A DNA stretch of 64,000 nucleotides, taken from assembly GCF_009914755.1 (NCBI RefSeq), contig NC_060935.1; one strand, given 5' to 3'. This document shows positions 1 through 64,000 of the stretch, piece after piece; within the stretch, counting starts at the first letter, position 1, and the number at the start of each line of letters is the position of its first letter. The notes under the pieces were generated by a model. It did not search any database, was not told the origin of the DNA, and worked only from the letters and a program-made list of their open reading frames with translations. Made by a program: the position numbers and the translations under genes. This DNA is from the human T2T-CHM13v2.0 reference genome, Homo sapiens.

Positions 1-9
1 GATTCTTGC

Positions 10-690
10 TTTATTCATTCCTTCATTTGTTCATATTTTTTAGGAGGTATCCACTCGTTTCCTACTTCAGGCAAATCTCTCTGTGAGGCCTGGAATTCTA
101 AGGATAAATAAGGTCCAGACTCCGGCTCCAGGAAGAGTATAATCAAACAGTGAGGGCCAGCAGGACAGCAAACGACAGTTACCACGAGGGGCTGGATCTG
201 GGACGCAAGGTACCGTGGGACGAGGATGCAGGAATTGGGCCTGGCATGAGACAGGAAGGCTTCCCAGAGGCAGAAGGTTTTGAGCAAGTTCATGAGGAGC
301 TCAAGAAGAAGGTGAGTTTGGAAACTGATAATCCAGAGAGCTAACAAAATGTGCAAAAGTGTGGAGGCTGAAATGCATCCTGTATTCCAACCATTCCCCA
401 AATAGCCCTGTTACTGAGTAGCCGCAGGAGAGTGGTGGGAGCTGACCTGGAGCAGGGAGGCACAGGGACAAGATAGGGCAGAACCTGTGTGCCAAGTCAA
501 GGTTCCAGGTGTGTTATGTAAGTGACAGGTGTCCACTGAAGAGCTTTAAGGAGGCAAGTGACACAGTCAGATTGAGATCTGGAAAATCACCCTGGAAGAT
601 GGACTGGAGAGGAGCCAAGTTGTGCATGGGTCGGGAAATGGCAATGAGGGGGCGACGGCAATAATGCAGGTGATAGGTCCGCATATTGGA
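10..690 (-). mobile_element. L2 LINE remnant
   Basis: Opens with ttattcattccttcatt (L2 3' CATT-type tail in antisense). Later gagctttaaggaggcaagtgacacagtcagattgagatctggaaaatcaccctgg resembles the L2 body. Highly diverged. Confidence 0.6.
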
Positions 691-1110
691 ATCTCTTCCG
701 CATGGAGATCCAGCAATGCCTCACACAGTTTCATTGCCCGGCACACTGGTCTTTGGGTCAGCAGCCTTCAGCTTCAGACAATTTCCAGTAGAAAGTGAGA
801 ATAAACTTGCAACAAGAATGCAGAAGCTCCCGGAAAGAAATATGCACTGACAACCAGAGAGAATGACTTGGAAGGATAAAAAGCAGCTTTAGGAAAGCAC
901 TCAAGGAAAAAACGCCAAGAAAAAGCCGAGCAGAAATATCCCTCGCGTCCCACGAAGAACTCTGTGCTGTATTCCCCAAGGACACTTCAGGACCCTCCGG
1001 GTACCTGAGTTCCAGAGACTTCTGGCAGAAGGACCTCCAGTCTCAAGGTCACTTAACACGTTGCCTCAGAAGCCACTCTCCTGTGCGACCCCTAGCCCGC
1101 CAGGGTTTTC

Positions 1111-1320
1111 TCTATTGGCTGGCTCCGTTCGCTCTCCACACAGGTCATGAACAGAACTGACCTCCCTGACTCAGCAGCTCTGACAACATCTCTGCTCCAG
1201 AAGGTCAGGTTCCCTGGCAAGCACCAGCACCCTGGCCACACCTGATGTCAAGAGAGAATGATGCATCCTCCTGAATGGTTTGGGCTGAATTGGGAGACCA
1301 AGCCCTTGTCAGTCAAATAC
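1111..1320. repeat. Copy 1 of a diverged ~200-bp local direct repeat
   Basis: 1203-1291 aligns ungapped to 2085-2173 with about 17 mismatches in 89 nt by hand count. Confidence 0.85.
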
Positions 1321-2020
1321 CAACAGGGCAGTTCTGAACCTGCCGGGCTGGGTGAGTCATCACCTTCATAAAACAAAATACCCCAATAATTAATACAGAA
1401 CAAATTAATTAAAGGAAGTGAGACCATTGCAGCACCCACTGTGAACGGATGATAATTATTTGCAAACACAGGGAGAGGCTCAGTAAGCATCCAGACTCCT
1501 GCTTCACTGGCAACGAACTAAGCCCTGAAATCCCACGCATCTAAAGGTCAGGAGGAAACGCAGAGCAGAACCCACCCAGCCAACTGCGAGACTGAAGCAG
1601 GTGAGGCCACAGCCCAGGCTTAGCCCTTTGCCTGATCATTTCACCTGCATAAAAATTTCCAGCACCTCTGTCCCTCAGTCATTTACAATTCCAATCCCTC
1701 AGAGGAATAACCACAAGCTTCTCCCTACATTTTTAACAGGAGAAGTGAACGTAAAGGGACACTAATCTTACAGAAGCCACGCGTCACTTCAGCTGAGGCC
1801 TCCCCACCTTTCCAAGCAGTGTCCTAGCCCTGGGCGACTACCCTCGTTCTCAGACGTAGATCCACCAGTGTCTGGACCAGATCCGAACGGCCTTGAATGA
1901 AATGCCCTGTTTACAGATGATTGGAAACGGGAACTATGTCTAACGTGTACTTAATCTGCTCTGTTTTTCCCCTTTTACCATATCCTTCACCTTCTCACAT
2001 ATTACATACATCACTGTACG

Positions 2021-2205
2021 TATTCATTGGCTCTGCTCTCTCTCTACCCAGGTCATAAGAACAGACGCCCCTGCAACAGCAGGAGGTTAGATTTCTTGAC
2101 AAGCACTGGCTCCCTGGCCACACCTGGCATCAAGAGAGAGGGATGCGTCCTCCCGAATGGATTGGGCTAAATTTGGGGGTGAAGTCCTTCAAAAGAGTCA
2201 AAATA
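2021..2205. repeat. Copy 2 of the diverged local direct repeat
   Basis: Shares attggct...caggtcat...caagcac...ccctggccacacctg...tcaagagaga...gaatgg.ttgggct with 1111-1320. Confidence 0.85.
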
Positions 2206-2209
2206 TTAC

Positions 2210-2360
2210 ATTTATTGTTTGTCAGCTCTCACTATAATGAAACCTCCGCAAGAGAAGGGCTCTTTATTTTATTAACAGATTTATTCCGTGAACCTATTAC
2301 AGTGCCTGGCACCTAGTAGACACTCAGTACATATTTCATCCAATAAGTCAATGAATAAGG
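2210..2360 (+). mobile_element. L2 3' end fragment
   Basis: acagtgcctggcacctagtagacactcagtacatatt...aatgaata is the typical L2 3' terminus. Confidence 0.7.
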
Positions 2361-2945
2361 TTATGGCAATCATTTTTCCAGAGTACACCCTGTAAGTTCT
2401 ATAGAATTTTAAGGGTGCAGCAGCAGCATCAACAGCACCTCCATTTCCTGTCTGTATCACTGCTACACCTATTGCAGTGGGAACTATTGGGAAGGGGAGG
2501 AGAGAGGAGAAGGCTCCAGCAACAGTACCAGAGCAGCCAGTGTACAGTCTAAGTCTGGGAGATTGCTTGGTGTCCTTGTGAACTTGCTAGAGCCTGGGAA
2601 AGGTAAGAACAGACAGTCGGTCAGATCTGAGTGTGTGACTGCACCAAGCTCTGGGCAGTTCTAGAGTTACAGGACATGAACTCACACCTCCCCGGAGAAT
2701 CCTAAGACCACATCTCCAGCAAACTCAGGCCCCAGGCACTCTGAGCATAGACCAGCTAATCTTGCACTCCAGCAATGCGGTAAGCAGCATGTCCAGCACC
2801 TGGTGGAAAACGCTTTGTTAGAATCCTGGTCACTGGCCCTCTGACACAACACCCCTCCTGGTCTCCAGTTCTCTGAGTGCCTCTGGGCCACCCCTGAGGC
2901 CAGAAGCAACAAAACCAGTTCTCCTGCTGGGAGAAGAACACTCAC

Positions 2946-3012
2946 CTCCTCCCAATTCAAGAATCTGAGTGGCAAACTTGCTCTGCCACTATTTTGAGTG
3001 GAAACAGCTGGG
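2946..3012 (-). other. Candidate 67-nt internal exon (probably lncRNA)
   Basis: Minus strand reads gtgatctgttgatttcttttgcag|CCCAGC...GGGAGGAG|gtgagt: polypyrimidine acceptor plus consensus donor. No transcript evidence is available. Confidence 0.4.
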
Positions 3013-5504
3013 CTGCAAAAGAAATCAACAGATCACAGATGAAAGTGCATCTTAAATGGAGTCAGAGACTTTCACCACCATTCCCTGGTAATAGACACCA
3101 TCACATTACTCCAGGTCCCTGGTTACAGCCAACTGGATTTCATCTCTCTTCAATGAGGCTGAAAGTGCCAGAGGATTTTAGTCGTGAAGCACACAGGACT
3201 CCTGAGGTGGGGCAGTCGGTCTGTAGGTTACCTATCCACACAGGTACAGCAGTCGGATTCGGTGGAGGAGGAAGTTCCAGTGGAAACAAGTATCTCTCCA
3301 CATTATCTGTATTGCTTGAGGGGAACAGGTTACTCATTTTGCTCACTTCTCAGTGAAGTCGTAGGTTTGCAAACCCAGTCTGACACCCAATGATCTCGCA
3401 GTTCCCTCCGACTGTCTCCACACCATTTCAGTCCACATCATCTCGCGCCTGGAAGATTACGACCACCTCTAACAGCTGTCCCAGCCTACAGTCACGTTCC
3501 CTCGCAATCCATTCACCACTTCAGCTGAAAGAGCTCCTCCAGGTCCCTCCCTTAAAGCCTTTCAGGGGTTTCTATGGAGACTGAACTTCCATGAGGAGTT
3601 CCATCTCCTTAAGACGATCCAACCCCTCCCAACCACTTTAGCCTTGTTTCTTACCCAATCCTCCATCTCTCACTCAACAAAAGAGCCAGACTCAACTTCT
3701 CCCCAACTCCCAAGATGCCACACCTCCATCCCCTCCAGGTCTCCCAGCACAGCGACACCCCACTCATGCCTCCTCCTCTTTCCCCCCCCTGCTGCCTTCA
3801 ACTCTCTTCACTAACCTCTACATACCCTTCTAGGCGGCTGCCTTCAGAGGGCATCTCCGGCCCCTAGACTACATATACTCATCTGTCTGAAAGTAGCTGG
3901 CCATGCCCCTCATCCCACCCTATGGCAACGTCCTTGGCCATGACTGGCTTTGCGTGTGGCTGAGAACCCACCCCGGTCTGTCTTCTTTGTTTCACCAACA
4001 CCCAACACATTCCCAGATCAATAAATGTTTGCTGAATGAAAACATAAACTTATTTTTGAGACAGCTATGAATCTCCACCATTCCACCATCTCCCCAAAAC
4101 TCTTCCCTAAGATTAGCCTTAGAACTAAAGACTACGTGAGCCTAGAACTAAGGGTCGTACCTGGCACCCTCCTTTTGTTCAATCTCACTAGACTAGTTTA
4201 GCTATTCTGCTCTTTCCCCTGTGGAATGTCTGCTGTGGCCACTTTTCCTGATCTCTGTATTAGCTCCACCACAGATTGGTTCCCTAGACAGAAAATTCCA
4301 TTCCACCTAAGAACTCAGATTCCCAGAAACATTGGAAATGCTGAAGAATTGGCTACGTAACTTTTCAGGACTGCGGGGAGGCCTCGCACACCCCCTAAAG
4401 GTGGCATTTAATACCTTCATAAAATCATCTGGGCCTCTTCCTGGTGCCAGCCCTCAATCGCCAGACTTCCTGGCATTCAGTGCCAGTGCATCTGGAAGAA
4501 GTGTTAGGCATCCCCTAGCCCAGCGGCCTGCATTTACAGATGAAAAGCTGAGACCTAAAGATGTCATGTGACCTGACAATGGTTGCATGGAGCAAGTCTG
4601 AACTCAATTGGACGCCCTAGTTCTGCTGGGAAACATGAATGGCCTTTCAAAATCCCATGGGCTTTCCATAAAATACCAACATCTCTCTCATGCTTTCTGA
4701 CGGGGGACCCATAGTCAGAACAGGTCTAGGGCCCTCCAATGTCCGTAAGATCCTGAAGAGAAGAGGTGGTGGGAATACTAGTCTGTTGTGCCCTGTCCTT
4801 CCCAGCCACCCCTGGTGTTCTAAATCCACTCCACCATAAATTCAAAGTGGGTTGGCCAGGTCACACCTCTGGGGCATGGACCCAGATCTGCTGTCTTTCT
4901 TCTCTAACAGAGGTGAAGAATTCTGATTGTCATCAATGAGTTTGTTTTACAGCCAAGGAAACAGAGGCCTAAGGTGATCTCTGTTTCATGGCAACACTCA
5001 GGAACTCTATTCCTGAATCTCTTTCGCACAATTGTGCAAGGTGAGGTAGTGTTGCAAAACGTTGTTTTTACCAGGCCTTAACCACCTATATAATAAAACA
5101 CCCAGTACATTCTGCTTACATTTAGTAATCATATGAAATGAAAAGTAGTTACAGACATTTTTGTGGCATTGTACATAATAAAATGGGTGATATATTGAGT
5201 ATTTTTCAGAAATCAAACACAGCTCTACCCCACTTCTGCTGAGTCTGAAATGAGATGAACCTATTTCATCATCAATAACATGGAGAAATATTAGGGCTTG
5301 AGAAAGATAAAGGGAAACTGTGAATTTAATATATATTAATGTGTAGCAAAATGGTTATTCATACCATGAGAAGTGTGGACATGATTATTCATGGGCAAGA
5401 GACTTTCCCACCTGCCAAATTTATAAGACTGTTTTCTCTAAAACAATCCAACTGTTTAGTCAAGACTTAATATTTATGGATTTTGAGCACTCAGTAATCT
5501 AAGT

Positions 5505-7180
5505 CCGTGTTTCTCAAAGTGGGATCCACAGACCACTAAGGAATCTCTAAAATTCTTTCAGGGATCTGCAAGGTCAACTCTATTTTCAAAATAACACTAA
5601 GACATTATTTGTCTTTTTCACTGTGTTCGTGTTTATACTGATGAGGCAAAAGCAGTGATGAGTAAAACTGTTGGCGCCTAACACAAATCAAGGCTGTAGC
5701 AGCAAACCTGATGATAGTTTGGATACTTGTCCCACTCCAATCTCATGTTGAATTATCTTGCTGGAGGTGGGGACTGGTGGGAAGTGTTTTGATCATGGAG
5801 ACAGATCTCTCATGGTTTGGTGCTGTCTTCATGATGGTGAGTTTTTGCAAGATCTGGTCATTTAAAAGTGTGGGACACCTCCCCCCACACTCTCTCTCAC
5901 TTGCTCCTGCTTCTGCCATGAGACATGCCTGCTCCCACTTCATGAGTATAAGCTTCCTGAGGCCTCCCCAGAAGCAGATGCCAGCACTAAGTTTCCCATA
6001 CGGCCTGCAGAACCAATTAAACCTCTTTTCCTATAAATTACCCAGTCTCCGATATTTCTTTATAGCAATGCAAGAACGGCCTAATACACTTTACTAGTAG
6101 TCATCGTGTTCTTCCTTTACATGCACTCATAACTAAAATACAAAAGTATCAGTTTCACTTAAGAATGTTCTTCATGAAACAGTAAAAAAAATTCTATTAA
6201 ATCTCAGTCCTTGAGTACATACTTTCTAAAAATGTTACACACCGCATGCAAAACACTTTGCTGTGTACTGAAGTACAACAGCTGTCTAGAGGATAAAATG
6301 ATTGTGTGATTATTTGAATTGCCAGCTAAACTAGACACTTTTTCATGGAATGCTATTATTACTTGAGGGACTGACACGCAAACTGTTTACTTAGATATGG
6401 ATATTTAGAGACATTTTCACAAAAACAAATAAAATGAGCCTGCCACTTCAATGAAAACAACTGGCAATATTTGTCACCAATGGTAAAATTTGATCTTTCA
6501 AGCAAAAATTATAATCTTGGAAAACTTGTTTCCATCACTGAAAACTTGACAGCTCCCCAACCCTTAAAGACTTTCCAGTGCGATCAGTGCTGTTACTAAC
6601 AAATGTGATTATTTTTCTCTTGTATAATGATATTTGTCAGCATTTGGAGATCTGCATAATTTAGCGGGTCATTATTTTCCAAATGACCAATGCTGATGTT
6701 ATAAGATCATACATGAGTGAAAGATCCATTCAAATGCAAGATTGGTCAATGGATTTTAATGTAAGTAAGTATGGAGTGCATTGATGTGGTTTCAGAATCC
6801 ATATTGAAATTCACCTTTAAGAAACTACTTGTCAATTTTTCATGTAGAAAAATATCCACATTTATGTACTAAGCACCTCTCCCCTTTACAACTACATCTC
6901 TGTATGAAGCCAGATTTTCTTCATATATTTTAGCTAAAATAACACATCACATTTTATTCAGAAGCAAACATGAGAATTCAACTATCTTCTTTTAAGCCAA
7001 ACATTAGCAAGAGTTGCAAAAAGGTAAAGCGATACTACTTTTCTCACTAAAATTTCTTTGCTTTGGAAAATAGTTTTCATAAAATATAGTGTTAACATAT
7101 AATAGGTTTATCGATGTTATTTTTAATTAATTAACAATTTCTTAAATTTCTCTCTAATTTTTAATATATAAATGAAAGTA
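5505..7180. mobile_element. Charlie1-type hAT DNA transposon, interrupted by an MST LTR
   Basis: Starts gtgtttctcaaagtgggatccacagacc. AT-rich decayed transposase-like body (ctgccacttcaatgaaaacaactggc, ttttccaaatgaccaatgc) resembles Charlie1/1a. Confidence 0.75.
5710..6088 (+). mobile_element. MST-type MaLR solo LTR (MSTB-like)
   Basis: tgatagtttggatac...aattaaacctcttttcctataaattacccagtctc...ctaataca termini. Confidence 0.85.
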
Positions 7181-9559
7181 TACTTATTTCTCTGCAGCCA
7201 TGGTCATATAAATCAAGCTATATTGCTCTCCTGCTTAAAAATTCTTCAGCGAATTCCCATTGCAATTAGAATAAAATCTCAATCATTTTCTGCAGCCACC
7301 AGGGCACTAACCATGGCCACTGCCCCTCTGCACCGTCCTGTGCTCCCAGCAAACTCCAGGGCAGTCCATGGCTGTCTATGCCCGAGCACACCCACCCAGC
7401 CTGCCTTATTTCCGGCCTTTGCATTGCCTGCAATTCCCAGTGTGCAGAATGACTGAAGGCAAGTAATAGGATCTCAGTAAATACTTTTGAATAACTCCTT
7501 CCTGTGCTAGCGGAGACTGTGGAAAGGGAGGAAGAATGAAAAATTGAGTGAAAGGCGTTCAGACTGACACTTCGGGCAATGATCAAAAGTCAGTTGGTAA
7601 CGGTGATGGAAGCGCCTCATAAATTGTTCTGCCTTCAGTAAACAAACATCTTGAAGGGGAACTCGAGGGAAATCTCCTATGACACACGAGCATGCACTCT
7701 CCCTTTATCATGCACAAACTCACATGCCCTCCATTCCACAAATGTGCACATACACACATGCACACATGCACGTTCGTAAACAGTGTCCTTTTTAAAATTC
7801 TTCCGTCTTCCTTTTTTTGAAACCTGTCATCCCTTCTTCCTGCTCCTTCCAGATTTACGACTTTAAAAAAAATTTTTTTTAATTAAGGATTTTTAAAAAT
7901 CCCTTAGCTATTCCAGGTGTCAGGTTCATGACCAAATGAACTCTCAGGGTCTCAGGCAATTTTTCACTTCTCTTCTGTCAGCATTCCAGTGAAGCAACCT
8001 CGTGTCCACAAAAAGATGTCTTCCCTCCAAGAATAATAATTGGCCTGATTCTATAAAGCATTTTACATACCAATGCAACCTGTCACTGAATACCTTTCAA
8101 AGTCAACAAAAGGTGGAAAATTAAGGTAAAAATAACTGAAATACCAACCTGTATTCTCTGTTTCCGCCATCCTTGTATAGGAGAGGCCCCCACAATAAAT
8201 TGCTGAAGTGTGTGATCATTCATTGATACTGAGGCTGGGATTCAGGAAGTCACCAAAAACTAAAGGCATTTGTCCAAAATAGGTTGCAATTCTTTACCCA
8301 AAACCTTTAAAGTAATTTGCTTCTGTTCTGCGTGTAACTGTAGACAAAGAGTCAGGAAGGTCACATAAACGAGAAAATCAGCACAGGGATCAGGCCAGAG
8401 ACATACCTTGTATGAGTCGGGGGTCTCTACTGAGTTGGAGACCCCTCAGAGACAGCCACCACTTGGGGTCAACTGATTATTCTACGACAGAATGCCAGCT
8501 GTGTGTGGCTACACCTATTTTTCAAGAGAAGCTAGATAACCAGATTTGTATGCAAAATTCCCAATTAGTTCATTATTTAAAAGCACTGTGTTTAAAAATA
8601 TGTCTGCAGGTCACACTCAACCTGACGGTCACCAGTTTGTGACTTTTGTTCTAGACATTTAGAGAACAAAGAAAGAGTACAAAAACCATGGGCAATGGTG
8701 GAAGAACAACATTTTTTAAAAAGAAATTATTAAGCTTTCAGCAAAGGTTTGAAATTTCAGGAGTGCAGAGCTGCCCTGGGCTCAGGAGCCATGTGCTGTC
8801 CCTGACTTAATTCCAATCTGATCAAGCCCAACTAGGTCTTTTCCAGGCCGCATGGTGAAAAAGAGACATGAATAACTTGAGGCTAGAAAATGAGGCTTAT
8901 GTGGACTCATAGGAACTTGAATTGGTCAGTCCTAAAGGGCAGGGGAGAAAAAAGCTCAACAATAACTTAATGATGAATTTCCCAAAGCTGGAATATAGAA
9001 AGAATAGCCATGGAATGTTGTAGAACATGGAAGGAGACACCTTGATTCCCAAGACTTTGTGGATGGTAAGCAGCAGGAGGGGGCTTGTCCAGACCATTAG
9101 AAAGCCGACTTTCCACTGTGGCTCTCACACAGCATTATCTCTGACTCTTCAGGGCAAGGTGGAGGCCAGGCATCTTTTGGCAACAACACATGCACACTGG
9201 AGCTGCTCAGAAGGCAGGGAGGCCCCTGGGATGGAATTGAGCCTCAGCAGGCTCGCCGTTCCATCACACGAGGCTGGCTAAGAAGGTCGTCCCAGCCCTA
9301 TCACCTGTGGCAACTGGAGACTGAATGGCAGCTGAAAATGACTAGGGTTTGGGTGGTGAGTATAGTCTCCACTATTATTTTTTTCCTTCTTGTTTTCTTC
9401 CCCAGAGCAGACTTTCCTTACTCAGTGATCTGACAACTTTTCTATCCTTCTTGGATTTTTTTCTAAGAAAAATGAATAAAGAGTGGGGGGTGGAGGGGGG
9501 TGACAACTTCAAGAGCAAACACTCGGGAAGGTGAGAGCACCTGCTCCTTGCTTCTGTTA

Positions 9560-10095
9560 AACAGTCAGCATACTGCCCAAAAGAATTGAAGACAGGTGTT
9601 CAACGAGAGTCTGGGCACAAATGTTCACAGTGGCACTATCTTGCCAAATGGTGGCCAAAATCCAAGTGTGCAGCTGGATGAGTAGGTACACAAAATGTAG
9701 CAAATCCACACAATGGAATATAATCCAGCTGTTTAAAAAAAAAGTGAGGTATTGACTCATGCTACAACACAGAGGAACCTCAAAAACATCGTGCTGGGTG
9801 AAAGAAGCCAGATCCAAAAGGTCACATATTGTGTGATTCCATTTGTATGAAATTTCCAGAAGAGGCAAATCTATAGCATCAGTGAGTATAGTAGACATTG
9901 CCAGGGGCTGAGGGAAGAGAGAATGAGGAATGACTGCTAATGGGTACAGGTTTTCCCTTGGTGATGATGAAAATGTTTTGGAACTTGATAGAAGTAATGG
10001 TTGCGCAACATTTGAATGTACTAAATGCTACTGAATTGTACATTTTAAAACCAACAATTTCATGTTATGTGAATATTGCCTCAATTTTTTAAAAA
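9560..10095 (+). mobile_element. L1MB 3' end
   Basis: catgctacaacacagaggaacctcaaaaacatc...gatgatgaaaatgttttggaacttgataga...gtactaaatgctactgaattgtac. Confidence 0.85.
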
Positions 10096-10099
10096 GCCA

Positions 10100-10335
10100 G
10101 CATAGTGTTTTGGTGAAATATTGACTGCGTAGTTTTGAATTCTGACCTGCCATATGCCAGCTGTGTGACATTTGGCAAGTTGCTTAACCTCTCTGTGCCT
10201 CAGTTTCGCATTTTAAATTTATGATACCGAAACTAGTTTCCTCACACATTGTTATGAGAAGTAAGTGAGTTGATATTTGCAAAGCACTAAGCCAGTACTT
10301 GCATATGCTAAGTGCCATATAAATGTTTTCTAAAT
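10100..10335 (+). mobile_element. MIR SINE
   Basis: Core ggcaagttgcttaacctctctgtgcctcagtttc. Confidence 0.85.
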
Positions 10336-11697
10336 ACATCAATCAGCCCCATAGCCCACTCCAAGCAGGCTGCTCTGACCCTGGGCTATTTTTTCAGATT
10401 TAGGTTCTTGGTCTGAAAGAATGGCCTCCGTGGGAGCCAGGACAGAATGGGGGCTGAAAGCTCAGCCGGGTCATGCTCCTGTCTTTGGAGCTACCTGCAG
10501 ATAAAGTCCTTTTACATATTCCCACACAATGGAAATATGCAACCACTTCCAACTGGGTCCCAAATTCTCAAATGTCCCGACTACAGGACTCTGGGGACAC
10601 AGCCTCCTCCTTAAGGATTTGTAAGATGCCTGTAAAGAAAAGGAAAATTCATGAACCTGCTCAGAAGAAACCACACAAGAATACTTAGAGGCAAAAAATT
10701 ACTCAGGCTGACATTTGAGAGGCTCTGGTTCACTGGTTCAGGCCCCCTTCCCAGGCTGACCGGGGTGAGAGGCTCTGGGAGGACACAGTCCACGGGAGCT
10801 GTGCCCTTCTGCTAATTCCGTCTAGCCATATTCCTCCACACCTGCGAAGTGGTGGAGAATGTTCTCTGCTTCACTCCACCCACACTTGGGCATTGGAACA
10901 ATGACTTCCTCATTGGGTTTTGGTAGTTTTTCCATTATGTTTTAATTTTGCCCTTTATATGAAGTGCTTTATTTTGTTTTAGAATAGGCATTACATTGGC
11001 TCAAAAATCAATTCACACAGAAAAGTATATGGTGAAGTCTTACTTCCACCCCAGTTACAATCTCCTCCACATATGTGCACAGCTAGTTCATTTTACCAGT
11101 ATCTAGGGTACCCTTTCCCAGATTTCTTTAAGATACTGCAAACAAACATAGACATTTTCTTTTTTTCTTTTCTCATCACAGGAAGGATAGCATATTGTAT
11201 ACACTCTACTGCACCTTGACTTTTTTTTCATATAATATACCTTGAAAATCAGTTCCTAGAAACTTTCCTCATTCTTTTTTACAGCCGTATAGTATTCCAC
11301 CATAGGCAAGTACCATAATTTATGAAATCATTTCCCACTTGATGAGTAAGTGAGTGGGATTCCAATCTTTTGCTATTAAAAAACCAGTGGTAACTAATAA
11401 ATTGTGCACATGTCATCATTCAGGTACGCAATATTTTATAAGGTAAATCCCCAAAGGTGTCATTGCTGGGTCAAGGGTTACATGCCTTTGTAATTTTGAC
11501 AGATAATGCCAAATTGCTGTCCATTTTACCTGCCAACAACATCAGAAAGTTCCGTTTCCTCACAGATACATCAACACAATGTGTTGTCAAACTAGTATTC
11601 TTTCCAATCGGACAGGTGAAAAATGGTATCTTGGAGTAGCTTTAACTTGCTTTGCTCTTATCATGAGTGACGTTGAACATCACTTTTACATATTTAG

Positions 11698-11940
<243 letters not shown>

Positions 11941-11971
11941 TTAGCGGGCATTTCTATTTTCTATCCTATGA

Positions 11972-12408
<437 letters not shown>

Positions 12409-13149
12409 AGAATTTAGCCATTTTCTATGATAAGAGTTGCAAGCACTCTACCCAGTTTATGACATTTGCAAATGGTGTTTTTGCCATGGAGAATATTAAC
12501 TTACCAGTCTTCTCCAGCTTTTGTAATTTCTGAATTTTGAATAGTGAAAAACACATCACCATCCCGAGGTTGTAAAGGTTTTAACGTGGAAATTCTTGTA
12601 AGTTTTCATCTAGTACTCAGATTTTTTTTTTAATATTTAATCCTTTCATTCATTTGGAGCTTTTTTTTCTTCTTTTTTCAACTTTTTCTCACACAGGGAA
12701 GGGAATTCCTCATGTCCTCTCTCTTTATCCAGCCACCCTCTCACCTCCCCTTTTATCCTAACCTGAACTCGGTCCTGGCCCTTCACTTAGACATTACAAC
12801 AGCTGCCAGCAATGTAGACTTGAGGAAAAGGCAGCAACCCTCAGGCTCCTCCCAGGGCGATCGGAATCTCTGCATGAATCTGAGCTGTCTGGGATGAAGC
12901 GAGGTTTGGAGGAATTGAAGGAGGCAACTGAAAGGAACTCAATGGCAGCGACCCCAAATACGTTGCTTCAGCCACTTAAAATTCTTGCCAGCGCTGCACC
13001 GAGTCGCTTGGAAAGGGAGAGAAACGAACTTAAAAAGCAATTCCAGGGCTCCAACATGTGTTCTTCGTTGGTAGGATTCAGGAGGAGGATTTGGAAGACC
13101 CTGTGGGAGTATTCTTTCACTACTCTCCCCTAATCCTCTCCAAATCGCC

Positions 13150-13745
13150 TGGGCTCTACAGCTGTTGGTTAGCCAGATAAACTATTTGTTCAATTACTCC
13201 TGGCCTGGATGGGGCGGCTGGCCTCAAAGGCTTCAGGCTTCATAATTCGGGCTACTTCAATCAGCCAAGGCCCTCCCAGGGCTGCCTCCAGGAGACGGGG
13301 CCTGTTTGAAGACAGCAGCGCCCTAGCAAGTCTTGCCTTTCCACTCGCTTTTCATCTCCACCCAGACTGGGCTGCGGCGGCCGACACCTCCCCACGGACC
13401 CCGTGTCGGGGAGCAGAGTTAGCTGCGGGAACGATGCCAAGGCAGAGAAGCAAGGCGATAAAATAATTGCAAATGAAAGAGAGATTAGCAGGCGCTGTCG
13501 GGACAAATGCTTCCAAAATGGTTCCTGAAATCTCGGGCGGTGCGGTCTCAAAGGAGACGTCTCTGCAGCTGGGGTCTCCATGGCAATGGGGCAACAGACA
13601 CCCGGCTGGGGGCACTCTCTGCAAATGTCAGCGCCAACAAAACACCAGCCACCGCGAGGAGATGACAGACTGGGTCACCTTCGCTTCATGGAAATGGACT
13701 GGTCATTAACACAATTTTATTTTCCCCATTTGTCTGCTCTCCTTC
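13150..13745. promoter_or_regulatory. Enhancer-like unique block with retained CpGs
   Basis: Non-repetitive and CpG-richer than its flanks. Motifs: AGATAA 13175, TATTTGTT 13183, GGGGCGG 13211, CTCAAAGG (TCF-like) at 13223 and 13547, TAATTGCAAAT 13464. Motif-only evidence. Confidence 0.4.
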
Positions 13746-14018
13746 CCCATTCCCTTGGCTTCAGTGGAGTCTTACTAATAAATGGTCGACAGCTGTTGAG
13801 AGATGGGTCCAGGCTACCAGTTGCTCTGAGAAATGCGCTGTTTGGGGTTGGATGTCCTAGGCTGCCGGGAAGCTCTGAGCAGCCTTGCCGTGTTCTCTCT
13901 TCAGCTGTGTTCTCATCCCGGCTCCTCTGCCCCAGCCACTTCCACTGGTTGCCTTTTCCCCAAAATTTTACTTCAGTTTCTCATGAGATCCTGAGACAAC
14001 TCTAAGAAGTGGCTTGAT

Positions 14019-14638
<620 letters not shown>

Positions 14639-15231
14639 TCATGTCCCTAAGACCACAGCAAATCAACAAAATCTAAGTAATCGTGGTGGGTTGCTGTGCA
14701 AGAGTGCATTCAACCTCAGTCTCAAGCTTCGTCCTTCTAATGAAAGTGCCACTCTTGAGCAGCTGCCATGTAAGAATTCCAGAACCACTGCTAACTAGCG
14801 ACTCTACCTAAGGATGATAAGATCAGCGACCCTGTCTTCACATTTCATACCAAGTGGGAGCATATTCTGTGGGGTGGTTTTCCCAGAGGCAGTGGCTTCC
14901 TAAATATGCAGCGCATGACCCACCTTGGAAGAATTAACTCATCATCCAGTTACTGACTTGGAGTCAAATAAGCCAGACTCAAATCTCAGCTCCTCCATTC
15001 AAAACAAAAAACCTACTATGTGCAAAATTAAACTGTTAAGTTCCCTGAGAGTAGAAACTACATCATTTTTTTAATCTCCAACACCTAGCAAAATGCTCAG
15101 CATGAGTGTCAAAAAAAAAATTCTGTAAAGCAGAGTACTCCAAGCTTTCTGAATCATGTTATCATTATCAGTAAGTTTTTAACATGGCACCTTCAGAATA
15201 TGTATGTTTATTTAAATGATATGAGCTATTC

Positions 15232-15520
<289 letters not shown>

Positions 15521-16539
15521 ACGAGGAAGGAGGGGGAGGAGAAGGAGAAGATGAAGGACTATTTTAATACAAGGAGAGCATTATAGAAATATAGAAAAAT
15601 AGAAACTGAAAAGGGATAATATTAAAAATAAGTAGAAGTTCTAAAACTTCCTTCTTATGCTGCAACGGATCATCTTGTCCTTCCCGTTTTAGACCGCCAT
15701 TGTAAAGGACACAGTTTCTACACTCAAGAGGCTTGCAGTCTAGTTGAAAGACTTGAAGCAAAGAATAACCGTGGTACCGCTATAAAATAAATAGTTAACA
15801 GTTGAGAGGGGGGTGTGATCACCAAGGGTACAGATGGGCTTCACAGAGCCCATAACCCCCACCAAAATTGAATGCCAATGTGTATAGGTGTGTGCCTAGG
15901 TGCATTTTCCTCAGGAAAGGTCCAAAGCTTTCACAGGATTCTCAAATGGATCTAGATCACAGAAAAATTAGAGGAGAACTGGCTAAAAGGGAGAAAAGAA
16001 CATGAAGAGCCAAAAGGCCTATGCACAAGCATTCTGTCCAAAGTCATCCTGCTCTTGCAGATAAAACGATCTAGACCTAATACAACACCGCTCCGCCAGT
16101 CACCCAGGGAGATTAAGGTTTTCCAAACACTTAATCTCTAGGTTAATGATTTCTTTTTAACTTCTTTTAGCAGTGGCCAGTTTTCAAATGACATCCTACA
16201 TGGAACCCATGTATATAAAAATAGATCAAAGTGAAGGTGTTCTGGGTGAAACAGGGTTGGTCCCAGGTCATCACCCGTCGTGGTCCCCAGCCTCAGCTTC
16301 CCTGCGTTGATGACTCCAAAACTGAGTTCTTCTTTGAATGGGGCTGTAAATCCCTGCTCTGGGCCTTCTTGAGGCTATGATGTAATTAATGATTTGCCTT
16401 AATTTGTGTCCTCGTCATTCAGTTCATAAACCATTCAAAATCACTCCCCCTGCTTCAGCTTCCACCTTTTTTCCTTCCTTTGCCTCTTTTGACAAAGTCG
16501 CCAATAGCTCCAGCTAACTGTTCTCTACCACGTCTAGTC

Positions 16540-16690
16540 CAAGATCACCCTCGCCAGAATCCCCTGGCTTGTGTGTTAAAGACACAGATCCCTGGGCATC
16601 ATCGCAGACCGATGGACTCAGAACCGCTGAGCACGGATCCCACCATCTGCAACTTCCACAGGCTCCTCAGATGATTCTCATGAGCCGTTA
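16540..16690. mobile_element. MER5-type hAT MITE
   Basis: ttaaagacacagatccctgggc...gactcagaa...catctgcaacttccacaggctcctcagatgattctcatg. Confidence 0.65.
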
Positions 16691-17474
16691 ATGGTTAACT
16701 ACACAAGGCTGTGCACAAAGCCCCACTCAGCCAGCCAAGTTCCCACGTGTGGGGTCTTAACCTACTGAGTGTCATCAAAATGGCCTCCACTTTCTTGAGC
16801 CCACCCAAAAGCTAAAGCTAGAGCCAGGAGGGGATGAACATTCCGGGCCTGTGTGTCCATGGCTTCAAGGTGAACAATGACTGTGTGTCCTCGGAGGTGA
16901 AAATCCTTTCTCCTGTCTGGATGCTCAGAGGCAGGCATTTTTCTTTTAGGCTGGAGTTAAATATAGTGCTTAATGCTTTGCAGACTTCTGGAGGGAAACA
17001 GGAGCAGCTCAGAGCAGTGGAATGTACTGGGCTGGAAGTCAGTCATCTACAGCCACAGCGCAGGCAGACATCGAAGCCTGGGGGAAGCTCAACCCCAGAG
17101 TCGGACCACTTGCTTTAGGGGTATTTATTCAGAGGAATGGGACAGCCCTTGAACGTTTTGCATTTTTCCTACAGTTTCAAAGGCAGCAGTGGCCTAAGCC
17201 TGTGTATAACTTGCCAGGTAAACTGGCATCATGAGAATTTCCCTGAGCTGAGCGGTGACAATTGTTTTTGCCATCTTGATTTAGAAGCCAGAACAATTCA
17301 GAGAGTTGTAGATAGTGGGGGGGAAAGTCATAAAATCCGTTCTCCATATTCTGCCCCCTTTCGGGCCCAAATCAAGTTTGGCTTCTTTCATGAAGCCACT
17401 CACATCCCCCTGTCTCCTTCTTTTGAACTCCTATGACACTTATATATTAGTGGCATATATTTTAACAAAGTTGC

Positions 17475-17776
17475 TTTTTTTTTTTTTTTTTAATCTTTGA
17501 GACAGAGTCTTGCTCTGTCACCCAGGCTGGAGTGCAGTGGTGTGATCTTGGCTGACTGCAACCTGTGCCTCCCTGGTTCAAGTGATTCTTGTGCCTCAGC
17601 CTCCTGAGTAGCTGGGGTTACAGGCGTGAGCCACCACACCTAAGTTTTGTATTTTTAGTAGAGACAGGGTTTCACCATGTTGGCCAGGCTGGTCTCGAAC
17701 TCCTGGCCTCAAGTGATCTACCCACCCCTGCCTCCCAAAGTGCTAGGATTAGAGGTGGGAGCCACTGCACCCGGCC
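17475..17776 (-). mobile_element. Alu (S/J)
   Basis: Poly-T followed by an antisense Alu dimer. Confidence 0.95.
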
Positions 17777-17779
17777 TCT

Positions 17780-17930
17780 ATTTTTATTTTAGGTTCAAGA
17801 GGTACATGTGTGGGTTTGTTCCATGAGTATCTTCATGATACTGAGGTTTGGGTTTCTAACGATCCTTTCACCCAAGTAGTGAACACAGTACCCAATAGGA
17901 AGTTTTTCAATTCTTTCCCCACTCCCTCCC
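17780..17930 (-). mobile_element. L1P (late L1PA/L1PB) extreme 3' end
   Basis: ggtacatgtgtgggtttgttccatgagtat...cacccaagtagtgaacacagtacccaatagg. Confidence 0.7.
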
Positions 17931-18189
17931 CTGTTTTTTATTTTTATTACTTTGCTTTTGTCTCCATGTCCCCATATCATAAGCCTCTTGAGAATGGAAA
18001 CCACGTCTAAGCTTCCTTGTATCCCCCTCAGTGCCTGTCATGGTGCTGGGTACAGGGGCACCAATGAGTACCTGTTGAGATGAACAGGGACCACCTTGAA
18101 GGGAGAGGGCTGGGGAAAGGAGAAGGCAGGCACAGTAAGAGCTCATGTCCTCTGCATACTGGTTACATGCTGGTGCTGTCATCGGCATT

Positions 18190-18378
18190 TAACATGTGCT
18201 AATCTGCTTAATTTTCACAGCTGCCTTATGAGGTGAACCCACCTTACAGAACAGGTGATTTAGGCACAGAGATGTTACCTGAATGGCCCAAAGTCACACA
18301 GCTACTAAGAGGCAAAGCCAGGATCTGAACCCAGAGAGTCCAGCTCCAGAGTCCATGATCTTCCATGTCTCCCACTAC
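18190..18378 (-). mobile_element. MIR SINE
   Basis: aggcacagagatgttacctgaatggcccaaagtcacacagctactaag...caggatctgaacccag. Confidence 0.8.
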
Positions 18379-19680
18379 TGCAGAAGGACAGCTATCCCCT
18401 GGTGGCATGTGGGCAGTAATCAGGCCAGAGAAACGGAGGAAGTATATACTTTCCAGAAAAAAATAAACCAGACCTAGAATCCTTATCCCAACTCAACTTG
18501 CAATGACCGCTAAAAAAGGGTCTCTTCAGCATAAGGACAAGGTGTCTGTCCCCAGGGCCTCAGCTCTGCTTCTAGCTATCAACATGTCCAGAGGACACTG
18601 ACTGTGGCCTCTGCTCTCTCCCACCTCCCAGAGCTCCTTCCTGCCTCTTCATAGATGAGGGGAGAGATGATGGGAGACAGAGGGTGGCATTTGCCAATGG
18701 AGACTAGCCCCAGGTCAGAGAGCCTGGGCTGGCACTTAGGAGTTCCCTGCTGGGAGCGACCCCCAGCCCAGCTGCATGCACCAAACTCCACCCAGCAAGA
18801 GAATTCTCACTGCCCTAGAAAAGCAGCTCCCCAAATTTAAACAATCCTGACCCCACCTTCTGTCTCCTGCACATACTTTCTTTGAAATCTTCCAGTGCTG
18901 AGTAAAGGAAAGATTATTTGGTGTCTCTGAGTCTCATCTCTACAACACCAATCCTGGATGGCCACGTCCAAAGCTACCAGAGGTAACCCCAGTTCTGCTC
19001 CAGGGGAGGGGATAAGACAGCATCGACTGCCTTGCAAGGAAGGACCTTGCAACACGCAGCCTGAGAAGAACCTTTCAAGGAGGACAGGGGAAGAGTTTAT
19101 TTTAAAAGTAGTGACTGTTTCAAGGATCTACCTTATGAAGTAAAAGTGAACTTCTTGCTCCAGTAAGTAATTTAAAAGACAAACACGTTCACAGACATAC
19201 ATAGCAACAATGAAGAAACCATAAACCATCACACCAGTTGTCCAAGGCATAAACTGTCAGTGTGGTTCCAAGAGACATTGGCTTGGTTTGGTTTTGATGG
19301 AAATCTCTGTATTATCTATTTTTTCCCTAAATGCAAAGTGAAGAGTGTCTTTATCCTTCCTTTATTCACTCAGTGAACACCTACTAAGTGCGACCTCCAG
19401 TCCTCAGGCTGCATGCTGGAGATTCAAAGGTGAATATGAACTCAATGAGATGACAGCCCAGAAGACAGAGATGGATAAGTAAATAGTCTCAAGTGCAGTG
19501 AAAATTTTGGATTTCTGGGATAGGCGCTATTGATTCTATAAAGGGGACAAACCATGAAGGAAGAGTTAGACCAACCCAAAGGCCATCACGGAGGAGGCAG
19601 TGCTTCTGCAACATTGCGAGGAACTGCAAGTAGTATAAAAAAGCCAAAGCAGGCGTCGGGGAAAATAGTGAGAATGAACA

Positions 19681-19856
19681 CTGGACATGGATGTGGTGGC
19701 ACACCTGTGGTCCCAGCCACTCAGGAGGCTGAGGTGGGAGGATTGCTTGAGCGCAGGAGGTTAAGGCTACAGTGCGCAGTGATTGTGCCACTGCACTCCA
19801 GCCTGGGCGACAGAGAGAGACTCTGACTCTAAAAAAAAATAAAAATAAAATAAAAT
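19681..19856 (+). mobile_element. Alu right-arm monomer (FRAM/AluJ-like)
   Basis: Only the right monomer plus an A-rich tail is present. Confidence 0.85.
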
Positions 19857-20648
19857 ATTAAAGACGTAGACAGGAGTCAGATCATGGAGTAAAAGAATTA
19901 TTCCATTAATGCAGCTCTTGTAAGCACTTCCATCTGACGTAGCCGAGGACTTGATTCAAAATCCTTTCTTTGACCTGCATTGCCTAGAATTCTCCGAGAG
20001 AAAACAAGCTTTGCAGACTCTCAAAGGGAATGTCTGGCCATGGTGGAACGCGGGCCCTTGGAGGACTGGCCGGGGCTATGACTCTGGAAGCAGCAAGGGA
20101 GGCAAGTGCCCAAGCCTCACCGAGAAGGGAAGACCAGGCTGCTCTCAGCTCTCGGCCGGGCTCCTCACACACCGGAGTGGGCCTAAAGTTCGAGGAGCTT
20201 CTTTCTCCTTTTCTCCCCGCAGCGCTTAACGTCTCGGGCCACGGGCTGCCAGCACTCACCTTCTGCCGAGGCCGCCCTGCGGCCTCCCTGTTCTGAGGCC
20301 CCTGCCCCTCCCTGATGAAACTTCCTCGGTGCTAACTTGGCAAGAACAGGCAAACGCTGCTGTGCTTCCCTTTGCCCATGAAAAGAATGAGGTTTAGGGG
20401 AGGCTCTGCACAGTCCTGTGCTGCCCGGGAGAGCTGAGCAGAAGCTGTTGAAGCCGGCCTCCTGGACTGAGCTTGGTCCAGCAGCCTATCCACGTGAGAG
20501 CCCTGGCTGTCTGGAGGCACAGGGAGCGGCTGGGCCTGCAGCGTCCCACCTGGAGGGAACGGACGCACCGCGACGGAGGCGTGGGCCCTGCGCCGGTGCT
20601 GGGCAGGCGGCGGCCGCGCGCCCGGGAGCCACGCTTCTCCGGCGGAAC

Positions 20649-20668
20649 GCGGCGCCCCCTGGCGGCAG
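20649..20668 (-). promoter_or_regulatory. CTCF-binding motif
   Basis: Minus strand CTGCCGCCAGGGGGCGCCGC matches the canonical CTCF core CCGCCAGGGGGCGC. Confidence 0.75.
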
Positions 20669-20701
20669 AACGCTTGTGGCCGCCGTTACGCTCGTGTGGA
20701 A

Positions 20702-20720
20702 ACAGCGCCATCTGCCGAAC
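20702..20720 (-). promoter_or_regulatory. Second CTCF-like motif (also YY1-like ATGGCG)
   Basis: Minus strand TTCGGCAGATGGCGCTGT resembles the CTCF core nnCAGATGGCGC. Confidence 0.5.
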
Positions 20721-20964
20721 GTTCTGTCACATTGCTGATTGGCCCACACAGATTTTGTAAGGATTTTTCCTTCTGCTTGCTTAAATCAGGCCGTCCTGAG
20801 CCTATTCAAAGTGTACTTTTGAAATGAAAAAAGAAACTGACTGTACAAGATGTTTTGCTCGCTGGAAAAACGAGGATGAAAGGAAAATGGGTAGCGATTA
20901 TCTGAATAACATGTGCTTCCTGTCTGTAGTGAGGTGTGAACATGGTGGGGCCGCACGTTGCAGA

Positions 20965-21135
20965 GGAAAACGCATGCATTTTGGAGTCAGGCAACTGCAA
21001 TCAAATTCTCACTAGCTCTGTGAGCTAGGAAAGTTACTTAGCATTTCTGAGCCTCATTTGTCCTTATCTGTAAAGTAGAAGTACATTTACCTTGCAGCAT
21101 TGTAGCAAAAGTTAAATAAAATAATGTGCATAAAA
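20965..21135 (+). mobile_element. MIR SINE
   Basis: ttggagtcaggc...aagttacttagcatttctgagcctcatttgtccttatctgtaaa. Confidence 0.75.
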
Positions 21136-21569
21136 TGAAAATTAAATGTGTATGAAGTAAATCAGATAATATGTATAACAGGTAGGCTTTAAAGTATAAC
21201 ATAAAAATATCACATAGACATTTTTCTAATTGTTAGAATCGTGAAATATTCCTGAAATGGATTTATCAAATGAGAAGATGGAATCTCTCTGAGGTATTTT
21301 TAAATTTTCTCTACAATGGTTGATTCTGACCTTTCTGTAAAAGACGATCTATTTCTGGGCACAGATCCTAGAAGCAGAATTCTGCCAAAGTGAGACTCCA
21401 CTAACATTTATTGAATGTCTGCCACATGCTAGACACTTTCAAAGATGCTCTTTCATTATCGCCAGTAAAATCTGAAGCTTCAGGATCTATTTCCTCTTCC
21501 CAGCAGAAAGTTTTGCCAGGAATATTAGAACCTCTTTTTTACAGCCTCTCAAGTACTTTCAAGATTACT

Positions 21570-22200
21570 CAGAAAATCCCAAAACTTTGAACAACCCAAA
21601 TGCCAATTAACAGGAGAATCAATGATAGTACATCCATACAATGAAACATTACTGGGCAATGAAAAAGACAAACAACCAGATAAACACCGCAGGAGGGACT
21701 CTCAAATCTGAGGCAAAAATAGAAAGTCAGGCCAAAAATATACTGTATTTGCATGAAGTTCTAGAATATGAAAACCTAAATGATGGAGATAGAAATCAGA
21801 ATCGTTGTCCACACAGGATAGGGGTGGGGATTGACTGCGGAGGGGCACTAGGCAACTTATGGGGTGATGGGCATGTCCTGAATGTTGATCTAGGTGCTGG
21901 TTGCACAGTTATGTACAGGCAGTGGTGTGCTGAAGCCTGCTGGCACCATCAAGAGAGTGGACTGTTAATTTTTCAGGATGTTTGCAAGCCAGTCAGCATC
22001 ACATTGATAGCTTGGAATCCACCGTGGTGGAAATATTTATACTCCAGAAATTGGCAAACACTACAAAGCAGGGCTTTTTTATCCCACCAGAGAGCCAGTT
22101 GTAAAACATGTATGAACACACAACTGTATATATTTGCCAAAGCTCATTGAATTATATATTTCAGATCTATGCATTATACTGTATGCAAATTATATTTCAA
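21570..22200 (+). mobile_element. L1ME 3' end interrupted by a MER63-type hAT element (~21920-22127)
   Basis: L1 3' motifs (aaactttgaacaacccaaatgcc, ggggtgatgggcatgtcctg). The insert begins cagtggtgtgctg and ends acacacaactg (TIR-like). Confidence 0.65.
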
Positions 22201-22541
22201 ACATGGGGGGTGAGTACAAGCTCTCCGCTATCAGAGTGTGCAGAGCACAGCTGGAGGCCCATGCTGAGCAGCTGGGGAGAAAGGTTGGAATCAGTCATTT
22301 CTGGAATGGAAAAGCAAAATTTAAGAAGTCTTTTCAGTCATAATGGGTCTAAAGCAAGAAAGCAGATCAAAATACATAAGCCTCAGAATAGAGGTGCAAG
22401 ACTGGGTCAGCATTTTGATAATGGCTGCACAGATTGCAAATCATCAGCCTCACCTTAGCAAGGAGGAACTGGAGGCCCATATCAGAATCCAATGTTCATC
22501 ATCTATAATTTTATTAATTTTATTCTTTAAATCATCACACA

Positions 22542-22817
22542 GGCCAGGCACAGTGGCTCACACACTTTGGAGGCTGAGACAGGTGGATCGCTTGAGCCCA
22601 CGAGTTTGAGACCAGCTTAGGCAACATGGCGAAACCCCATCTCTACAAAATACAAAAAATTAGCCAGGCACGGTGGCACATGCCTGTAGTCCCAGTTATT
22701 CAGCAGGCTGAGGGTGGGAGAATCACCTGAGCCCAGGAGTTTGAAGCTATAGGGAGCCATGATTGTGCCACCGCACTCCAGCTTGGATAACAGAATGAGA
22801 TCCTATCTAAAAAAAAA

Positions 22818-22820
<3 letters not shown>
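22542..22820 (+). mobile_element. AluJ followed by (TA)n(CA)n
   Basis: Alu dimer with J-type positions (ttgagcccaggagtttga). Confidence 0.9.
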
Positions 22821-22854
<34 letters not shown>

Positions 22855-23463
22855 TTTTTTTTTAGTGTACAGTTCTATAATTTTTACATATGTATAGATT
22901 CACATAAGCACTGCCACAATCAGGATTCAAAATAGTGCCATCACACCCCTAAAAACTCCCTCATGTTTTCCCTTTATAATCACAGCCTCTCCCATTCGTA
23001 ACTCCTGGCAACCACAGATCTATCCTCCATCAGTATTTTATCTTCTCAAAAATGAGAAATACAGCACGTAAACTTCTGAGACTACTTCCTTCCCCATCCC
23101 CCAACATCATGCCTTGGAAAGTACTCAGCTGCTGCATGTGTAAACAGTTCATTCCTTTCTACTGCTGAGTAGTATTTCATTGTATGGATATACCACAACT
23201 TCTTTATGCATTAACCTGTTCAGTCACCTGTTGAAGGACATTTGCTTGGAGCAATTATGAATAGAACATCAGATAATCACAGAATTATCAACAGAACATT
23301 TATATAAAGGTTTTTATGTAAGCATAAGTTTTCACTTCTCTAGGAAGTGGGGTTTCTGGGTTATAAGACAAACACGTTAGCTTTATAAGAAATTGCCAAA
23401 CTTTTCCAGACTGGCTATACCATTTTTTATTCCCACCCACAATGTATAAAATTTGAAATAGAG

Positions 23464-23724
23464 CTTTGGGAGGCCGAGGCGGGCGGATCACGAGATCAGG
23501 AGATTGAGACCATCCTGGCTAACACAATGAAACCCTGTCTCTACTAAAAATACAAAAAATTAGCCAGGCACGGTGGTGGGCACCTGTAGTCCCAACTACT
23601 CAGGAGGCTGAGGCAGGAGAATGGCATGAACCTGGGAGGCGGAGCTTGCAGTGAGCCGAGATCACGCCACTGCACTCCAGCCTGGGGGACAGAGCGAGAC
23701 TCAGTCTCAAAAAGAAAAAAAAAA
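23464..23724 (+). mobile_element. 5'-truncated AluY-like element
   Basis: gagaatggcatgaacctgggaggcggagcttgcagtg. Imperfect TSD at 23448-23463 and 23725-23740. Confidence 0.9.
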
Positions 23725-23736
23725 AAGAATTGCAAT

Positions 23737-26598
23737 AGAGAGAAGAATCAAACAGATGCAATAAAAAATGATATAGGGGATATCACCACTGATCCCACAG
23801 AAATACAAACTACCAACAGAGACTACTATAAAAACACTTCTATGCAAATAAACTCAGAAATCTAGAAGAAATGGATAAATTCCTGGACACATACACCCTC
23901 CCAAGTCTAAACCAGGAAGAAGCTGAATCCCTGAATAAACCAATAACAAGTTCTGAAATTGAGGCAGTAATAGCTTACCAACCAAAAAAAGTCCAGGACC
24001 ACACGGATTCACAGCTGAATTCTACCAGAGGTACAAAGAGGAGCTGGTACCATTCTTTCTGAAACTTTTCCAAACAATAGAAAAAGAGAGAATCCTCCCT
24101 AACTCATTTTATGAGGCCAGCATCATCCCAATGCCAAAACCTGGCAGAGACACAACAAAAAAAGAAAATTTCAGGCCAATATCCCTGAGGAACATCCATG
24201 AGAAAATCCTCAATAAAATACTGGCAAACTGAAACCAGCAGCATCAAAAACCTTATCACCACGATCAAGTCGGCTTCATCCCTGGGATGCAAGGCTGGTT
24301 CAACATATGAAAATCAATAAACGTAATCCAGCATATAAACAGAACCAATGACAAAACCACATGATTATCTCAATAGATGCAGAAAAGGCCTTTGACAAAA
24401 TTCAACACCCCTTCAATGCTAAAAACTCTCAACAAGCTAGGTATCGATGGAACGTATCTCAAAATAATAAGAGCTATTTATGACAAACCCATAGCCAATA
24501 TTGGCAAAAACTGGAAGCATTCCCTTTGAAAACCAGCACAAGACATGGATGCCCTCTCTCACCACTCCTATTCAACATAGTGTTGGAAGTTCTGGCCAGG
24601 GCAATCATGCAAGAGAAAGAAATAAAGGGTATTCAAATACGAACAGAGGAAATCAAATCGTCTGTATTTGCAGATGACATGATTTTATATTTAGAAAACC
24701 CCTTCATCTCAGCCCAAAATCTCCTTAATCTGATAAGCAACTTCAGCAAAGTATCAGGATACAAAATCAATGTGCAAAAATCACAAGCATTCCTATACAC
24801 CAATAACACAAACAGAGCACCAAATCATGAGTGAACTCCCAATTCACAATTACTACAAATAAAATAAAATACCTGGAATACGACTTACAAGGGATGTGAA
24901 CGACCTTTTCAAGGAGAATTACAAACCACTGCTCAAGGAAATAAGAGAGGACACAAGCAAATGGAAAAATATTCCATGCTCATGGATAGGAAGAAACAAT
25001 ATTGTGAAAGTGGCCATACTGCCCAAAGTAATTTATAGATTCAATCTATCCCCATCAAGCTACCACTGACTTTCTTCACAGAATTGGAAAAAACTACTTT
25101 AAACTTCATATGGAAACAAAAGACAGCCTGCATAGCCAAGACAATCCTGGGCAAGAAGAACAAAGCTTGAGGCATCACGCTACTGGACTTCAGACTATAC
25201 TACAAGGCTACAGTAACCAAAACAACATGGTACTGGTACCAAAACAGATACATGGACCAATGGAACAGAACTGAGGCCTCGGAAATAACACCACACATCT
25301 ACAACCATCTGATCTTTGGCAAACCTGACACAAACAAGCAATGAGGAAAAGATTCCCTATTTAATAAATGGTGTTGGGAAAACTGGGTAGCCATATGCAG
25401 AAAACTGAAACTGGACCCCTTCCTTATACAAAAAACAACTCAAGATGGATCAAAGACTTAAACATAAGACCTACGACCATAAAAATCCTAGAAGTAAACC
25501 TGGGCAATACCATTCAGGACATAGGCATGGGCAAAGACTTCATGACTAAAACACCAAAAGCAATGGCAACAAAAGCCAAAATTGACAAATCAGATCTAAT
25601 TAAACTAAAGAGCTTCTGCACAGCAAAAGAAACTATCATCAGAGTGAACAGGCAACCTATAGAACGGGAGAAAATTTTTGTAATCTGTCCATCTGACAAA
25701 GGAGTAATATCCAGAATCTACAAAGAACTTAAACAAATTTACAAGAAATAAACAACCTCATCAAAAAGTGGGCAAAGAATATGAACAGGCACTTCTCAAA
25801 AGAAGACATTTATGTAGCCCACAGACATGAAAAAATGCTCATCGTCACTGGTCATTAGAGAGATGCAAATGAAAACCACAATGAGATACCATCTCACGCC
25901 AGTTAGAAGGGCAATCATTAAAAAGTCAGGAAACAACAAATACTAGAGAGGATGTGGAGAAATAGGAATGCTTTTACACTGTTGGTGGGAGTGTAAATTA
26001 GTTCAACCATTGTGGAAGACAGTGTGGCGATTCCTCAAGGATCTAGAACTAGAATTACCATTTGACCCCACAATCCCATTTCTGGGTATATACCCAAAGG
26101 ATTAAACATCATTCTACTATAAAGACACATGTACACGTATGTTTACTGTGGCACTATTCACAAGAGCAAAGACTTGGAACCAACTCAAATGTCCATCAAT
26201 AATAGACGGGATAAAGAAAATGTAGCACATATACCCCCATGGAATACTACGCAGCCATAAAAAAGGATGAGTTCACGTCCTTTGCAGGGACATGGATGAA
26301 GATGGAAATCGTCATTCTTAGCAAACTATCACAAGGACAGAAAACCAAACACCGCATGTTCTCACTCATAAGTGGGAGTTGAACAATGAGAACACATGGA
26401 CATAGGAAGGGGTACATCACACATCAGGGCCTGTCAGGGGGTGGGGGGCTAGGAGAGGGATAACATTAGGATAAATACCTAATGTAGGTGACGGGTTGAT
26501 TGGCGCAGTAAACCACCATGACACATGTATCCCTATGTAACAAAACTGCACGTTCTGCACTTGTACCCCAGAACTTAAAGTATAATAATAATAATAAA
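23737..26598 (+). mobile_element. 5'-truncated L1PA (L1PA7/8-like); defective ORF2 plus 3'UTR
   Basis: ORF fragments [34 protein letters not shown]...[12 protein letters not shown] (RT motif) and [10 protein letters not shown]1PA 3' end. TSD aagaattgcaat at 23725 and 26600. Confidence 0.95.
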
Positions 26599-27613
26599 AA
26601 AGAATTGCAATTGCTCTCAACAGCTCTTGGTATTACCAAAGGTTTTCCTTTTTTCAGCAATTCTAATAGGTGTGTTTGGTTTTAGTTTACAAGTCTCTAA
26701 TGCTTAATGATATTGAACATCTTTTTGTGTTTTATTTGCCATTTATATATTCTGCAAAGTCTTGTGACAGATGCAACTTGCAAATTTTTTCTCCCCAGCT
26801 ATAGTGTTTTCATTCTCTTAATAGCATCTTAAGTCTTTTAATTTCGATAAAGACCAATTTATCAACTTTTTCTTTTAAGGATCATGCTTATGGTACCATG
26901 TCTAAGAACTCTCTTCCTTAATCCCAGGAAGAGATTTTCTACTATGTTCTTTTCTAAACTTTTTAGAGCTTCACTTTTACATTTACATCTCTTATCAATA
27001 TTGAGTTCATCTGTATACAAGCTGTAAGGTTTCAGTCTTCTGTCTGTTTTGTTTGTTTATATGAATGTTCAGTTGTTCTAACATCATTTGTTGAAAATAT
27101 GATCCTTTATTGAATTACCTTTGCACCCTTGTCAAAAATCACATGGCCATATTTAAGCAGTTATCTTTCTGGACTCAATTCTGTTTCATTGATCTCTATG
27201 TTCCCATGCAATACCATACTGTCCTGATTACTGTAACTTTGTAATATGTCTTAAAACTGGGTAGCATGTTTCCTACACCATTATTCTTATTTTTCAAAGT
27301 TGTTTTAGCTATTCTAGTCCTTGGCCTTTCCATGTAAACATTAGAATCAGCTTGTCTGTAACAACAAAATGTCCTCGTGATACTTTGACTGGAATTGTTT
27401 TAAACCTCTACATCAGTTTTGGCAGAATTGGCAACTTTTTAAAGTTAAGTATTCCAATCTTCAAATATGGTGTTTCTTTTTATTTGTTTGTATCTTCTTT
27501 GAGTATTTTCACTGGTATTTTGTAGCTTTCAGTAAGATGTTCATCTATTTCATTTTTTGGTATTCTATGTGGTACTGGTTTTCAATTTTCCTATCCAATT
27601 ACACATTTCTGGT

Positions 27614-28408
27614 TGTGATGGTTGAATTTTTTTTTTTTTTTGAGACAGAGTCTCGCTCTGTCGCCCAGGCTGCAGTGCAGTGGCGCGATCTCACTCACTG
27701 CAAGCTCTGCCTCATGGGTTCACACCATTCTCCTACCTCAGCCTCCTGAGTAGCTGGGACTACAGGTGCCCGCCACCACTCCTGGCTAGTTTTTTGTATT
27801 TTTAGTAGAGATGGGGTTTCACCATGTTAGCCAGGATGGTCTCAATCTCCTGACCTTGTGACCCACCCGCCTCGGCCTCCCAAAGTGCTGGGATTACAGG
27901 CGTGAGCCACCGCACCCGGCCTTGATGGTTAATTTTATGTGTCAACTTGGCCAAGCCATGGTAGACAGTTTGGGCTCAAACACCAGTCTAGATGATGCTG
28001 TGAAGAAATGTTTTAGATGTGATTAACACTTAAATCAACTTTGAGTAAAGGAGATGACCCTCCATAATGTAAGTGGGCCTCATCCAATCAGTTGTAGGCC
28101 TTGAGAAAAGAGACTGAGGTTCCTTGGGAAAGAGAGAATTCTACCAGCAGACAGCCTCCAGATGCGAGCTGCAACATCAGCTCTTCCCTGGGTCTCCAGC
28201 CTGACAGCCTGCTCTGTAGAATTCAAATTTGCCAGCCCCTACAATCACACAAGCAAATTCCTTAAAATTAACCAATCTCTCTGTCTCGCTCTCCCTCTTT
28301 TAAACACACACACACACACACACACACGGTTGTGTATCTCTCACATATATACATATGTATATGTGTGTGTGTATCCTATTGGTTCTGTTTCCCTAGAGAA
28401 CCCTAATA
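27614..28408 (+). mobile_element. MLT2 (ERVL) solo LTR interrupted by AluY (27627-27921, minus)
   Basis: tgtgatggtt|Alu|tgatggttaattttatgtgtcaacttgg...cctattggttctgtttccctagagaaccctaata. Confidence 0.85.
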
Positions 28409-28999
28409 TGCTGATGTATAGAAATACAATTGATTTGTGTGTGTGTGTTAACTGTATATCCTGCAAACTTGTTAAACTCACTTATTAGTTCTAAGAGGTC
28501 TTTGCAAACTCATTGGGTCTTTGACATAAACAATCGTGTACACTATGAACAATAACTGTCCTCTCCAGGGTGGGGTGGGCACCAGGTTAAGAGTTGGGCA
28601 TCTCCTTGAGATGTCCTTATTTGCTTAGGTCCTGCATGAAAGCACACAGTGCCCTGGCTCTTTTGAAAAGCAGGAAAATCCTGAAAGCAAGCAACACAGA
28701 GCTTTCTCCACTGTGAGGTGGTGAGGAGGGGATTAGGACACTAGATGAGAAAGGACAGGCCTAGACAATGAAGCAAGGGGCCAGTGGGCAGACGGGTAAA
28801 ACCACCTGCTCCTCAAAATGGCCAGGCTCTGAGATGAAGCAGGAGTCTGCACTTAAACCGAGGCTGGATCCATCCCAGGGATTCAAGTGAGTCGGCATAT
28901 TGACAGGAATCCCAGTGGAAGTCTTTTTGTGGAGTGAAGGACGGGGGTGAGTTGCAAAATTTTCTGGACCAGAACTTATTGTAGGAAAAGAAGAATTGA

Positions 29000-29165
29000 A
29001 GCTGGGCATGGGCTCCTGCTTATGGTCCCAGCTACTCAGGAGGCTGAAGCAGGGGGATTGCTTGAGCCCAGGAGGCTGCGGTGTGCTATGATCACACCTG
29101 TGAATAGCTGCTATGCTCCAGCCTGGGCGAGAGAGCAAGACCCCATGTCTAAGAAAAGAAAGGAA
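29000..29165 (+). mobile_element. Alu monomer (FRAM/FAM-like)
   Basis: Single monomer with tgtgaatagctgctatgctccagcctggg. Confidence 0.8.
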
Positions 29166-30654
29166 AGAATTCAGGCACTGTGAGGTGACCTAGGAACAAA
29201 GCTTCAAAACATTCTGAGTACAACAGAAAAAAAGAAGTTTTACTTAAAGTCCATAAAATCCTGGGACATTAGCATCCTTTTTTGGAAACCCCTCTCTTAA
29301 ACTGTAACTCCAGGGAGACAGAAGCTCCCGTAGACCAACAGAGCACATGGTCCCAGTGCCCAGCAGAGCGACGTGGAGCTGCAGAGTCCTGTGGGGGCTA
29401 ATTTGTACACAAGCACATGAAACACCCCCACAGGAGCCTAGACTTTTCCTCTGTCTTGCTGCAGACTTTGAAAGAGCTAGAGACCCTGTCAAATCATGCG
29501 GGTGCAAAATCCCATGCAATTGAGGGGTTTTCACTCATGGTATGCTGTTTCTGCAGGCCTGTGATGTCAAGAGAAAACAGAAAAAGAGAAGCGAATTCCA
29601 CCTTTGCCCACTGAGAACAAATCTACCCAACTCCTCTGTCACAACCCCTGTGAGAAGATTCTGCCATCTCCCAGCCCTGAAGACTGTGAGGTCACCTGAC
29701 CACCTATTACATTGCTAAATATGGCAAGATGTCACCTGACTCGACATTAGGCTGCCCGTCAATCATCACACTCCCTTTCTCCCACTTACTTTTCTATCAC
29801 CCCGTAGAAGGTTCCCAACAGCTGTCCTTAAGTCCTCCAGGCTATAGAAACCACTCTTGAAACAATATGTCAGCATACCATTAGTGTCCTTCAACTCACA
29901 CCCTCACTTCCCAGCCCCTCCTCTGTGAACAAAGTCTCTCCTTACCTCTTCCGCCAGCACTAATCAACCTAATGTTCCTTCACTGTTTTCCCCCCTCCCA
30001 GCTTCCCTCCAACCTGCACCCCACACCCCCCCATCCTTTCTCCTCTTTCTTTCCAAGTCTCCACACTATGACCGAACACTTGTCAGAAATGGTGCTCCCC
30101 CTGGGCCCCTCCACACCTCCTGAAGCCCAATCCCCATCACTTCTTACCACCCCCAGCTCTCTGATGGCCCTGGGCCTCCCTCCCGACAGCTGAGGCCTTT
30201 CCTGGATCTCTACATATCACCAAGCTAAGCCAGTGTTCCAAAATAGTCTCCTGAACAATGATGACAACTGCACGGTTATTTTGGAAGGTGAGTGTGGCCA
30301 GAGTCCCAGAACAATGCAGGAAAGACAATGGGATGGTGGAAAGCAGGTAGCCTGGCCAGCTATTTGTGCAGATGAATTCAGGAGCCTGGTATTTCTCTGA
30401 AGGATGACCAGAGAATGGATGAGCTCTCAGGATCACACTGAGACCAGGTCCCTAATGCTCCTAATCCCTTAGGACACAAAGACCTGAAAGACATAGAAAC
30501 TGCTTCTCTGAAAATTGGCTTGATTATTCTCCCAAAGTTGACCAGGATCCAGAGCTTAGATTGCAGGAGGTCAGGGCGTATGCTGAGGCCCAGCTGTCTT
30601 CAAGCTGCAGTTTCCAAGATAGCCCTGAATAGAGTCCAATCAATATATGGCAAT

Positions 30655-31205
30655 ATATTTCTCCTTTGTTTCCTGTAAGTTTTACAAAAACACACATACA
30701 GAAATGTACGTAAGTCATAAGTTTACAGCTCAATGGATTTTCACGAAGTGAACACACCCTCAAAACCAGCACCCAGATACAGAGAACACAACAAAAGCAG
30801 CAGAGAGCCTACTCACCCCTACTTCCAGCCAATATTCCATCCCCTACCCCAGGATAAATGCAATCCCAGCTTCTAATATTGTGCACTGGTTTTGTCTGTT
30901 CTTTGAACTTTCTGTAGCAGAGTTATAGAATATGTACACTTCTGTGATTGGCTCATTTCAGCCAACATAATGTCTGTGAGATTCATCCTTCTTGGATATA
31001 GTTCAAGTTAATTCATTATCATTATTGTATTGTATTGTATTCAATAAATATTACTACAATTCATTCATCCATTCTACTCTCCAGCATTTGGGTAGTTTCC
31101 AGTTTGAGGGCATAAGTAGTAGAAGTATTGTGAATATTCTAGGACATGTTTTCATGAAACATACATGCAGCTCTGTTGGGTACAGTCTAGGCCTTGGAGT
31201 GGAAT
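30655..31205 (-). mobile_element. L1ME 3' fragment
   Basis: acagctcaatggattttcacgaagtgaacacacc...catttgggtagtttccagttt. Confidence 0.7.
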
Positions 31206-32139
31206 TACAGTTCTCAAAAACAAAAGAAAATAAATAAATTCAAGTTTGATATAGACTTGACTGCTGCAAGACACAGATTCCCTGACTGCAGTGAACCCGA
31301 GGTGGCCGTGAGCAGTGGAAGGAGTGTGCTTGTTAAAAGGGCAGATGTGATGCTGGGAGACATGTACAAATCTCAAGAGATTATTCAGGGAAGCACCAGA
31401 TTTATTTTAAATGATGGGAAGAGGTGTCAAATGAAGGTTATAAAAACATTCCAGTAAATAAGGCCAATGGTGGGTTGATAATATCTTCAGAGAACATGTT
31501 TAGGATCACACGGTTCTTCTTCACTCTTCTCTGCAGAACTTCCTGGCAGCGATGGCAGTGGAACATTAGACACGGAGAGGAACAGGAGGTGGGAAGAGGA
31601 GGCTAAGTGCATGTGGGCCTGAAAGTCCCTGCTTTGGGAGTTTTTTAACAGTCCTGGATGGAGGTAAGGAGGCAGGCCTGATTCTAAGATCTCAAGGAAA
31701 GGAGAGTCTGTGTCACTCTTCTCTTCCCTTGGCCCTTAGACTGTTTACGAATGAAATAATTTCATCAATTATTTCATTATTTCAATATAGCAGATCCCCT
31801 CACTGAGACTTCCAAAGATTTTTATCAACAATTTTATGTCACTCCCACTAACTCTTTGAAAGTAAATGACAGAATTTATTTTCCCGTTTAAAAAACAGAA
31901 ACACAAAGACCCAGCGGAGTCTGCATTTTCTAGGTTTAGTCAGCCATTCTGGAAGCTGTGTCCTGGTAACCACAGTGTCCCAGCTATGAACTCCAGGCAA
32001 GTGTACAGCATCATCTTCCATTCACCATGTGGTTACTGCACTTCTCATACAAACTACCTGCGTCACTCAGTTATCCACTATCAAGGACTATGCCACACTC
32101 CCTAGAGCAGATGCAGGGCACTTAGAGATTAATAAAACA

Positions 32140-32464
<325 letters not shown>

Positions 32465-35220
32465 TTAGAGTTCAAGTCTTAATCGCCATATGGCTTTGAG
32501 CAACTTATTTTATCTCACTATGCCTCCATTTCCTAGACCTGGAAACGAAAATAAGAGAGAATGAAATTTAAACAGCTTCTCAGAAGAGTATGTAAGTTAA
32601 GCCACATAAAGCATATAAATATCAGTCACTTAGTAGCCACTCGGCACATGGTAATTACAAAGCATGGTGCCATAAGAAGTTGCTGGGGAGGCAGACATGT
32701 AAATGAATGCAGAAAATATATGAGGAATACTAAAATAGAAATTAAAGTGTCCTGTGGCTTTTTCGTCCACATAGACGAGTGTCAAAGCTAGTATCTCTCT
32801 GGGAGGATCATGGCAGACAGGAGGCAGGCCTAGATTGCAGCTCCCACTCAGACGGACAGAGCAGCATGTGGAGTATTGCATCATGAACTTTTGCTCCAGA
32901 ATGACTGCAGGAAGAAATCAGGAAAGCCAAGAGAACCCACAGACCCTCTGAAGGAAGTGAATTGCTCCTGCATGACCTGGGAGACACCCCAAATACCGTG
33001 AGTGCCCAAACTATGGAAGTGGGAAAGGGGCATCATTCAGTCCCAAACACACAACCTCACTGGGGAACCTCAAGATCTAGATCACCAGAGAAGATTCTAA
33101 CATTACCTGGAGCTGAGTCAATTTAGAGAGCCGAGTGAAACGCAGGGGTAGAGGAAGCAGTGGGAAAATCCCTGTGGGCTCTCTGGGTGCCCTAGCAAGC
33201 CATTTCTGCCTTGCCTCCCAGGGGTCATTGGGGAGGGCTACCAGAGGCACTGGGAAAAGGCCACAGGGAGAAGGAAGCCTCCAGCTGAACTTCGTAACAA
33301 TTCCAACTGAACAAGAAGTCTCCTGGCCAGAACTACAGGGAGGGCGTGAATCCTGTGTGCAGACCACAGGTGGGGAAGCACGAAGGGTTCACAGCTTTCA
33401 CAGCTGGGAGGCTGGTAGCCTGGGGCAAGCTCTCAGCCCTGCTTGTCCACTGCCTGGACACAGACTTAGTGCTGTTGAGCAGGGAATGGTGAGAGTGAGA
33501 CTGGCCCTTTGGGTTGTGTGGGAGCTGGGTGAGGCCTGTGATTGCCAGCTTTCCCTCACTTCCCTGACAACCTGCATGACACAGCAGAGGCAGCATAATC
33601 CTCCTAGGAACACAACCCCATTGACCTGCGAACCACACCTCCATCCCCCACAAGCAAGACCCACTCAAGGAGAGTCTGAACTCAGACATGCCTAGCACTG
33701 CCCCCACTTAATGGGCCTTCCCTACCCACCCTGGTAGCTGAAGACAAACAGCATATACTCTTGGGAGTTCTAGGGCCCTACCCACCGCCTGATCCCTCCC
33801 ATACTACCACAGCTGATGCTCTCTGGAAAGTGCCACCTCCCAGCAGGAAGCCAACCGGCTCAAAAATAGTGCATTAAACCACCAAAACTAAGGACCCTCA
33901 CAGAGTCCATTTCACCCCCCACCACCTCCACCACAGCAGGCATTGGTATCCACAGCTGAGAGACCCACAGATGGTTCACATCACAAGACTCTGTACAGAC
34001 AACTCCCAGTGCCAGCCCAGAGCCTGGTAGACCTGTTGGGTGACTAAATTCAGAAGAGAGATAATAATCACGACAGCTCAGATCTCAGGAAGCCACATCC
34101 CTAGGAAAAGGGGGAGGGTACTACATCAAGGGAACACCCTGTGGGACAAAAGAATCTGAACAACAGCCTCGAGCCCTAGACCTTCCCTCCGACAGAGCCT
34201 ACCCAAATGCGAAGGAACTAGGAAACCAACTCTGGTAATATGAGAAAACAAGGCTCTTTAATACCCTCCAAAAAAATCACACTAGCTCACCAGCAATGGA
34301 TCCAACCAAAAAAAATCCCTGATTTACCTGAAAAAGAATTCATAAGGTCAGTTATTAAGCTAATCAAAGAGGTGCCAGAAAAAGGCAAAGCCCAATTTAA
34401 GGAAATAAAAAAAAAAATACAAAAAGTAAGGGGAGAAATTTTCAATGAAATAGGTAGCATATAATAAAAAGCAATCAAAACTTCAGGAACCAACGGATGC
34501 AGTTATAGAAATTCAAAATGCTCTGGAAAGTCTCAGCAATAGAAGCGAATAAGCAGGAGAAAGAACCTCAGAGCTCAAAGACAAGGTTTTCAAAATAATC
34601 CAACAAAGACAAAGAAAAAAGAATAAGAAAATATGAACAAAGCCTCCAAGAAGTCTGGGATTATGTTAAATGAGCAAACCAAAGAATAATCGGCATTCCT
34701 AAGAAGAAGAGAAATCTAAGAGTTTGGAAAACATATTAGGGTATCCACTACTGGGTATCTACCCAGAGAAAAAGAAGTCATCACACGAAAAGGATGCTTG
34801 CACACATATGTTTATAGCAGCACAATTCTCAGTTGTAAAAATGTGGAACCAACCCATATGCCCATCAATCAGTGAGTGGATAAAGAAACTGCAGTATACA
34901 TATACAATGGAATACTACTCAGCCATAAACAGGAATGAATTAATGGCATTCACAGCAACCTGGATGAGATTGGAGACTATTATTCTTAGTGAAGTAACTC
35001 AGGAATGGAAAACCAAACATTGTATGTTCTCGATCATACGTGGGAGCTAAGCTATGAGGATACAGAGACGTAAGAATGACACAGTGGACTTTGGGGACTC
35101 AGGGAAAAAGGGTGGGAAGGGAGTGATGAATAAAAGACTACAATTTGGGTGCAGTGTATACTGCTCAGGCGATGCGTCCACCAAAATCTCACAAATCACC
35201 ACTAAAGATCTTACTTATGT

Positions 35221-35521
35221 GGCCAGGTGCAGTGGCTCATGCCTGTAATCCCAACACTTTGGGAGGCTGAGGCAGGTGGATCACGAGGTCAGGAGATCGA
35301 GACCATCCTGGCTAACATGGTGAAACCCCATCTCTACAAGAAATACAAAAAATTAGCTGGGTGTGGTGGCGGGCCCCTGTAGTCCCAGCTACTCAGGAGG
35401 CTGAGGCAGGAGAGTTGGCGTGAACCCGAGGTGTGGAGCTGGCAGTGAGCCGAGATCGCGCCACTACACTCTAGCCTGGGCAACAGAGCAAGACTCCGTC
35501 TCAAAAAAAAAAAAAAAAAAA
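35221..35521 (+). mobile_element. AluY-like element in the L1PB 3'UTR
   Basis: TSD aaagatcttact(t/c)atgt at 35204 and 35522. Confidence 0.95.
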
Positions 35522-35594
35522 AAAGATCTTACTCATGTAACCACACACCACCTGCTCCCCAATAATCTATGGAAATAAAATAATTTTTTTTTTA

Positions 35595-36220
<626 letters not shown>

Positions 36221-37074
36221 AAAGAAACTAATAGGGAAAAAAAGCTAGTATCACTCTTACCTGAGATCTTTAGGCATTATACAGTAAGACTGTCTCAATC
36301 TCAGTAAGAACTAAGTAAATAAATAAAATGACAATAAGGGACTTTTGTGCATCCAGAACTTTCAGGCAAAGACTGTAAGTTCTCTAGCATCATTACATGC
36401 CCAGGTTATATTTCTCAAGCCTTACTTGTTCCTTCCCACCCATTAACATTTCAGAATTATATTTCATTTATAACAGGTATTCTCTAGGCTCACTAACCTG
36501 ACAGGGTTAATATCAAAAAATAAAAACAAAAATAATGGCATTTAAATAAAAATAGCCTCGGGCTTGAGCCCATCCTAGCAACCACAGTGAAATTCCAGCT
36601 TCCCCCCAATCTTCTCAGAGTTCTTGGATGGCCTAAGAATGATCCCCACAGCCTCTAGATGCTACCTGCAACGTTCTTTGCAAGGAGCTCCCCTCCTCCT
36701 TTCAATTGGTTCCACCTCTGTCTGCAAAGGCTGCTTTCCTGTCTCTCTTATGGCTCACTTTACTGATACTGAACTCCTCCCTTCCCAATATTGAGATCTG
36801 CTGTGTCCTGGGGCTGGGGCTATACCTCTCCCGTATCACTCCCCTGCTTTTGTCACCATCACTGCCTCTGTCCTGAGCTACAAGCCCTCAGCTAAGCCAC
36901 AGCATGCAAGTGCGAGTTTCAGTCCACAGGCAGAGTCGGAGGCCGCTTGCTCCAGAGGAGAACATCCACTTTACTTTCTTACCTTGCTGCATCCACAAGA
37001 GGGAGCCTCGTGCCGCTTCTCCAGCCAGAATGGTAGCCCCCAAGGCTCTTCCTCTTCCTCCACCTTCAGGTGCA

Positions 37075-39165
37075 GCATCCAACAAGGTCAAAATCACAAT
37101 GTCTTCCATCTAATAAAAAATTACCAGACATGCAAAAAAAAAAAAAAAACAGGAAAATATGACCCTTAATATAGAGAAAACAAACATGAAAAACAACCCA
37201 GAAATGACACAGACTATAGAATTAGTGGAAATAGTTATTATAATTGTATCCTATATGCTCAAAAATTTAGAAGACTGAACGTGTTGGTAGATATATAGAA
37301 GATTTTTTTTAAATAGCCAAATTGAACTTCTGAAGTTAAAACTACAATGTCTAACATGAAAATACATTGGATGAGATTAACAGCAGATTAGACACTAAGA
37401 AGAAAAGATTTGTGAACTTGAAAACAGCAATAAAAGCCATCCAAATTGAAATACAAAGAGAAAGAAACCAATGAAAAGAAACAAGAAGAGCATCAGGGCA
37501 TCGTGGGACAACTTCAATCAGTCTAAAAAATGAAAAGATGCTTCTAAATGTAAAAAAGAATCCTTTAAATTGTCAAACAGCCCATCAGAATTTTTAATAG
37601 CTCTATTAGAAAAAAAGTTCATTTTGCTGCTTAAGTTCCAGTAGGCCAATCTTTGTGATGAATCCCTTGGGATGTTGCCAATCCAGACAGGCAGCTCTTA
37701 AGGTGACACACCAGTCATCCAGGGACTTACCATCACGTCAGTCATTTTGTTACTGTTTTTAATAATGTAAAATACTTGACCAATGAGGATTCCTTCCGGA
37801 AATGCAAGTTATTCAACAATAGGAATCCTATCTACCTAAATCATTACATTTATAAATTAAGAAAACCCGCATGATTTTATGAATGTAAAAAGGTATTTCT
37901 CTAATATTTAACAGCACTCTAATAAAAAAGATTAACTAACATAGGAATAGAGAGAAGCTACCTAAACAAGATGAAAGCTGTTTACCAAAACAGAATTCTA
38001 TTTTTAATCATGATGGAATAATAGAGACTAGATGTACCTTCCCTCCTTACATAACTAAAAGCTGGACAAAATATATGAAGTGAAAGTTTTCAGACATTGG
38101 ACAACAGGCAGTGCAAGACTGTGATCCCTGAGAGAAAGACAAGTGAGATCAGCCCTGCAAGTACCCCCAGCTCACTGCCTGGAGAATTTCCAGGCTGACC
38201 ACAGAAAAAAGAAACCAAAACAGAGTCCAACAGTCTCACTGATTAAGGAGACAAAGTTCAGAGTTCCAGCAGGGCAAAATGAGAAAAATTTGTGAGGCAA
38301 AGTATCAAAGAAAAAGAACTGCAGAGAGTGAGGGTTCCAGAGATCTGCAGAGCAGTCCCTCAAGACTTTGGCTGAGTACTGCTATGCGCTTGTGTAAGGA
38401 GACTACTGAGGCTGGGGAAAGAACAGCAGAGAGGAGTAGGCAGAACAATTTCAGGAGTTCACACAGGACCAGAAATAGTGTTTTCCCTAGCCGGTTTGGG
38501 AAGATCTCCTAATACGGTGGGGCATCGGGTACAGTTCTCAAAAGCATATTGCCTCAGTGGGGCCAAATTAGCCCTCAGTGTAAAAGTAAAGTATCTAAAG
38601 GAATGTTTAGAAATCCAGCACCCCATAACATAAAGTGTACAATGTCTGGTATTCAATAAAATATTACCTAGTATGCAAATAAGCAGGAACATAAGACCCA
38701 GTATTGGAAAAAAACATCATTCTATAGACATAGACCTATATATGACTCAGATGTTAGAATTTGTAGGCAAGGACATCAAAACAAGAATTATAAATTCACT
38801 CCATATATTCAAGAAGTGCAAGAAAGCATGAGTATGGTCAGGAGAAAAATGAAATGCCTAAGTAAACTTCTAGAAATGAAAAATACAGTAACTGAACTGA
38901 AAAATACATTGGCAGGATTAACAGCAGATTAAATGCTATAGGAGAAAAGATTTGTGAATTTGAAGATATTGCAATAGGAACTATCCAAATTAAACACTGA
39001 GAGAAAACATAAGCCAGAAGAAAACTAAACAAAGCATCAATAAGTTGTGAGACAATATCAAGTAGCCTAATATATACATAACTGGAGTATCCAGAAGAAG
39101 GGAGGAAAATAATACTTGAAAGAAATGGCCATTTTTTTTTCCAAATTTAATGAAATTAACCCACA
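37075..39165 (+). mobile_element. Stacked old L1M 5'/ORF1 fragments
   Basis: Repeated ORF1-like motifs (gattaacagcagatta...aagatttgtgaa) at ~37370 and ~38915, plus L1M 5'UTR-like sequence at 38000-38600. Confidence 0.7.
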
Positions 39166-39203
39166 TGTATTAGTCAGAGTTCTACAAAGAAACAGAAGGA
39201 ATA

Positions 39204-39249
<46 letters not shown>

Positions 39250-39633
39250 TTTATCAGTATTATACTATATATATTTATATATATAAAATATATTGCAGGT
39301 GTGAGCCACCATACCCAGTATAAGTATTATTTATATATGTAAATATGTAGTATTTTACCAATATAAATATATTGGCAACATATAACTATATTTACATATA
39401 TAAATACATTAGAGGGAGAGAGAGATTTATATGAAGAATTGGCTCACACAGTTATGAAGGCTAAGAAGTGCCATGATCTGCCATCTGCAAGTCAGAGACC
39501 CAGGAAGGCCAGTGCTGTAATTCAGCCAGTGGTTGAGTCCATCCAGAAGCACTCTCATGGACACACCAAAAATTATGTTTAACCTGCGCACCCCATAGCC
39601 CAGTCATGTTGACACATAAAATTTATTATCACA
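39166..39633 (-). mobile_element. MLT2 LTR (3' LTR of ERVL remnant) with internal (TA)n
   Basis: tgtattagtcagagttct...gaattggctcac...ttgacacataaaatttattatcaca. Confidence 0.85.
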
Positions 39634-42795
<3,162 letters not shown>

Positions 42796-42974
42796 AAAAT
42801 GCCGGGGGGGGGGGGGGAATCTAAAAATAGCATCACTAAGATTAGGACAACATCAAGTTGCCTAACACACGTATAATTGAAGTTCCCAGGAAAAAGGAGA
42901 AAAAAAAATACTTGAAAAAAGTGGCCACTTTTTCCAAATTTAATGAAAATTATTAATCTAAATATTCAAAAATA

Positions 42975-47950
<4,976 letters not shown>

Positions 47951-48214
47951 TTAGAAGAGAACAGAACCCAACCTAGTATGTTCCAGTAGTAACAGTTATT
48001 CGCATGGGGGCTGAAAACATTAAAAACAGGTGGGTGGGGTCAGAAGCTTACCTGAGAGAAAATGGAAAGGAGATGAAAACAAAAAGGACCAAGGAACAAA
48101 TGCAATGAATAGAAAACAAATATCAAGACGACACATTGTAACCAAAGCATATTGGTAATCTTGATATTAGTTATAAATGTACTAAACAATTATAGACTAC
48201 ATACAAGAAACCCA

Positions 48215-48710
48215 TTTTTGCTCATATTTATTTTATTTTGATTTTTTAATGCTGCACAAGACAATATCTATTTTTTCTTGTATTTATATGCTGCTATTTA
48301 CTGAAAGTGAGAGGGACCTTATGTGGCCTTTTTCTTTTTCTGTAGGCCACCTTAGAGCTTTCTAAATTTGGAATACTTGATCAAGCTGAAAGAAAAAGGG
48401 AGTTTCACAAAATCAATGGGGGTGGGGAGGGGAAGGCTGCTTCATTAATTATGCCCTGTGGTGGTTGATTAACTGCTTGTACAATTGTTTCACTTTTAAT
48501 AAATTACGCTTACAGTGCTCCTGCTGATGAAGGCACCTGAGCTGAATACAGTTACATCCGGGGTACAAGTGAAGGGACAGTGGCATTAGTGGCAGTTATA
48601 TCCACTAGCAGGGCCAATTCTCAGAAAAGTCGCAGCCATGTGGGCCCTGTGGGGCTTGAGAGTAGCATCCTCAGGAATAGGTGATGAGCAAATTCTGGAA
48701 AGTGGTCCCA
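48215..48710 (-). pseudogene. Processed GNAS (Gs-alpha) pseudogene fragment: last exons plus 3'UTR
   Basis: Minus strand encodes DHFPEFA (GNAS DYFPEFA), then cctgaggatgctact and cttcatcagcaggagcactgtaag (LRQYELL* region). 3'UTR matches such as attaaaagtgaaac, attgtacaagcagttaatca, ccctctcactttcagtaaa, gtgcagcattaaaaaatcaaaataaaa. No introns. Based on the recalled GNAS mRNA. Confidence 0.88.
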
Positions 48711-48859
48711 GAAGTCAGGCCTCGGCAGCAGAGCAGGTCTCAGGTGCTTGGCATGCAGTCGGCCTGCTGGCTGACACGATCTTGCCTGGGAAGCATGGGA
48801 CACAGTTCATGGGCTGCTACTGGTGGGAGCCAGGGTAATGGGGTGCACATCCACCCTCC

Positions 48860-49518
48860 TGAAACAGGTCAGGGTCACTGTTCTCTTTGTCTAAGGTATT
48901 ATCTGAGCTCGTGGTCTCACAACCAAGAAAATTAAAGAGCATGGACACAAAGGGTGAGGTTGGAGCAAAAATTTAATAAGCAAAAGAAGAAAGCTCTCCA
49001 CAGAGGAGAGGGGTCCCGGATGGTGGCCAGGTTACAGTTGAATTCAAAAGCTTTTATAAGAAACTGCTCTCATCTCCGTAACCGTTTGAGTAACTTATCT
49101 ATAAAACTGTCTGCATAACTCCCCTTATCTATACAGTTGTGGGTATGTCTGTAGGTAAGCACAAAGTACAGCTTTTTGTTTGTGTAAGTGTGGGTTTAAG
49201 TAAGCCCCCCTCCCCCCTGGGCAAGTTCCCTTGGAGCCCACCATGTACATGTCTGAAAAGGGGAGAAACTTTTTCCTGGGAGCTCGCTAATCATACAAAG
49301 AACAAAAACAGCCTCTGTGCTGGACTGTGCCTGCCTTACCTGTTTATCTGTGGCTTATCTGTACACCTGCAGTCTGAATTTTTTCCAGGCTGCTCTATTT
49401 TTGCCTGTAGCTGTGATTTTTCAGGCAGGCAGCGTCACAATTTTTCAGACAGGCAGCTTCTCCAAGGACTAGTCTGTTAGTTGTTTACCCAACTAATTTT
49501 TCCATTCCTTCTCCCTCA
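48860..49518 (-). mobile_element. ERV1-class 3' LTR (MER83/MER50 group; family uncertain)
   Basis: TG...CA termini; polypurine tract (minus aaggtgggga) immediately adjacent at 49519-49528. Confidence 0.8.
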
Positions 49519-55517
<5,999 letters not shown>

Positions 55518-56303
55518 TGTATTAATCTGTTCTCAAGCTGCTAATAAAGACATACCTGAGAATTTATAAAGGAAAGAGGCTTAATGGACTCACAGTTCCA
55601 CATAGCTGGGGAGGCCTCATAATCATGGTGGAAAGGAGAGCAGGTACAGGGGAACTCCCCTTTCTAAAACCATCAGATCTTGTGAGACTTATTCACTATC
55701 ATAAGAACATCATAGGGAAAAACCCGCCCTCATGGTTCAATTAACTCCCACTGGGTCCCTCCCATAACATGTGGGAAGTATGGGAGCTACAATTCAAAAT
55801 GAGATTTGGCTGGGGACACAGCCAAATCATATCATTCTGTCCCTGACCCCTCCCAAATACAATGCTCTCACATTTCAAAACCAATCACGCTTTCCCAACG
55901 ATCCCCCAGAGTCTTTACAAAATCATTGCAGCATTAACTTGAAAGTCCACAGTCCAAAATCTCATCTGAGATAAGGCAAGTCCCTTCCACCTATAAACCT
56001 GTAAAATCAAAAGCAAGTTAGTTACTTCCTAAATACAATAGGGGTACAGGCATTGGGTAAATACATCCATTCCAAATGGGAGAAATTTGGAGAAATTGGT
56101 CAAAACGAAGGGGCTACAGGCCCCATGCAAGTCCGAAATCCAGCAAGGCAGTCAAATCTTCAAGCTCCAAAATGATCACCTTTGGCTCCATGTTTCACAT
56201 CCAGGGTGTACTGATGCAAGAGGTGGGCTCCCAGTGCCTTGGGCAGCTCCACCCGTGCGGCTTTGCAGGGTACAGCTTCCCTCCTGGCTGCTTTCACAGG
56301 CTG
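55518..56303 (-). mobile_element. THE1 LTR (55518-55834) plus truncated THE1 internal sequence
   Basis: tgtattaatctgttctcaagctgctaataaagacatacc...gccaaatcatatca, then the MaLR internal motif gtccacagtccaaaatctcatctgagataaggcaagtccc. Confidence 0.9.
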
Positions 56304-56964
56304 TGATAAACATGTAAGTGCATTTCTGTATTTGTTTTTTGACATCAGTGTATTGTTTAACACACACACACCAAGGATTGATTGAATTTGCATCAGCTCT
56401 ATGGATCAATTTGGAAAGGATTAACATTATTACTACAGTGAGTCTTTCAAGACATGAACATAATATATGCCTTCTTTACGTAGGTCTTCTTTAAGTTCTC
56501 TCAATATTTTTTTACAGATTTCAGTGTAGACGTCTTGCACATCTTTTGTTAGATTTAATAATCATTGCCTGTATTAATTGTTTTATTAGGAATTGCCAAA
56601 TGATTTTCTATCATTTACATTCATTAGCTAGAATTATCCTATAAATAAAAACTCTCCCTCGTTCTCTAAGACTATTTAATTTTCCTGATACACCGTTCAT
56701 ACCAAAAAGGTAAGATAAATGCTTATTTCCTTTCAATTAATAATTTTTTAACAAATAATTTGGTGCCTTGGCAATCTCCAAAACTGTCTAGTTTTATCTT
56801 TCTCTTTTGAACTATAATGATTTTTATATATTCAATGTTTTTATATATATTCAATGTTTTTATAAATTGTTGGCATATGTTGGGTTTTCAAATTATCCCA
56901 TCGTTAGACAGAATGTCCCTTCAAGCTAGCTCCTGTTTTTTTTTACAAACTTTTTTTTTTAACC

Positions 56965-57690
56965 TAGGTTTCCCCAAGTTAGAGCCCAAGGAAAGGACTT
57001 CTGTGTAAGCAGTGCATTTTGGAAAGTGATTCCAGAGAAGGAGTGAATGCCATGGGGAATGCTAGGAAGAGGGGACATGTTTGCCACTGGGAGCCTTTTT
57101 CTTTTTTTCTAACTAGTATTTTTTGAGAAGCATTTTAAAACATGTCTCAGAATTATCCACCTAATGGCAAAGAGGTAAAGCATTTATACACTGGCTACTA
57201 CTCCTCACTGATCAAGAGTAGCCTCCTGGGTATTTATTCCATCCAAATTCCCAGTTGCACATGCATGACCATTAGGTGGGTTCCTACCAAGTTTCTACAC
57301 CTTTCAAAGAGTCAGATACGCCCCAGGGTGGAAAACAAGTGATCAGTAGCACAACCAGACAGGAAGCATTATCTGTTTATCCCTGTACAAAACCTGTCAA
57401 AGCTTGCATGAACAACTGACCACAGCTATGACCAAAATAAGAGGTGAGGCTGGGAAGACATTGAATGTTGCACAAGAGGTGTCCAGTGACTCTGAGCTAT
57501 TCATGCATCTCATAAGTCTAGTCTATCACAGAACCTCCTTCAACAGTGATCAGCCACAATTTCTGCAAGGATTCCATGTAAGTGGATAAGTTGAACAAAT
57601 TATAGTTCCCACTGCTCAGCAGGTCCAAAGGCCATGATTGGGATAGTCATCACATGCCACCTTCATCCTTACTTCAGCCTGCAGCATACT
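56965..57690. mobile_element. Old ERVL-type LTR (LTR16/LTR33-like), possibly with adjacent internal sequence
   Basis: tccccaagttagagcccaaggaaaggactt...ttttggaaagtgattccagaga...ctcagaattatccacc. Weak similarity from memory. Confidence 0.4.
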
Positions 57691-57713
57691 TCTGAAAAGA
57701 AGTTAATCTCTTC

Positions 57714-59389
57714 TGAGGGTTTGGTCTTTTTTTTTTTTTTTTTTTTTTACCTTTAGTATACATGTGATTGCTATATTGTAAATGCAGGTTCCTGAAAGAC
57801 TGTTTCTGTAAGCAGAATGACGCCACACAAAGTGAAAAGGTTTTCCTCTTATTCCAGCAGTGTCTTGTCTTCAAAGAGGAGTCCATTACATCTTGCCTTG
57901 ATTTTTATGGTTGTGTTCTTGGATGGAAAGCTGAAGTGGGTAGTAATTTCCAAATGTTCTTTATAATATCCACCCTGTATATTATAAGCAAAGTTGTTTC
58001 GTATTTTGTTGTATCTTTTTCTGTTTAGCACTTTATGGCTTTTTAAGTCTACTGCATTTGAGAATGTAGTTTAGAAATTCTTTCACTGTTAAAGCCATGT
58101 GAAAACTAATAGAGGATAATGAAAGTGAGTGTACATTATTTTGTGTTTAACTTCCTGGTTTGTGGTGTGTGTAAACAAAACATTAGAAATATATTGTCTT
58201 TTTATAATAATACTCTTTGACCTCATTTAAAGTGATCTGCCATGAGGTCTCAATGATCAAGCTTATGTTTATTCTAGTGTGTTTTATTCTAATACCTAAG
58301 GAATTCAGCCAACTTTGTTTCTATCATCGGATAGTCTCAGAAAATAATGTGCTTTATCTATATTACTGCCTCTTTTCAATATTTAAGAGAATAATTGTCT
58401 TCTGGTTTCTACTGAGCCTAGTAATAATCACTAAAGACCTAAAAAAAAAGTGAGTAATCTTTTCCTTCCATTAGAGTATTTGAATAGCCCATTCAAGATA
58501 ATGGTGGTGTGAAAGTAAGTCATCCAAGCTTTTCCGCCACATCTAAATTTTTATTTAATTAATTAAATAATTAACACCCACTTCCAAAGAGTTCAAATGT
58601 TGTCTTAAAGCAGTCACTACTAATTTGCGTTAATCCTGTATATTCAGTGGATGCGAAGTCATAACTTGGTATTGTATCAGAAGTCGTGTTAGTCACTGGT
58701 CTTGCTCTTTGAACATTATTTTCATTTGTAAAATGAGGGAATTGGTTTGTTATGATGGGAAATAAGTTAATTTTAAGGGTCCTGAGAAAGTTGCTTCATT
58801 CATGGCAGTGTTTGGGATCACTTAACTTTTTTTTCAGGTATTTGGTGTCATGTTTTTGGAGTTAATGTTTGGTGCTTACATAATTTTTAATTATTACATA
58901 ATTTTTATTGGTACATGTTTACAGGTATTCTCACCAAACCAGTGGAATGATAGTCTCTCTTAATATGTTATTGCCTGCAATGGCCAAGTAGATATGCCTG
59001 AAAGTCATATGAAAGGTTTTACATGTCTATTAAAATGTGTGTGTACTTTTAAATCTGTAAATGTTATCTGGAATTTTTATTGTGTTAATTTCAGAAGTAT
59101 ATGGGCATTATGACTTTTTCATTGTACAAAAAACATTATTATATTCATAAACATTGGAATACAGAAGTTTCTTGACTGACAATAGGGCTATGTTCCAATA
59201 GACCCACTGTAAACTGAAAATACCATAAGTTAAAAATGCATTTAATACACCAAACCTACTGAACATCCTAGCTTAGCCTAACCTATCTTAAATGTGCTCA
59301 GAACACTTAATGTTGGCCTATAGCTGGGCAAAATCATCTAATACAAAACCTTTTTTATAATAAAATGTTTAATATCTCAGAAAAAAAAG
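57714..59389 (+). pseudogene. 5'-truncated retrocopy of an unidentified mRNA 3'UTR, ending in a MER47-derived poly(A) site
   Basis: 16-bp TSD agaagt(t/c)aatctcttc at 57698-57713 and 59390-59405; AATAAA at 59359-59364; A-run from 59381; AU/GU-rich UTR-like body. Confidence 0.8.
59162..59379 (+). mobile_element. Truncated MER47A-type (TcMar-Tigger) DNA transposon
   Basis: ta|cagaag...aaatgcatttaatacaccaaacctactgaacatcctagcttagcctaacctatcttaaatgtgctcagaacactta...aaaatcatctaatacaaa. The 3' third and right TIR are missing. Confidence 0.8.
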
Positions 59390-59449
59390 AGAAGTCAATC
59401 TCTTCCCCTGCCTTGTTCCTGTCCAGTCATGTTCCTAGGAAAACTAAGA

Positions 59450-59750
59450 GGCTGGACATAGTTGTTCACACCTGTTAATCCCAGCACTTTGGGAGGCTGT
59501 GGCGGGTGGATCACTTGAGGCCAGGAGTTCCACATCAGCCTGGCCAACATGGTAAAACCCCTTCTCTAAAAATACAAAAATTAGCCAGACGTAGTGGTGC
59601 ACACCTGTAATCCCAGCTACTTGGGAGGCTGAGGCATAAGAATTGCATGAACCCAGGAGGTGGAGGTTGCAGTGAGCCGAGATCATGGCTACTGCACTCC
59701 AGCCTGGGTGACAAAGTGAGACTCTGTCTTTAAAAAATAATTAAAAAATA
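59450..59750 (+). mobile_element. Alu (S/J)
   Basis: Full dimer. Confidence 0.95.
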
Positions 59751-59859
59751 AGTAACCAAGGTAGCTTTCCTTACCTTCCTGTTATGCTCATACATGTAAC
59801 ACACACGTAAACATTTTTTTAAACAACAATGTATATGTGTGTAATATAATCTCATTAAT

Positions 59860-61560
59860 GTGAATCAAATGAACAAAAAGAAAAAAAACTACCAACTCGA
59901 TCTAACATATCCAGAACACTCTATCCAACAACCACAGAACACATATGCTTCTCAAGTGCACATGGAACATTCTTCAGGAAGACCATATGTTAAGCCACAA
60001 ATGAAATCTCAGTAGATGTTAAGAGATAAAAATCATACAAAGTATCTTCTCTAACCACAGAAACATGAAGTTAGAAACCACTAACAGAAGGAAAACTTGA
60101 AAAATTACAAATTTGTGGATATTAAGCAACACATTCTTAAGAAAACAACAGGTCAAAGAAGAAATCACACAGGAAATCAGAAAATACTTAGAGATGAATA
60201 AAATGAGAACACAACATACCAAAACTTGTGGAATATAACAAAAGCAGTGCTGGGGGAGAAAAGTATAGCTGAAAATGCTTGTATTTTAAAAAGAGTGATG
60301 ATCTCAAATCAACAACTTTACAACTCAAGGAACTAGAAAAATGAGAACAAACAAAACCAAAATCTAGCCAAGGGAAGGGAATAATAATGATTAGAGCAGA
60401 AATACATAAAATAAAGAGCAGAAAAACAATAGAGAAAATTAACAAAACTCAAAATTGGTTCTTTGAAAAAAATTAATGAAACTGACAAACCTTTAGCTAG
60501 ACTGACTAAGAGAAAAAGAGAGAAGTCTCAAATTACTAAAACCAGAAATGAAAGTGAGGATATTACTACTAATTCTACAGAAATAAAAAAGATTTTAAGA
60601 GTATTATGGACAGTTGGACTCCAACAAATTGGATAACTGGTATAGTTTGAATGTTTCTGTTCCCTCTAAAATTCATGCTGAAATTTAATCCAAATGCAAC
60701 AGTATTAAGAGGTGTGACTCTTGGGAAGCAGAGCCCTCATGAATGGAATTAGGGGCCCAAGGGGTTTAACTGAGGGAGTTCACCCCTTTTCCCCTTCCAT
60801 GCCTTCCACCAAGTAAGGACATAGAGTTCCTCTTCTCCAAAGGATGCAGCAACAAGGTTTTATCTTGGAAGCAGCAGCTGGCCTCTCACCAGATCCTGCT
60901 GGCACCTTGACTGTGAACTCCCCAGCCTCCAGAACTGTGAGAAATAAATTTCTGGTCCTTATAAATTACTCAGTATTAGATATTTTGTTATAGCAGCACA
61001 AACAGACTAAGACAATAATGAAGATAATTCATAGAACCCACACAACCCATTAAAACTGAGTCATGGCAAGCCAAATCCGACAGCACATCAAAAAGATAAT
61101 TCACAATAGCCAAAATATGAAAACAATCCGAATATCCATCAAATGATGAACAAAATATATATGTACACACACACAATGGAATATCATTCTGCCTTCAAAA
61201 GGAATGAAAATCTGATACGTGACCCAACATGGATGAACTTGAAGGCATTACGCTAAGTCAAATAAGTCAGACACAAAAAGACAAATATTGTATGATTCCA
61301 TTTATATGAGGTACCTACAGTAGTCAAATTCACAGAGACAGAAAGAACAGTGGTTACCAAGGCTAGGGGGAGGGAGGAATGTGGAGTTACTGTTTAATGG
61401 GTACAGAGTTTCAGTGTGAGGTGATGAAAAGGTTCTGGAAATGGATAGTGATGACAGTTGCACAACCTGTGTAAATATACTTAATGTCACTGAACTGTGC
61501 AATTAAAAATAGATAAAATGGTAAAGTTTATATTTATTTTAACACATTTTAGAAAGAAAG
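59860..61560 (+). mobile_element. L1M ORF2 fragment and L1MB 3' end, interrupted by an MST/MLT1A-type LTR (~60638-61014)
   Basis: ORF2 motifs (ttctcaagtgcacatggaacattc, ttggttctttgaaaa); LTR tggtatagtttgaatg...cagactaagaca; L1MB 3' end 61090-61560. Confidence 0.8.
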
Positions 61561-61639
61561 AAAGGCATTCTATAGTTCAGTGTGGACCCTGCTAAGCCAC
61601 CCTCAACTTGTCCTTGTTACCTGCCTGGTTCTGTATTGA

Positions 61640-61949
61640 ATTTTTTTTTCTTTTCTTTTTTTTTTTTTTTTTTTGAGACAGGGTCTCACTCTGTCTCCTA
61701 GACTCCTAGACTGGAGTGCAGTGGCACCATCATAGCTCACTGCAGCCTCCAACGATCCTCCTGCCTCAGCCTCTCAAGTAGTTAGGATTACAAGTGTGTG
61801 CCACAATGCCTCGCTAATTTTTAAAATTTTTATAGAGATGGGGTCTTGCCGTGTTGTCCAGGCTCGTCTCAAACTCCTGGCCTCAAGCAATCCTCCCATC
61901 TTGACCTCCCAAAATGCTAGAATTACAGGTGTGAGCCACTGTATGGCCT
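61640..61949 (-). mobile_element. AluJ
   Basis: Poly-T plus an antisense J-type Alu. Confidence 0.9.
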
Positions 61950-63317
61950 GTATCTTGAATTTTCACCTCCTACATGCTTGCCTCTGTATCTTCAATTTTC
62001 AGTCATTTCTGGATAGTCTCAGGTTCTGATGAAGGATAAACCACCAGCCCCACAATGATAACTGCCATGTACTGCTGAGAACCTAGAAGCTGAGACTCAA
62101 AAGAGATTAACTGACTTCTCCCAGGTCACATAATCAAGCAGAAACAGGATCAAACACCTGCACCTGCCAGGACCCCCAAACCCTGTGTGCACCCCCAAAC
62201 CCTGATGCAACCATCAGAACTTCATCACAGCAATCCCTTTGTAACAACCTGCCAAGCTCCTGCTGCTGGAGGCACTGGACTCTGAAACCACATAGAAAGA
62301 GACATTGGGCTTAAAGTGGCATCCTTACAGGACAAGGCTAGCACTTTCCCATCATTTCATCAAGATTGGGCAAAGGGCCTGGTCTCTTTGCAACTGGGAC
62401 TCAGGGTGTGATGACAGACCTTCTGCCTCTAGAAGAATGCACTTAGCAGAAGACGGGCTTTCCCAATAGACTTAGAGTTTTGGAGGACTGTTATGGAATA
62501 GAAAGAAGGGAGGGACTGTTCTGGATCAGCAAGATTGACCAAAGAAAGGTTGGCACGAGGAACAGCCTAGGAGAAAAGTAATCTGGTGTGACAGGAAAGG
62601 TGAGAATGGAAGGAGAGAGGCAGAGATGGCTCAGACTCAAAGTTTGATGAGTGAGAACAGGATCCAGTGAGAAGAGCAGAGAGAAAGTCAAGGGGGATAT
62701 GGGCTCGGGGAGGAGACTTGCATTTAGGAAAGAGTGGAGGGCATGAAAGTAGGAGGGGGCCCAGTGAAAGGTAGGAGTCTCAGAGCAGGTAGGGAGGAGG
62801 CTATGAAAGAGGAGTCAGGGAGGCCCCATAAATGACCTAGTTACCATTTATTCAGATGGGCCCAAATACCACCTAGCTTCTGCAGGGCTCCAGGCCCTCT
62901 CATCCTTGGATCTCCCAGTCATGACCCCTCCCCAGGCAGGTTCTTCTAACTACAGGTTTGTGGGCAATGCAAGCACAAAGGTAGCAAGGCCAGCCAGCTG
63001 CAACTTTTTAACTTTACCAATGCATCATAACTATTTTCCTGGTCAATAAATATAAATCTAATTCATCATTTTTCAATGTAACACATCACAGAAATACAAT
63101 AAAAGGCATGCTATATTTAACTACTCCCATGTTGACAGACATTTGCTATCTTGCACAATGCTGCAATAAGGATCTTTAAGATTATTCTTATCTACTAATT
63201 CTGTACAGTGGAGTTCCTAAACTGATTATTGGGCAAATTGAATGGTATATTGAGATTTTTCTTTAACCCATCTTTAATGTTTGTTTATTTATCATGTAAA
63301 GCAAAAGGGGAGATATT

Positions 63318-63703
63318 CTGCTTTGGTTAGGATATGGAATTAGCTATATATAACAAAAACCTCAAGTAACTGTGACTTACATAGATATAATTTTATTTAT
63401 CTTTCCACCTAACAGTCTGGAGGTGGTCATTCCAGGTGGGCACTAGTGGACACTAGTTTAGTAGTCTACGCTAGTAGGAAACCACTGTGTGAAACTATCC
63501 AAGAATCTAGCTTCCTCTTGCCCTAACATTGGTCTAAGATGACCCATTACCATCTTCCAGGCAGCAGGAGAGGGGAAAGGGAGAAGATGGGCACACTCTC
63601 TTCTTTTCAGGACACCCCTCGGAGGTTGCCTGTATCATTTCCACTCACAGCCCATTGGCCTGAACTTAGTCACATAATTCCGCCTATCTAAAAGGAAGGC
63701 TGG
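63318..63703 (-). mobile_element. Old MLT1-type LTR fragment
   Basis: tagctatatataacaaaaacctcaagtaactgtgactta...cccattggcctgaacttagtcacat. Confidence 0.55.
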
Positions 63704-64000
63704 TGTGTTAGTCCGTTCTCAAACTGCTATAAAGAACTACCTGAGACTGGGTAATATATAAAGAAAAGAGGTTTAATCAACTCACAGTTCCACAGACTAT
63801 ATGGGAGGCATGACTGGGGAGGCCTCATGAAACTTACAATAATGGAAGAAGGGCAAGAGGGAAGCAGCAAAATCTTCACATGATGGCAGGAGAGAGAGAG
63901 CAAAGGGGGAAGTGCCACACACTTTTAAACAACCAGAGGCCTCATGAGAGCTCATTCACTGTCACAAGAACAGCAAGGGAGAAATTTGCCACCATGATCC
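63704..64000 (-). mobile_element. MSTA-type MaLR LTR (runs off the window)
   Basis: tgtgttagtccgttctcaaactgctataaagaactacctgagactgggtaat. Confidence 0.9.

What the first reader, a model, noticed from the sequence alone, without database searches (positions are those of the whole stretch)
48215..48710. Hidden, heavily decayed processed pseudogene of GNAS
Seen: the minus strand carries DHFPEFA, cctgaggatgctact and a stop-region/3'UTR block running to ...aaatatgagcaaaaa. Known (recalled): these match the GNAS C-terminus (DYFPEFARYTTPEDATPEP...LRQYELL*) and 3'UTR. The sequence is continuous across the positions I recall as the last two GNAS exon junctions (GAGGATG|CTACT and TTTCTG|AGGATC). Several internal deletions are apparent, one between two taag repeats at the stop codon. 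Inference: an old L1-mediated retrocopy, short and diverged enough to be missed by annotation.
Basis: partly seen in the sequence, partly recalled or inferred. Interest (0 to 1): 0.7.

Follow-up and report, generated by a model that had tools for sequence, protein, structure and literature searches.

The report
Old broken GNAS gene copy
This is a broken, intron-free copy of the back half of the human GNAS signalling gene, likely pasted in from its mRNA roughly 60-100 million years ago; it is an ordinary dead pseudogene, except that its coding half has drifted toward G and C, possibly the scar of an extinct recombination hotspot.

Summary
Confirmed, and larger than reported. Window 48830-48215 (minus) is a processed pseudogene of GNAS (chr20, E 4e-69). 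It holds exon 6 (3' end), exon 7, the start of exon 8, a 310-nt deletion, then exons 11-13 to the poly(A) site. Junctions 6|7, 7|8 and 11|12 beat 200 of 200 shuffles; no intron sequence aligns. It has stops and frameshifts, only five terminal A's and no target-site duplication, so L1 origin is inferred. A younger LTR (49518-48860) lies 0-29 nt from the 5' end; exons 1-6a are absent from 84 kb searched. It is not in the RefSeq table; GENCODE and RetroGene tracks could not be checked. A second, younger GNAS retrocopy lies at chr11:56.68 Mb. One unexpected, post-hoc result: A/T-to-G/C changes hit 20 of 103 sites at codon positions 1+2 but 11 of 189 in the UTR part, while G/C-to-A/T rates are equal. 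This survives eight alignment settings, simulation and context stratification (P 0.007). An ancient episode of GC-biased gene conversion is the likeliest cause but is unproven. Ordinary object, modest interest.

The parts
48831..48859 (-). 29 nt between the LTR and the secure 5' end; possibly more of GNAS exon 6 (tentative)
   Evidence: aligns 11/19 plus 5/12 but is not above shuffles (P 0.23)
48709..48830 (-). copy of GNAS exon 6 (last 37 nt), all of exon 7 and the first 31 nt of exon 8; crosses junctions 6|7 and 7|8
   Evidence: blastn 72.6% over 124 nt, E 1e-17; junctions 21/30 and 20/30, 0 of 200 shuffles each
48708..48709 (-). junction of a 310-nt internal deletion (rest of exon 8, exons 9 and 10, 5' part of exon 11); shifts the frame; 1-3 nt microhomology; not at splice sites
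48640..48708 (-). copy of the last 44 nt of exon 11 and the 5' part of exon 12; crosses junction 11|12
   Evidence: blastn 83%, E 1.5e-11; 26/30, 0 of 200 shuffles
48513..48639 (-). copy of the end of exon 12 and the coding part of exon 13, with net losses of about 23 and 34 nt; crosses junction 12|13 at 48622/48621
   Evidence: blastn 71%, E 2e-5 for 48627-48566
48215..48512 (-). copy of the GNAS 3' UTR, starting at the single TAAG left by a deletion of about 33 nt at the stop codon
   Evidence: 85% over 220 nt (E 2e-56) and 88.5% over 61 nt (E 1e-10); TAAG at 48512-48509
48215..48237 (-). poly(A) signal AATAAA (48237-48232) and a terminal run of five A (48219-48215); the next 25 nt do not match the parent's downstream DNA
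   Evidence: P 0.40
48860..49518 (-). LTR (TG...CA ends), same orientation as the copy and directly upstream; 3' LTR of a decayed provirus; TATA-like motif at 49058-49052 and ATTAAA at 48977-48972
   Evidence: 41 matches in the genome from 40 of 448 candidates scored; ends shared with other copies; motifs
49519..55517 (-). decayed proviral internal sequence with Alu and L1 insertions; purine tract next to the LTR; no second LTR in the window (5' limit judged by eye)
   Evidence: multi-copy and adjacent to the same LTR at other loci; no LTR partner; 0 of 7 stop-to-stop frames hit Pfam
48056..48190 (.). old interspersed repeat flanking the 3' end (L1M-like by recall)
   Evidence: 7 other loci at 73-80% for 47930-48212

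Best explanation
This is a disabled, intron-free copy of GNAS exons 6-13, likely made by L1 reverse transcription of the spliced mRNA about 60-100 million years ago and most likely inert since. Reverse transcription likely began at the poly(A) end. The 5' part was either never copied or was lost later together with the 5' LTR of a provirus that landed at or in the 5' end; the provirus is inferred to be younger. The copy then lost about 440 nt net of the parent's 1054 nt in internal deletions and most of its CpGs. Its coding-derived half also gained about three times more A/T-to-G/C changes than its UTR half. The most likely cause is a past local episode of GC-biased gene conversion (inferred, about 0.4 on its own). 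Shown: parent identity, spliced junctions, disablement, LTR position, substitution asymmetry. Inferred: L1 as the enzyme, absolute age, order of events, cause of the asymmetry, absence of function.
For: Parent; intron sizes 97/104/146/252/281 equal those tabulated for GNAS in PMC12065846 (passages). GNAS rather than GNAL: at 43 sites where the two differ the copy has the GNAS base 30 times and the GNAL base 9 times, and only GNAS matches the UTR. Spliced: 3 of 8 junctions tested beat all 200 shuffles, with 0-5/15 matches to intron ends at those places; of the other five, three lie in the deletion, one is 5' of the copy and one is next to a deletion. Ends at the poly(A) site. Disabled: the longest sense ATG frame inside the copy is 45 aa. 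Age: non-CpG G/C-to-A/T changes 26 of 180 (0.14) versus 0.066 in 54 local Alus; window LTR versus nine other copies K2P 0.145-0.195, sister LTR pairs 0.106 and 0.137. Asymmetry: 20/103 versus 11/189; 8 of 8 alignment settings give P 5e-7 to 5e-3; 0 of 1200 homogeneous simulations reach it; within-trinucleotide permutation P 0.0066; GNAL equals GNAS at 10 of 10 covered position-1/2 sites.
Against: No poly(A) tail beyond five A's and no target-site duplication, so L1 is not shown. Whether the LTR cut into the copy is open (29 nt, P 0.23). Against gene conversion as the cause: G/C-to-A/T changes are not suppressed (11/82 versus 15/98); the signal is patchy along the coding half (3/19, 9/25, 4/27, 1/22, 6/25, 5/30 per 60-nt bin); the adjacent LTR end shows none (0.016); the test was chosen after seeing the spectrum; and against the genome-average ratio the UTR half is as unusually low (P 0.009) as the coding half is high (P 0.009). 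At third codon positions 3 of 4 GNAL-covered changes may be parent-side. No other mammalian genome and no expression data were available.
Confidence: 0.9

Rival explanations
1. The copy is a plain retrocopy and the GC asymmetry is a chance or context effect (finer sequence context, misaligned compensating indels, post-hoc testing), with no hotspot involved.
For: Small counts (31 events), patchy profile, stratified P only 0.0066, and both halves deviate from the genome average.
Against: Robust in 8 of 8 alignment settings and in blocks of 25 nt or more (25/119 versus 10/135, P 0.002); 0 of 1200 simulations with indels reach it; coding-part GC is still 0.56, equal to the parent, after CpGs fell from 26 to 5, in flanks of 0.38. 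The younger GNAS retrocopy shows no such skew (1/55 coding, 11/277 non-coding), though it covers other exons.
Confidence: 0.35
2. The UTR half is the unusual part: it was held back by selection (for example as an LTR-driven non-coding RNA that shares GNAS 3' UTR binding sites) or refreshed by gene conversion from GNAS cDNA, and the copy is older than the UTR suggests.
For: UTR A/T-to-G/C changes are below neutral expectation (P 0.009-0.04); UTR K2P 0.10 versus 0.26 at codon positions 1+2; the LTR is in sense orientation with a TATA-like motif and the GNAS poly(A) signal is intact.
Against: G/C-to-A/T rates are equal in both halves, which constraint or refreshing should lower in the UTR; 3 of 7 aligned UTR CpG sites changed; the LTR has its own ATTAAA upstream of the copy; the supplied table lists no gene or functional element here.
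Confidence: 0.08
3. The internal deletions arose at birth, by reverse-transcriptase jumps across mRNA structure or microhomologies, not by later genomic deletion.
For: Four net losses of 23 nt or more cluster within about 600 nt of parent sequence; one lies between TAAG repeats; one folding window paired the ends of the 310-nt segment (top 1%).
Against: The pairing sum fell to 0.0 in 3 of 6 folding windows and was weak in two more; the other three deletions show no end pairing.
Confidence: 0.3
4. The copy was made by the neighbouring LTR element (template switch inside a retroviral particle) rather than by L1.
For: An LTR lies within 29 nt of the 5' end in the same orientation.
Against: The LTR is complete and preceded by a purine tract and internal sequence, so it is a 3' LTR and the copy lies outside the provirus; the 3' flank is another repeat; LTR-made retrocopies are flanked by LTR sequence on both sides (PMC5470649, passages); the copy looks older than the LTR.
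Confidence: 0.02
5. The copy is a DNA-level duplication of GNAS or a copy of the paralogue GNAL.
For: None found.
Against: Junctions crossed and no intron alignment; 30 versus 9 diagnostic sites favour GNAS.
Confidence: 0.01

Closest known systems
Human processed pseudogenes (L1-type retrocopies)
   Same: Intron-free, ends at the parent's poly(A) site, lacks the 5' exons, disabled, on another chromosome.
   Different: Poly(A) tail and target-site duplication not recoverable; more than 40% of the spanned mRNA deleted internally; 5' end abuts an LTR.
The other GNAS retrocopy at G000:C11:56684955-56685577, probably GENCODE RP11-100N3.2
   Same: Same parent, same chromosome, spliced. PMC5896119 lists RP11-100N3.2 among seven annotated human G-alpha retrogenes (passages); PMC6487730 places it on chr11 and pairs it with GNAS (passages).
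   Different: It copies exons 1-3 plus an alternative terminal exon from intron 3, is 90-95% identical over most of its length and has an A-rich tail. Ours copies exons 6-13 and is much older. That RP11-100N3.2 is the 56.68 Mb copy is inferred (recalled map position; the G-alpha profile finds that copy but not ours); the supplements with coordinates could not be read.
GC-biased gene conversion substitution hotspots (Duret and Arndt 2008, PMC2346554)
   Same: Local excess of A/T-to-G/C substitutions with a raised total rate.
   Different: The model predicts suppressed G/C-to-A/T changes during activity; here they are equal, which needs a short old episode followed by normal decay. The branch could not be assigned.
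LTR-mediated retrocopies (review PMC5470649)
   Same: An LTR is adjacent and in sense.
   Different: LTR on one side only; the copy lies outside the provirus.

Membership tests
Processed pseudogene (retrocopy) | Homology crosses exon-exon junctions, with introns absent | tested here: met
   6|7, 7|8 and 11|12 beat 200 of 200 shuffles; 12|13 anchored 6/6 + 12/17
Processed pseudogene (retrocopy) | Homology confined to the parent's mRNA and ending at its poly(A) site | tested here: met
   In 48200-48860 only exon matches against about 28 kb of parent DNA; the next 25 nt do not match (P 0.40)
Processed pseudogene (retrocopy) | Lies away from the parent locus | tested here: met
   chr11 versus chr20
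Processed pseudogene (retrocopy) | Coding frame disabled | tested here: met
   Stops and frameshifts; longest sense ATG frame in the copy 45 aa
L1 target-primed retrocopy | Untemplated poly(A) tail | tested here: inconclusive
   Five A's, three templated by the parent; such tails are labile (PMC5470649)
L1 target-primed retrocopy | Target-site duplication | tested here: inconclusive
   No convincing match upstream in window + 20 kb; only chance-level hits at up to 3 mismatches; the 5' junction is disturbed by the LTR
LTR-mediated retrocopy | Flanked by LTR-element sequence on both sides | tested here: not met
   One LTR only; the 3' flank is another repeat
GC-biased gene conversion footprint | Local excess of A/T-to-G/C substitutions on the lineage of the locus | tested here: met
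   20/103 versus 11/189; polarity by GNAL 10 of 10; post hoc
GC-biased gene conversion footprint | Reduced G/C-to-A/T substitutions in the same tract | tested here: not met
   11/82 versus 15/98, P 0.83; later decay could mask it
GC-biased gene conversion footprint | Single peaked tract extending into flanks | tested here: inconclusive
   Patchy bins; the younger LTR replaces the 5' flank and shows no excess
GC-biased gene conversion footprint | Burst confined to particular branches or tied to a mapped hotspot | not testable with these tools
   No other mammalian genomes or recombination maps held
Expressed or functional retrocopy | Transcription and evolutionary constraint | not testable with these tools
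   No expression or conservation tracks; none listed in the supplied RefSeq table

The most novel reading that the evidence does not exclude
The copy is a fossil record of an extinct meiotic recombination hotspot. Because the G(s) alpha protein has barely changed, codon positions 1+2 give a near-true ancestral sequence. Against it, a tract of about 350 nt shows a threefold A/T-to-G/C excess together with a cluster of mid-size deletions, laid down before the LTR arrived. Old retrocopies of invariant genes could then serve genome-wide as dated recorders of ancient hotspots.
Probability: 0.35. Interest if true: 0.4.

Novelty: new member of a known kind. Interest (0 to 1): 0.22.

Why it matters
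As an object it is a small annotation gain: a second human GNAS retrocopy, the only one from the exon-13 isoform that the searches found. At about 85% identity its UTR part could cross-react with low-stringency GNAS 3' UTR probes but should not confuse read mapping (inference). If the GC skew is a hotspot scar, it is a clean single-locus example of biased gene conversion and break-linked deletion in deep primate ancestry, and it suggests a cheap genome-wide screen using retrocopies of invariant genes. It also warns that dating a retrocopy from its coding part (K 0.26) or its UTR part (K 0.10) can differ 2.5-fold.

Tried and rejected
1) Search for the 5' part (exons 1-6a) beyond the provirus: none in window + 20 kb; best score 37 against a mean of 27 over 110 segments, while the positive control scored 110. 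2) Partner LTR to date the insertion: none in the window. 3) Target-site duplication and continuation of the flanking repeat across the insertion: nothing convincing. 4) The idea that the chr11:56.68 Mb copy is the missing 5' half: rejected, since it has its own terminal exon and A-rich tail and is much younger. 5) GNAL, or a closer diverged template, as source of the coding half: rejected; the coding half alone finds only itself, in a seeded search of limited sensitivity. 6) Hairpin-guided 310-nt deletion: not robust across 6 folding windows. 7) Read-through past the poly(A) site: P 0.40. 8) Pfam naming of the provirus: 0 of 7 frames; its class (ERV1-like) is recalled, not tested. 9) The G-alpha Pfam scan of the genome does not detect this copy (108 matches, none in the window). 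10) Literature: no paper holds any of six phrases for a GNAS pseudogene, retrocopy or retrogene; 'GNAS + pseudogene + 11q24' gave 3 unrelated listings; 'GNAS + processed pseudogene' gave 26 papers, 20 listed, 2 opened. Table S4 of PMC5896119 is an image, and 11 of 19 supplements of PMC6487730 were not searched; they may bear on where RP11-100N3.2 lies. 11) Hotspot-linked deletions: PMC7615360 (passages) reports raised indel rates with microhomology at hotspots but a bias toward insertions on autosomes, which does not fit the deletion-only pattern well.

Full report
Observation. Searching the genome with window 48200-48800 gives two matches from two candidates: itself and chr20:60,693,987-60,694,321 at 78% (E 4e-69). 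The chr20 exon encodes the last 48 residues of G(s) alpha. Thirteen exons with GT-AG borders splice to a 394-codon ORF, and the sizes of introns 8-12 equal those tabulated for GNAS in PMC12065846 (passages seen), which fixes the exon numbering. The parent is GNAS. At 43 sites where GNAS and GNAL differ, the copy follows GNAS 30 times and GNAL 9 times (only exons 8, 11 and 13 of GNAL were located).

Anatomy. The copy is longer than reported. It runs from at least 48830 to 48215: the last 37 nt of exon 6, exon 7, 31 nt of exon 8, a 310-nt deletion, the last 44 nt of exon 11, exon 12, and exon 13 through the 3' UTR. Of 8 junctions tested, 6|7 (21/30), 7|8 (20/30) and 11|12 (26/30) beat all 200 shuffles, and intron ends match only 0-5 of 15 bases at the same places. 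Junction 12|13 is not significant in that test (22 of 200) because a deletion lies 6 nt upstream; anchored, it reads 6/6 then 12/17. Junctions 8|9, 9|10 and 10|11 fall in the deletion and 5|6 lies upstream of the copy. Further net losses of about 23, 34 and 33 nt sit in exons 12-13, the last between two TAAG copies at the stop codon; in all, 616 nt remain of 1054 spanned. The frame is broken, and the longest sense ATG frame inside the copy is 45 aa. The poly(A) signal is intact, followed by five A's, and the next 25 nt do not match the parent's downstream DNA.

Surroundings. A 659-nt LTR with TG...CA ends (49518-48860) lies directly upstream in the same orientation. A purine tract and about 6 kb of multi-copy internal sequence precede it, and the same internal-LTR join occurs at other loci, so it is the 3' LTR of a decayed provirus. 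Its class (ERV1-like) is recalled; Pfam named 0 of 7 frames. No second LTR exists in the window. No exon 1-6a sequence and no convincing target-site duplication were found in the window plus 20 kb. The 29 nt between LTR and secure homology may be more of exon 6 but are not above chance (P 0.23), so the provirus landed either in or next to the copy.

Age. Non-CpG G/C-to-A/T changes are 26 of 180 in the copy (codon positions 1+2 plus UTR) against 0.066 in 54 local Alus. The LTR differs from nine other copies by K2P 0.145-0.195, and two sister proviruses have LTR pairs at 0.106 and 0.137. The copy therefore looks about twice as old as the Alus and older than the LTR. With recalled Alu ages and neutral rates this gives roughly 60-100 million years. 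The estimate is rough, and parent-side changes in the UTR inflate it somewhat.

An unexpected asymmetry. The coding-derived half is more diverged than the UTR-derived half: 36/167 non-CpG differences at codon positions 1+2 against 25/262 (P 6e-4). This is the reverse of what a nearly invariant parent protein (recalled) predicts. The excess is almost all A/T-to-G/C: 20/103 versus 11/189, while G/C-to-A/T is 11/82 versus 15/98. It holds in 8 of 8 alignment settings (P 5e-7 to 5e-3), in long blocks only (P 0.002), against 1200 homogeneous simulations with indels (0 reached it) and within trinucleotide contexts (P 0.0066). GNAL shares the GNAS base at 10 of 10 covered position-1/2 sites, so these changes are on the copy's side; at third positions 3 of 4 may be on the parent's side. 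The coding half keeps GC 0.56 although its CpGs fell from 26 to 5 and the flank is 0.38. The younger GNAS retrocopy shows no such skew. Against over-reading: I chose the test after seeing the spectrum; there are only 31 events; the profile is patchy; G/C-to-A/T is not suppressed; the LTR end lacks the signal; and against the genome-average ratio of PMC2346554 (passages) the UTR is as low as the coding half is high (both P 0.009). That paper predicts GC-biased substitution hotspots at strong recombination hotspots. PMC7615360 (passages) links hotspots to indels with microhomology but finds autosomal hotspots biased toward insertions, which fits the deletion cluster poorly.

Mechanism. Shown: a spliced, disabled GNAS copy next to an LTR. 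Inferred: L1 reverse transcription from the poly(A) end; 5' truncation or later loss; provirus arrival afterwards; deletions either at birth or later (a hairpin explanation failed); and probably a short, old episode of GC-biased gene conversion, followed by ordinary decay. I put 0.9 on the retrocopy as an inert pseudogene. For the asymmetry: about 0.4 gene conversion, 0.35 chance or context, under 0.1 constraint or refreshing of the UTR half.

What is known. PMC5896119 (abstract, outline and passages; the retrogene table is an image and was not seen) names seven annotated human G-alpha retrogenes. One of them, RP11-100N3.2, is on chr11 and pairs with GNAS in PMC6487730 (passages). I found a separate, younger GNAS retrocopy of exons 1-3 plus an alternative terminal exon at chr11:56.68 Mb and infer that this is RP11-100N3.2; the coordinates were not seen. 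Searches for a named GNAS pseudogene found nothing on this locus. The supplied RefSeq table has no row here. GENCODE and RetroGene tracks could not be checked, so it may already be listed there. PMC5470649 (passages) supplied the defining features of L1- and LTR-made retrocopies.

Verdict. Observation confirmed and extended; interpretation supported; a new member of a very common kind. Interest 0.22, mainly for the substitution asymmetry.

Noticed in passing
window 57698-59405 (+): A second retrocopy not in the RefSeq table, of 3' UTR only: 86% over 1667 columns to G000:C5:169.085-169.087 Mb, about 7 kb downstream and on the same strand as the last pantothenate-kinase-family exon there (PANK3 by recalled map position). 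It has AATAAA at 59359-59364, eight A's at 59381-59388 and a 16-nt target-site duplication (15/16) at 57698-57713 and 59390-59405.
   Followed up: partly
L015:4456-5078 (G000:C11:56684955-56685577, -): Younger GNAS retrocopy of exons 1-3 plus an alternative terminal exon, 90-95% identical over most of its length, with an A-rich tail; probably RP11-100N3.2. The reported RP11-100N3.2-GNAS 'fusion' in PMC6487730, seen in 9 normal and 8 tumour samples, may be a parent-pseudogene artefact (inference).
   Followed up: partly
window 49519-56300 (-): The provirus lacks its 5' LTR; by eye its internal sequence begins next to a MaLR-like LTR near 55520-55835 (family recalled) and is interrupted by Alus at about 50705-51006 and 53976-54303 and an L1 3' end at about 51846-52620.
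   Followed up: partly
L030/L031 (chr4) and L032/L033 (chr8): Two proviruses of the same LTR family keep both LTRs, 7.4 and 10.7 kb apart, with K2P 0.106 and 0.137 between partners.
   Followed up: yes
G000:C11:50386645-50387702 (-): An intron-free pantothenate-kinase-family copy with stops and frameshifts, apparently another processed pseudogene.
   Followed up: no

What the first reader, a model, noticed from the sequence alone, without database searches (positions are those of the whole stretch)
57698..59405. 3'UTR-only retrocopy whose poly(A) signal was donated by a DNA transposon
Seen: a 1.68-kb insert bounded by a 16-bp TSD (agaagt(t/c)aatctcttc, 1 mismatch). It ends in a MER47A-type element cut off 16 nt after its internal AATAAA (59359) and followed by an A-run. 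The body is AU/GU-rich and holds GCACTTTA (58028), the 8-mer site of the miR-17/20/106 family. Inference: the parent gene uses an exapted MER47A as its polyadenylation site, and a cut-and-paste element fragment was copied by L1 as an mRNA passenger. I cannot name the parent gene.
Basis: partly seen in the sequence, partly recalled or inferred. Interest (0 to 1): 0.7.

Follow-up and report, generated by a model that had tools for sequence, protein, structure and literature searches.

The report
PANK3 retrocopy preserving lost poly(A) signal
This is a 1.7-kb copy of part of the PANK3 gene's untranslated tail, likely pasted here by L1 reverse transcription and likely inert; it is an ordinary kind of leftover, but it keeps an intact AATAAA signal inside a transposon fragment that reads AATGAA in today's gene, so it likely records a message ending that PANK3 has since weakened.

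Summary
Window 57714-59389 lies between 16-bp target-site duplications and matches one other locus: chr5:169,086,567-169,084,965 (minus), 5.8-7.4 kb past the PANK3 stop codon, with 8.9% substitutions. Homology stops at the duplications. The copy ends at a CA 15 nt after an AATAAA inside a ~366-nt MER47A-type element, which runs on ~145 nt in the parent.

The parent now reads AATGAA. AATAAA is the family state (16 of 26 copies), so the parent likely lost the signal after the copy was made, at a rate that drift can explain. Five more PANK3 copies turned up. Four end 15-22 nt past other AATAAA/ATTAAA signals, two of them 1.7 kb downstream of the transposon. A much older copy covers that distal end, so the transposon likely added a side exit to an existing UTR. 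The miR-17 8-mer is inherited from the parent.

Both classes are known: 3'UTR-only pseudogenes and transposon-derived poly(A) sites. The small novelty is a fossil of such a site's use and later decay. Present-day use could not be tested. Interest 0.3.

The parts
57698..57713 (+). Left target-site duplication (57695-57713 if read as 19 nt); begins in an A-rich L1-endonuclease-like site; its last 3 nt (TTC) also match the parent (5' microhomology)
   Evidence: the endonuclease reading is inference from established L1 biology
57714..59379 (+). Copy of PANK3 3'UTR, parent chr5:169,086,567-169,084,965 minus strand; 141 substitutions in 1,583 aligned columns (8.9%)
57727..57748 (+). T22 run, expanded from a shorter T-tract in the parent; not a poly(A) tail of an opposite-strand insertion
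58028..58035 (+). GCACTTTA, miR-17/20/106-family 8-mer match (seed assignment recalled); also present in the parent at 169,086,281, the only such 8-mer in its 9-kb UTR
59160..59161 (+). TA target dinucleotide of the DNA transposon, copied from the parent
59162..59379 (+). 5' 218 nt of a ~366-nt MER47A-type (Tc1/mariner, non-autonomous) element; left inverted repeat present, right one missing
   Evidence: family name recalled
59359..59364 (+). AATAAA poly(A) signal, the family's ancestral state; AATGAA in today's PANK3
59380..59389 (+). Decayed tail remnant (G, eight A, G); 6-8 A depending on where the TSD is taken to start
59390..59405 (+). Right target-site duplication

Best explanation
The insert is a copy of 1.6 kb of the PANK3 3'UTR, likely made by L1 reverse transcription of a PANK3 RNA that was likely cut and polyadenylated 15 nt after an AATAAA inside a MER47A-type transposon, a signal that reads AATGAA in today's gene and is therefore likely weakened. 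Steps: (1) a ~366-nt TA-flanked transposon sits in the PANK3 3'UTR 7.2 kb past the stop (shown); it likely landed inside an already longer UTR (inferred from a 27%-diverged copy of the distal end). (2) Its built-in AATAAA served as an alternative cleavage signal at least once in the germ line (inferred from the junction). (3) L1 ORF2p primed on the tail at an A-rich chr11 site, copied 1.6 kb and joined the 5' end through 3 nt of microhomology, leaving a 16-19 nt TSD (anatomy shown, enzyme inferred). (4) Later the parent's hexamer changed A to G (polarity shown against the family), at a rate that drift can explain. The copy has no promoter, annotation or coding part and is likely inert. Age is likely about 30-40 million years (recalled calibration).
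For: One paralogue only: 2 matches from 2 candidates, self included. Its gene's exon translates to PDB PANK3, E 1e-77, and the stop codon is at 169,092,353. Homology confined to 57736-59379 when 12 kb of window was compared with 47 kb of chr5; the other hits are Alu- and L1-type repeats. TSD far above chance. The element continues ~145 nt in the parent. Of 22 derived sites in the parent's element the copy shares 14, while 26 other family copies share 0-7. Hexamer: AATAAA in 16 of 26 family copies, A at the fourth position in 92%; the G is parent-private. Junction falls after CA, 15 nt past the hexamer. Four of the five other PANK3 copies end 15-22 nt past AATAAA/ATTAAA, two at the same base within 1 nt, while only 4.4% of UTR positions lie 10-30 nt past such a hexamer. 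A review states that AAUAAA to AAUGAA lowers polyadenylation about 95% (PMC3647115, passage).
Against: The tail is short (6-8 A) and starts with G. The parent is itself fairly A-rich right after the junction (6 A in 10 nt) and shares 5 nt with the start of the 19-nt right TSD, so internal priming is not excluded. Only one copy marks this site; two pattern searches found no other tailed element cut there (1 match each, this locus). No 3'-end sequencing data with coordinates could be read; one study lists 7 PANK3 sites without positions, so the site may still be in use. AATGAA also occurs in 2 of 26 family copies. The family sample is 30 loci from 40 scored of 2,619 candidates, chosen for likeness to the parent. 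That this stretch is annotated PANK3 3'UTR is recalled, and supported here only by strand, position and the copies. Divergences of 8.9%, 7.7% and 6.9% overlap within error, so the order of the three middle-aged copies is not fixed.
Confidence: 0.75

Rival explanations
1. One reading: PANK3 has exapted the transposon's signal and still uses this site; AATGAA works as a variant hexamer.
For: AATGAA is one of the accepted variant hexamers (recalled). PANK3 has 7 listed poly(A) regions in human/chimpanzee cells, positions not given (PMC7954529 supplementary file 2). 145 human sites lie in MER2-type elements (PMC2553571 Table 1).
Against: The canonical hexamer was lost in the parent, the opposite of conservation. 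About 95% lower efficiency is reported for this change. None of the five other copies ends here and two read through it.
Confidence: 0.15
2. Internal priming: L1 primed on the A-rich stretch just after the junction in a longer PANK3 RNA, so no cleavage ever happened here and the AATAAA is a bystander.
For: Parent has 6 A in the 10 nt from the junction, with partial match to the target site; the tail is short.
Against: About 7 extra A-rich nt lie between the junction and the TSD. There is no A-run in the parent, and the family reads TGTAA there, so the stretch may have been less A-rich then. A random stop falls 10-30 nt past AATAAA/ATTAAA at 4.4% of UTR positions. The junction follows CA.
Confidence: 0.08
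3. DNA-level duplication of a chr5 segment, or an independent cut-and-paste insertion of the transposon at chr11.
For: Many family copies also stop aligning to the parent at this same position, because two subtypes diverge there.
Against: Those copies continue into their own 3' half and right inverted repeat; this one runs into an A-run and a TSD. 14 derived sites and 1.4 kb of unique flank are shared with PANK3. Homology ends at the TSDs.
Confidence: 0.01
4. The copy is transcribed and acts as a miR-17-family decoy for PANK3.
For: It keeps the parent's only GCACTTTA 8-mer and a canonical poly(A) signal.
Against: No gene is annotated in the window (hub annotation). No promoter was copied. One site only, not above chance. 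In the transposon part the copy changed at 11 of 209 sites against 8 in the parent, no sign of constraint.
Confidence: 0.02

Closest known systems
Short / 3'UTR-only processed pseudogenes found by TSD and poly(A) signatures (Terai et al. 2010, PMC2831318)
   Same: mRNA-derived, 5'-truncated, last-exon only, ~15-nt TSD, A tract, 5' microhomology; long mRNAs mostly give truncated copies (text parts 1-3 of 4 read). PANK3 fits: 5 of 6 copies found are UTR-only.
   Different: At 1.7 kb it is longer than their median novel copy (356 bp). No chr11 row with a coordinate starting 1289-1293 is in their Table S1; the hg17 position, about 129.16 Mb, is my recalled conversion.
Transposable-element-derived poly(A) sites (PMC2553571)
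   Same: [quoted passage not shown]
   Different: That paper places DNA-transposon sites mainly in terminal inverted repeats and detects them from present-day transcripts. Here the hexamer is internal (about 200 nt into 366), and the evidence is a genomic fossil of a signal that has since mutated.
Processed pseudogenes as fossils of past transcripts (Shemesh 2006 for splicing; Podlaha and Zhang 2009 for expression; both recalled, not read)
   Same: A retrocopy records an RNA isoform of the ancestral germ line.
   Different: Here it records 3'-end choice. Searches listed no paper that reads lost poly(A) sites from retrocopies, but the library lacks most subscription journals.
AAUAAA to AAUGAA signal mutation (FOXP3 in IPEX; PMC3647115)
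   Same: Same base change in the hexamer.
   Different: There it hits the only site and causes disease; here it hits an alternative site with several others available.

Membership tests
L1-mediated processed pseudogene (retrocopy) | Parent transcript elsewhere in the genome, same orientation as the tail | tested here: met
   chr5 PANK3, minus strand
L1-mediated processed pseudogene (retrocopy) | Target-site duplication of about 5-30 nt at both junctions | tested here: met
   16 nt, 1 mismatch; null 4 of 20,000
L1-mediated processed pseudogene (retrocopy) | Non-templated poly(A) tract before the 3' TSD | tested here: inconclusive
   6-8 A, about 7 nt more than parent or target supply, but short and interrupted
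L1-mediated processed pseudogene (retrocopy) | Homology ends at the junctions | tested here: met
L1-mediated processed pseudogene (retrocopy) | Endonuclease-type target site and 5' truncation with microhomology | tested here: met
   Target reads TG/AAAA (near the TT/AAAA consensus); 3-nt microhomology
L1-mediated processed pseudogene (retrocopy) | Loss of introns | not testable with these tools
   The copy lies within the last exon; the sister copy L060 does show spliced exons 1-7
L1-mediated processed pseudogene (retrocopy) | Empty site in outgroup species | not testable with these tools
   No other primate genome is held
MER47A / Tigger5a-type non-autonomous Tc1/mariner element | TA target duplication and terminal inverted repeats, ~366 nt, multicopy | tested here: met
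   Most family copies are TA-flanked, about 345-375 nt, with matching ends; 2,619 candidates. The parent's right end is degenerate.
MER47A / Tigger5a-type non-autonomous Tc1/mariner element | Match to the Repbase/Dfam MER47A consensus rather than a sister subfamily | not testable with these tools
   No repeat library held. Name recalled; PMC5753468 lists TIGGER5A (MER47A) under Mariner/Tc1. The parent's 3' half belongs to one of two subtypes seen.
TE-derived poly(A) site | Hexamer 10-30 nt upstream of the cleavage point, inside the element | tested here: met
   AATAAA 15 nt upstream in the copy; family-ancestral
TE-derived poly(A) site | Transcript 3'-end reads at the site today | not testable with these tools
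   No data with coordinates found
Exapted (selectively kept) poly(A) site | Signal conserved in the host gene | tested here: not met
   Parent-private change to AATGAA
miRNA-decoy pseudogene | Expression and enrichment or conservation of sites | tested here: not met
   One site, 2.5 expected in the window; no annotated gene; expression itself untested

The most novel reading that the evidence does not exclude
The copy is a dated record of the birth and decay of a transposon-donated poly(A) site: a MER47-type element landed inside PANK3's old 3'UTR, opened an exit 1.7 kb short of the ancestral end, was used in the anthropoid germ line, and was then shut by one A-to-G change. With its five sister copies it gives a fossil map of four PANK3 3' ends, and 3'UTR-only retrocopies genome-wide would allow extinct poly(A) sites, invisible to 3'-seq, to be counted and dated.
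Probability: 0.6. Interest if true: 0.45.

Novelty: new member of a known kind. Interest (0 to 1): 0.3.

Why it matters
The element itself is ordinary and likely inert. Its value is as a worked example: surveys of transposon-derived poly(A) sites see only sites in use today, so sites that arose and decayed are missed. Here one copy keeps the ancestral signal that the parent has lost. The same comparison (copy junction against parent hexamer against family state) could be run on all TSD-bounded 3'UTR retrocopies to measure turnover of poly(A) sites. A practical point: five unlisted or easily missed PANK3 UTR copies at 73-95% identity can attract mis-mapped reads or probes.

Tried and rejected
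Opposite-strand insertion with T22 as its tail, or a twin-primed inversion: rejected, the T-tract is in the parent in the same orientation. Segmental duplication: rejected. Body derived from the SLC2A3-like pseudogene inside the PANK3 UTR: rejected, that pseudogene's matches end about 700 nt upstream and the body has no chr12 hit. Recurrent use of this transposon signal in other retrocopies: two pattern searches, one exact with ambiguity codes and one with 3 mismatches, each returned only this locus; decayed tails would be missed. Tandem repeats: two short local duplications in the body, uninformative. Present-day 3'-end data: PMC7954529 lists 7 PANK3 sites without coordinates; PMC3828523 and PMC2553571 supplements were unreadable; PMC11094166 (files 6 and 7 not searched) and PMC7338057 had no PANK3 row. 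Literature: 'MER47A' with 'polyadenylation' 0 papers; 'MER47A' 1 paper; PANK3 with polyadenylation terms 3 and 4 papers, and with 'pseudogene' 18, none about this locus by title or abstract start (listings only). The paper that dates human DNA transposon families was not held, so the element's age is relative only. TSDs for the chr18, chr4 and chr11p copies were not above chance (scores 6, 5, 2; 20 and 44 of 300 random pairs reached 6 and 5).

Full report
Observation. The sequence shows a 16-nt direct repeat at 57698-57713 and 59390-59405 with one mismatch, extendable to 19 nt with two. With both junctions fixed by the parent alignment, 4 of 20,000 random junction pairs in the window gave such a match. 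Between the repeats lie 1,676 nt at 31.6% GC and 38% T, ending in AATAAA (59359), 15 nt, then G, eight A and G. GCACTTTA is at 58028; it is the only match in the window, where 2.5 are expected. AATAAA is common in the window (120 matches), so it means something only through its position.

Parent. A whole-genome search with 57750-59180 gave 2 matches from 2 candidates: itself and chr5:169,085,164-169,086,548 minus. The full alignment has 141 substitutions in 1,583 columns, 8.9% (K2P 0.095), with 23 gaps. Upstream on the same strand lie exons, one of which translates to pantothenate kinase 3 in the PDB at E 1e-77, ahead of PANK2 and PANK1. The stop codon is at 169,092,353, so the copy spans 5.8 to 7.4 kb into the 3' region and holds no coding sequence. 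Comparing 12 kb of window with 47 kb of chr5 gave this one long match, confined to the insert; the other hits are Alu- and L1-type repeats. The 5' junction has 3 nt of microhomology and the T22 run is an expanded parental tract. That the region is annotated PANK3 3'UTR, about 9.07 kb long, is recalled; the measured distance from stop to the distal end marked by two other copies is 9,073 nt.

The transposon. In the parent the element starts behind a TA at 169,085,182 and is about 366 nt long; the copy holds its first 218 nt. Thirty loci were fetched from 44 matches (40 of 2,619 candidates scored). Most are TA-flanked, about 345-375 nt, with matching inverted ends, the anatomy of a non-autonomous Tc1/mariner element. 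The name MER47A is recalled; a Repbase review lists TIGGER5A (MER47A) under Mariner/Tc1 (PMC5753468, passages). After dropping the parent, the chr11 copy and two of three near-identical chr16 duplicates, 26 copies remain. Over 209 well-supported columns the parent and copy share 14 derived changes, 8 are private to the parent and 11 to the copy; other copies share 0-7 of the parent's 22. So the fragment descends from the PANK3 element, and the copy was made a little over halfway through the element's life. Two subtypes of the family diverge exactly at the junction, a coincidence that could mimic truncation, but those copies go on to a right end and this one does not.

The signal. The parent reads AATGAA where the copy reads AATAAA. 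The family reads AATAAA in 16 of 26 copies, AATGAA in 2, other variants in 8; the G is parent-private. The simplest history is one change in the parent after the copy was made. At 8 of 209 sites changed, the chance of a hit somewhere in six bases is about 21% (my arithmetic), so neither purging nor conservation is indicated. A review gives about 95% loss of efficiency for this change and cites it as a cause of IPEX in FOXP3 (PMC3647115, passage, secondary citation).

Sister copies. Searches with other parts of the UTR (counts are lower bounds) found five more. chr11:50.39 Mb: spliced exons 1-7, 4.2% (52 of 1,235), ends 158 nt past the stop, 22 nt after ATTAAA, with an A-run. chr9:83.21 Mb: 4.7% (30 of 640), ends at 169,088,868, 21 nt after AATAAA, 18-nt TSD. 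chr18:61.41 Mb, 6.9% (60 of 866), and chr4:174.88 Mb, 7.7% (25 of 325): both end at 169,083,280-281, 15-16 nt after one AATAAA; their TSDs are not above chance. chr1:98.22 Mb: 27% (138 of 510), aligns through the distal site to 169,083,222, end uncertain, no TSD test made. So 5 of 6 copies, this one included, end 15-22 nt after a canonical hexamer, against 4.4% of UTR positions (that figure uses today's parent). The 27% copy is more diverged than the transposon family (10.3% from its majority), so the distal region was likely transcribed before the element arrived. The chr18 and chr4 RNAs must have read through the element. Their divergences overlap that of this copy within error, so the site was either never exclusive or was already weakened.

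Mechanism and odds. Retrocopy of PANK3 UTR: about 0.98. True cleavage at the transposon signal rather than internal priming: about 0.85; against it are the short tail and a parent with 6 A in 10 nt after the junction. Later loss of the hexamer in the parent: about 0.9. Weak use today: likely but untested. One study lists 7 PANK3 poly(A) regions that differ in use between human and chimpanzee, without coordinates (PMC7954529, passages and supplementary file 2). Supplements that I could not read may hold the position. The age, about 30-40 million years, rests on recalled primate divergence figures.

Comparison with what is known. 3'UTR-only, TSD-bounded pseudogenes are an established class: 4,464 mRNA pseudogenes were listed, and long mRNAs mostly give truncated ones (PMC2831318, parts 1-3 of 4 read). 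Its Table S1 has no chr11 row near my recalled hg17 position and names parents by accession only. Transposon-derived poly(A) sites are also established: 3,188 human sites, 572 in DNA transposons, mostly in terminal repeats (PMC2553571, passages and section 9). Ten searches listed nothing on this locus or on a MER47 site in PANK3; I saw listings only, the library lacks most subscription journals, and genome-browser retrogene tracks could not be checked. Two pattern searches found no other tailed element cut at this point.

Verdict. A real, well-resolved, new member of known kinds. 'Exapted and in use' should read 'likely used once, since decayed'. Interest 0.3; 0.45 if primate data confirm the birth-and-decay history.

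Noticed in passing
L004:4276-5617 (chr5:169,087,276-169,088,617, minus) and L004:8200-8560 (plus): The PANK3 3' region contains a decayed SLC2A3 (GLUT3)-like processed pseudogene: a frame matches PDB GLUT3 at E 3e-26, with related copies on chr1, chr8 and chr12. A second piece 2.6 kb away matches the same loci in the opposite orientation, which may be an inversion. Long PANK3 transcripts would carry it.
   Followed up: partly
L060 (chr11:50,386,466 upward, minus): Full-length spliced PANK3 processed pseudogene with about 330 nt of 5' leader, 4.2% diverged, ending 158 nt past the stop; no TSD found.
   Followed up: yes
L009, L011, L013, L070 (chr18:61.41, chr9:83.21, chr4:174.88, chr1:98.22 Mb): Four more 3'UTR-only PANK3 copies marking two other 3' ends and one very old read-through of the distal end.
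   Followed up: yes
L030-L057: The MER47-type family has two 3' subtypes that diverge exactly 15 nt after the AATAAA; the PANK3 element is of the less A/T-rich subtype and has two further changes right after that point.
   Followed up: partly
window 59446-59756: An Alu begins 40 nt right of the TSD, followed by L1-like A-rich sequence from about 59870; neither belongs to the insert.
   Followed up: no
L041 (chr3:172.49 Mb) and L047 (chr6:129.27 Mb): Two family copies lack a recognisable right end; L041 breaks a few bases after the same junction but runs into unrelated sequence without an A-run.
   Followed up: no
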